A DNA stretch of 64,000 bases from Macrostomum hystrix. Its lineage: Eukaryota > Animalia > Platyhelminthes. The stretch spans positions 3,410,001-3,474,000 of the forward strand of contig CATNEN010000034.1 in assembly GCA_950097015.1 (NCBI GenBank), read 5' to 3'. A program made the translations under genes and the position numbers. Shown in pieces: positions 1 to 64,000 of the stretch. The notes below the pieces were generated by a model. That model was given only the letters and a program-made list of their open reading frames with translations. It did not search any database and was not told the DNA's origin. Positions within the stretch are counted from its first letter, which is position 1; each line of letters opens with the position of its first letter.

Positions 1-911
1 GCTAACAGAGTTGAAAATTACAAAACTGAACTCAAGGAACGAGTGAATGAATAAATGAATAAAATAATGAACGAACGACTGAATGAGTTAATGAACAGAT
101 GCAACGATAAATGAGTAACTTTAGCTTTTCGAGAATTCCAGAACTCACAAGCTAGAGGGGGCATACAAACTACCATCAGTCTTCTTAAGTGTATAGTAGA
201 AAAAGCGCAGATATTCGTTCAGCGTCAAGGCCTAAATCTTTGTCTATGGCCCACTGCAGCAAAGCCTGAAAGTTTGTCTATGGTCGACTGGTTGCCTAAT
301 TTTAGTAGCATTAAGTAATGACAGATCTATAGGCAGAGTTAAGCAATGACAAAAGTTGTCATTGCTCAACTCATATAAATTATTATAATTGGCTACTGGT
401 ATGCTATATATACAATGCAATTATATAGTATGTTTCGGCGTTAAATAATGGCCATAGACACTCGTGCGCATTATATATATAATCTACCATGGACAAATTT
501 TCCATAAATTTAAGACAATATTAGCTAGACGAAATCCGAATTACTTTCTTTTGTAGCTTTCTATTAAACCACACCACGATGGAAGAATAATTTGATAGCG
601 ACAATTATATTTACGGTTAGAATGGTTAGAATGGCTCTAATAAGAATGAAATTCATGAACGCTTACTCGTGCGTCAATGACGCATTGACGACGCATATGT
701 CCCATTGACGCACTCGTAAGCGTTCAAGCTAGAATTATACATTCTGTGGGTGCTTGTTTATTTTGATTTTCCGTAAGCACTGACCATTGCTCAAAGTACC
801 TAAATTGAATTTCCGCTAGTCTTTTTAGAACTGGAGTTTGATCAAAATTGAACGTCAAAAGGTTTAGTAGTTAGCATTAGTCTACTTTAGTCTACCACTT
901 GTAGTTACTAG

Positions 912-1627
912 TATAGCTTTTGCCATTCAATCTCAGTGTTTTGTCATTCATACTCAGCCCCATAGAATTAATCCAGCCAGTTGGCGCCGTTTGGCCCATA
1001 GACTATCGCTCTGTGCCATTCAATCTCGGGTTTTGTCATTCAAACTCAGGCTTTATATTAGCTCGGTCTCTCAAACGCAGTCCTCCCAAAGACAGCTAAA
1101 TTACAAATTTCTTCCATTGCATTTGCTTACATGGCCCAACTTACATGGGCCATATGCTTACATGGAGCGCCTGGGCCACGTTGCACTGGACACTCTGAAG
1201 GCCGCAAACTGGGAGATTGCCTGCAGCCGACTGTATCCACGGTGCATTATGCAAATTCCTTTTCTCTGAGTCACTATTCTGATCCAAGACATTAACAATT
1301 CCGTATTCCGTATGTTCCTCACTATGATGCTAGAGGTGTTTGACTTGTAATGTGTATGGACTGGATTATGTTTAACAAGTTTAACAAGTCTGTTTTTCGG
1401 TCCTGTGTTACATGAGCCGAGCTGAGGAATAATAACCTGTTCATTCCTTCCACATTCCACATTCCACATTCCTTCTCCACATTAAAGCCTGAGTTTGAAT
1501 GACAAAACCCGAGATTGAATGGCACAGAGCGATAGTCTATGGACCAAACGGCGCCAACTGGCTGGATAAACTCTATGGGGGCTGAGTATGAATGACAAAA
1601 CACTGAGATTGAATGGCAAAAGCTATA
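912..1627. mobile_element. MITE-like non-autonomous DNA element with ~145-bp terminal inverted repeats
   Basis: 912-1055 (tatagcttttgccattcaatctcagtg...ctcaggcttta) is the near-perfect reverse complement of 1483-1627. The ends read TA|TAGC...GCTA|TA, compatible with a TA target duplication. No credible coding content inside. Confidence 0.75.
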
Positions 1628-2256
1628 GCACTACATGTAGTAGTTGTTAGCTTAAATTTAGTCTACTTTTGCAGTCCAGGCTGTTCAGTCCATGTTCAGT
1701 ACAATTCCCTAAAATACCTCAGAAAATGCTTGTAACCATTTGACAGCTGGTTGAACTGAAGCAGTGCAGGATTAAACGTTTCGCTAATGAAACATATTTT
1801 TCAATTATAGTCGGGAACCGAAACCAAGACCTTCGAGTCGGTGGTCTCCTTGATGGTCTCAAATTTTATCAGATCAGACAAGTTTTTTGTGGTATTCATG
1901 TATACAAGTTTCTGGAACATATAAAAGTACAAAAATACATGCAGTGGCATTTCAATAGCCCCGGAATTTCGCCGACAGCTACAGATTGAGAAGACCAGCC
2001 ATGCGGCATTGTTTTTTTTGGGTAAATAAGACGCGATTGGCACGGGATCTAGGGATTGGGGATTTCGCTGCTAAATAACACGCAAATGTACTAAATTGCA
2101 GTGTGTGTGTATATAGGAAAAGAAAAATGGCGAAATCTGTATGCTTGCTTTTGTGGCCAAGGCCGCAATCAATATTATAGGTAACAGTGTTTCTATTTTG
2201 TAAGAAAGCAACTTCAACTTCGACAAATACACGAGTATATTCAACACCAGAGGAGC

Positions 2257-2692
2257 ATGGAAGCTGCTGAGACAACATCCCAACCTCACGACGAGACGCA
2301 ATCGAACTATTCGCCAGAATCCACTGAAATGTAAAAATAACTTTACTTTTCGAAGACGATTATATTTCAAGCTGATTAAAAAGCATATCAAGTTTGATCT
2401 TACTTTCAGACTATATTCCAGAGACGAGCAACAGCAGCAGCCGCAGAATCATCAGTTGCATCGGCACTCGACGGCCGGCGAGCCGCAACGATGTGGCGAC
2501 GATGACACGGCAGCCAGCAGTGGCGTCTGGCGATTCGTGGACCGACTGATTGCCCTGATCAGCAGCGTGTATGAGACCATACTCAGTCACGTCTGTTTTG
2601 TATTCGTTGCCTATAGTGGCCGTCGCAGGCCAAGCCGCTACAGCAGCAACTACGGTGACGAGGTTGATAGCGAATTTGCCGCCGAGTTCTGA
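2257..2692 (+). CDS. Candidate two-exon coding segment of an unidentified gene (2257-2330, 2410-2692)
   Basis: MEAAETTSQPHDETQSNYSPESTE ends at a phase-2 GT donor (2331). A 79-nt intron ends in ttactttcag, and the next exon continues in frame (LYSRDEQQQQPQ...VWRFVDRLIALISSVYETIL...). GC-rich like the other exons. No family recognised. Confidence 0.35.
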
Positions 2693-2986
2693 ATTATTTG
2701 AAGAAATTGTTTGCAAATGCAGATCTTTTACTAATCTGGTTTTTGCTATTGTAAGTCCAGTTGTGTCTGCTTGACCAATATAGATTGTCTTAATATGTCT
2801 TTACTTTACATAAATATTTTACTTCAATGGGGATAACTTTGGGTTGAATCAAAGCTCGGTCAAGAACCGCGCGGGAATATTTCATCACTGTACTCTTCAA
2901 CTTTGACCCAGTTGTTTACGTTGCCATATGGAGCTTCGATCTTGTCAGAACCAAATAGTAAAAAGAAATTCAATATTAAACTGCTT

Positions 2987-4259
2987 TACTACACCCTTTT
3001 GCACTCAAATTCGTTATTTCTGCAATCAAGTTAAATAAAGCTGCATTCATATTCGGACAAACTCTATGGCTATACTTGTGAACTGCAAGCAAATTCGGCA
3101 AACTGCATTCAAGTTCGGCAAAATGCATTCAAATTCGGCAAAATGCATTCAAATTCGGCAAAATACATTCAAATTCGGCAGCAGAAGTATAAGAGAAGGA
3201 ATGGGGTGGAGTTGCTAATATGGCTAAGCTTGTTTTTACCCGAGAAAAGTTTTACCCTAGACATTTAGATTCTCATTGCACCCCTGTACCTGTGAATGAA
3301 TGACCGGATCATTTTGTCTATGGCAATCAGCAGTCACTGAAAGTACACGGGAAAGGGAAGTTACGTGTTGATCTCGTAAAAACACCCCTTTTTCCTTACT
3401 CCATGCAACACCAGCATCAATCATGGCAGCCCAAAACTACAAGCGAATCTCGAATGATGACAGGCATCGCCTGCTTGCAGCTCATCAGACAGGTGAGGAC
3501 TACCAGACTCTGGCAAGACAGCTAGGGATATCAAGATCGACGGCGTACTCCATCGTGCAGTCTGGGCGTGGTGAGAAGCGTCCACAGGGAGGCCGACGAG
3601 TCAAGAAGTTTGACGAGGAAATGGAAGATTTCTGCCGTGAATTGCTTGACCTGAACTCACTTCTAACGAGCTTGATGGAATGCTGTGCACAATCCAATTG
3701 GTACGGGACTGTCCTGCTGCCCGCAATTCTCAGCAAATTCTTAGCAACTCAGCAAATGACCATTTTCGCATTGTTCGAACTTTTTTGAATTGCTCACCAA
3801 AATGTTTCAAATTTTTCGGTTTAAATCTTGTCTGTGGTTCTTATTGGTCTATTTAAGTACTTTTCATTGTTTCACATATGAACTGTGTTACAAAAAACTC
3901 TGTCATTACAAAATTGTTTATTCAGTACTTTGGCACAGCACAATACACCCCATTCCTTCTCTCATACTTCTGCTGCCGAATTTGCTTGCAGTTTGGCGAA
4001 TTTGAATGCAGTTGGATCAATATGATGGGCTTGTGCCATAGATATTTTTGTATCTGGTTGAGCTGGTGCCGAATTTGAATGTATTTTGCCGAATTTGAAT
4101 GCATTTTGCCGAATTTGAATGCATTTTGCCGAACTTGAATGCAGTTTGCCGAATTTGCTTGCAGTTCACAAGTATAGCCATAGAGTTTGTCCGAATATGA
4201 ATGCAGTTTTATTGAACTTGATTGCAGAAATAACGAATTGATGGTAAAATGGTGTAGTA
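2987..4259 (+). mobile_element. Internally deleted Tc1/mariner-like element with long TIRs; retains only the N-terminal HTH
   Basis: About 2987-3180 and 4067-4259 are inverted repeats containing 20-bp subrepeats (aaattcggcaaaatgcattc), flanked by TA. ORF 3423 (RISNDDRHRLLAAHQTGEDYQTLARQLGISRSTAYSIV...GGRRVKKF) resembles a Tc1/IS630 paired-type HTH followed by a GRPR-like linker. No DDE domain follows. Confidence 0.7.
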
Positions 4260-4484
4260 GCTACTTCTACTGAAAGTTATAAAAAAATTGGTTTAAAAAA
4301 AGCGAATCTAAGCAATTTTACAAAACGTACAAAGAAGACAATAGCCTATGTAGATGAGTATTTATTGATATTAAAGATTAATTACCTGCCATCAAAGCTA
4401 ATGCATCTTGGCTGAACATAAATTATTGCTAAAAATGCTAAAGTTCACGAACGCGAGAATGCGAAAATGTTTGCCCCGAAAATG

Positions 4485-5084
4485 CTAAACATCAAAATTT
4501 GAGTCCTTGAATAGCTCGTCGATGCTGAATAATTGGGCCACGCTTGTCTCAGGCGCGGAACCGGGGGCGGATTTAGCGACGAGCGGAGCGGATCCGGGGG
4601 CGGGTTTGGCGATGGGCGGAGCGGCTCCGGGGGCGGATTTGGCGACGGGCGGAGCGGATCCGGGGGTGGATTTGTCGACGGGCGGAGCGGATCCGGGGCC
4701 GGATTTGTCGACGACCAACGAAGCGGATCCAGCAGCAGCGGTTGAGTGTTCAGCAGGGAAGGCCTTTCGCGGATCCTGTGAGCATTCGAAATCGCGCAAT
4801 TTAGCCAGAGTCTCTCCAGCAACCAGGCGACCAGCAACGCCGACGTTCGCGTTGACAGCCTTAGCAGAGGCTGCAGCCGTATTGGCTGAACTAGCGGCCA
4901 AGCGTTTAAAGGAAAACCTTTGACTTGGCTGACTCGGCGGCGGCAGCATCGGAACAATCGGAGCATCGGCTAGATTTCGTTGCCGAAACCGCTGCTGCTG
5001 TTGCTGCTGCTGCTGCAGACACATTATTGATGTCCGCCTGCATCGGGGTGTCTGCATCGATGCCCGGCAATTCAAAATCGTCAA
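4485..5084 (-). other. Alternative-frame ORF that may be the true MCM9 C-terminus (poly-Q, 11-aa repeats, ends QLFSIDELFKDSNFDV)
   Basis: The ORF overlaps the end of the MCM9 exon in another frame. It carries 33-bp coding-like repeats (APPVDKSTPGS) and an FSIDE motif echoing FSIDD in the upstream frame. Confidence 0.4.
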
Positions 5085-6280
5085 TAGAGAAGACTGGCAA
5101 CTGCGAGCTCACGTTGCCAGCGGACGTTTTTTCACTGGAAGCAGCCGAACTACCTTTTCTTGGAACGGAAGCTGCTGGACCGGAAGCAGTAGGAACGGAA
5201 GCTGCTGGACCGGAAGCAGTCGGAACGGAAGATGCTGGACCGGAAGCAGTCGGACCGGAAGCAGTCGGAACGGAAGCAGTCGGAATGGAAGCAGTCGGAA
5301 TGGAAGCAGTCGGAACGGAAGCAGTCGGACCGGAAGCAGTCGGACCGTAAGCGACATGGCCCACCACAATGGGCGCGTCCTGAAACCAGTCAGTCTGAAT
5401 ATTGAACTGATGGGCAGCAAACGAAGCTGAAGAAATTGAATCAGCGAAAATGTTCGTCGCGTCATTGACGTCCAGCATCGATTTGGCGTTCTCCCAGCGG
5501 GTGCTCTCGCCTCCGGCTTCGCCGTCGTCGTCGTGGATTACGTCGGCTACGATGCGTCGACGTTTCACCGCCGATATCGACAGGTTAGGCGTAGTCGAGG
5601 AAGTCGACAGAAAGGATTTACCGCCGCCAGCGCCCCGAAATTCGAGACGCGACAGAGCGAGAATGGGCCGTCCTGTCGACGGCGGCGGCTCAGCAATGCC
5701 ATCGCAATGAGCAGCGCCATCGGCGGTGTAAGTAAGATGATCCAAGCCCAGTGCGGCCAACAGTTGGCGAGCCTCTCGACCAAAATCAGCGTCCGGCTGC
5801 TCCGGAAAGCCAGCCAGAGGGCCAACGCCGACGCCGCCGCCGCCTCCGCTACCACCAATCAAGGCGGCGCCAACCATCGAGGCCTCAACAACGGAGGCGG
5901 CCATTAGGGCGTCCTGCAGAGTGACAGACGAGCGCATCATCAGGCGAGCGTGAGCTTCGGCCAGCCGGATACAGCTCTCCAGCAGGCGAGTGGTGGTTCG
6001 AGAGCCGACGCCGCGCTCAGCGCCGAGCCGGTCGGGCGCCGTGGCCGCTCTCTGCCGCTGATAATAGGCGGTGAGGACTGCGCCAGCCTCCGGCCCGATG
6101 CTCGGATTGAAGCTGCGGATATAGGCGAAATAGGCTTGCAACCGCTCCAGGCTCCAATGCTGCTGCTGCTGCTGCTTCTGTTTCTCGCCTGAATCTAGTG
6201 CACCTGCTGTCCCATCTTGCTGCGCAGCGGGTAGATTCTCTTTCACGTCAGTATCGATATCGTCGGAGTCAGAATCGTCA
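4906..6280 (-). CDS. MCM9: MCM9 helicase, 3' exon (AAA+ lid / C-terminal region plus low-complexity tail)
   Basis: WSLERLQAYFAYIR...LTAYYQRQR...RTTTRLLESCIRLAEAHARLMMRSSVTLQDA matches the MCM9 post-AAA region. The acceptor (cctcaccgcag, ending 6281) is phase 2 and matches the phase-2 donor of the upstream exon. Confidence 0.88.
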
Positions 6281-6364
6281 CTGCGGTGAGGAAGCGGAGA
6301 GAAAAGCATACATTTAGTGCCCATCGGTTTAGATCGATTACAAATTTTAAACTGGATACAGTTT

Positions 6365-9300
6365 TTTACAGTGTCAAATGGTTCCAGTGTCAAATTGGTT
6401 CCAGTGTCAAATGGTTACAGTGTCAAATGGTTCCAGTATAAATTGGTTCCAGTGTCAAATGGTTACAGTGTCAAATGGTTCCAGTGTCAAATGGTTCCAG
6501 TGTCAGATGGTTCCAGTGTCAAATGGTTCCAGCATAAATTGGTTCCAGTGTCAAATGGTTCCAGCATAAATTGGTTCCAGTGTCAAATTGGTTCCAGTGT
6601 CAAATGGTTACAGTGTCAAATGGTTACAGTGTCAAATGGTTACAGTGTCAAATGGTTACTGTGTCGAATGGTTCCAGTATAAATTGGTTCCAGTGTCAAA
6701 TGGTTACAGTGTCGAATGGTTCCAGTGTCAAATGGTTCCAGTGTCAGATGGTTCCAGTGTCAAATGGTTCCAGCATAAATTGGTTCCAGTGTCAAATGGT
6801 TCCAGCATAAATTGGTTCCAGTGTCAAATGGTTCCAGTGTCAAATGGTTCCAGTGTCAAATGGTTACAGTGTCGAATGGTTCCAGTGTCAAATGGTTCCA
6901 GTGTCAGATGGTTCCAGTGTCAAATGGTTCCAGTATAAATTGGTTACAGTGTCGAATGGTTACAGTGTCGAATGGTTCCAGTGTCAAATGGTTCCAGTGT
7001 CAAATGGTTACAGTGTCGAATGGTTCCAGTGTCAAATGGTTCCAGTGTCATATGGTTACTGTGTCGAATGGTTCCAGTGTCAAATGGTTCCAGTGTCAAA
7101 TGGTTCCAGTGTCAAATGGTTACTGTGTCGAATGGTTCCAGTGTCAAATGGTTCCAGTGTCAAATGGTTCCAGTGTCAAATGGTTCCAGTGTCAAATGGT
7201 TCCAGTGTCAAATGGTTCCAGTGTCAAATGGTTCCAGTGTCAAATGGTTCCAGTGTCAAATGGTTACAGTGTCAAATGGTTCCAGTGTCAAATGGTTCCA
7301 GTGTCAAATGGTTACTGTGTCGAATGGTTCCAGTGTCAAATGGTTCCAGTGTCAGATGGTTCCAGTGTCAAATGGTTCCAGCATAAATTGGTTCCAGTGT
7401 CAAATGGTTCCAGCATAAATTGGTTCCAGTGTCAAATGGTTCCAGCATAAATTGGTTCCAGTGTCAAATGGTTCCAGCATAAATTGGTTCCAGTGTCAAA
7501 TGGTTCCAGTGTCGAATGGTTCCAGTGTCAAATGGTTCCAGTGTCAAATGGTTCCAGTGTCAAATGGTTACAGTGTCAAATGGTTCCAGTGTCAAATGGT
7601 TCCAGTGTCAAATGGTTACTGTGTCGAATGGTTCCAGTGTCAAATGGTTCCAGTGTCAGATGGTTCCAGTGTCAAATGGTTCCAGCATAAATTGGTTCCA
7701 GTGTCAAATGGTTCCAGCATAAATTGGTTCCAGTGTCAAATGGTTCCAGCATAAATTGGTTCCAGTGTCAAATGGTTCCAGCATAAATTGGTTCCAGTGT
7801 CAAATGGTTCCAGTGTCGAATGGTTCCAGGGTCGAATGGTTCCAGTGTCAAATGGTTCCAGTGTCAAATGGTTCCAGTGTCAAATGGTTACAGTGTCGAA
7901 TGGTTCCAGTGTCAAATGGTTCCAGTGTCAGATGGTTCCAGTGTCAAATGGTTCCAGTATAAATTGGTTACAGTGTCGAATGGTTACAGTGTCGAATGGT
8001 TCCAGTGTCAAATGGTTCCAGTGTCAAATGGTTCCAGTGTCAAATGGTTCCAGCATAAATTGGTTCCAGTGTCAAATGGTTACAGTGTCAAATGGTTCCA
8101 GTGTCAAATGGTTCCAGTGTCAAATGGTTACAGTGTCAAATGGTTCCAGTGTCAAATGGTTCCAGTGTCAAATGGTTCCAGTGTCAAATGGTTCCAGTGT
8201 CAAATGGTTCCAGTGTCAAATGGTTACAGTGTCGAATGGTTCCAGTGTCAAATGGTTCCAGTGTCAGATGGTTCCAGTGTCAAATGGTTCCAGTATAAAT
8301 TGGTTACAGTGTCGAATGGTTACAGTGTCGAATGGTTCCAGTGTCAAATGGTTCCAGTGTCAAATGGTTCCAGTGTCAAATGGTTCCAGCATAAATTGGT
8401 TCCAGTGTCAAATGGTTACAGTGTCAAATGGTTCCAGTGTCAAATGGTTCCAGTGTCAAATGGTTACAGTGTCAAATGGTTCCAGTGTCAAATGGTTCCA
8501 GTGTCAAATGGTTCCAGTGTCAAATGGTTCCAGTGTCAAATGGTTCCAGTGTCAAATGGTTACAGTGTCAAATGGTTCCAGTGTCAAATGGTTCCAGTGT
8601 CAAATGGTTACAGTGTCGAATGGTTCCAGTGTCAAATGGTTCCAGTGTCAAATGGTTCCAGTGTCAAATGGTTCCAGTATAAATTGGTTACAGTGTCGAA
8701 TGGTTACAGTGTCGAATGGTTCCAGTGTCAAATGGTTCCAGTGTCAAATGGTTCCAGTGTCAAATGGTTCCAGCATAAATTGGTTCCAGTGTCAAATGGT
8801 TACAGTGTCAAATGGTTCCAGTGTCAAATGGTTCCAGTGTCAAATGGTTACAGTGTCAAATGGTTCCAGTGTCAAATGGTTCCAGTGTCAAATGGTTCCA
8901 GTGTCAAATGGTTCCAGTGTCAAATGGTTCCAGTGTCAAATGGTTACAGTGTCGAATGGTTCCAGTGTCAAATGGTTCCAGTGTCAGATGGTTCCAGTGT
9001 CAAATGGTTCCAGTATAAATTGGTTACAGTGTCGAATGGTTACAGTGTCGAATGGTTCCAGTGTCAAATGGTTCCAGTGTCAAATGGTTCCAGTGTCAAA
9101 TGGTTCCAGCATAAATTGGTTCCAGTGTCAAATGGTTACAGTGTCAAATGGTTCCAGTGTCAAATGGTTCCAGTGTCAAATGGTTACAGTGTCAAATGGT
9201 TCCAGTGTCAAATGGTTCCAGTGTCAAATGGTTCCAGTGTCAAATGGTTCCAGTGTCAAATGGTTCCAGTGTCAAATGGTTACAGTGTCAAATGGTTCCA

Positions 9301-9397
9301 GTGTCAAATGGTTCCAGTGTCAAATGGTTACAGTGTCGAATGGTTCCAGTGTCAAATGGTTCCAGTGTCAAATGGTTCCAGTGTCAAATGGTTCCAG
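6365..9397. repeat. 16-bp minisatellite (gttccagtgtcaaatg and variants), about 190 copies, in the MCM9 intron
   Basis: Continuous 16-bp periodicity. Variant monomers (gttacagtgtcgaatg, gttccagcataaattg, gttccagtgtcagatg) recur in higher-order blocks. Confidence 0.97.
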
Positions 9398-10351
9398 ATT
9401 TAGATTCAATTATTTTGTGTTTTTAGATTTTTTTCTAGTATCAAAAACAGAAAAAATTACGAAACAACAAAATATGCTCAGATTTAGATAATTCAGAAAT
9501 TGACATTTAAAGTTTGCAAATTAATTGCACACGGTGGAATAGACGGCTGACTAAGTGTTCGGGAGGCAGGTGGTATGATTGGTCGCTGACTCGCTGTATG
9601 CTTATTTAAATCTACCTTATTTACAATTACTGTACGCTCGCTTCCACTCTGCGCACTCACCTTGTTTCTCTAACCCTCGTTCGCATTGTGCAGTGGCATC
9701 GTCCACCCACCCCCTCCGTTTTAGCCTATTTGCACTGAATTATATAATAAACGTGTGGAGGCTCCCCCCTCCGGGTCAAGTGGTTGGTTAGCGCGATTTG
9801 CCTACCGTTTTGAGCACAGCATAATTGGCTACTAGCTATCGGCCTTTTTTGATTGCTCTAGTACAGTAAGCGAGCGAAGACAAAAGTATTGATCTGTACA
9901 AACAATGACTTACAGATATATTTAATCAAACAGAAGCCCATTAGAATGAGAGCAGACATTGATCCGGCTGTTCAATCAGTGCCCGAAAAACAATTTCAAG
10001 TTAACTGCCATCTGAGCACAAGATCAACAAAAGGACTTTAAAAACTTAAAGGAAAAATTAGGGTAAGATTCAAAGTTCAATGCAGCGAATAAAGCGAACA
10101 AAAAACTCAAAACTGAAATTTATATCATGAGTTTGTTCAAACTAAACCAATTTCTGTAGGAAGTCAATTAGACGATTTGCTCAAATAAGCAAAACCGACT
10201 GAACAAACTCAGCCTAAGAGAATTCATAGACCAAGGGCACACCCACAGCAAACTTTTCTATAAATATGAATCTTCAAACTTGACAAAAATCGCCAAATTC
10301 GAGACATCGCCCTTCTTCTAAAGTGACCAACAGATTAATCCAGAGGCAAAG

Positions 10352-12183
10352 ATGCGAGCCATACTACTCATACTTATCATGCTGCCGTTGCTGGCGGTCT
10401 GTGACATAACCGTAAGTGCTTAGCTACTATTGCACACCTACATTTCCATTCAGGAGTGTAAATTCGCAATCTCATTCGGATTCTTCACGTGTAAAAACTA
10501 ACAGGACGAGCAGCGCGAGAAGATGAAGGAAGCTGAGAGGCTGTACGGACCCTGCATCCTGGAGGGAACCGGATGTCCCGACAACTCCTTCACCTACGAG
10601 AGGATCCAGAGCGAGGTGACCGCGTTCAAGGTCAACCACCCAAGCCTGGTGCCGTCGGAGTGCCTGTGTGAAGAGTCCGAGCGATGCAACCGCGTCTGCT
10701 ACCTGGCCATTGTGAAGCGGTTTCACGCTGGAGTGATTGCGCCTCCGAGCAGCAAGCGAAGCAGCAGCAAGCTGACTGTGAGTAGCCTTCACACAGGATC
10801 GCACGTTTGTTAGATGCACTTGACTTATCGAGTAGGCAAAACTTTTTATTGGTTTTGAAGGACGAGCAGCGCGAGAAGATGAAGGAGGCTGAGAGGCTGT
10901 ACGGACCCTGCATCCTGGAGGGAACCGGATGTCCCGACAACTCTTTCACCTACGAGAGGATCCAGAGCGAGGTGACCGCGTTCAAGGTCAACCACCCAAG
11001 CCTGGTGCCGTCGGAGTGCCTGTGTGAAGAGTCCGAGCGATGCAACCGCGTCTGCTACCTGGCCATTGTGAAGCGGTTTCACGCTGGAGTGATTGCGCCT
11101 CCGAGCAGCAAGCGAAGCAGCAGCAAGCTGACTGTGAGTAGCCTTCACACAGGATCGCACGTTTGTTAGATGCACTTGACTTATCGAGTAGGCAAAACTT
11201 TTTATTGGTTTTGAAGGACGAGCAGCGCGAGAAGATGAAGGAAGCTGAGAGGCTGTACGGACCCTGCATCCTGGAGGGAACCGGATGTCCCGACAACTCT
11301 TTCACCTACGAGAGGATCCAGAGCGAGGTGACCGCGTTCAAGGTCAACCACCCAAGCCTGGTGCCGTCGGAGTGCCTGTGTGAAGAGTCCGAGCGATGCA
11401 ACCGCGTCTGCTACCTGGCCATTGTGAAGCGGTTTCACGCTGGAGTGATTGCGCCTCCGAGCAGCAAGCGAAGCAGCAGCAAGCTGACTGTGAGTAGCCT
11501 TCACACAGGATCGCACGTTTGTTAGATGCACTTGACTTATCGAGTAGGCAAAACTTTTTATTGGTTTTGAAGGACGAGCAGCGCGAGAAGATGAAGGAGG
11601 CTGAGAGGCTGTACGGACCCTGCATCCTGGAGGGAACCGGATGTCCCGACAACTCTTTCACCTACGAGAGGATCCAGAGCGAGGTGACCGCGTTCAAGGT
11701 CAACCACCCAAGCCTGGTGCCGTCGGAGTGCCTGTGTGAAGAGTCCGAGCGATGCAACCGCGTCTGCTACCTGGCCATTGTGAAGCGGTTTCACGCTGGA
11801 GTGATTGCGCCTCCGAGCAGCAAGCGAAGCAGCAGCAAGCTGACTGTGAGTAGCCTTCACACAGGATCGCACGTTTGTTAGATGCACTTGACTTATCGAG
11901 TAGGCAAAACTTTTTATTGGTTTTGAAGGACGAGCAGCGCGAGAAGATGAAGGAGGCTGAGAGGCTGTACGGACCCTGCATCCTGGAGGGAACCGGATGT
12001 CCCGACAACTCTTTCACCTACGAGAGGATCCAGAGCGAGGTGACCGCTTTCAAGGCCAAAAACCCGGCTCTTGTGCCCTCCGAATGTCTTTGCGGAGAGT
12101 CCGAGCGATGCAACCGCGTCTGCTACCTGGCCATTGTGAAGCGTCTCATTGCTGGTGTGATGGTGCCTCCGAGCAGCAAGTGA
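10352..12183 (+). CDS. Nested gene: secreted protein with a signal peptide plus five tandem 6-Cys modules, one per exon (about 468 aa)
   Basis: Exon 10352-10411 encodes MRAILLILIMLPLLAVCDIT (gtaagt donor). Exons 10505-10777, 10861-11133, 11217-11489, 11573-11845 and 11929-12183 (TGA) are all phase 0 with canonical GT-AG. The module pattern is C-x6-C-x28-C-x-C-x5-C-x3-C. Confidence 0.8.
10505..12180 (+). repeat. 356-bp tandem repeat (273-bp exon + 83-bp intron), 4 full copies plus a terminal partial copy
   Basis: Exon starts recur at 10505, 10861, 11217, 11573 and 11929, an exact 356-bp spacing also seen in the ORF track. Confidence 0.97.
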
Positions 12184-12753
12184 TAAAGATAGATTGACAT
12201 CTTATATATGACAAAGACTCAAAAACGTTAGAGCAGGTAGTGTCTGGTATAGACAGAAATATAATGTCGCTTTGTGGCCTACCACTACCACCAAGTCTGA
12301 CCTTACAGCGCGATGCTTAAAATGATGGAATTTTTTTATTTCTATAACACAAACAATAAGTTTTACTTTATGCCTTAAAATAGGCAATTATTCTTATTTA
12401 GTAGTGACACTGGACCCGCAGCCAGCGAGGGGGGCAATTCTGCCCGTTTCGCTGACTCCTGAGCTCACACGCACACAGATACCTTACGCAGGCACAAATT
12501 CACACAGGTGTGTACATCTGCCCTGATCTTTCTCATCGTCAATTAGTGTACACTTTCACTGAGCCTTGGAGGTTGGCCCTCAAGGGCGCAAACTGCACGA
12601 CAAGCAACCAAGCCTTCTCTCAAACAAATGTGGCCTCGCCGCAGAATCGAGCTTAGGGACATTGCTCGGAATTGGTGCAAGAGGCAAACGCGTCAGACCG
12701 CCACTCACCCCAATAGGAGTATTAATAGAAGCAAAGCATGTAGAATGACTCAC

Positions 12754-13402
12754 CGTTCTATAAGAGCAGTGAGCACACGAGAGGACACGGTGGCGTCCCA
12801 TGCCGGATCGCCCCTGTCCAGCAGCACCAACACCAGGTCGAATCTGCTGAGCAGCGGGCTGGCCAGGTTGGTATTGACGCCGAGGCTCTGGCCAGAGTCT
12901 AGTTTGCCATGCGGGTTGGTGGCTGCCAGCACGGAGCAGCGGGTGTTCAGCTTGCAGACTAGGCCAGCCTTGGCGACAGACAGTGTCTGCTGCTCCATGG
13001 CCTCGTGGATGCAGGTTCGGTCGCGTTCGCCAACGGAATTGAATTCGTCGATGCAGCAGACTCCGCCGTCGGCTAGGACCAGGGCTCCGGCCTCCAGGGC
13101 CCATTGGCCGCCTTCGCGAACAGCAGCCGCTGTGAGGCCGGCGGCGCTGCTGCCAACTCCGGTGGTGAGAACCGACCGGCCGGCTAATCGGCTGGCGAAG
13201 CGAAGGAATTGCGATTTACCTGTGCCCGGATCGCCAATTAGCAGCAGGTGAGATTGGCCGCGAGTTCGATACCCGCTTTCGCCGGATTTTTGCACACCGC
13301 CGGCCAGGATTAGTGCGACAGCCAGTTTGGCCAGGCGGAGGCCGCACAGCTGGGGACAGATGCTCGCCAGGATGCGGTCGCGAGCAAGCAGGGGCCGCCT
13401 GC
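12754..13402 (-). CDS. MCM9: MCM9 helicase, AAA+ core exon
   Basis: [14 protein letters not shown]...[19 protein letters not shown] (Walker A) ...[20 protein letters not shown] (Walker B) ...[33 protein letters not shown]...LLSRFDL. The canonical GKS Walker A and the [10 protein letters not shown] segment fit MCM9. Acceptor ctacag, donor gtgagt. Confidence 0.92.
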
Positions 13403-13429
13403 CTGTAGTGATGGGGATAAGTCTCTAGA

Positions 13430-13700
13430 GTGAAAATAAATGACACATAAGATAAGATAGGGATGAGTCACAGAGATAAGAGCGGATAATTCAAATATTT
13501 GAGGGGATAATTCAAAGATTTGAGGGGATAATTCACAGATAAGAGGGGATAACTTAAAGATTTGAGGGATGATTCATAGAGATAAGAGGGGATAACTTAA
13601 AGATTTGAGGGATGATTCATAGAGATAAGAGGGGATAACTTACAGATTTGAGGGATGATTCATAGAGATAAGAGGGGATAACTTAAAGATTTGAGGGATG
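13430..13700. repeat. Purine-rich minisatellite (about 21-22-bp monomers, 43-bp dimer)
   Basis: tttgagggatgattcatagagataagaggggataacttaaaga recurs at 43-bp spacing, immediately upstream of the MCM9 acceptor. Confidence 0.8.
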
Positions 13701-14324
13701 TACCTTTAGCTGTCATTACAATCCACACATATGTGTAGCTATAGTATCTGCCGGATATTATTTAAGTCCTGATCAAACCTGTGTCATACGAGTATGAGAG
13801 GAAATGAATTGTCATTCGCTGATCTTCCGACCAAATGTCGGAAGACCAATGCAGCTATTAATAAATTATACAATCCATATGTTAAGCAGGTCTGTGCGGG
13901 TACTCGGCACCCGGTACCTGGATTACCCGATCATTTTTAGCAAAATTACCCGCGGTATCCGGCCGGTACGCGGTTACGCATGGCATTTTCCCTCGGGTAA
14001 TGAGCCTGGGTACGAGTAGTTAATAAAATTCAGACATTAGTCGATTGCGTCATAATATGTTTATCTTTTTATATTGTTTCTATTGAAAAACATTGTTAGG
14101 AAATAGAATAAAGTAGGGGACAAGATGCAGGATTTCCTATAAAGTGAAACCAGAAGTGCTCAAGAGAAGAGAAGGGTAGAGTTGAGGAGAGGAGAGGAGA
14201 GTAGAGTTGAGGAGAGGCTCTCTCAATTCGCCTCTGCCACCTCGTCGTCTACTTGTCTATAAGGCTTAGAAATCTGAAGGGAATTCAAGAGAGCTCTGTG
14301 TATACTTGTAAATCATACTCAAAA

Positions 14325-15091
14325 CCAGCGCGAGGTTCGTTCCCCACTTTTAGTGTGTTGCATGCCGCGATGTCGAACTCGGCGTGTTTTAACTTTCTGC
14401 TGTTCAGAAGTGGCAGTTGAAGCTCTTTGAAGCTTCTGCTTCATGATGACTCCATCTCGATATCGAGCTCTATCCCGCTGTTTCTTCCGCTGCTCCTTTC
14501 GAACTTCGTTGCGGTTGTTTGTTGCCCTATCTTCTGAACCAGTTTTATCCTGAGCGTCGGCTGGCATTGCGTGTAGCTCAGGCATCTTGACAGCGTACGT
14601 GTCTTCACGATGCAGAACTGGTGGATACATGTTGTCAGCAATGTGGTCTGGTCGCGGCTCGACTTCAACCGATTCCTTCTCCAAGCGTGGTGGAAAAGTG
14701 TAGGGATTTGGAAGGGCATCTTTTCTAAGTCGAGCTGAACGTCGTTCGTGTAGTGGGCAGGAGTAATCGGTTTCTTTAAAATGCAGACTGCACACTTTCA
14801 GCCTCCGCTGCTGCCGCACAAAATTCAAGTCAACATCGCGTAATTTAAGTATCTCTATCCAACGAACTGCTACCTGGTCATCGCTTGGAAATTTGTGTAG
14901 ATGGACTGCAAATCCATGCACTGAAGCTGGAGTGTCCTCAGTGTAGTATAGCAGGCAGCTGCACAACAAGCGTGGCTACTAAGACAGTTGATGATCAGTT
15001 CCATGGCTAACGTGCGAAGCAGCAGCTCACAGCCAGCGAGTTTTGAGCGAGCGATAGACCATCAAATAAATTTTCTATCTAACTGTCTATG
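14325..15091 (-). mobile_element. 5' piece of a P-like transposon: putative CATAGAC terminus and frameshifted THAP domain
   Basis: HLHKFP...RWIEIL...KVCSLHF...RLRKDALP is a THAP signature. The N-terminal CCAAAC (ATG at 15004) lies in a different frame, one frameshift away. A basic coiled-coil-like region follows. The minus strand starts CATAGAC at 15091 (terminus inferred). Confidence 0.75.
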
Positions 15092-15192
15092 GGCAAAACT
15101 CAGGGTTTTCGCGGCGACGGCTGGCGGACGCAGTTTCTATTGCAAATTCGTTGAGTGACCAATCTAGGTCACAGATTCTATATTATCTACAA

Positions 15193-15963
15193 ATAGCCTA
15201 CAAATACCTGCGACAACAGCCCGACGCTGCGCTGCCATCGCTCACTGCGCTCAAGCGAAGTACTCGATTGTTCTTTGCGGAGCCTGGGCCCTGCAGGTTC
15301 ATCACCATCGCCGAGCTCAAGAGATCAATTGCAGAACGACCCACGCACGAGAGGATCGCTACACTCAGCTTGGATGGAATGCGGATCTCACCCTCGATTC
15401 GATACGATGCGGCACGAGATGTCATCGTGGGAATCACTCCGAGCTCCGCATCCTTGGAAACAGCGAAGCCGATCAACCAAGCGGTGGTGGCGCACCTGCG
15501 AGCTGTGGCTGCGCCATGGAAGCAGCCTATCGCATGCTACTTCGTCAACCACAATCAGAGCCAGGCGCAGTTCCAGGCCAGCATCGAGGACTGCCTGCAT
15601 GCGGCGGACCAGGCAGGAGTGCGCGTGAAGGCACTCGTCTGCGACCAGGAGCCAACTCAATGGGCACATATTAAGAAGACTGTGACCAACTCTCAGCCCA
15701 GCTTCGCCCATCCAACAACTGGAGAAGCAGTCTTCGTCGTTCTGGATGTTCCTCACTGTTTGAAGAACACACGCAACTGCCTTCTTAAGTACGACATCGA
15801 GTTTGACGGGACCAAGCGTGCGAGCTGGCTGAATATTCGAGAATTCTACGAATCAGAAAGCAGGAGAGTGTTGAAGCTGGCTGTGAAGCTGACTGATGCG
15901 CAAAGAGGATGTTACTCTGCCTTTCTGCCAAGAGCATTTGCGCGATGGCAACGCGCGAGCTAG
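15193..15963 (+). pseudogene. P-element/THAP9-type transposase core fragment
   Basis: AYKYLR...LPSLTALKR...IATLSLDGMRISPSIRYD...DVIVG...WKQPIACYF...LVCDQ...VVLDVPHCLKNTRNCLL are P-superfamily transposase motifs. The frame degrades and stops at 15963. Confidence 0.85.
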
Positions 15964-16356
15964 GCGACTCTTCGTCAGAACTCACCTGCATCACTGGTGC
16001 AGGCAGAGAATGAGGGCGATCCGGAGGGAGCGGGATTGCGTTGCAGCTAAGCGCAAGTTGAGCAAGTTGCAGTGACTTGCTGTGAGTTCTGTATCGATTT
16101 TGCTGAGAATTAAAGCTTAATCAATCGTCAAATTTGATGATATGTTGCACTCCGCCCTTTGATATTTTGTTTTTTGCATTGTTCGTCCCTGATGATGGGC
16201 TCACTGTATCTATCAGGTCCAATATATCGTGAAAAAATCAGATAGGAATAAAAGCAAGCATTTAATTGCTGATCGCTTGCTCCATAGGCACTTACTTGTC
16301 TGTGGTCAAAATTCCTGGGTTTTCGCGCAGCGGCCAGCTGGGGTATGAGTGACGCA

Positions 16357-16424
16357 TCTAGGTAATATAGAATCTGTGATCTAGGTAATATAGAATCTGT
16401 GATCTAGGTAATATAGAATCTGTG
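16357..16424. repeat. 23-bp tandem repeat x3 (tctaggtaatatagaatctgtga)
   Basis: Three direct copies. An inverted near-copy lies at 15169-15189. Confidence 0.85.
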
Positions 16425-16749
16425 GCTAAAAGTAAAAGGGTAAACTATATATTTGCGTTCCTTTTGAGCTACGTGCATATATTAATAAAGCATATGCCAT
16501 AGACTTTTAGAATAATTTAGCCAGCCTTCTGAAGAAATTGCACAAAATGCGATTGCGACGTCCTGTGTTGTTTAGTAGTCCTTGGTTTTTCGCCAGTCTT
16601 ACTACACTCTAGTGATCGAGAAGTCGTGTCTTTGTTTTGATTCTCATTGAAAAATATCAGTCGCCTTGGTGTGATATACATCGGAGTCGGCGGGTCTTCA
16701 GATTAACAGCTAACTTTATGATTTCCGAGTTGAATTCGAAAGTTGGTGT

Positions 16750-16835
16750 AACACACTAAAAGTGGGGAACGAACCTCGCGCTGGCAGACCGAGACCGGTT
16801 TCTGGCTTGTTTGCCTTCGTCAGTCAGCCATAGCC
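16750..16835 (+). mobile_element. Middle piece of the P-like transposase (links the THAP part to the core)
   Basis: The first 35 bp are the exact reverse complement of 14325-14359. It reads HTKSGERTSRWQTETGFWLVCLRQSAIA and ends in atagcc, the same hexamer and frame that start the core piece. Confidence 0.6.
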
Positions 16836-18027
16836 ACACGCAGTCCTCTCCCACCACTCTCAGTGTGCACAGAAGTCTCTTTTAACCTTGCCATTTTTAT
16901 GGCGATACTTTTTAGTGTTATGTGAGAGTTTTGCAGCCAAGTCTTTGCTTTTCTACTGTTGTCAGTAGTCTGAATTGTATCTCTCACAGTTGGTTTGTCA
17001 CCTTGTTTCCAAAAAACATCCCGAATATAACATGCAAAAGTTGCGCATATTTATCCTGCGACAACATGTTACCGTGTTACAGTTACATTATAAATTATTA
17101 TAAATTAGTAATTATGTCATTTTATATTAATGAATACTTTCAGCGGTTTGAAATATAAGTCTAAATACTATAGAAATGCAAAACTATAACAATTAGACAC
17201 ACATCACAGGACCTGCAAAGTAACACTAACATGTAGTAACAATAAGCTAGTTACAATTTATACTGCTTTCACGGTTTACTTTCATACTATACTTTCATTG
17301 AAGCTCGAATTCTGTAACACGTAACATAGGATAAATTATCGCAGGATTTAAATACGCGAAACTTTTGCATTTTATATTCGGGATGTTTTTTGAAAACAGC
17401 CCGATCTGCTCTTTCCACTAAAGTCATCACGTGGTGGCGTTGCATTTAGCGCTTGCGATAAATTATTTTGTCATTTATGTTCAGTTAATTATAGGGCCTA
17501 GTTATAATTGCATTAAGTTTCAACTATTTTCTGGCTTTTGTCTTGCTATTGCCTAGGCTAGCAATAGACAGGAGTGCAATACATATTGCTCACAGCAATA
17601 CCTTGTGCCTTACTGGCTTGCTCACTTTGCACACACCACACTGTGCTTTAAAAACACCCCAAAAGTGTGCCAGACACTGTCTGGAGATGGTCAACTTTTC
17701 TTATAGGGTAAAGAGTGTTTAGGCAAAAAACTATTGACATCAACACAAAGTTTTTTGCTAAAATTAGTTTATAATAGACTAGACCTAAGCTAGGCCCATG
17801 AATAGTGTAGTCCAACAGTCATAAAAGCAAGAACACATATCAAGCTGGCCTTCAAAGTCATTGTGCCTTCAATGTCTATATTTACAAACTGCAATCTTTA
17901 GCCTAGGCTACCAAAGAAAAAAATTATAATTAGCCCAGCTATAGGCCCTAGCCAGAAAAAGCAAGCAAGCAAACACAAAACTTGACTTAATACTTTTGTT
18001 ATATCTTTTTTCAAATCAACTCTAGAC

Positions 18028-20330
18028 CAGTGGTTCTCAACCTTTTTATTAGGCAACCCTAATTTATTCACATGCATATTTTTTTGTTTGTGACCCCTTT
18101 TGCTTTTATGAAATCAATATAAATGCATCATTAAGTATGATCTAGGGCCTACTCATAATTATAATGTATGCATATATTTAGAGTTACAATAAAGCAAGAA
18201 AAACAAGACAAGAATGCAAACAACAAACACACAAACAAACAAATAACAAAAAAGTAAGTGTTTTCAGCTTTAAAATCCATGATGTCACAAGTGCCATTTT
18301 TAGTGAGAGGGTTGGAATCAAATTTTGCTATACAACAAGTCAATTTGAGGAACAACTTTCTTTGTCACTGCCAAACACTGATTGCTCTTGGCATGTAGAC
18401 AATTCCTAGCTTTATATTTTAGCACTGTAAGAGCACTGAAGTCTGTCTCACATGACCAGGTAGATGCAAAGGGAAGCAAGTGTCTCACAGTAACTGCAGC
18501 GGCAGCTAGATATTTTGGTAGCAAGCTGCACCAAAATTCCACCAGAGCAATGGTGGAAAACAGCGCCTTGAGGCTGATGTCAGAAGACAAATTAAGCAGT
18601 TGCTTGGCAATAGCAAATGGTAGCAAGGCAGTGTCATCAAAAAAGTCATGAAGGGAGACACAATCCATGGAAATTGACCTAAGTACTTGCTCCCAGCTTC
18701 ATTGAAATATTGTGTCAATTGTTGCTTGAGATTTGGTATGATATTGTTGTTGTTGCCAAATCTTTGTGTAGATCCTCTCTATCTTTGGTGAGGCTGTCAA
18801 AGACTGGAAATGGTACAAACTTCAAGCAATTGGCCACATTCAACCACAGCTTAAATTTTTTCTGAAAGGCAGTGATTGTAGATATGCTGTTGACTATGGT
18901 CTTCTCTGCTCTTTGCAATGACAGATTCAAACTGTCCAGCCTACTAAGAGTATTGCACAGATTAGCTAATTTGGCCAGCCAACAGCAGTCCTTTAAGTTT
19001 GGCACTTTTTGTTGTCTTTGTTGTGCAAGAAAATACCAACTTCTTCTCTTAGTTCAAAAATGTGGTTGAGCACGCAACCAGGTGATAGCCAGCAAACTTC
19101 AGAGTGGAGGAGGGAACTATGCTCAGCCCCATTTTCTCGCACAGCGCTATAAACAGTCAATGGTTTGGAGGTTGGCTTTTGATGAAATTCACCACAGAAA
19201 CAATGTCTGTCAAGACAGCATTGAGGTCAGCTGACAAGTCTTTGGCTGCTAGTGCTTTTCGATGGATGAAGTGTCCAGCTAGCATCAGCAACATCTTGGA
19301 TGCTTTTCACAGCACCACTGCTCTTCCCTATACATGTTGCCACTCCATCTGTGCACACTGCGGTACAGTACAACCAGCTGATGGAATTTGACTGCATGAA
19401 TTTGTTGATGACATTGAAGATGTCTTCTCCACAAACCTGACTGGGAAAAGATTTGCAACAGAGAAAGTTTTCCTCAAAGCCTTTGCCATGAAGGTAGCAA
19501 ACATACACTAGCATCTGTGCTTGGTTAGGGATGTCTGTTGATTTGTCCAATTGAGTGATAGATAATGGTGATTATCTTACATTCTTCACAATTTGAGATA
19601 GGGTGTCATTGGACATGTTGTGGATACAATATCTCAGTGTCATTTGACATAGATAGCGATTCCAACTTTTTGGCTTCCTTCTCTTTGCATATGATGCCAA
19701 CAACTTCTTTCATCATGGGAAGCAGAAGCTCTTTGCTAATTGTGTGCTGCTTCATTTTCCTAGCAATGTGAAGAGTAGCAACATATGAAGCTCTCACAGC
19801 AGCCTCATTGCTAGCCAAAACCATCCTAATGCAGCCTTTCTTCCTGTCCAACACCTTTAGCTTCTCCATAAAGTACTCGCATGGCTTAGTCGCAACTTCA
19901 GGGTGCTGGGTTTGCAGATGGTGCTTGAGTTTGTTTGGTTTCATTGAATCCTTTGACAATGTGACTTCACTGATAACACATTGTGGTTTTTCATTCACAG
20001 TTGTGAAACCTATCTCAATGATAATGAAACCTGCTTCATTATAACTGCACTTGCGCGAGTTTGCAGATGATGCCATTAACAACAGATGAGATTTAATATC
20101 TAAGCAGATGCCTCTCCAGTCATAATCTAACCCTAATCCTAAGCAGGTTATTGTGCCTCCAATTGGCTAAGCCAAATGGAATGGAAATGCATTTGAATGT
20201 CGGGGTGGGTTGGTAAGGAGTTGCGATCATTTGTTTTAAACTCGCTGGGGTAACAAGGTAGAAGGGAGACATAGAAGGAAAGTTTGTTTTGCTTGTTGTG
20301 TAGTGTTGAGTGACTAAGCCCATATCTAGC
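18028..20330 (-). mobile_element. Degenerate hAT transposon (Buster/Charlie-like) with a multiply disrupted transposase
   Basis: Fragments in order: zinc-finger-like N-terminus (GFTTVNEKPQCVI...SMKPNKLKHHLQTQHP), DKSTD...AQMLVYV...VCTDG, WLAKLANL...LNLSLQ, and dimerization motif LLPFASTWSCETDFS. The terminus cagtggttctcaacc at 18028 is preceded by ctctagac, a Charlie-type target. Right boundary approximate. Confidence 0.88.
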
Positions 20331-21018
20331 AGAACAGGCTTAGCTTGTGACTGTATATTTTGTGTTGCAACTTTAAGTTGAGTGCTAGGCCACTAGTGCT
20401 ATAGCCATTGCAATATAGCTAACAACTTTTGACTTACTATTACTTCTACTATCTTTTTTACTCTAATATCTCAAAAGGGTTCTTTTCCAATAATTTCCCA
20501 AAATTCCATTTTTTGTTTACTATTTCTTTGTGCTGCAACCCCAAGAAAATGGTCACACAACCCACAGGCAAAATATAAATACTGGCCTAATGGCTCAAAT
20601 CAATGTTATTCATTATTTAGCTAAAAATTATATTTTTCTTAAAATAGTTATTTGAAACCATTGTTACAATCATTTTTACTTTTATATCATTTATATCATG
20701 TATATCATTTATACTAAAACCTGTATACTTTAACTTTAATTTAGTAAGCCTTGATTGAATTTTCTGTACACTGAGCCATGCAAACATCTTAAAGTTTTCA
20801 ATTGTTACAAGTGTATCTTATCTCTCTAGTTAAATTTAAACATGCATAAAAATAGTTATAGCTATAATAAAAAACTACATTTTAGTTGTGTTATATTGGC
20901 CTTTGTGTATGCTAAAACTAAAAAACACAATTATACAATAGCATTTTTACACTTCATTTTGCAGCTAGTAGTTACTTAAAGCACAGAATTATACTATTAG
21001 ACATTGAAAACGCATGTC

Positions 21019-23952
21019 ATGAACCTGGCAATGCAAAGTCTTGTCACTCGCCCGCGCGTTGCCATGCTGGTGTGCGCTGTATTTGTGTACATAGCAACCG
21101 CCTCTGCAATCCTGGCACTATTGCTTGCTTTTGTTGGTTATGCCGCTGCTGGCGGTTGGCGTTTTCTGCGAGTAGCTGCGCTGACTTTGCCGCGCGATGC
21201 ACGCGGCCTCATTGTACTACTGCGCTCGCGCTGGATGCTGCGCCGCATGGTGACACAGCGGCGAGGCATCGCTCAGCTGTTTTGCACTACGGCTGCTCGA
21301 CATCCGGACCGGGTCTGCTTCTTGTATGAGGACCAGAGCTGGACTTTCAAACAAGTTGACGAATATTCGAATCAGGTAGGCTCCTCGATAACCAGTGGTT
21401 CTAGACGTAGAATAAAGATAGAGTATAAGTTACACCTAGTTCAGTTGGGCTTACAAAGGATTTGTACAACTGTTCAGTCTGTGGACATTTAGGGCCGCTT
21501 CACACCTATAAAAATTCACACGTTTCTTGGTGAACTGAATCGCTAAGGAGTTACGTGACTTGCTAAAGGGCACAAAAAGCTTCCCTGTGTTGAGATTCGA
21601 ACTCTAGACCTCTTGAACTCTCGGTCAGAAGTCCAAAGCTCTAACCACTAAACTGAGGTTGGGTAGCTGAGAAGCCAGTTTAGATAGGCAATAAGCTACT
21701 ACTTAGATGCCGCATCGTGTTTAACTATCAATTCACTCCAGGTGGCCAACTTGCTTATGGAGGCCGGCCATCGTCCCGGCCAGGTGGTTGCCATCCTGGC
21801 TGAGTCCAGGCCCCAATTCGCCTGCCTGTGGCTTGGCGCAGCCAAAGCCGGTATTATCAGCGCCCTGATCAACTCCAACCTGCGCTCACAGTCTCTGCTG
21901 CACTGCCTCCACGCTGCCGACGCTGTCAGCCTGGTGTTCGGCGCTGAGCTGGCCTCCGCGGTGCTGGAGGTGACGCCAAACCTGCCAGCCGGCCTGCGGC
22001 TCTACTGCCTGGGCGGCGGCTCCGGCGGAGTGCCGAACGCGGCCGACCTAGATGCTCTACTGTTAAGAGCGTCCACTCTGCTGCCGTCCTATCCGGTGAA
22101 GCAGGGGCCCAATGCCAAGGACCGACTGTTCTATATCTATACTTCGGGTGAGCAAATTTTAACATGTTTGCATGTCTACCTCCTGGTAGCTGAATGAATT
22201 CCGCTAAACTCAATCTGCACAGGCACTACCGGCCTACCGAAGGCGGCTGTGATCTCCCACACTCGCTTCGCCATGATGTCCAACACTGTCGGTCTGTTCT
22301 TTAATCTGTGCTCTGGCGACATCTTGTACGACTGCCTGCCGCTCTATCACACTGCTGGCGGCATTCTGGGCATCGGACAGGTGACTTTGCGTCCACTCCG
22401 TCCATAAAACACTTCACTTATTGGCCACTGCATTAGTCCATCTATTAATTATCAACCCATTCACCTATCAACCCATTCACCTATCAACCCATCCACCTAT
22501 CAACCCATTCACCTATCAACCCATTCACCTATCAACCCATCCACCTATCAACCCATTCACCTATCAACCCATTCACCTATCAACCCATCCACCTATCAAC
22601 CCACCCACGTATCAACCCACCCACGTCATATTGACGTCATTTGAGTAAGTCGTCAATAAATCCCATCGAATCTCCAGGCCTACCTGCGTGGCGTCACGGT
22701 GGTGATCAAGCGCAAGTTCTCAGCCTCAGCCTTCTGGGACGACTGCGCCCGCTACCAGTGCACCGCGGCTCAGTACATCGGCGAGATCTGCCGCTACCTG
22801 CTAGCCCAGCCCAGCCGGCCTAGCGAGAGGCGCCACCAGGTCCGCGTCATGTTCGGCAACGGCCTACGGCCGCAGATTTGGCGCGAATTTCAGCGCCGCT
22901 TCGGCGTCGGCCAAATGGGCGAATTCTACGGCGCCACCGAGTCCAACTGCAACATGGTCAACTCTGACAACACGGTTGGCGCAGTCGGCTTCGTCAGCCA
23001 GATCGCTCCCAGCGTCTACCCGCTGCGGCTGATTCGCATCGATCCCGACACCGGCGAGCCGTTGCGTCAGCCCGGAAGCGGCCTGTGCATCCCGGCTGGA
23101 CCCGGCGAGCTCGGCGAACTCATCGGCAGCGTTGTGCCCGGAGACGCTATTCGTGGAGTTGACGGCTACGTTTGCAAGGCGGCCACCGAGAAGAAGATGC
23201 TGCGCCATGTGCTCACTGCTGGCGACTGCTACTTCTCTACTGGGGACGTGCTGGTCATGGACGAGCTCGGCTATATGTACTTTAGAGACCGGACAGGCGA
23301 CACATTCAGGTGGAAGGGCGAGAATGTGTCTACGTCTGAGGTGAGGTCTATGGAATATTCCACTGTGCATTCCAAACTGACTGCACCATCTCTATGGAAT
23401 ATTCCACTGTGCATTCCAAACTGACTGTTCCATCTCTATGGAATATTCCACTGTGCATTCCAAACTGACTGCACCATCTCTATGGAATATTCCACTGTGC
23501 ATTCCAAACTGACTTCCATCTCTATGGAATATTCCACTGTGCATTATAAACACACTGGCACCCCTCCCGCCCAGGTGGAGGCCTGTCTATCCAATGTACT
23601 CTCCTTAGCCGATTGTGCTGTCTTCGGCGTAGAGGTGCCCGGTAACGAGGGTCGCGCCGGCATGGCCGCCGTCGCCGATCCCGAAGGCCGCGGCGTCGAC
23701 GTTACCAGGCTATCCCAGCAGCTGCCCCGCCTGCTGCCAGCTTACGCCAGGCCGCTGTTCATTCGCATTGTTGGCCAGATTGAGTCCACCGGCACCTTCA
23801 AGATGAAGAAGACAGATCTGAGGCGCGACGGCTTCGACCCGGACAGGTGCGCTGGCGATCCTGTGTACTACCTGGACTGCCGCACTGGCCAGTACCAGCC
23901 GCTTGACTCTGCCTCCTTTGCCGCCATTGTGCAAGGCGAGATTCGCTTCTGA
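21019..23952 (+). CDS. FATP: Long-chain fatty acid transport protein / very-long-chain acyl-CoA synthetase (SLC27A1/4-like), about 653 aa
   Basis: Exons 21019-21375, 21742-22147, 22223-22380, 22678-23340 and 23575-23952 splice in frame. The AMP-binding motif [14 protein letters not shown] spans an intron. Also EFYGATE, and the FATP motif [31 protein letters not shown]. Confidence 0.95.
21533..21650 (-). mobile_element. tRNA-derived CORE-SINE-like fragment in FATP intron 1
   Basis: gtgacttgctaaagggcac...gagattcgaac...ctctaaccact resembles the reverse complement of a CORE-SINE head, with A-box tggttagagc and B-box gttcgaatc. Confidence 0.55.
22450..22620. repeat. 16-bp intronic minisatellite (acctatcaacccattc)
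   Basis: About 10 copies in FATP intron 3. Confidence 0.9.
23347..23545. repeat. 44-bp intronic minisatellite, about 5 copies
   Basis: tctatggaatattccactgtgcatt starts at 23347, 23391, 23435, 23479 and 23521, in FATP intron 4. Confidence 0.9.
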
Positions 23953-24029
23953 CTTGCGCTGTTTGCACTTTTGGTTTCTGGACGATCTTTCTAGCATTAG
24001 TCTTATGGGTGTTTAAGTATTCCTGCCCA

Positions 24030-24700
24030 TTAGCCCTCTAGCACCCCCAGCTGACTAGCCTTCCTAACACTAATCAGCTGATAAGCATTCCCAATACTAA
24101 GCATCTCATTAGCCTTCCCAACACTAAGCATCTCATTAGCCTTCCTAACACTAAACATCTCATTAGCCTTCCTAACACTAAACAGCTGACTAGCCTTCCT
24201 AACAGTAAGCATCTCATTAGCTTTCCTAACAGTAAGCATCTCATTAGCCTTCCTAACACTAAGCATCTCATTAGCCTTCCTAACACTAAGCATCTCATTA
24301 GCCTTCCTAACACTAAACAGCTGACTAGCCTTCCTAACACTAAGCATCTCATTAGCCTTCCTAACACTAAACATCTCATTAGCCTTCCTAACACTAAACA
24401 TCTCATTAGCCTTCCTAACACTAAGCAGCTGACTAGCCTTCCTAACACTAAACATCTCATTAGCCTTCCTAACACTAAACAGCTGACTAGCCTTCCTAAC
24501 ACTAAGCATCTCATTAGCCTTCCTAACACTAAGCAGCTGACTAGCCTTCCTAACACTAAACAGCTGACTAGCCTTCCTAACACTAAACAGCTGACTAGCC
24601 TTCCTAACACTAAGCAGCTGACTAGCCTTCCTAACACTAAACAGCTGACTAGCCTTCCTAACACTAAACATCTCATTAGCCTTCCTAACAGTAAGCAGCT
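24030..24700. repeat. 27-bp minisatellite (tagccttcctaacactaaacagctgac / ...catctcat)
   Basis: About 24 copies with two alternating tail variants, just 3' of FATP. Confidence 0.95.
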
Positions 24701-25914
24701 GTTTATCCTTCCCGAAACAAAGAATTAAGGTAGCAATTATGCAACTAGGATAAATTATGCATAAACTTATAATATCTGCGACTCACTAATAACTTTTCGA
24801 AAACAATATTTACTGCTTCTTATTTAGCTTTGCCTTTTTTCTGTACTGATTTTTTGTTAGCCAATCAATGACTAGCAGTCTGTCTGCTTTGATATAGGAT
24901 TTTCCTAATTGCTTTTCTCTTTTATTTACGAGCAATGTTATTTTTTGTTTCCAATAGAAAGCTTTACGAAGGGAAATCACATTGCCTGAAAAGATTTTAT
25001 CAGGTAAGCAGTTTACCTTAAAGTAAATATTTTCCATGGAAACAATTAGCAAAAATTGTGTTTCGCCGAGAGAAGTTCCTTAACAGTGGTGGCTGCAATT
25101 TAATTGGTTTAGATTTAATTTGATTTCCCTTCCAAATCTAATTTAGCGTACTCGTACTTGTTGATTGCTCGCTTAGTTTTTTTGTATCGATTCAAGTCGA
25201 ACCGTCTTTCACACTATTCATTCTGTCTATGGCCTTAGCTGAATATGTGAGAATTGCAAAATAGTGAATGTAAAATTCAGGCTGTGCAGGCTGTGAAAGC
25301 AGCTGACCATAGAATTGTACACACAGCCAGTTCAGTCACCAGCTGCTTGTACTTGCTTTTTATTCTATTATTTTAATACGTCATTTTATGTAACTTGTTC
25401 GATTTTCGCAACGTGTTTATTTCCAGTTCACTAAAAATGTGTGCGTGTGTGCTAGCATTCCAAAATGCAGGTGTCCCCACTGTCTGTCAGCATCTATCGA
25501 TTTAGGCTAGTGTGGCGCCTTATTAAACTCTGACTTACTATTTCTAGGCATCAAAACTGCAATCCGATCAATATCTGCTAGCTAGATAGGCAATCTCTAG
25601 CATGCTTGTTTCCGGCGGCTCTTGCATCTTTTTGTGTGTTTATTAATACGCTTTTTGTTTTATCAAAGTCCCTATGATCTCTTTTTCTGTTGTAGCGTTA
25701 TTTATGTTCTATTTAACTTTTAACATATATATTTTATATATAATTGCCTTAGACTTCTTTTGAACTGCACTGCAAACTGTTAAACAGGGCATATTGAACT
25801 GTTCACTTCAGCTTTTTTCTCTATTGTTTATATTTTACTCACAGTTTCCATAGCCATCATTTAGTTCCCACTCCAACTCACTCATAAGCCACCTCACTAT
25901 TCCAGTTATCTCAC

Positions 25915-26290
25915 TCCTACAGCAACCTCACAGCTCTGCCATCTCACTCCTCCAACCGCCTCACACCTCCAGCAACCTCACTCCTCCAGCCGCCTCACTC
26001 CTCAAACCACCTCACTCCTCCAACCACCTCACTCCTCCAACCACCTCACTCCTCCAGACGCCTCACTTATCCAGCCGCCTCACTTTCCAGCAACCTCACT
26101 CCTCCAACCACCTCACTCCTCCAACCACCTCACTCCTCCAACCACCTCACTCCTCAGCCGCCTCACTTATCCAGCAACCTCACTCCTCCAGCCGCCTCAC
26201 TTATCCAGCAACCTCACTCCTCCAGCCGCCTCACTTATCCAGCAACCTCACTCCTCCAGCCGCCTCACTTATCCAGCAACCTCACTCCTC
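25915..26290. repeat. 17-bp C-rich minisatellite (cctcactcctccaacca)
   Basis: About 20 degenerate copies. Confidence 0.9.
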
Positions 26291-26584
26291 GAACCACATC
26301 ATTACTTCAGCCACCTCATTCCGCCAGAATTTTTGTAGATTCCATTCAGTAAACTATAGTGTCCCAGACATTTACGTCTAACCTAAGTTAGACCCAGTGC
26401 CTCATGTTATCCTGCGTCAAGCCTTCTTTGGTGTCGCTGAGGCTGGACGTCTGCGTTAAGATTCCGACTGCACCTGCAAGCAAGAGAATCTCTCGGAAGT
26501 ATAAGTCAAAAAGTATAAAACGAAATTCAGCGGCTCATGCAGCATCCACAACTCACTGGATCGCTCGTACTGCACCCACCAAAT

Positions 26585-26671
26585 CACTAAGCTACTCGTC
26601 CAGCACCCACTAACTCACTAAGCTACTCGTCCAGCACCCACTAACTCACTAAGCTACTCGTCCAGCACCCA
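26585..26671. repeat. 31-bp tandem repeat x3
   Basis: cactaagctactcgtccagcacccac starts at 26585, 26616 and 26647. Confidence 0.85.
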
Positions 26672-27551
26672 CTGCCTCGGTTGAGAAAATTATTTTAATT
26701 TAATGAATAATTGCTCCCCTCAGCCAAGCCAGTTCTGGCCGGTTGGTCCGTCTGTGCCCCCTTTCCTTTTTTGTGCCCCGGCCCTAAGCCGATTGGCTGT
26801 CCCTACTGCTCTACGTCTGCCTTCGCTCAGCTCTGCGGGGCTTTGCCCCACCCCTCCCTCGTGCCAACCAGTCCTTCCCCTGTGCCGCGCGTAGATTGGC
26901 TGACGAGATTTGCCCTCTCTATCTCTTCTCTCCCTCACTCCCTCGCCGTGAAAAATCGAGACTGCCTCTTCTGCCCTACCCGCTTACACCCTACCCTAAT
27001 CGATTCCGTCTCGTTTCCGTTTTCTTTCTTGCATAAAGGTAATGACAGCACCAGACACTGAGGAAGAACATATATAAATTTGACACGAGGTCTGCGCGAC
27101 AAAGAAGCGACCTGTAAGTACGAATCTCTATGGCCACAGAGTCCCAACTCGTCTATTAAGATCACAAAATAGTAATCTTAAATCAGTTGCTTATATCCGT
27201 GAAATAAAGGGAAGCTTTAAGCCTCACAAATCAATTCTGGATCTTTCCGCATCAGATTGAATTTTAAACTCAAAGGCTAATCCTGCATAAATCGAGCTTT
27301 ATGTACGTTGTGTCCGACAGGCATGATTGAGAAATTTTCCGGAATTAACAGTCCCAGATTAGCTTATAATTGCCACAGCAATTACCCAGACATTAAATGT
27401 ACATCCAGCCATACAGGACTGGCTGTAAAGCGGAAACCGATCACTTTTAGAACATAACTAGCAAGTTTTGCCCCCCTTCGGGGAGCAGAAATACTTTTAA
27501 TTCGTCTAGTATATACTTTTTAGCAGCTAAATTTACAGCTTTTTAAAGCTA

Positions 27552-29190
27552 CAATGAACCCCCAGTTGACAATGATCCCCCCGTTGATGATAATCTCCCA
27601 GTTGATGATGATCCCCCAGTTGACAATCATCCTCCAGTTGACAATGATCCTCCAGTTGACAATGAACCCCCAGTTGACAATGATCCCCCAGTTGACAATG
27701 ATCCCCCAGTTGACAATGATCCCCCAGTTGACAATAATCCCCCAGTTGACAATGATCCCACAGTTGACAATGATCCCCCAGTTGATGATGATCCCCCAGT
27801 TGATGATGATCACCCAGTTGAAAATGATCCCCCAGTTGACAATGATCCCCCAGTTGACAATGATCCCGCCCGTTGACAATGATCCCACAGTTGACAATGA
27901 ACCCCCAGTTCACAATGATCCCCCAGTTGATGATGATCCCCCAGTTGACAATGATCCCCCAGTTGACAATGATCCCCCAGTTGACAATGATCCCACAGTT
28001 GACAATGATCCCCCAGTTGATGATGATCCCCCAGTTGATGATGATCACCCAGTTGAAAATGATCCCCCAGTTCACAATGATCCCCCAGTTGACAATGATC
28101 CCCCAGTTGACAATGATCCCCCAGTTGACAATAATCCCCCAGTTGACAATGATCCCACAGTTGACAATGATCCCCCAGTTGATGATGATCCCCCAGTTGA
28201 TGATGATCACCCAGTTGAAAATGATCCCCCAGTTGACAATGATCCCCCAGTTGACAATGATCCCGCCCGTTGACAATGATCCCACAGTTGACAATGAACC
28301 CCCAGTTCACAATGATCCCCCAGTTGATGATGATCCCCCAGTTGACAATGATCCCCCAGTTGACAATGATCCCCCAGTTGACAATGAACCCCCAGTTGAC
28401 AATGATCCCCCAGTTGACAATGATCCCCCAGTTGACAATGATCCCCCAGTTGACAATGATCCCCCAGTTGACAATGATCCCACAGTTGACAATGATCCCC
28501 CAGTTGATGATGATCACCCAGTTGATGATGATCACCCAGTTGATGATGATCACCCAGTTGAAAATGATCCCCCAGTTGACAATGATCCCCCAGTTGACAA
28601 AGATCCCCCAGTTGACAATGATCCCCCAGTTGACAATGAACCCCCAGTTGACAATGATCCCACAGTTGACAATGATCCCCCAGTTGACAATGATCCCACA
28701 GTTGAAAACGATCCCCCAGTTGACAATGATCCTCCAGTTAACAATGATCCCCCAGTTGATGATGACTCCCCATTGATGATGATCCCCAGTTAACAATGTT
28801 CTTCCAGTTGACAATGTTCCCCCAGTTGACAATGATCCCCCAGTTGATAATGATCACCCAGTTGACAATGAACCCCCAGTTGACAACGATCCACCAGTTG
28901 ACAATGATCCCCCAGTTGACAATGATCCCACAGTTGACAATGATCCCACAGTTGACAATGATCCCACAGTTGACAATGATCCCCCAGTTGACAAAGATCC
29001 CCCAGTTGATGATGATCCCCCAGTTGATGATGATCACCCAGTTGACAATGATCCCCAAGTTGACCATGATCCCCCATTTGATGATGATTCCCCAGTTGAC
29101 AATTATCCCCCAGTTTACCATGATCCCCCAGTTGACGATTATCCCCCAGTTTACCATGATCCCCATTTTGATGATGACTCCTCAGTTGAC
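27552..29190. repeat. 18-bp satellite (cccccagttgacaatgat) in Helitron unit 4
   Basis: 18-bp periodicity; source of the DNDPPV / QLTMIP pseudo-ORFs. Confidence 0.96.
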
Positions 29191-29199
29191 GTTGATTTT

Positions 29200-32100
29200 T
29201 CAAACGCTGGGTATGCCAAGATTCAAACTCAGATTTCGCCATGTTTTAAACCCTGGTTTAGCCATGATTCAAACTCTCGTTTTGCCATGATTCAGACTCT
29301 GGTTGACTATGATTCAAACTCTGGTTGGCTATGATTCAAACTCTGGTTTAGCCATGATTCAAGCTCTGGTTTAGCCATGATTCAAGCTCTGGTTTAGCCA
29401 TGATTCAAACGCTGGGTTAGCCCTGATTGAAACTCTGGTTTAGCAATGATTCAAACTCTGGTTTTGCCATGATTCTAACTCTGGTTTAGCCATGATCCAA
29501 ACTCTGGTTTAGCCATGATTCAAACGCTGGTTTAGCCATGATTCAAGCTCTGGTTTAGCCATGATCCAAACTCTGGTTTAGCCATGATTCAAACGCTGGT
29601 TTAGCCATGATTCAAGCTCTGGTTTAGCCATGATTCAAACGCTGGTTTTGCCATGATTCAAACTCTGGTTTTGCCATGATTCAAACTCTGGTTTAGCCAT
29701 GATTCAAACTCTGGTTTTGCCATGATTCAAACTCTGGTTTAGCCATGATTCAAACTCTGGTTTAGCCATGATTCAAGCTCTGGTTTAGCCATGATCCAAA
29801 CCCTGGTTTAGCCATGATTCAAACTCTCGTTTTGCCATGATTCAGACTCTGGTTGACTATGATTCAAACTCTGGTTGGCTATGATTCAAACTCTGGTTTT
29901 GCCATGATTTAAGCTCTGGTTTAGCCATGATTCAAACTCTGGTTTAGCCATGATTCAAGCTCTGGTTTAGCCATGATCCAAACCCTGGTTTAGCCATGAT
30001 TCAAACTCTCGTTTTGCCATGATTCAGACTCTGGTTGACTATGATTCAAACTCTGGTTGGCTATGATTCAAACTCTGGTTTTGCCATGATTCAAGCTCTG
30101 GTTTAGCCATGATTCAAACGCTGGGTTAGCCATGATTCAAGCTCTGGTTTAGCAATGATTCAAACTCTGGTTTTGCCATGATTCAGACTCTGGTTTAGCC
30201 GCGATTCAAACTCTGGTTGGCTATTATTCAAACTCTGGTTTTAAGCCATGATTTAAACTCTGGTTTAGCCATGATTCAGACTCCGGTTGACTATGATTCA
30301 AACTCTGGTTTTGCCATGATTCAAACTCTGGCTTTGCCATGATTCAAACTCTGGTTTAGCCATGATTCAAACTCTGGTTTAGCCATGATTCAAGCTCTGG
30401 TTTAGCCATGATCCAAACCCTGGTTTAGCCATGATTCAAACTCTCGTTTTGCCATGATTCAGACTCTGGTTGACTATGATTCAAACTCTGGTTGGCTATG
30501 ATTCAAACTCTGGTTTTGCCATGATTCAAGCTCTGGTTTAGCCATGATTCAAACTCTGGTTTAGCCATGATTCAAGCTCTGGTTTAGCCATGATCCAAAC
30601 CCTGGTTTAGCCATGATTCAAACTCTCGTTTTGCCATGATTCAGACTCTGGTTGACTATGATTCAAACTCTGGTTGGCTATGATTCAAACTCTGGTTTTG
30701 CCATGATTCAAGCTCTGGTTTAGCCATGATTCAAGCTCTGGTTTAGCCATGATTCAAACTCTGGTTTAGCCATGATTCAAGCTCTGGTTTAGCCATGATC
30801 CAAACCCTGGTTTAGCCATGATTCAAACTCTCGTTTTGCCATGATTCAAGCTCTGGTTTAGCCATGATTCAAACTCTGGTTTAGCCATGATTCAAGCTCT
30901 GGTTTAGCCATGATCCAAACCCTGGTTTAGCCATGATTCAAACTCTCGTTTTGCCATGATTCAGACTCTGGTTGACTATGATTCAAACTCTGGTTGGCTA
31001 TGATTCAAACTCTGGTTTTGCCATGATTCAAGCTCTGGTTTAGCCATGATTCAAACGCTGGGTTAGCCCTGATTGAAACTCTGGTTTAGCAATGATTCAA
31101 ACTCTGGTTTTGCCATGATTCTAACTCTGGTTTAGCCGCGATTCAAACTCTGGTTGGCTATTATTCAAACTCTGGTTTTAAGCCATGATTTAAACTCTGG
31201 TTTAGCCATGATTCAGACTCCGGTTGACTATGATTCAAACTCTGGTTTTGCCATGATTCAAACTCTGGCTTTGCCATGATTCAAACTCTGGTTTAGCCAT
31301 GATTCAAACTCTGGTTTAGCCATGATTCAAGCTCTGGTTTAGCCATGATCCAAACCCTGGTTTAGCCATGATTCAAACTCTCGTTTTGCCATGATTCAGA
31401 CTCTGGTTGACTATGATTCAAACTCTGGTTGGCTATGATTCAAACTCTGGTTTTGCCATGATTCAAGCTCTGGTTTAGCCATGATTCAAACTCTGGTTTA
31501 GCCATGATTCAAGCTCTGGTTTAGCCATGATCCAAACCCTGGTTTAGCCATGATTCAAACTCTCGTTTTGCCATGATTCAGACTCTGGTTGACTATGATT
31601 CAAACTCTGGTTGGCTATGATTCAAACTCTGGTTTTGCCATGATTCAAGCTCTGGTTTAGCCATGATTCAAACGCTGGGTTAGCCCTGATTGAAACTCTG
31701 GTTTAGCAATGATTCAAACTCTGGTTTTGCCATGATTCTAACTCTGGTTTAGCCGCGATTCAAACTCTGGTTGGCTATTATTCAAACTCTGGTTTTAAGC
31801 CATGATTTAAACTCTGGTTTAGCCATGATTCAGACTCCGGTTGACTATGATTCAAACTCTGGTTTTGCCATGATTCAAACTCTGGCTTTGCCATGATTCA
31901 AACTCTGGTTTAGCCATGATTTAAGCTCTGGTTTAGCCATGATTCAAACTCTGGTTTAGCCATGATTCAAGCTCTGGTTTAGCCATGATTCAAACGCTGG
32001 TTTTGCCATGATTCAAGCTCTGGTTTAGCCATGATCCAAACTCTGGTTTAGCCATGATTCAAACGCTGGTTTAGCCATGATTCAAGCTCTGGTTTAGCCA

Positions 32101-32230
32101 TGATTCAAGCTCTGGTTTAGCCATGATTCAAGCTCTGGTTTAGCCATGATTCAAACTCTGGTTTAGCCATGATTCAAACGCTGGTTTTGCCATGATTCAA
32201 ACTCTATTTTTGCAATGATTCAAACTCAGG
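29200..32230. repeat. 23-bp satellite (ctctggtttagccatgattcaaa) in Helitron unit 4
   Basis: About 130 copies; variant blocks recur as higher-order repeats. Confidence 0.96.
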
Positions 32231-32917
32231 TGTGCTATGATTTATGATATTTTATTTACGAAATGAAAAAAATAAATTAAAATTGTCTTCAATCACTACT
32301 GGCTGAAAATTAGTCTAAAATGATTTGACGCAGTGCAGAATCGAACCCTAGCCTAGCCTATAACCTATTCCTAGTGCCTACACATAGGCTATTCCGACTG
32401 TTGGTTAGTGGGTGCAGAAATCAGCCTTAAAAAATGAATTCTCAAAGTTCTGGCTTTGTACAATGAAGTGAGAAAATAGAGTACACTCAGTCTCGCGGTT
32501 GGTTGTGTACATTTATTTCCAATTTGTCTCCAGAGTGCAGGCTTCAAATTCAATCAGCTAGGGGTTGTTGCGCAATTTGACGATGCAATTCTAATTCAGT
32601 GGCAGTGAGTAAAATTCTCAATAGGCCAAGATGTTTGACCTTTGAAAAATCATGTTTTTCGAATATTTAATCCCTTTAGCAATAAAGTTGAGCTTAATAA
32701 AAATACGTGTATAATTGTCCCAATATTTAGCATCTTTTGGTGAAGAAATGGTGAAAATCGGTTGAGCCGTTCGGGAGAAAATCAATTACAAGCAACCAAG
32801 CATTTCATTTTTAGTATAGTGGACTAGCAAGTTTTGCCCCCCTTCGGGGAGCAGAAATATTTTTATTTCGTCTATTATATACTTTTTAGCAGCTGAATTT
32901 ACAGCTTTTTAAAGCTA

Positions 32918-34200
32918 CAATGATCCCCCAGTTGACAATGATCAACCAGTTGACAATGATCCCCCAGTTGACAATGATCCCCCAGTCAACAATGATTCCC
33001 CAGTTGACAATGATCTCCTAATTGATGATGATCACCCAGTTGACAATGATCCCCCAGTTGACAATGATCCCCTAGTTGACAATGAACCCCCAGTTGACAA
33101 GGATCCCCCAGTTGATGATGACTCCCCAGTTGACAATGATCCCCCAGTTGACAATGATCCCCCAGTTGACAATGATTCCACAGTTGACAATGATCCCCCA
33201 GTTGACAATGAACCTCCAATTGACAACGATCCCCCAGTTGACAATGATCCCCCAGTTGATGATCAACCAGTTGACAATGATCCCCCAGTTGACAATGATC
33301 CCACAGTTGACAATGATCCCACAGTTGACAATGAACCTCCAATTGACAACGATCCCCCAGTTGACAATGATCCCCCAGTTGATGATGATCAACCAGTTGA
33401 CAATGATCCCACAGTTGACAATGATCCCCCAGTTGACAATGATCCCCTAGTTCACAATGATCCCCTAGATGATGATGATCCCCCAGTTGATGATGATCAC
33501 CCAGTTGACAATGATCCCCCAGTTGACATTGATCCCCCAGTTTACAATGATCCCACAGTTGACAATGATCCCCCAGTTGACAATGATCCCCCCAGTTCAC
33601 AATGATCCCCCAGTTGATGATGATCAACCAGTTGACAATGATCCCACAGTTGACAATGATCCCCCAGTTGACAATGATCCCCTAGTTCACAATGATCCCC
33701 CAGATGATGATGATCCCCCAGTTGATGATGATCACCCAGTTGACAATGATCCCCCAGTTGACAATGATCCCCCAGTTTACAATGATCCCACAGTTGACAA
33801 TGATCCCCCAGTTGACAATGATCCCCCAGTTCACAATGATCCCCCAGATAATGATGATCCACCAGTTGAAGATGATCACCCAGTTGACAATGATCCCCCA
33901 GTTGATGATGATCACCCAGTTGACAATTATCTCCCAGTTGACTATGATCCCCCATTGATGATGATCCCCAGTTGACAATGTTACCCCAGTTGGCCATTAC
34001 CCCCTAGTTGACAATGATCCCCCAGTTGATGATGATCACCCAGTTGACAATGATCTCGCAGTTGACCATGATCCCCCATTTGATGATGACTCCCAAATGA
34101 TGATGATCCCCATTTGACAATGATCCCCAGTTGACCATGATCCCCCATTTGATGATGATTCCCCAGTTTACAATTATCCCACAGTTGACGATTATCCCCC
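32918..34200. repeat. 18-bp satellite in Helitron unit 3
   Basis: Same monomer as 27552-29190. Confidence 0.95.
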
Positions 34201-34202
34201 AG

Positions 34203-37200
34203 TTCCGATTTAGCTATGATTCAAACTCTGATTTTGCCATGATTCAAACTCTGGTTTAGCCATGATTCAGACGCTGGTTGGCCATGATTCAAACGCTGGT
34301 TTAGCCATGATTCAAACTCTGGTTTTGCCATGATTCAAACCCTGGTGTAGCCATGATTTAGTCTCTGGTTTAGCCATGATTGAAACTCTGGTTTTGCCAT
34401 GATTCAGACGCTTGTTTAGCTTTGATTTAAACTCTGGTTTAGCCATGATTCAGACTCTGGTTTAGCCATGATTCAGACTCTGGTTTAGCTATGAGCCATG
34501 ATTCAGACTCTGGTGTAGCAATGATTCAGACTTTGGTTTAGCCATGATTCAGACTCTGGTGTAGCCATGATTCAGACTCTGGTTTAGCCATGATTCAGAC
34601 TCTGGTTTAGCCATGATTCAGACTCTGGTTTAGCCATGATTCAGACTCTGGTTTAGCCATGATTCAGACTCTGGTTTAGCCATGATTCAGACTCTGGTTT
34701 AGCTATGATTCAAACTCTGGTTTTGCCATGATTCAGACGCTTGTTTAGCTTTGATTTAACCTCTGGTTTAGCCATGATTCAGACTCTGGTGTAGCCATGA
34801 TTCAGACTCTGGTTTAGCCATGATTCAGACTCTGGTTTAGCTATGAGCCATGATTCAGACTCTGGTGTAGCAATGATTCAGACTCTGGTTTAGTCATGAT
34901 TCAGACTCTGGTTTAGCTATGATTCAAACTCTGGTTTAGCCATGATTCAGACTCTGGTGTAGCCATGATTCAGACTCTGGTGTAGCCATGATTCAGACTC
35001 TGGTGTAGCCATGATTCAGACTTTGGTTTAGCCATGATTCAGACTCTGGTTTAGCCATGATTCAGACTCTGGTTTAGCCATAATTCAGACTCTGGTTTAG
35101 CCATGATTCAGACTCTGGTTTAGCCATGATCCAGACTCTGGTTTAGCCATGATTCAGACTCTGGTTTAGCCATGATTCAGACTCTGGTTTAGCCATGATT
35201 CAGACTCTGGTTTAGCCATGATTCAGACTCTGGTTTAGCCATGATTCAGACTCTGGTTTAGCCATGATCCAGACTCTGGTTTAGCCATGATTCAGACTCT
35301 GGTTTAGCCATGATTCAGACTCTGGTTTAGCCATGATTCAGACGCTTGTTTAGCCATGATTCAAACTCTGGTTTAGCCATGATTCAAACTCTTGTTTAGC
35401 CATGATTCAAACTCTGGTTTTGCCATGATTCAAACCCTGGTGTAGCCATGATTTAGTCTCTGGTTTAGCCATGATTGAAACTCTGGTTTTGCCATGATTC
35501 AGACGCTTGTTTAGCTTTGATTTAAACTCTGGTTTAGCCATGATTCAGACTCTGGTGTAGCCATGATTCAGACTCTGGTTTAGCCATGATTCAGACTCTG
35601 GTTTAGCTATGAGCCATGATTCAGACTCTGGTGTAGCAATGATTCAGACTTTGGTTTAGCCATGATTCAGACTCTGGTGTAGCCATGATTCAGACTCTGG
35701 TTTAGCCATGATTCAGACTCTGGTTTAGCCATGATTCAGACTCTGGTTTAGCCATGATTCAGACTCTGGTTTAGCCATGATTCAGACTCTGGTTTAGCCA
35801 TGATTCAGACTCTGGTTTAGCTATGATTCAAACTCTGGTTTTGCCATGATTCAGACGCTTGTTTAGCTTTGATTTAAACTCTGGTTTAGCCATGATTCAG
35901 ACTCTGGTGTAGCCATGATTCAGACTCTGGTTTAGCCATGATTCAGACTCTGGTTTAGCTATGAGCCATGATTCAGACTCTGGTGTAGCAATGATTCAGA
36001 CTCTGGTTTAGCCATGATTCAGACTCTGGTTTAGCTATGATTCAAACTCTGGTTTAGCCATGATTCAGACTCTGGTGTAGCCATGATTCAGACTCTGGTG
36101 TAGCCATGATTCAGACTCTGGTGTAGCCATGATTCAGACTCTGGTTTAGCCATGATTCAGACTCTGGTTTAGCCATGATTCAGACTCTGGTTTAGCTATG
36201 ATTCAAACTCTGGTTTAGCCATGATTCAGACTCTGGTTTAGCCATGATTCAGACGCTTGTTTAGCCATGATTCAAACTCTGGTTTAGCCATCATTCAAAC
36301 TCTTGTTTAGCCATGATTAAAACTCTGGTTTTGCCATGATTCAAACCCTGGTGTAGCCATGATTTAGTCTCTGGTTTAGCCATGATTGAAACTCTGGTTT
36401 TGCCATGATTCAGACGCTTGTTTAGCTTTGATTTAAACTCTGGTTTAGCCATGATTCAGACTCTGGTGTAGCCATGATTCAGACTCTGGTTTAGCCATGA
36501 TTCAGACTCTGGTTTAGCTATGAGCCATGATTCAGACTCTGGTGTAGCAATGATTCAGACTTTGGTTTAGCCATGATTCAGACTCTGGTGTAGCCATGAT
36601 TCAGACTCTGGTTTAGCCATGATTCAGACTCTGGTTTAGCCATGATTCAGACTCTGGTTTAGCCATGATTCAGACTCTGGTTTAGCCATGATTCAGACTC
36701 TGGTTTAGCCATGATTCAGACTCTGGTTTAGCTATGATTCAAACTCTGGTTTTGCCATGATTCAGACGCTTGTTTAGCTTTGATTTAAACTCTGGTTTAG
36801 CCATGATTCAGACTCTGGTGTAGCCATGATTCAGACTCTGGTTTAGCCATGATTCAGACTCTGGTTTAGCTATGAGCCATGATTCAGACTCTGGTGTAGC
36901 AATGATTCAGACTCTGGTTTAGCCATGATTCAGACTCTGGTTTAGCTATGATTCAAACTCTGGTTTAGCCATGATTCAGACTCTGGTGTAGCCATGATTC
37001 AGACTCTGGTGTAGCCATGATTCAGACTCTGGTGTAGCCATGATTCAGACTCTGGTTTAGCCATGATTCAGACTCTGGTTTAGCCATGATTCAGACTCTG
37101 GTTTAGCCATGATTCAGACTCTGGTTTAGCCATGATTCAGACTCTGGTTTAGCCATGATTCAGACTCTGGTTTAGCCATGATTCAGACTCTGGTTTAGCC

Positions 37201-37245
37201 ATGATTCAGACTCTGGTTTAGCCATGATTCAAACTCTGTTTTAGC
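34203..37245. repeat. 23-bp satellite in Helitron unit 3 (ttcagactctgg variant dominant)
   Basis: About 130 copies; the dominant variant differs from unit 4. Confidence 0.95.
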
Positions 37246-37839
37246 CGGTGTGCTATGATTTATGATATTTTATTTACGAAATGAAAAAAATAAATTAAAA
37301 TAGTCTTCAATCACTACTGGCTGAAAATTAGTCTAAATGATTTGACGCAGTGCAGAATCGAACCCTAGCCTAGCCTAACCTTATTCCTAGTGCCTACACA
37401 TCGGCTATTCCGACTGTTGGTTAGTGGGTGCAAAAATCAGCCTTATAAAATGAATTCTCAAAGTTCTGGCTTTGTACAATGAAGTAAGAAAATAGAGTAC
37501 ACTCAGTCTCGCGGTTGGTTGTGTACATTTATTTCCAATTTGTCTCCAGAGTGCAGGCTTCAAATTCAATCAGCTAGGGGTTGTTGCGCAATTTGACGAT
37601 GCAATTCTAATTCAGTGGCAGTGAGTAAAATTCTCAATAGGCCAAGATGTTTGACCTTTGAAAAATCTTGTTTTTCGAATATTTAATCCCTTTAGCAATA
37701 AAGTTAAGCTTAATAAAAATACGTGTATAATTGTCCCCATATTTGGCATCTTTTGGTGAAGAAATGGTGAAAATCGGTTGAGCCGTTCGGGAGAAAATCA
37801 ATTACAACCAACCAACCATTTCATTTTTAGTATAGTGGA

Positions 37840-40373
37840 CTAGCAAGTTTTGCCCCCCTTCGGGGAGCAGAAATATTTTTAATTCGTCCAGTATACACTT
37901 TTTAGCAGCTGTATTTTTAGCCTTTTTTACGCTACAATGATCAGTTGACAATGATCCCCCAGTTAATAATGATCCCCCGGTTGACAATGATCCCTCAGTC
38001 GATAATGATTCCCAGTTGATGATGATCCCCCAGTTGACAATGATCCCCCAGTTGACAATGATCCCCCAGTTGACAATGATCTGGGACAATGATCCCCCAG
38101 TTGACAATGGTCCCCCAGTCGACAATGATTCCCCAGTTGACAATGATCCCCCAGTTGATGATGATCCCCCAGTTGACAATGTTCCCCAAGTTGACAATGA
38201 TCCCACAGTTGACAATGATCCCCCAGTTGATGATGATCCACCAGTTGAAGATGATCACCCAGTTGACAATGATCCCCCAGTTGATGATGATCCACCAGTT
38301 GAAGATGATCACCCAGTTGACAATGATCCCCCAGTTGACATTGATCCCCCAGGTTACAATGATCCCCCAGTTGATGATGATCACCCAGTTGACAATTATC
38401 TCCCAGTTGACTATGATCCCCCATTGATGATGATCCCCAGTTGACAATGTTACCCCAGTTGGCTATTACCCCCTAGTTGACAATGATCCCCCAGTTGATG
38501 ATGATCACCCAGTTGACAATGATCTCCCAGTTGACCATGATCCCCCATTTGATGATGATTCCCCAGTTTACAATTATCCCACAGTTGACGATTATCCCCC
38601 AGTTCTGGTTTAGCTTTGATTCAAACTCTGGTTTAGCCATGATATAAACTCTGGTTTAGCCATGATTCAGACGCTGGTTGGCCATGATTCAAACGCTGGT
38701 TTAGCCATGATTCAAACTCTGGTTTAGCCATGATTCAAACTGTGGTTTAGCCATGATTCAAACGTAAATTTAGCCATGATTCAGACTCTGGTTTAGCCAT
38801 GATTCAGACTCAGGTTTAGCCATGATTCAAACTCTAGTTTAGCCATGATTCAAACTCTAGTTTAGCCATGATTCAAACGCTGGTTTTGCCATGAGAACTA
38901 ATTTCCCCAGCAGCAGAGAACTAATTTCCCCAGCAGCAGAGAACTAATTCCCCCAGCAGCAGAGAACTAATTCCCCCAGCAGCAGAGAACTAATTCCCCC
39001 AGCAGCAGAGAACTAATTCCCCCAGCAGCAGAGAACTAATGTTCTCCAAACAGAAGAGAACCTCCATAATACCAGAATGGAGGCTACTTGCAGGCTACCA
39101 AACTCGCAGAAAGAAATTTTTGCCCTTTTTCTTTGACAGGAAACCATTGCCCCCAAATAGCCTAGAAACGATGTCTCCATCGTTTTACTCAGCCCAGAAG
39201 GCAACAAATATCTCCTGTTACATCTCCTGTTACATGTGGCACTGTAGATACATTTAGAAAACTGTTAAAGACATTTAGAAAATCGTTGAGCACTTTAGAA
39301 AACGGTTTCGATCAGTGTTCGTCGAATAAAGTTTTATAATTATTATTATTAAATAAGCTATTTTTTTTGATCGAATAACGCTTAAAACAATGCTCAAAAA
39401 AAGAAAAATTTGAAATAATTTACGCTCTTAGCTGCGCTCAATATTTTTTCTTGCAGTTCTCAATTGTGATAACGCCTGCAGCTATGCACAAAAATATTTC
39501 CTAAGTTTTATTATCGAATAAAACTTGCTGCTTTACTCTAAAACGAATACTATTTTCTGAAAGCGAGTACAGGAATAATAAAGCTAACAAATATCTGCTT
39601 CGACAGTAGCTAACCAAAATCGCTTACTTACTTACTCGTATTTATACTCGAACCCAAAAATGCCCAAAAAATACTAATAAACAGGAGCTTACGTTTTTTT
39701 ACTGCTGATGATTAGAAAATTAAAAGAAAAAGAAGCAGTAACAAAACCGATGCTGAAATTCTACCTGCATTCTACAAAAGCATTAAAGTACTTTACTTCG
39801 GAGCTAGATGAAAAGAAAGCGGCACAATGATCGAAGTCGAGACAAGGTTTGACAATAGAAAGGCTGCAGTTTTATGGATAGAAAGGAGGAGGAGAGGTCT
39901 CGCTAGCATTGAGCATCATAAAAGCCCAATCATGAAATCTGCTATGTACGGTTTGCGTATTTAAATCAAATCACTCGATCAGCCAAGAGACAAATTTATA
40001 AACGTACGTACGGGTCGAAAAGCAGTGACGCAATCCTATTCAATTGAGAGTATCGGGCCCTGTTCAGTGCTATACCAATGCACGCGCGGGCGAGAAAAAG
40101 CACCGATGCAATCTAATAAAGCTGACAGTGTCCGGCCCTATTCTAATTTAACCTTGTTTGGCCTCCTATTAAAAGCAATAGGAAAACTCGTTTTTCGAAT
40201 ATTTAATATTGTTAGCATTGAAGCAGACTAACGAAATTTTCAAGGTCTCATGCCAGTAAAATTTGGCATGTTTAGCAAAAAACGCGATCAAATTTGGTTG
40301 AGGCATTTAGCCTGTGTATCGAAATTCCACAGACAGACAGACAGACAGACTTTAGAGATTTAGTATAGTTGGA
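37840..40373 (-). mobile_element. Helitron unit 2 (type-A 5' module), 2534 bp; contains short 18-bp, 23-bp and second 23-bp (gaactaattcccccagcagcaga) arrays
   Basis: 5' TCCAACTATACTAAATCTCTAAAG(TCTG)n. Arrays at about 37935-38600, 38603-38893 and 38895-39038. Confidence 0.82.
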
Positions 40374-42914
40374 CTAGCAAGTTTTGCCCCCCTTTTTGGG
40401 GAGCAGAAATATTTTTAATTCGTCTAGTATATACATTTTAGCAGCTGAATTTACAGCTTTTTAAAGCTACAATGATCCCCCAGTTGACAATGATCAACCA
40501 GTTGACAATGATCCCCCAGTTGACAATGATCCCCCAGTCGACAATGATTCCCCAGTTGACAATGATCCCCTAATTGATGATGATCACCCAGTTGACAATG
40601 ATCCCCCACTTGACAAAGATCCCATAGTTGACAATGAACCCCCAGTTGACAAGGATCCCACAGTTGACAATGATCCCCCAGTTGACAACGATCCCCTAGT
40701 TCACAATGATCCCCCAGATGATGATGATCCCCCAGTTGATGATGATCACCCAGTTGACAATGATCCCCCAGTTGACATTGATCCCCCAGTTTACAATGAT
40801 CCCACAGTTGACAATGATGCCCCAGTTGACATTGATCCCCAGGTTACAATGATCCCCCAGTTGATGATGATCACCCAGTTGACAATTATCTCCCAGTTGA
40901 CTATGATCCCCCATTGATGATGATCCCCAGTTGACAATGTTACCCCCTAGTTGACAATGATCCCCCAGTTGATGATGATCACCCAGTTGACAATGATCTC
41001 CCAGTTGACCATGATCCCCCATTTGATGATGACTCCCAAATGATGATGATCCCCATTTGACAATGATCCCCAGTTGACCATGATCCCCCATTTGATGATG
41101 ATTCCCCAGTTTACAATTATCCCACAGTTGACGATTATCCCCCAGTTCTGGTTTAGCTATGATTCAAACTCTGGTTTTGCCATGATTCAAACTCTGATTT
41201 TGCCATGATTCAAACTCTGGTTTAGCCATGATTCAGACTCTGGTTGGCCATGATTCAAACGCTGGTTTAGCCATGATTCAAACTCTGGTTTAGCCATGAT
41301 TCAAACTCTGGTTTAGCCATGATTCAAACGCTGGTTTTGCCATGAGAACTAATTTCCCCAGCAGCAGAGAACTAATTCCCCTCCAGCAGCAGAGAACTAA
41401 TTTCCCCAGCAGCAGAGAACTAATTTCCCGAGCAGCAGAGAACTAATTCCCCCAGCAGCAGAGAACTAATTCCCCCAGCAGCAGAGAACTAATTTCCCCA
41501 GCAGCAGAGAACTAATTTCCCGAGCAGCAGAGAACTAATTCCCCCAGCAGCAGAGAACTAATTTCCCCAGCAGCAGAGAACTAATGTTCTCCAAACAGAA
41601 GAGAACCTCCATAATACCAGAATGGAGGCTACTTGCAGGCTACCAAACTCGCAGCAAGAAATGTTTGCCCTTTTTCTTTGACAGGAAACCATTGCCCCCA
41701 AATAGCATAGAAACGATGTGTCCATCGTTTTACTCAGCCCAGAAGGCAACAAATATCTCCTGTTACATCTCCTGTTACATGTGGCACGGTAGATACATTT
41801 AGAAAACTGTTAAACACATTTAGAAAATCGTTGGACACATTTAGAAAATCGTTGAGCACTTTAGAAAACGGTTTCGATCAGTGTTCGTCGAATAAAGTTT
41901 TATAATTATTATTATTAAATAAGCTATTTTTTTGATAGAATAACGCTTTAAACAATGCTCAAAAAAATTTGAAATAATTTACGCTCTTAGCTGCGCTCAA
42001 TATTTTTTTCTTGCAGTTCTCAATTGTGATATCGCCTGCAGCTATGCACAAAAATATTTCCTTAGTTTTATTATCGAATTCCCGATACTCGAAAAAACTT
42101 ATACTATTTTCTGAAAGGGAGTACAGGAATAATAAAGCTAACAAATATCTGCTTCGACAGTAGCTAACCAAAATCGCTTGCTATTTATACTCGAACCAAA
42201 AATGCCCAAAAAGTACAAATAAATAGGAACTTACGTTTTTAACTGCTGATGATTAGAAGATTAAAAGAAAAAGAAGCAGTAACAAAACCGATGCTGAAAT
42301 TCTACCTGCATTCTACAAAAGCATTAAAGTACTTTACTTCGGAGCTAGATGAAAAGAAAGCGGCACAATGATCGAAGTCGAGACAAGGTTTGACAATAGA
42401 AAGGCTGCAGTTTTATGGGTAGAAAGGAGGAAGAGAGGTCTCGCTAGCATTGAGCATCATAAAAGCCCAATCATGAAATCTGATATGTACGTTTTGCGTA
42501 TTCAAATCAAATCACTCGATCAGCCAAGAGACAAATTTATAAACGTACGTACGGGTCGAAAAGCAGTGACGCAATCCTATTCAATTGAGAGTATCGGGCC
42601 CTGTTCTGTGCTATACCAATGCACGCGCGGGCGAGAAAAAGCACCGATGCAATCTAATAAAACTGACAGTGTCCGGCCCTATTCTAATTTAACCTTGTTT
42701 GGCCTCCTATTAAAAGCAATAGGAAAACTCGTTTTTCGAATATTTAATATTTTTAGCATTGAAGCAGACTAACGAAATTTTCAAGGTCTCATGCCAGTAA
42801 AATTTGGCATGTTTAGCAAAAAACGCGATCAAATTTGGTTGAGGCATTTAGCCTGTGTATCGAAATTCCACAGACAGACAGACAGACAGACTTTAGAGAT
42901 TTAGTATAGTTGGA
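40374..42914 (-). mobile_element. Helitron unit 1 (type-A 5' module), 2541 bp; same three short arrays
   Basis: 41345-42914 is near-identical to 38893-40373. Arrays at about 40470-41146, 41147-41345 and 41346-41584. Confidence 0.82.
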
Positions 42915-42994
42915 TGGAAGATATGACAAAGTTAAATATTTCTCATCGTATGGGAATTTCCAAATCATGATGGTCTCTGGATCCGGCCGTGCTA

Positions 42995-43200
42995 TTCCCT
43001 CCGAGTCCTGCTGTGCCATTCCCTCTGGGTCCTGCTGTGCCATTCCCTCTGAGTCCTGCTGTGCCATTCCCTCTGGGTCCTGCTGTGCCATTCCCTCTGG
43101 GTCCTGCTTTGCCATTCCCTCTGGGTCCTGCTGTGCCATTCCCCCTGGGTCCTGCTGTGCCATTCCCTCCGGGTCATGCTGTGCCATTCCCTCCGGGTCA
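42995..43200. repeat. 24-bp minisatellite (cctgctgtgccattccctctgggt)
   Basis: About 8-9 copies just outside the Helitron array. Confidence 0.9.
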
Positions 43201-43423
43201 TTCCCTTCCTTAGAGTTCTCCCGTTTAAATCACTGTTAAATAAAACACAAGTTATTACAATGGCACTCAAGTTGCACTGGTTACTTGTTTTTCCTTGGAT
43301 ATACTCGTAATTACGAACACGTATGGAAATGGTAATTATTACCAATTATGAAATAATAGGACTAGCTAAACATCCAAATTGGAACTAGAGAAAAAAGTAA
43401 GTAAAATTGGCTGATAGTACATC

Positions 43424-45147
43424 TCATTTTCCCGAGTCACCGCTAATGCCGCCGTTCCACTCGGCCAGGAGCTCCTTGAACCGTGTCGTCTCCTTGACGA
43501 ATTCGTCCGGCCGGTTCTCGACATCGCGGTAGAAAGCCACCGAAGCGCGCAGCGCATCCAATAGCGGCGTCGCTGGCAGCCAATCGCCGCACACCTCGGC
43601 GGCTCTCTCGACGCTGATTGGTCCACTAGTCACCGTTGGATACAACTGGCTAGCAGCGTGCGTGTACTCGATTTTTGGCGCTTCCGACAGCTCCATGGCC
43701 TCGGCCAGTTGTCTAACAAACTCACTTGCTGTCCAGGTCTCCTGGTAGGCGAAGTTGAAGACCTCCTTGACGGTGCCAACCGGTCGCGCAAGACGTCGGT
43801 AGCGGTCAATCAGGCCGGCCAGAAAGTTTGCCACATCGTCTACGTAGGCAAGCGACATCCGGGTCTCGCGTCCGGCATCGGGCAGCCGCACAGAGCCGCT
43901 GTCCACCGCTCGCATGTAGTACCAGAACCGGTAGCTCGTGTCCCTCGGACCGAAGGTGTCCGGTATGCGGACAATCGTGTAGTCGTAGCTGGCGCCGTTG
44001 TGCTCGGCGGCCAGCAGGTCGACCACAAACTCGGCGGTCAGTTTGACCTCCGCGTAGCGTCGTCCGACGCGCAGACGACTGCGAAGTGCGGCGTCAGTCG
44101 GGAAGACGCCATCCGATTCACGCGATCTGCCGGAGTGCCGCTTGTCGGACACGTCGTAGACTGAGTCTGTGCTCAAGTACACGTAGTACTGGAATCGGCC
44201 CATGAGCAGCTGGATGCTCTGCATCACGGCCAAGTCAACGAAGCCGGACAGGTCGATAATGGCCAGGAAGGGCCGAGACTCCAGCTGGGAGAGGCTTTCG
44301 CAGTCTGTCAGGTCGTAGTTTCGGTCGCAAGGCAGCACCCGGCCATGCTGGGCGCTGTGCCACAGCCAGTAAGTGTTGTTTCTGTGCAAGCTGGTCACAT
44401 TGTAGCCTCGGGAGGTCAGCCGCTCCACAGTGTGGCTGCCAATGAAGCCGTTGCCACCCAGTAGGAGGATTTCTCTTGAATTCGGGGGGCAAAAGAAGTT
44501 GGGAATGCAAATTAATTCATATTATTGACCCAGTAGCGTTCATTGCACTCGGTGACTCGCTAAAGTGAACCTCAGAACAGGAACCGATGTACTTTTATTT
44601 GGTTTTGGTATGTTTAAGCTCACAGTTACATCATTATAAATAATTTTGGAGTAGTAGCTTGGGGTTTACCTTTTGGACTCACGAATTGTAAGTCGGGGGT
44701 TCGATTCCAGATTCCAATCGAAAAATGTATATCTCTGAGCAAGACATTACCTACGGACAATGACTACTAAAGTAACATGTTTAGTTTAGTTTATCGTTTT
44801 GTGTATCGTCTACTTTAGTAGTCCTTGCCTATGGTTTGCGTCAGTTCACTCAACTGTTAAATGGGTACCCCCCAGTCCATGGACTGTACAGCCTTCAGAT
44901 GCGCCACGATAGCTGCGGCTGTGCTGTCGGCTGCACATTAGTCCCAATGTGTCAAGTGTAATTGTTTTTATTTATTTATTTTTTCATCTTCAATATAAAA
45001 TTAAAGCCACGACGCTCACCTGTTCCCCTCCGAGTGATCCCTGGGAGCACTGGGATCAGAGTACCGGCTGCTCATGTGGCCTCGGCAGACCGACAGACCG
45101 AGGAACATTGTGCAAGCCAGCGCTAGCTGATGCTTCAGAATAGCCAT
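43424..45147 (-). CDS. NAD-dependent epimerase/dehydratase family (extended/atypical SDR) with predicted signal peptide, about 392 aa
   Basis: Exon 45147-45020 (MAILKHQLALACTMFLGLSVCRG..., phase-2 gtgagc donor) joins exon 44474-43424 in frame. Motifs: EILLLGGNGFIG (Rossmann), YVYLSTDSVY, YAEVK (YxxxK), YTIVRIPDTFGP, SLAYVDDVA, FNFA. Confidence 0.85.
44650..44880 (+). mobile_element. tRNA-derived SINE-like fragment in the SDR-gene intron
   Basis: B-box-like gggggttcgattcc, followed by ctgagcaagacattacc and ttcactcaactgttaaatgggtacc, which resemble conserved central domains of invertebrate SINEs. Confidence 0.45.
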
Positions 45148-45989
45148 TTGCCACAGGTACATCTGTATAGCAAAGGTGTGCGCCTCTGCTTCCCGAGAAA
45201 CTATCTGTCCCTCAGCTTTAAAAAGGGGATTTTATCCATCCATTCCAGCATCAGTCAGTCCTGCACAGCCTCTACCCTGTGTACAGAATGAACATCTGTG
45301 CGCGTAGATTGAAAGAAAAGCTGATTCATCATTTTACCTGGCCTTCATCCCAGTTGAACAGGAGGGGGTTGAATTGTGCAATGGGAAACTGCGCAGTCGC
45401 TTCACCAACCAGATACATTCAAATCGGTAAAGGTCAATTTTCTTTGAAATTTAAGCCAAGTAGTTAGGCCTTTATATACTTACATTTATTATGTTGCTAC
45501 GTATATTTTTTGCAAGGAAAATAACAAAAACAAATATTCGACAGGTAAAACTGTACTCGACAGTGCTGTGGGTCTCAGGGGCAGTGCTTTCCACGCGCGT
45601 TTTATCGAAGATGTGAAGCAAGAGGCATATTAATTAACTTTCCAATGATTTTCGTCCACACACAGTTTGTAGTTGTTTTCGAAAAACTTTGATAACCTTT
45701 TAATTCGAGTAAAACTAGCCATATCTAAAGCTAAACTGTTAATTCCAGAATATTACAATTTTCAAGAACTATCTAGGATCATAGAATTGTAATTTGACAT
45801 TCCAAACACGGGTTCACTGTGAGAACAGAAACGACAACCCCATTCTTCGTATCGCCTAGAAAACTGAATTTCGGTGGCTTCAAAAGAACGCGCAAGGCAA
45901 TTAAAAAGGAAAGAAAAGTTGACACAATTATAGATGACACAATATCCCAGGCCGAACTCTCGAGCCGACCGCTTCCCAGTTCCCAAGGG

Positions 45990-48003
45990 TCAGGCCTCTG
46001 TGAGGTCGTCGTTGAAGTACAGGTGCAACTGTTGCAGGTGCTTTTCTTCGTCAATCTTCAAATCGTAAAACTCCTCGTCCTCATCCGGGATGTCATTGTC
46101 GGCCAGCGTCTTCTCCATGTCCAGCTCGCGCCTGTCGTATTTCCAGGTGTAGCTCGCCGCGTGGGCGTTGTGCTTGAGGTAGCGCTGCAGAATCTCCTGC
46201 ATGTTCTCCTCTGAGCACACCTGTGCGGAGTGTTTCAGGTGGGGATTTGATCGAAATTCTTTCTTGTTTTTTTCATGAGACTAGAGTGAGATAAGACAGG
46301 GGAGAGATGAGTCACAGAAGTGTTAAGAAAGGGGAGAAATGAGACAGGAAAGAGTTGAGACACGGAGAAACGTGACAGGGGAGAAATGTGACAGTGTAGA
46401 GATTAGACAGAGAGATGAGACAGAAGAGAGATAAGTCAGGAGAGAGATGAGACAGGGGAGAGATGAGACAGGGAAGAGATGAGACAGGGGAGAGATAAGA
46501 CAGGGGAGAAATGTGACAGTGTAGAAGCATCTTATTAGACAGAGAGAGATAGAGAGACAGAGATAGAGAGAGATAGAGAGACAGAGAGAGACAGAGAGAG
46601 AGATTAGACAGAGAGATGAGACAGAAGAGAGATAAGTCAGGGGAGAGATGAGACAGGGGAGAGATGAGACATGGGAGAGATGAGATAGGGGAGAGATGAG
46701 ATAGGGAAGAGTTGAAGCACGGGGAGATGGGACAGGGGAGAAATGTGACAGTGTAGAGATTAGACAGAGAGGTGAGACACGGGAGAGATAAGACAGTGGA
46801 GAGATGAGACAGTGGAGAGAAAAAGCAGGAGAGGGATAAACATAAAAAACTGAACAAAACAAAATATTCCCATGGAAAATAAATAAATGGGATATTCCCA
46901 GTGACGGCCCCTTGGTTCCCAGGCTGACTGCACTGACCTCAATGACCTGCTTCTGCTGAGTCAGCGTGTTGATGACGCGCACGAATCGCGTCTTGACGCT
47001 CAGCAGGCCGATGCAGTAGGAGGCTTCGTCGCGCCACCAGGGCCGGCCAAAGTCGTTGCTCCAGTCGGCGCTGGGGTAGGGCGGAGCCACGTGCACGAAG
47101 CGGCCGTGCGGCGTGTAGGGCAAGCGGCAGCCGGACACTGGATCCGTGTGGGTGCGGACGTCGCGCGTTTTCGGATCGAACCAGTGCGAGATGTCCTTGC
47201 CGGCGTTAGAAATAATCGGCTTTAGAAGGATAGAGCCTGGTTTTTTTAAAATTAGACTTGTGTAGTGAATAAAAACTTGCTATTAATTTCAATCAATCTG
47301 CTTCATAAAGCAATATCTGATTATGTTGTTTAAACAGAGGTGCATATTCGTTGTGGCTTTATGATTAAAATGACTTTAATTTACTGTAATGACTACGGAA
47401 TAAATAATATAATCTAAGGCTGAAACCTAAAGCACAATCCAATAGCTGTAATTCTAAATACATAGATAGTGGATTATAATTCATCGATTTAGCAATTTTT
47501 TCTCTTTTATGTACTATAAAATATTTTTTTTGAATACATCTTTTTACAATGGGTTTAATCAAATGTAATCTTTGCCAAGTAAAAATCAATATACTAGCTA
47601 GAATGTTTTATACACAGCAATATTTACTGCTGTGATCAAAATTATACTTATGAATATTGTCTGACTATTAGGTTTTATGTAGCTAACTTAACTTTATCTT
47701 TTTGTCACCATCCATTTTAATGGATATAATACAATGAAAAGCAAAAATTTCATAATAAATCCCAGAATAATTGTACCTTTTGTTCTCTTTTATTCTTTAT
47801 TGAATGCCTCATTCTTTATTTCAGCTCTCTAAGATACGATATCTTAGCAAAAAATATTTTACTATAATCTTACCTTGATGCTTGTAACACAATGTAGTCA
47901 AATCATAAACCTTTCCAAGGAAGGAAACCCACAAGCTGTCAACTGTGTTGTGGATGGCAACTTCGTTAGGAGTGAAGTATTTCGGCCTTGTTTTGAGCGT
48001 CAT
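45990..48003 (-). CDS. CYB5D1: Cytochrome b5 domain-containing protein 1 (219 aa)
   Basis: Exons 48003-47874, 47236-46938 and 46220-45990 splice in frame: [11 protein letters not shown]...[13 protein letters not shown]...[10 protein letters not shown]...PHGRF...PWW...IGLLS...NTLT...VCSEE...[16 protein letters not shown]...[12 protein letters not shown]. Confidence 0.95.
46280..46830. repeat. Purine-rich (GA/GACA) low-complexity intronic repeat
   Basis: gagagatgagacagggg-type motifs in CYB5D1 intron 2, including a duplicated ~150-bp block. Confidence 0.85.
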
Positions 48004-48309
48004 CCTAAAAATCTTTTTTTGTGTTTCGAGTAAGAGCTGGATAATACCCAAAAAACCCTTTAAATGGCTTTAATAAAGAGACGAAAAAATTATGTCAAGA
48101 TTTACGTTAAAAGTTGTACTGTTGAAATCAGTCGTAGCAACGACTATGTAAAACAAAATAGGCATAGTTACGAAAATTTTCATTTTGGCGCGAATTCAAC
48201 TACGAACTATCCCCACATTTTATATACCTGCCGATTGATCGCGCGCTGTCGGTGTCTTTTATTGTAGCTGTATAAGTGTCAAGATTATTCTTAATCTAGC
48301 TCAAATACA
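48004..48309. promoter_or_regulatory. Probable bidirectional promoter between CYB5D1 and the CFAP97D-like gene; X-box-like half site
   Basis: Only 306 bp separate the divergent ATGs. gtcgtagcaac at 48131-48141 matches the RGYAAC half of the RFX X-box. Confidence 0.5.
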
Positions 48310-49813
48310 ATGCACCGCTCACACTACAATCTCTTTCCTTGCCAAAACAGGCTTCTGCAAATGCAATATGACCGAGCTGCATACCAACGACACATGGAAG
48401 GGGTAATGCAAAAATGTTTTTACCGTGTATATACGTTTATTTTTATGAGCCTTATTGAACATTATTTTAAATAATTTGGTAATCTGAACAGTTGAAGCTT
48501 CGAAGTTGCGATCAAAGTTTTAATTTTACTTTTTTACAAAACAACGATGCTGTACAACTAACAATGCACATGATATACTAATGGTCACAAGTTTCATGTT
48601 TCATGTTTCATTTAACTTTCTAACAAAACCATAGCCCTAATCTAGCCATGCAATTGCATCTAAAGTTTAAACGACAAATAAATACTAATTTTAGTTCCTA
48701 AAAAGTTGTCGGCTATGATTTTTTTGTTTCATTGATCAGAAGAAAAGAAACATGTACTGCCTGAAAAAATACACTAACTTTCATTATTACAGTACTAGGA
48801 AACACTGTATCGCTCTCCTATTAAAGTAACACTTTTGGTACCTTGCAAGTTTTTAGCCATGATATACATAGCATGTAGGCAGATTAAATAATTAAGAAAC
48901 TAACTTGCCTTAATTAAATACAGTTGCGAAAGGCTCGCCCGAAGGTGGACACGAGCTCGCCGCAGACCTTCATTCACCTGCACTTGAAGCCGAAGAAGCT
49001 GCAACTTGAAGAGGAGCGACTGGCCATCATCGAGCGAGACAACCGCCTGCTGCTAGAGAAGATGTCCACCATTATGCGCAAGCAGGGCCGGGTGGACAAT
49101 GTCAATAATTATGAACCAAGAAGGTGCGATTTTGAATTTTCAACGTAATTTCTGTACTTACCTTTTTATCGACAATACATTCTACGTTGTTGTGAATGAT
49201 CAACAGAATTTAATCAACGAGTCGAGTGGGTATTCCCACTGTGTTTCTAAAAATAGCAACAAGCCAGGCCTCATCGAACTCGGCCAATCATGACGCCTTG
49301 CTCAACTCTAACATCCCCGCTCCTCCTCGCAGTCTGAACCGGGAGAAGCGACAGCGCGAGCTCATGAAGGTGACGCGTGACAACAAGGGCATGATGGAGC
49401 GCATCATCAGCCGCTCCAGCATGCGGCAGGAGCGCGAATGGGAGGCCGACTGGCAGCGAAACCTGGCCTTCATGGACAGCATCAGCCGCTACCCGACTGG
49501 CTGGTGGGAGAAGGTGAGAGAATGACCGGGGAACTCGAAAAAAGTCACTGAGCCAGTAGGCGCTTTTGAAACGATCTCCAACTCTCTAATCCAAATTTTT
49601 TTAAATCAGGAGAAAACTTCAACGTCGATGCAGTCGCAAAACCGCGCCGGAAACAACAGCGGCAGCGGCAGCGGCAACGGTCGCGCCTCAAAGCCATCGG
49701 GCGGCGGCAGAAAGGAGGGCCGCGGCTACGACAGCGCCAGCTTCGAATCGGCCGCCGAGGGTGACAAAAATGAGAAGAGCGGCGACAGCGAACGTCGGGA
49801 TAGCGAGCAGTGA
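48310..49813 (+). CDS. CFAP97D2: CFAP97 domain-containing protein (KIAA1430/hemingway family, CFAP97D1/D2-like), 225 aa
   Basis: Exons 48310-48402, 48924-49123, 49333-49513 and 49610-49813 splice in frame: MHRS...PCQNRLLQ...ARPKVDTSSP...HLHLKPKKLQLEEERLAIIERDNRLLLEKM...SLNREKRQRELMKVTRDN. D1 versus D2 assignment is uncertain. Confidence 0.82.
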
Positions 49814-51756
49814 TGGACCAGATGGAGTGCTAGATTGTACCCTCACTACCATGAGCGCATCTTATCCCCATATGGCATTGAGTTCGTGAGATCTCGCAGG
49901 CCGCTCAATTCGTTCTAAAAATGGTGTCATCGAGGTCTCGTCGTGCTCCGGTATCTAGGCGAGGGTAGATCGATTAAAATTCCCATGGGATAAAGCTTTT
50001 TGTCTCTCATCTTCCAAGTCTAATTTACAGTCTAGGAAGCGGTAGTTTTGCTACAGTTCCTACGTCCCGATTCTGTTCACAAATTCCTTTCCAGGCCTAC
50101 CGTAGCAACCAATTTCCACCCGCCTGGCAACCGTTTGCTAGCAGGCTTTTTGACATCTGTACAATGCAGTGCACTTGTGGAAACTTAGTCTAAGCATTTT
50201 ATGGATGAGGCGGGATTTTGCTATGAAACAGTGGAAGATTAGCAAATAATTCATAATTATCCCTCCATCCCTCTACTCCCCATCTCTCACCTGGCTCTCA
50301 GTTGGAAATTATTTTTTTGCCATTTTGCCTTGCCATGTCCAGCCTTTCCTTAACAAGCCTGCTTTTGTCTATCGCCAGACCCACAGCTGAAAGAAACATT
50401 TAGCACCTTTTGCATGCTGCTTTTTTAAGAAGAAATCGGCAATATACTTATTCTTGTCACGTTCTACTGAGCCTTTTATTGTTTTACATCTGATTACCAG
50501 AAATCTTGTCGAACAACTGAAATTATAGTTTTTCACCCAGCTTCTTTTTCTGTTTTTCTTTATCGGTAGCACCGAGTTTTCTTTGGCTGCAATGCTACTG
50601 CACAACTGCTGATGTGTTTTTTAAGTTTTTTTACACATATTTGCTTTAGCCAAGCGGATGATCACTTCCAGGAGATCGTGAAAACCAGCAGACAAAGGTT
50701 TTTTGTGATTTGATGTTTACTGCCTTGTTTTTTTCCAATGAAGCACTTGAATAACTGTGCCACACAAATACACAATTGGACGATGCTTGTTAAATAGAAG
50801 CTTTGAATTCGTTCAGAAAAGCGAAATCGCAAAGTTTCCATGATGTTTCTCAAACAATCGTATTTTCTTAGCACTGAAAATAAAATTTTGATACGAGGAC
50901 TTGAGTGGCGGAGGGGTGACTCTTGCACCGAAGTCCTAAACTCGAATCCGCGGCTAGGCCAAATAGATTTTCGGCCCAGCCACGGAGAGTATATATGCAA
51001 CTTGCACCCATGAGGGCCAACGCCAATGGGCAGAATAGGCCTGTCGCTGACCGTGGGTCACTAAATGATAAGCATTACAATTTACAATTGCTTGTATCAA
51101 CACAAATATTTTCCAATACCCATGAAACTGAGAAGCCTTTGACTGTTCTCAAATCTGTAAATGTCATCAAGGGATAGATTTGACCAGAATTTTTATGATA
51201 AATCTGCAGTTTATAGCCGAGCAGATTGGTAGAAGTAAAGAGTTTTGCAAATGCCCTACTATTAGTAGAATGTAATTCAATTTCAAAAGTCCAATCATCT
51301 AAAAGGCTCAAAAAGCATTTCGATCTCTACATGCCTCAGAGTCTACTCATAAAAACGCGTGATTCGCTGCCAAAGCTATCCATAGCAACGCCTTGACAAC
51401 CAATGTTTGAGTAGACATAGGGTTGGGGCTGTAAAAGAGCGAAGAGCAGTGCCGCTTGGGCTTAATTAAACTGCTAGCAACAAACTGCCAAACAAACAGA
51501 GAGATAAGAAACTTTCAAATTATTAGTAGAGACCTCAGTGTTTGAGTTAGAGCTGAAAGTCTAGCAGAGTTTAATTAAGAGAAAATTGCTTTTAAACAAT
51601 CAGGTGGATCGTGTAATCGAATTTTTAAACTCTGGACGAAGGTGAATCAACAAGCAACCAGTGTCAACTACTCTTGAAGATAACATGCTAGGCCCCAAGG
51701 TACCAGAAGCCACGGAGTTACCGGTAAGTTAATTGACTAAGAGGTCAATTATCGAG

Positions 51757-52966
51757 TGACTGGGAAATGGGTTGCAGCTCATATAGTGTCTGAGAAATGG
51801 GTTGCAGCTCGCACAGTGACTGGGAAATGGGTTGCAGCTCGCACAGTGACTGGGAAATGGGTTGCAGCTCGCATAGTGACTGGGAAATAGGTTGCAGCTC
51901 ATATAGTGTCTGAGAAATGGGTTGCAGCTCGCATAGTGACTGGGAAATGGGTTGCAGCTCATATAGTGTCTGGGAAATGGGTTGCAGCTCGCATAGTGAC
52001 TGGGAAATGGGTTGCAGCTCGCATAGTGACTGGGAAATAGGTTGCAGCTCATATAGTGTCTGAGAAATGGTAGTGTCTGGGAAATTGGTTGCAGCTCGCA
52101 TAGTGACTGGGAAATGGGTTGCAGCTCGCATAGTGTCTGGGAAATGGGTTGCAGCTCGCACAGTGACTGGGAAATGGGTTGCAGCTCGCATAGTGTCTGA
52201 GAAATGGGTTGCAGCTCATATAGTGACTGGAAAATGGGTTGCAGCTCATATAGTGACTGGGAAATGGGTTGCAGCTCATATAGTGTCTGGGAAATGGGTT
52301 GCATCTCGCATAGTGTCTGGGAAATGGGTTGCAGCTCGCATAGTGTCTGGGAAATTGGTTGCAGCTCGCATAGTGTCTGAGAAATGGGTTGCAGCTCGCA
52401 TAGTGACTGGAAAATGGTTTGCAGCTCGCATAGTGACTGGGAAATGGGTTGCAGCTCATATAGTGTCTGGGAAATGGGTTGCAGCTCATATAGTGACTGG
52501 GAAATGGGTTGCAGCTCATATAGTGTCTGGGAAATGGGTTGCAGCTCATATAGTGTCTGGGAAATTGGTTGCAGCTCGCATAGTGACTGGGAAATGGGTT
52601 GCAGCTCGCATAGTGTCTGGGAAATGGGTTGCAGCTCGCACAGTGACTGGGAAATGGGTTGCAGCTCGCATAGTGTCTGAGAAATGGGTTGCAGCTCATA
52701 TAGTGACTGGAAAATGGGTTGCAGCTCATATAGTGACTGGGAAATGGGTTGCAGCTCATATAGTGTCTGGGAAATGGGTTGCATCTCGCATAGTGTCTGG
52801 GAAATGGGTTGCAGCTCGCATAGTGTCTGGGAAATTGGTTGCAGCTCGCATAGTGACTGGGAAATGGGTTGCAGCTCGCATAGTGACTGGGAAATGGGTT
52901 GCAGCTCGCATAGTGTCTGAGAAATGGGTTGCAGCTCGCATAGTGACTGGGAAATGGGTTGCTCGT
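51757..52966. repeat. 30-bp minisatellite (gggaaatgggttgcagctcgcatagtgact)
   Basis: About 40 copies with one internal phase break near 52065. Confidence 0.96.
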
Positions 52967-53334
52967 GGGTAAAGTTCTACGGTGGCCCTATATGATGCAT
53001 GCTATTTTATGCTATAGATAGAGTTAGCTGAAATCAAGCAGACAAAGCGGAACTTCCCTCTTTTTGGCAATCTGTTTCGGCATATCCCTCAGATTCCCCA
53101 GCTAGCAGATGTTGCACAGGAGTTCATTTAGCATCCCGTCTCATCTTTTCCCGCGCAGATACGGATGGGTGATTCCATCGGTTTTCATCAGGCCGAATAG
53201 ATTGAATTTTTAAAGCGGCACTATCCTTGTTTCCTGACGAATTCAATGAATTCAATGCACACTAAAAAACAGAAATATTTAAAGTGATCTTAATTTAAAA
53301 TACATATGTGAGCCCTCTGAATAGTTGCAGGCTT

Positions 53335-53495
53335 TGTATCTGTATCTGTATCTGTATCTGTATCTGTATCTGTATCTGTATCTGTATCTGTATCTGTATC
53401 TGTAACTGTATCTGTATCTGTATCTGTATCTGTATCTGTATCTGTATCTGTATCTGTATCTGTATCTGTATCTGTATCTGTAACTGTATCTGTAT
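53335..53495. repeat. (TGTATC)n hexanucleotide microsatellite
   Basis: About 26 copies with two tgtaac interruptions. Confidence 0.97.
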
Positions 53496-53725
53496 CACGT
53501 GTATCAGAAAGTGACTTGCTCAAGGACCGTAATTTGCTCACTCACTTTGGATATTCAGCCCCTGATCTGCTCTTTGAACTGTACTGTTAACGCTTGTTCC
53601 TCTCTTTCATAGAAATATTGATGCCTGTGCGAAATATACCACAGATCCTGAAGGTGGCCCATGACAGACCAAAACGCGTTGGAATCTATTAGACAATCTA
53701 TGCTGCTTATCGCATTCACTCACAG

Positions 53726-56700
53726 AAGACCTACCTGGACGAGCTGCCGTACTACTCGAGCTACCAGCTGGCGGAAAATGAGGTTCCTCTGGCCAGGTAC
53801 CTGCTGCCGTCCGATCCCAGCGAGGTGCAGCGAGGCGTCGAGCACGGCCGCTTCCCGACGCTGACCAACCTCGCCCGCCTGCAGCGCCAGCTCGGCCAGC
53901 CGCCCAATCCGTCGGGCGACAAAGCGAACGAGTCGCCGCCGGCGCCGTTTCCGCCGCGTCGCACAAAGGCGGAGCTGCTCGGCTCGACTGACTTCAGCGC
54001 CACGGACGAGTTCGCCAGGTCGGTGACGCTGCAGCCAAGCGACGACTGGGAGCGGCTGGCACAACGGCTGTTCGAGCGGAGCCGCAGCAACCTGGACAAG
54101 GTGCGGGCGGCCTTCTGCTTCGTCTGCACGCACAGGGACCTGCCCGAAGCCGATGGGGAGTCGCCAGCCTACCGAGCCATCAGGCTCCGAAGTCAGGAAA
54201 TTTTATTTGAGACTATTCTCAAGTTAGTGCTTAAAAATTATGTTCTCATTTCTCAGTCTCAGAAAGTTGATTATGTTTTTGGACCCACAGACCGAAGCAT
54301 TTGTTTTTTTCAGCTGCGGCAATGTGCCGAATAAAAAAATTTACGGCTACAAAAAAGCAATCGGCTACGAGTCCGGCTTGAAAGCCAGTTTTGGAGGCCA
54401 CTGGTTTGCCTGCTACGTGGAGGGCGAGTGGCGCTTCGTGGACCCGCACTGGGGCGCCATCGCAGTGCAGAACTATGACTCCGGCAGGTATGGCGCCATC
54501 GATGACAAGGGCCGGGTCGGAAGCGCCAGGGAGCGCAAGGGACAGAACGTTTTTCACTGCGACGAATTTTGGTTCCTGACGGACCCCGAAAAGATGATCG
54601 TCAGTCACTGCCCGCCACAGGATCTTCTTGATTGGCAGCTGCTGGCTAGACCAGTCACCATCGAGGAGTTCGAGTTGATGCCTCGTTATTTTTCGGGAAC
54701 TGCCAAGGAAATGGAATTCTTTCAGCTGGAGCCGATAAACTATCCGAAGAATGTCATCGTTTCTAAGCCGGGACCCATTGAGATTCTGCTCAAAGAGACG
54801 GGAGGCCAACAGTACATGTACAGCAGGGAGCTAAAGATTCATAAAAAGCACATCAGTGACGAGTCGAAGACGGCAATCTTGAGCGCCTATCAACAGAAAG
54901 CCTGTGTCAGCAAGGAGATTCGTGTTTCTGACAACACTGTCAAGTTCCTGTTTGAGCCGCCTTGTCCGGGGCAGTACGCCTTGTCAATCGCACTCTGGCG
55001 CCACGTATCAGAGACACATCTAACTGGGTGCAACTTTGTCACCTACACTGTCCACTGTCCTCAAATCTGGGAATCTGCCGACGTCATCCCAGAAGGAAAT
55101 ACTGCTCTGGACGAGTTCGGCCCTGGAAGAAACCTTCGTCAAGTTGGGCTCACCTCAAAAGAGTCGGGCAAGCTGAAGGCAGAAGACGGCGAGGTGGCTC
55201 TTGAAATAACGTCGCTGGTGAAAGACGAAGGTTCAAACAACAAGCGGTGAGCCTGGCTGTTCGCTTCAATCTCAAATCTTACAACGGTTTTCAGTAAACT
55301 TAAAAAACAAAACAAAAAACTAAATCTTCCAGAAACCTGACATGCCAGGCGCTGGGCCCAGATAATCAGCCACTGCCTGCCGGCAGCGTGCTGGTATGGC
55401 GCGATGAGAGTCGCAACGCCTTCCTGTTCCTGGCTCCGGACTCCGGCTACTACGCTCTGGTGCTGTACGAGAGGGGTCGACCCGTGGGCCAGTTCCTGGT
55501 GGATGCCAGCAGCGAGGCGAAGGACGGTGGCAGCTTCCCGATGCCCGACTGGGACCGCGTCGGCGGGTTGGGGTTCGCTACTGACGCAGCGAGTAGAGGC
55601 CGTCGGCTGATTCCACTAAGCCACCCGACACCGTATGTTCGCACGGAGGAGTCAGATCTAACGATACAATTCGGCTTCGAAGGCAGTGGCAACGAACGCG
55701 GCATCGAGCTGAGGGCGGAGATGCTCGTGGTCGGAGCGGATAGCTCAACGGAGCCCCTGACTGATTTCTGTCTCGTGAGCGGCATTGAGGAAGGCGGATA
55801 CGAAGTTCGCTGCCGATTTCCCCGCGCCGGCCACTACCTACTGCGCCTGACTTCGCGAGAGGGTGGAGGCGACTGGCGACTGTTCTACACGTACTTCGTG
55901 CGAGCTATCGGACAACTGGACGGCTCCGCGGCTGCGTTTCCTCGCCTCGCACACGACTGGCCGGCCGGAGGGGCTCTCTTGGAGCCGCTGGACCGCACGC
56001 TGCCAGTCGGACTGCCGACTCCGTTCCGCATTCGCCTAGGAGACTCGACGGCGACTGCGATCGATGGCGTCGAGATTCTCGACGAGCGGAGCGGACACCG
56101 AGAGGCGCTGAGACGTGACCCAGCCGATCCGCGACTGTGGGTCGGGTCTGTGACTGCTCAAGGTGGAGACAGTGCTGACGCTGAAGACGACAAAGGTGGT
56201 GGCGTGACGGTTGTTGCGAGACTCGAAGGCGGCACGGAGGTGGAGCTGGTGAAGCTGGACATCGAGTCGAAGGCCAGTGCCGAAGCCAAAGCGGCCGCTT
56301 TGCGCGAAGCTGAGTCGCTGAACGAGCGACGAGAGGCGTTAGAGGAGAATCGGAAGCGGAAGCAGGAGAACCGACGACGCAAGGACGAGGGCCTCGAGCC
56401 ACTCCCTATTAAGGTAAGCTACCACCGACTTTAGCTGTCTGTACTTGGACGTGCATTCTCAAAGAAGATTATAAACTAAAAATTTGTACGTTTCAGGATG
56501 CCGCAGAAATCTCTGCTGAAGCGGAGGCTGCTGCGAAAGCGGCTGCTGAAGCGGAGGCTGCTGCGAAAGCGGCTGCTGAAGCGGAGGCTGCTGCGAAAGC
56601 GGCTGCTGAAGCGGAGGCTGTAGCAGAGGCCGCTGCTGCAGCGGAAGCTGAGAGGGCGCTCGCTCAGATGGAATCAGCAAAGAAGGCGGCCGCAAATGCA

Positions 56701-58718
56701 GAAGTCGCTGGGCAGAAAATGGCCGAGTCGAAGGCGGCTCTGAGCTCGGCGTCAAAGGCGGAAACTGCGGCTGCCAGTGCGGCTCAGTCGGTTGCGCGGT
56801 TGGCGGGAGACTCCGATGTTGCCGCAAAGAATGCAGCCGAGGCGGAGATGGCAGCTAAAGCGGCTGCCCAGGCTGGATCGGCTGTCCAAGCCATGGAGGC
56901 TGCGAAGTCGGCAGAAAAGGCAGCGAGTGACGCGGATTCCGCGGCAAAGATGGCTGCAAACTCGGCGGCTGCAGCCCGACAGGCTGCAAACTCAGCTTCA
57001 ATCGCCGACAAGAGTACAAAAGAGTTGTCTGAAGCGGCTAGAAAGGCGGCTTTCACGGCGGCAGCTGAAGCTGAAGCTTCAGGAATGGAGGAAGCAAAGG
57101 CGGCGGCACAGAAGGCAGCTGCAGCGGCTGACGGGGCGGATGCGTCGGCAAAGGCTGCGGCTGAGGCCTCCCGCAAAGCTGGATCAGAAGCAGATGCTGC
57201 CGAGAATCAGTCTGCCAGGGCCGCTGCTCATGCGCAAGCGGCGTCGAAGTCCTTCATCGAGGCAAGCGCTGCCGCAAATGCTGCTGTGGAAGCTGAAGCG
57301 GCGGCAAAGGCGGCGGCAGAAGCGGAGGCCGCTGCAGAGGCGGAGGCAGCCGCTGCGGCAAAGGAGGAAGTGAAGCTGCTGATTGCGCAACTCGACGCGG
57401 CTCTGTTGGACAGGAATCCGGGCCGAGTGCGTAACGCGATCGACGCGCTGGAGCCGCACGAGTCAGATCTGCGGGGCAGCCACGCCAAAAAGATGCGGGA
57501 GGCCCGGCTGACATTGAGGGCGCTGCAAAATAGAAAAAGTGAGAAATAGGCCCAAGTGCAGTAATTCGTGATTCGGTGCGCGACTAATTAGGTCACTAAT
57601 TTAGCTTTCCAGAAGGATAGTTTTAGAAAACTCCATCCTACTCCATCTCTCCGCAGAGCTCCGCGATGCCATGGCGGAAGCTCAGAGGAGCCGCAACACG
57701 CAGCGCCTGCGCACCCTGCTTCACCGCCTGGAGGACGAGGCTGAGCGGGAGCCGCTCACGGAGGCCCAGCTTTCGCTGTTCCGCGAGGATCTCCGTCTCG
57801 CTCGGGAGGCCATCCAGCGGGACGACCGGCTAAAGCGAATGCCGCAGCACCGGCTGGAGATGAACCCCAAGAGCCTCACCGAGCTGCGGCAGTACAGTCG
57901 GCCAGTGGAGGCCGTGCACAAGACTGTGCAAGCGCTGCTGCTTCTGCTGGGCAACTACGAGAAGCGCACCCGGGTGAGGGCCTTGAAAGCAGCTTCAAGT
58001 GCTCGGGCGATTTGAGTCCATGTGGAAACGCGCTCCTGATCATAAATTATTTTGTTTTGTAGAGTGTATTTGGCTCAGTCAGTAGCTATCAGTAGCAGGA
58101 CAGGTATTCACTCAGGCATACAAATGCCAAAATCTTTGACCGTGGCCTGAGAATCGGACTTCAGAACTCTCGATTAGAAGTCCGAAGCTCTAAGTGTTGG
58201 GCTTCAATCTCCCTCATGGAATGTAGTTAGGTAATAAAGTCAAAAAGTGCGCCGACTCGCTAGTGAGAACCCCACCTGAAGTTAACCCCGCCCGCACTCC
58301 ACAGAAATGGCCGCGCTGTCAGCCGCTGTTGAAGAACATCGCGAAGACCGTTGCGGACTTCCAGCCTCATTTCGTTGATTCTCGCATCGCCGCTCGCAGC
58401 CGGGAGATCCTGGACAGCATCGACAAGCGAGAGATCGCGCTGCAGAGCGCAGCTGCCTTTGCCTTCTACGAATGGGTCAGGATTTCAGTGTGCATGCCAA
58501 AACCGTAACTCTCATATAACCACTGCACATTGACCTCGCCGTTACTACAGGCCGTCAAGACCACCGACTCCATCAAGGAGGTCAGCAGTAAGGAGAATTT
58601 CGTGCCGGCCACCATGAAACAGCAGAAGAGCATCCTAGGTGTCGACGAGGAAGAGGACGCGAAGTGGGACTTCGAGGACAAGGGCATCCGCAGGCGGCAA
58701 TCGGTCTTGCCTACTTAA
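53726..58718 (+). CDS. Hillarin/LTD-1/kyphoscoliosis-peptidase-like transglutaminase-domain protein, paralog 1 (>1400 aa)
   Basis: Exons 53726-54222, 54314-55246, 55333-56413, 56497-57538, 57657-57973, 58305-58475 and 58551-58718 are phase-compatible (4209 nt). Motifs: LDKVRAAFCF, IYGYKK, HWFACYVEGEWRFVDPHWGA, DEFWFLTDPE, WQLLARPVTIEEF. First coding exon uncertain (51685-51723 or 53621-53653). Confidence 0.85.
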
Positions 58719-59147
58719 CAATAGACTGAAGGCCTGTGCAGAACGCGCCGTTTTAAACTTACGAGCGTATATATCAGTTTGGTTGATTTGAGTGCCTGCC
58801 TGCCCCATTGCTATGTGTAGCGTCGTCACGTGTACGCCTGGCGCTTCCCCCTTCTCTGTGTGCGTGTTGCATGTGCATTGTGGGGTAGGTGTCGCGTCAG
58901 AGAGAGATAGAGAGAGTGAATGTACGTGCGTGCGACCTATCACTAAGCTTTGAGGGTAAATATGAAGCAACTGTTGGACATAGGCCTCTAAAACCTTTTC
59001 TCTGCCTGTTGTCAGCGATAAAACATTGTCCTAAAGTTTCTGAAAACTTTTTGGTACTTCTCTTCATTTATTGCGTCTAAAGGCACTATCGACATACCTA
59101 AGTCTGGAATAGTCACCTAGCCATACGTATAGCTATTTGGCTTATTA

Positions 59148-61766
59148 TCGCAGCAGTAGCAGGTGGTTTAGTATCACAGCAGTAGCAGGTGGTTTAGTAT
59201 CACAGCAGTAGCAGGTGGTTTAGTATCACAGCAGTAGCAGGTGGTTTAGTATCACAGCAGTAGCAGGTGGTTTAGTATCACAGCAGTAGCAGGTGGTTTA
59301 GTATCACAGCAGTTACAGGTGTTTTAGTATCACAGCAGTAGCAGGTGGTTTAGTATCACAGCAGTAGCAGGTGGTTTAGTATCACAGCAGTAGCAGGTGG
59401 TTTAGTATCGCAGCAGTAGCAGGTGGTTTAGTATCACAGCAGTAGCAGGTGGTTTAGTATCACAGCAGTAGCAGGTGGTTTAGTATCACAGCAGTAGCAG
59501 CACCGCTCCCCCGATGTGAGCAGTTCCGGTACCTTGGTGGTCTCGTGCCCAGCGTCCAGGAGGACCTGCGGCGTCGCAGAGGGCTTGCGTGGGCGGCTTT
59601 CCGCTCAGTGCGCATCGTGCTCCAAAGCGACGCCCTGCCAGACCAGCTGAGAACCAGACTGTTCCAGGCGGTGGTGGAAACGGTGCTCTTCTACAACGCC
59701 GAGACCTGGACCATGACGGATGTGCTGGAGCGCCAGCTGGACGCGGCGCACTCCAGCCTGCTGCGCGCTGCCTTCAGCGTGCACCGTCACGCCGAACACG
59801 TCACCAACCAGGCTCTCTACCAGCGGGCCAAGCTGAGCCCTCCCAGCGTGACCCTGCGACAGCGCCGCCTGAAGCTGGCGGGCCACGTCATTCGCGCCGA
59901 GTCCTACTGCCCGGAGCCGCTGCAGGAGGTCTTGCTGTACACGCAGCAGGGCCCGTTCCGGCGGGGGCAGGCGCGGACCCGGAGGTTCGTCGACTGTCTG
60001 ACAGAAGACGCCAGGGCGCCTGATCAGATCAATGGCGCTACCTTCATCAGAGACTGCGCAGCTAAGCGTGCTTTTTGACAATGTCCCCCCCTTTCCTGAC
60101 CACTTGTGGCCGGTGGCCATTGTATTTATTGTATTGTATTGTATTGTATTGTAGTATCACAGCAGTAGCAGGTGGTTTAGTATCACAGCAGTAGCAGGTG
60201 GTTTAGTATCACAGCAGTAGCAGGTGGTTTAGTATCGCAGCAGTAGCAGGTGGTTTAGTGCCACAGCAGTAGCAGGTGGTTTAGTATCGCAGCAGTAGCA
60301 GGTGGTTTAGTATCGCAGCAGTAGCAGGTGGTTTAGTATCGCAGCAGTAGCAGGTGGTTTAGTGCCACAGCAGTAGCAGGTGGTTTAGTATCACAGCAGT
60401 AGCAGGTGGTTTAGTATCGCAGCAGTAGCAGGTGGTTTAGTATGGCAGCAGTAGCAGGTGGTTTAGTATCACAGCAGTAGCAGGTGGTTTAGTATCACAA
60501 CAGTAGCAGGTGGTTTAGTATCACAGCAGTAGCAGGTGGTTTAGTATCACAACAGTAGCAGGGGGTTTAGTATCACAGCAGTAGCAGGTGGTTTAGTATC
60601 ACAACAGTAGCAGGTGGTTTAGTATCACAACAGTAGCAGGTGGTTTAGTATCGCAGCAGTAGCAGGTGGTTTAGTATCGCAGCAGTAGCAGGTGGTTTAG
60701 TATCACAACAGTAGCAGGTGGTTTAGTATCACAACAGTAGCAGGTGGTTTAGTATCACAACAGTAGCAGGGGGTTTAGTATCACAGCAGTAGCAGGTGGT
60801 TTAGTATCACAACAGTAGCAGGTGGTTTAGTATCGCAGCAGTAGCAGGTGGTTTAGTATCACAACAGTAGCAGGTGGTTTAGTATCGCAGCAGTAGCAGG
60901 TGGTTTAGTATCACAGCAGTAGCAGGTGGTTTAGTATCACAGCAGTAGCAGGTGGTTTAGTATCACAACAGTAGCAGGTGGTTTAGTATCACAACAGTAG
61001 CAGGTGGTTTAGTATCGCAGCAGTAGCAGGTGGTTTAGTATGGCAGCAGTAGCAGGTGGTTTAGTATGGCAGCAGTAGCAGGTGGTTTAGTATCACAGCA
61101 GTAGCAGGTGGTTTAGTATCACAACAGTAGCAGGTGGTTTAGTATCGCAGCAGTAGCAGGTGGTTTAGTATGGCAGCAGTAGCAGGTGGTTTAGTATGGC
61201 AGCAGTAGCAGGTGGTTTAGTATCGCAGCAGTAGCAGGTGGTTTAGTATCGCAGCAGTAGCAGGTGGTTTAGTATCACAGCAGTAGCAGGTGGTTTAGTA
61301 TCACAGCAGTAGCAGGTGGTTTAGTATCGCAGCAGTAGCAGGTGGTTTAGTATGGCAGCAGTAGCAGGTGGTTTAGTATCACAGCAGTAGCAGGTGGTTT
61401 AGTATCACAACAGTAGCAGGTGGTTTAGTATCACAGCAGTAGCAGGTGGTTTAGTATCGCAGCAGTAGCAGGTGGTTTAGTATCGCAGCAGTAGCAGGTG
61501 GTTTAGTATCACAACAGTAGCAGGTGGTTTAGTATGGCAGCAGTAGCAGGTGGTTTAGTATCGCAGCAGTAGCAGGTGGTTTAGTATCACAGCAGTAGCA
61601 GGTGGTTTAGTATCACAACAGTAGCAGGTGGTTTAGTATCACAACAGTAGCAGGTGGTTTAGTATCACAACAGTAGCAGGTGGTTTAGTATCACAACAGT
61701 AGCAGGTGGTTTAGTATGGCAGCAGTAGCAGGTGGTTTAGTATCACAGCAGTAGCAGGTGGTTTAG
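59148..61766. repeat. 26-bp minisatellite (cagcagtagcaggtggtttagtatca), interrupted by a LINE fragment
   Basis: 26-bp periodicity on both sides of 59501-60151. Confidence 0.97.
59501..60151 (+). mobile_element. 5'-truncated RTE-type non-LTR retrotransposon (3' end) with (TATTG)n tail
   Basis: QFRYLGG...DLRRRRGLAWAAF...LFQAVVETVLFYNAETWT...RRLKLAGHV matches the post-RT region of RTE-clade LINEs. A short 3' UTR and microsatellite tail follow, with an apparent 20-bp TSD. Confidence 0.85.
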
Positions 61767-62594
61767 TTTACTGTCGCAAGAGTACTTGCTGTTTAGTTTG
61801 TTATCGCAAAAATGAAAACGCAGCAGTGCATGATTCAAATGCTGAATAAAAAACGGCTTCTCCTCGCCCAGTCAATTTGAGGCTTTATCATTTTGGAGAA
61901 GTACTGTGTCTGGTCTCTGGCCCGATAAGATAGGTGGGCGAAGGTTGGCGCTAGGCAGAAAGTCGCAGGTTAAAAGCGCATAATCTGCTCGAATAAAACC
62001 GTGTTGGATTTAAGGCAAAGCAATTTCCCTAGAAAGTCTCCGAGCAAAGTAACGCGGAGAATCTGCTCGCCAATGCCGGAGGGCTCCAATTCCAGATGGG
62101 CGGGCGCCAAGTTGCCCAGGCCTCCATTGCGGACTAGGCAAAGATCAATTAAACCAGCAGTTGCCAAGGTGAGTGAAGATTCTCCGGAAACAATTTCGAT
62201 TTAAGCCAAACGGCCAGAGAGGGAGAAAGAAACGCTTAACTCGTTAGCCAATCAACGAAGAGGAAGGGGTTAAGAGCTGATCCGAACACGACCATCGCCA
62301 GGTGCTAGGGGGTAAGGAAGGAAGAAAAAGTTATTGAGAGCTGATTGGCTTAGAGATATCGCTTGTACCCATGGCGTTGACTTGGGCCAAACAGAAAGGC
62401 TGTGGGAGAGTTCAGTCAGACCACAAAGCTTAAAATGACCCTGGCAGAGGGAGTTAATTAACAATTAATATTCGTACGGGTTGTCGCACTCTCGAAGCGC
62501 ACTCGAAAATCGGGATCTTAGTGTGAGAGTTAAAAACCAGACTGCGAAAAATCACGGGCTCTACCTATCTAGTGTTTACTGCCTCCATGCACAG

Positions 62595-64000
62595 AAGACC
62601 TACCTGGACGAGCTGCCGTACTACTCGAGCTACCAGCTGGCGGAAAATGAGGTTCCTCTGGCCAGGTACCTGCTGCCGTCCGATCCCAGCGAGGTGCAGC
62701 GAGGCGTCGAGGACGGCCGCTTCCCGACGCTGACCAACCTCGCCCGCCTGCAGCGCCAGCTCGGCCAGCCGCCCAATCCGTCGGGCGACAAAGCGAACGA
62801 GTCGCCGCCGGCGCCGTTTCCGCCGCGTCGCACAAAGGCGGAGCTGCTCGGCTCGACTGACTTCAGCGCCACGGACGAGTTCGCCAGGTCGGTGACGCTG
62901 CAGCCAAGCGACGACTGGGAGCGGCTGGCGCAACGGCTGTTCGAGCAGAGCCGCAGCAACCTGGACAAGGTGCGGGCGGCCTTCTGCTTCGCCTGCATGC
63001 ACAGGGACCTGCCCGAGGTTGAACACGCCGGCCAACCGTACGAGAATGCTCGTGCGGGCAACTTCAACCAGGTGTTCGCCGCTCTTCTAATGTAAGGCTT
63101 GAAAGGCTCAGCTAAAAATTATCGAGAACTTGGTACTTTGACACTGCAGGGAGGCGAGGGATGCCCATTCCACTAAACTGTATAGTCCCGCAGGCAGGCG
63201 ATGGTGCAGTCAGGTCGGTCCGCCGGTCTTTCCTGCAGCGTTGTATTCCGTGGGGAAGAATCTGGCTTATCTTGTTGCCCGAAAGATCTGGACAGCCATG
63301 TAGTGCTGTCGGGCTGGAAAACTTCACCCGTGGATGGATTGGGCCCGAGTTAGCGCAGCTGGTCTCTCTGAGAGAAAGGGCAGTGACAAACGATTTTGTC
63401 GTTCTCACAGAAATCGCAGAATCTCTAGGTCGCGCTGAAGTAAACAGTGCCAGGCGAGGTAGCCATAGCCCGTGAGAGTCGTGATGAGGGCGCGTTAGGT
63501 TGGTTCCGAGAGTGGAGTTGTTTTTTTCGATTTTGGGTCAGAAGGATGTTCTGGAGCCTGTAACAAGGGTGCAAAGCTGCTAGAAATCTTATTGAGTTCT
63601 CATGGGCTTATCAACAATCCGTACTCACTCTAATCAATTCTAGAATAGCTGACGTGCCAATGCAAGTGATCAGCGGCTACAAGAAGGGCGTCGGCTACGA
63701 GTCGGGGCTCAAGGCGCAGCTCGGTGGTGTCTGGTTCGCCTGCTATGTCGAGGGCGAATGGCGATTCGTAGATCCGCACTGGGCGGCCCAGTCGATTAGC
63801 GACTACGACACGGGAAACTATGGCCGCATCGACCAGCGAGGTTACGTAAAAACTGGCACGGAGACTGATGGAACCACCAACTACCAGCTGAACGAGTTCT
63901 GGTTCCTCACTGACCCGGATCAGTTTGCTGTTAATCACTTCCCGAGCCAGGATCAGCTGCAGTGGCAACTGCTGGCTAGGCCGCTCAGCTTTCACGAGTT
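62595..64000 (+). CDS. Hillarin/KY-like protein, paralog 2 (runs off the window)
   Basis: Exons 62595-63091 and 63644->64000 with matching phase-2 splice: VISGYKKGVGYESG...WFACYVEGEWRFVDPHW...NEFWFLTDPD...WQLLARP. A likely upstream exon ends at 62168 (gtgagt). Confidence 0.85.

Follow-up and report, generated by a model that had tools for sequence, protein, structure and literature searches.

The window analysed here, a stretch of 64,000 nucleotides from Macrostomum hystrix, contains between positions 10352 and 12183 a series of near-identical coding exons. The question raised by this locus is whether these exons belong to a real gene and, if so, what kind of protein it encodes and how its repeats came about. 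A first-pass annotation, made from the letters of the sequence, had proposed a nested gene for a secreted polyprotein, lying within an intron of MCM9 and on the opposite strand. Following the analysis described below, we consider it very likely that the five-module locus is a real gene of an orphan secreted family. A chance pattern does not explain it, because the reading frame is held over five units, the cysteine framework recurs at 18 paralogous loci and the splice joints are found in RNA. As an overall explanation we favour, as probable, a nested antisense gene for a secreted protein that results from recent exon-array expansion of a Macrostomum-only domain, with its product processed at KR sites into peptides of ~10 kDa.

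The gene model agrees exactly with the proposed signal-peptide exon and five symmetric phase-0 module exons. Exon 1 (10352..10411, forward strand, 60 nt) consists of the ATG and the remaining codons of a 20-aa signal-like peptide, which has a basic N-terminus, a 14-residue hydrophobic core and the junction AVC/DIT; a GTAAGT donor comes next. It is followed by intron 1 (10412..10504, forward strand, 93 nt, GT..AG), the sequence of which is unrelated to that of the inter-module introns. The module exons, all on the forward strand, are flanked by AG and GTGAGT. In the case of the first four, located at 10505..10777, 10861..11133, 11217..11489 and 11573..11845 (273 nt each), the encoded proteins are identical: a type-A module of 91 aa with six cysteines and the C-terminal end PPSSKRSSSKLT. 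The fifth (11929..12183) encodes a type-B module of 84 aa and ends in TGA; compared to type A it differs in two patches, codons 40-56 and 72-79. All exons are in phase 0, all introns are GT..AG, and the spliced open reading frame amounts to 468 aa.

Each of the five modules shows the cysteine spacing C-x6-C-x28-C-x-C-x5-C-x3-C. The modules are joined by four linkers of the form PPSS-KR-SSSKLT and the protein ends in PPSSK, so that spacing, linker, terminus and the module length of 84-91 aa all match what the first-pass annotation had listed. The module has a second dibasic pair at residues 71-72, where it sits within the third predicted helix. Upstream of the gene a TATAAATA box can be read from the sequence at 10261..10268 (forward strand). 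This TATA box is kept in a paralogue described below, at the locus C35, and the 200-nt upstream region that includes it is 98% identical to that of this expressed paralogue.

The placement within MCM9 is borne out by MCM9 exons on either side. On the reverse strand, the P-loop exon (12753..13295) matches Pfam MCM with an E-value of 1.1e-65; its best solved relative is MCM9 (E 1.5e-74), followed by the next MCM at 3.6e-52. A GTGAGT donor at ~12752 of this exon opens the host intron. The next MCM9 exon (4906..6281, reverse strand) encodes the AAA-lid (Pfam MCM_lid, 1.4e-14) and a long C-terminal tail, and has its acceptor at ~6281, consisting of a polypyrimidine tract and AG. Because these two exons flank it, the five-module gene is nested antisense within a ~6.5-kb MCM9 intron (~6282-12752). 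The same intron also contains, at 6369..9397, a 16-bp satellite of 189 copies (~3 kb), which is present in the C35 duplicate as well.

How the repeats arose can be followed from the differences between the units. Exons and introns together form a tandem array with a unit of 356 bp and 4.7 copies (10503..12180, forward strand; TRF match 98%, score 3177). Units 1-4 differ from each other at two sites only, both synonymous, by which three unit haplotypes can be distinguished, and the inter-module introns (83 nt) do not differ at all. Unit 5 departs from units 1-4 at 25 positions, which fall into the two patches mentioned above. More generally, 25-30 sites distinguish type A from type B; they are clustered in two patches, with about as many synonymous as non-synonymous codons. 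Judged by this comparison, the four identical A units are the outcome of a very recent amplification. In the proposed mechanism, the 356-bp exon-plus-intron unit would have been amplified by unequal crossing-over or gene conversion, giving four type-A modules in front of an older type-B module. The ancestral gene probably had two or three modules, as in the rest of the family. The present module copy number of the window gene, five, is taken from the genome assembly alone.

Important insight on this history can be gained from a second locus. The segment C35:1338927-1346716 aligns to the window from position 13638 down to 4260, in reverse orientation and with ~90-96% identity. Within it lie the satellite, both MCM9 exons and the nested gene, again intact. 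This copy is a three-module paralogue (C35:1340383-1341500) with the module order B, A, A/B-mosaic and the same KR linkers as the window gene; its signal exon differs from exon 1 of the window by two nucleotides, the exon-1 variants being located at 10357 and 10370, where the window type has A. Across both genes, KR is kept in 6/6 linkers. The possibility that the C35 copy is a haplotig was rejected, because the sharing is confined to ~7.8 kb and the flanks are unrelated to the window on both sides. We therefore read it from the alignment as a segmental duplicate of ~7.8 kb, in which part of MCM9 was copied along. The mosaic A/B modules indicate, at the level of the sequence comparison, gene conversion or unequal exchange between modules.

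To describe the transcripts, public RNA data were aligned to the locus. Parts of the window are contained in 10 public RNA runs from four studies, and four runs were aligned to window positions 10200-12400. All four consist of assembled contigs, which collapse the repeat and lose minor variants. The contigs, which start at 10307-10323, show spliced GT..AG joints that connect 10411 (the end of exon 1) with the module start, 10777 with 10861 and 11845 with 11929. A fourth joint points backwards and corresponds to the end of a module connected to the start of a module. The introns, including intron 1, are uncovered. Contig depth reaches several thousand in run X7, depth being here a poor measure of expression. 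Altogether the RNA contigs confirm the splice pattern, and at least two modules are joined in the mRNA of the gene pair formed by the window and C35 copies.

Which of the two copies gives rise to these contigs is a separate matter. In the case of run X7, all pieces that can be assigned occur letter for letter in the C35 three-module mRNA, and none is contained in the window mRNA; the pieces assigned to C35 are the exon-1 variant with its junction, module 1 of type B, a piece of type A and the 3' UTR. Exon 1 of the window type is absent from the RNA contigs of X1, X2 and X7. It was found only in the sediment metatranscriptome X3, at a depth of ~4, where the module joined to it is a variant foreign to the window. 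As this combination of markers differs from the module start of the window, a third allele is implied. No contig diagnostic of the five-module copy was found among the four RNA contig runs, and since contigs collapse the repeat, they do not allow the number of modules per transcript or exon skipping to be judged. The RNA mapping that the first-pass annotation had put forward as a check thus supports the splicing, both from exon 1 to a module and from module to module, and assigns the distinguishable contigs to C35 or the third allele. We give an even chance to expression of the window copy as five modules.

Regarding the identity of the module, the first-pass annotation had recognised no named family, and database searches came to the same result. 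Pfam gave no match for the window modules, for 19 aligned family modules or for the full-length relatives from M. lignano. A sequence search of the PDB found nothing with one module and, with a profile, a single chance match (E 0.36). A word-index protein search with one module had no match, and the feature and structure searches of the ESM Atlas returned nothing usable. HMMER, run exhaustively with one module against 1.84 billion cluster representatives, yielded six matches, of which three are real. These are all hypothetical proteins of M. lignano: P0001 and P0003 with two modules each, and P0004 with one. When the profile was run against 5.8 billion proteins, P0009, likewise from M. lignano, was the only addition. 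The weak candidates, namely P0002 from a tick as well as P0005 and P0006 (a metagenomic repeat protein), were rejected as relatives, with an hhalign probability of 0.1 for P0005. By these sequence searches of 1.84 billion representatives and 5.8 billion proteins, the relatives outside M. hystrix are limited to four clusters of hypothetical proteins from M. lignano.

The M. lignano proteins PAA82461/PAA58127 (P0001/P0007), A0A1I8G7C1 (P0003), PAA50938 (P0004) and PAA46481 (P0009) share with the window modules the six-cysteine framework, the motifs P-C-[IV] and E-R-C-x-R-x-C-Y and an N-terminal signal-like peptide. Their identity is 26-41%, and E-values range from 1.5e-8 to 5.8e-5 with one module, with 2.3e-19 for the profile. 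They have one or two divergent modules, in contrast to the five near-identical ones of the window gene, and none is a direct orthologue. On the basis of these shared features we take them to be true family members. A literature search and the searched paper supplements contained no mention of the M. lignano homologue identifiers and yielded no information on tissues or the proteome, and in the main text of the paper on a seminal-fluid in situ screen neither cysteine nor repeats are mentioned.

To extend the family within M. hystrix, the genome was searched with a family profile derived from an alignment of 19 modules (A1). This search detected 31 modules at 18 loci: nine loci have one module match, seven have two, C35 has three and the window gene has five. 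All five window modules, which themselves took part in building the profile, match it with E-values of ~3e-24 to 5e-24; the single-sequence matches to the paralogues and to the M. lignano proteins are independent of the profile. Altogether, sequence searches have so far found this domain of ~75 residues in the genus Macrostomum only.

At the residue level, C17, C24, C53, R63 and C65 show no variation in the alignment. Module 2 of P0001 and its M. hystrix orthologue lack both C55 and C61, which counts as one evolutionary event; this joint loss implies a disulfide between the two, and the alignment thus points to a C55-C61 bridge in the module. The other two bridges are predicted to pair C17, C24, C53 and C65. 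Similar hydrophobic N-termini ending in ...A[LV]C are present in exon 1 of the window gene, the C35 paralogue, the paralogue L014 and M. lignano P0001. In the nearest paralogues a basic pair follows soon after the last helix (PPAKR, PIGKR, PQSKR, PDKRR, PSKK). A dibasic pair is missing from the linker in several two-module paralogues, e.g. in C2:2617073-2617552 and in P0001/L014.

AlphaFold2 predicted the structure of a single module sequence with a pLDDT of 73, and with the family alignment the pLDDT was 84 and the pTM 0.75. The latter model has helices at residues 2-20, 31-44 and 59-74 and a short turn at 26-29. Linker residues 81-88, which include KR, have a pLDDT below 50 and are disordered and exposed in the model. 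The module is modelled as a three-helix bundle, which three disulfides would hold together. Foldseek searches of the PDB with both models found no credible relative (E >3). In VIA-align, 48,161 chains were compared and the highest Z was 4.9, for Cas13d helices and CARD domains; this is a generic helical match, with a Z far under what helical bundles should reach. A shape search of the ESM Atlas arrived at a TM of at most 0.52, with unrelated families. The AlphaFold and Foldseek analysis suggested by the first-pass annotation therefore ends in a predicted three-helix bundle with no known relative, and Pfam, PDB sequences, Foldseek, VIA-align and the ESM Atlas are all blank as to a named family.

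Dibasic KR sites are cleavage sites of prohormone convertases, and the predicted protein has the architecture of a prohormone or polyprotein precursor: a signal-like peptide, repeated units and dibasic sites in linkers predicted to be disordered. In the mechanism we propose, the five-module protein would enter the secretory pathway through its signal-like peptide. A convertase of the kexin/PC type would then cut KR in the exposed Pro/Ser linker, and a carboxypeptidase would trim the ends. This would yield five peptides of ~9.7-10.0 kDa, i.e. 9.69, 9.96 (three copies) and 9.95 kDa, and the number of modules would serve as a dosage device. The genome contains genes with a convertase P-domain, and a PC2 homologue has been described in M. 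lignano (PMC4490696). Furin cleavage is not predicted, because the linker site has KR without an Arg at P4. A single base separates the Arg codon of the linker, CGA, from the TGA that ends the reading frame, and KR in the linker may be a by-product of a basic C-terminal tail fused to the next unit. Cleavage between modules is also not a rule of the family, since several two-module paralogues lack a dibasic pair in the linker. Overall, secretion, KR cleavage and expression of the window copy are what we infer; for KR processing of the five-module protein, the features of the sequence leave the balance close to equal.

These linkers also allow a different explanation, in which the product is a stable, uncleaved secreted protein of ~50 kDa with five beads, the repeats serving avidity or a role resembling that of matrix or mucus, with KR being incidental. 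This would be in line with most family members being two-domain, with the dibasic-free linkers of several of them, and with the absence of a P4 Arg for furin; the one-base difference between TGA and CGA would suffice to explain the linker KR. However, KR is found precisely in the sole stretch of the model with a pLDDT below 50, none of the six linkers of the two paralogues lacks it, and the nearest single-module paralogues carry KR a few residues past the domain. We therefore regard the uncleaved protein as somewhat unlikely. A different doubt concerns the copy itself: the window gene could be transcribed weakly or not at all, or the assembly could show too many units, with C35:1340383-1341500 as the functional gene. 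The X7 contigs that match the C35 mRNA in exon 1, type-B module 1 and 3' UTR, together with the missing window-type exon 1 in X1, X2 and X7, are what would be expected from a silent copy. Yet its open reading frame, splice sites and TATA box are intact and its 200-nt promoter is nearly that of the expressed copy; in addition, contig assemblies lose minor variants, so that a missing contig does not equal an absent transcript. As to the count, the three unit haplotypes among units 1-4 argue against simple assembly stutter, and an array of 1.8 kb is far below the PacBio read length of the 42-contig assembly (PMC10468722). Overall, we hold a silent or over-called window copy to be unlikely.

The remaining alternative concerns the domain, which could be a divergent saposin-like or WAP-type module. 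The suggestion comes from UniRef, which names P0001 'Saposin B-type domain-containing' and P0009 'WAP domain-containing', and prosaposin is also a multi-domain precursor that is cleaved. That two different names are given to one family suggests unspecific matches of cysteine patterns. Neither Pfam SapB_1/SapB_2 nor WAP was matched by the 19 modules and the M. lignano proteins at E-values up to 10, and P0009 and P0013 are without a Pfam family. Furthermore, the cysteine framework spans 49 residues and not ~80, there are six cysteines and not the eight of WAP, and the module is predicted to be helical, which does not fit WAP. The fold searches, with their best VIA Z of 4.9 and Foldseek E above 3, had no saposin or WAP chain among their matches. 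Membership in either family is thus highly improbable, and the preferred explanation remains the KR-processed secreted precursor built from a domain of Macrostomum.

It is nevertheless useful to place this precursor beside known systems. By architecture, its nearest analogues are nematode polyprotein antigens, prosaposin and multi-copy cysteine-rich precursors; by membership, it belongs, as far as the comparison goes, to the unnamed Macrostomum family only. Nematode polyprotein allergens of the ABA-1 type are secreted precursors of tandem small helix-rich units with basic convertase sites in between. The window gene resembles them in its tandem helical units and in the basic spacers that multiply the product per transcript. 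Their units are larger (~15 kDa), differ in cysteine content and are cut at furin-type sites (R-x-K/R-R), and no ABA-1-type unit matched the module in the Pfam, PDB-sequence or fold searches. Prosaposin and saposin-like proteins are, like the module, secreted, helical, stabilised by three disulfides, ~80 aa long and arranged in tandem in a precursor, but they differ in cysteine spacing, and the Pfam SapB and fold searches were without a match.

Multi-copy cysteine-rich precursors, known from toxins, pheromones and plant defence, combine a signal peptide, disulfide-rich repeats, dibasic spacers and a labile copy number. Their units usually have fewer than 50 aa, with a beta-rich or knotted structure and in many cases a cationic charge, whereas the window module has ~75 residues, is acidic to neutral and is predicted to be helical. 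Insect odorant-binding and chemosensory proteins (CSPs) are small, secreted, helical and disulfide-stapled like the module, and CSPs also begin with C-x6-C. As relatives they were rejected, the Foldseek matches being very weak (E 4-9, TM 0.2-0.27).

With respect to function, the predicted released modules have a pI of 5.1-7.5, which makes the role of a cationic antimicrobial peptide unlikely. A classical neuropeptide is disfavoured because of the size and fold of the module. Our preferred guess is instead an abundant, gland-secreted extracellular effector or ligand carrier; a specific assignment as toxin, antimicrobial, adhesive or seminal-fluid protein would be pure speculation. Going further, the module could be a new disulfide-stapled three-helix fold of Macrostomum, with the gene pair of three versus five units acting as a dosage array for a ~10-kDa secreted effector with a role in mating or hypodermic insemination, chemical communication or defence. 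We put this forward tentatively, considering it rather unlikely as a whole. If true, the locus would show the birth of an effector gene and the tuning of its copy number by unequal crossing-over live, inside a host intron.

Lineage-specific families of secreted cysteine-rich proteins and the amplification of exons are common in invertebrate genomes, and therefore the general interest of this locus is moderate until a function is shown. As regards the family itself, the analysis delimits an unnamed secreted domain that occurs at 18 loci of M. hystrix and at several of M. lignano and is missed by Pfam, the PDB and the ESM Atlas. The window locus catches this family in the middle of an expansion, in which the usual one or two domains have become three and five by duplication of an exon-intron unit. 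The nested gene was duplicated together with part of MCM9, which illustrates segmental duplication as a way for intronic genes to spread. Should the KR linkers be cleaved, the gene would be a flatworm counterpart of the nematode polyprotein antigens. Sexual selection, regeneration and bioadhesion are studied in Macrostomum as a model genus, and a highly transcribed, fast-diverging secreted protein is a natural candidate for such work.

Half of the MCM9 intron that hosts the nested five-module gene consists of a 16-bp satellite (window 6369-9397; consensus CAGTGTCAAATGGTTC; 189 copies, 89% match), from which long spurious ORFs arise in several frames. On the far side, the MCM9 P-loop exon is adjoined by ORFs (window 14319-16000) that show resemblance to a THAP domain and to a transposase of the P-element/THAP9 type. 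Further along, several plus-strand exons (window 21000-24000) read like a candidate gene for an AMP-binding acyl-CoA synthetase or a fatty-acid transport protein, a reading based on ORF translations only, in which a YIYTSG motif and a C-terminal domain could be identified.

A segmental duplicate of about 7.8 kb was detected on contig C35 of the M. hystrix assembly (positions 1338927-1346716, covered by stretches L013, L023 and L026), matching window 4260-13638 at 90-96% identity, with flanks unrelated to those of the window segment. It contains the 16-bp satellite, a form of the nested gene with three modules, and the P-loop and lid exons of MCM9; with these exons its MCM9 copy is partial, probably a pseudogene fragment.

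Within the six-Cys module family, a four-Cys variant was found as the second module of one orthologous two-module gene in both species. In M. hystrix (L014:3588-3824, minus strand; C35 at ~1537605) this module has lost both Cys4 and Cys5, and the M. lignano protein P0001 (residues 113-193) likewise lacks both. This joint loss suggests that Cys4 and Cys5 are paired as one disulfide.

Single-module paralogues also occur, as a tandem pair on contig C38 (31191238-31194679; L018). In this pair and in the one-module M. lignano protein P0004, the domain is followed by KR and then by a few hydrophobic residues that end with Gly, either alone or with basic residues after it (LFGKKG and FIGRRN; FFGFQG in M. 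lignano). Such tails resemble signals for convertase cleavage and amidation.

A different secreted helical protein, small and rich in Cys (about seven Cys, a signal peptide and the C-terminal end ...GCIKL), is encoded by clustered near-identical genes on contig C34 (6838500-6851500; L036, L037), interspersed with a repeated element. The six-Cys module profile gave no match to the proteins of this cluster, which is unrelated to the family.

In a sediment metatranscriptome (X3), contigs aligned to window 10309-12043 showed exon 1 in its window-type form joined by splicing to a different module variant. As this variant is absent from both assembled copies, its presence indicates that further alleles or arrangements of the module array exist in natural populations.
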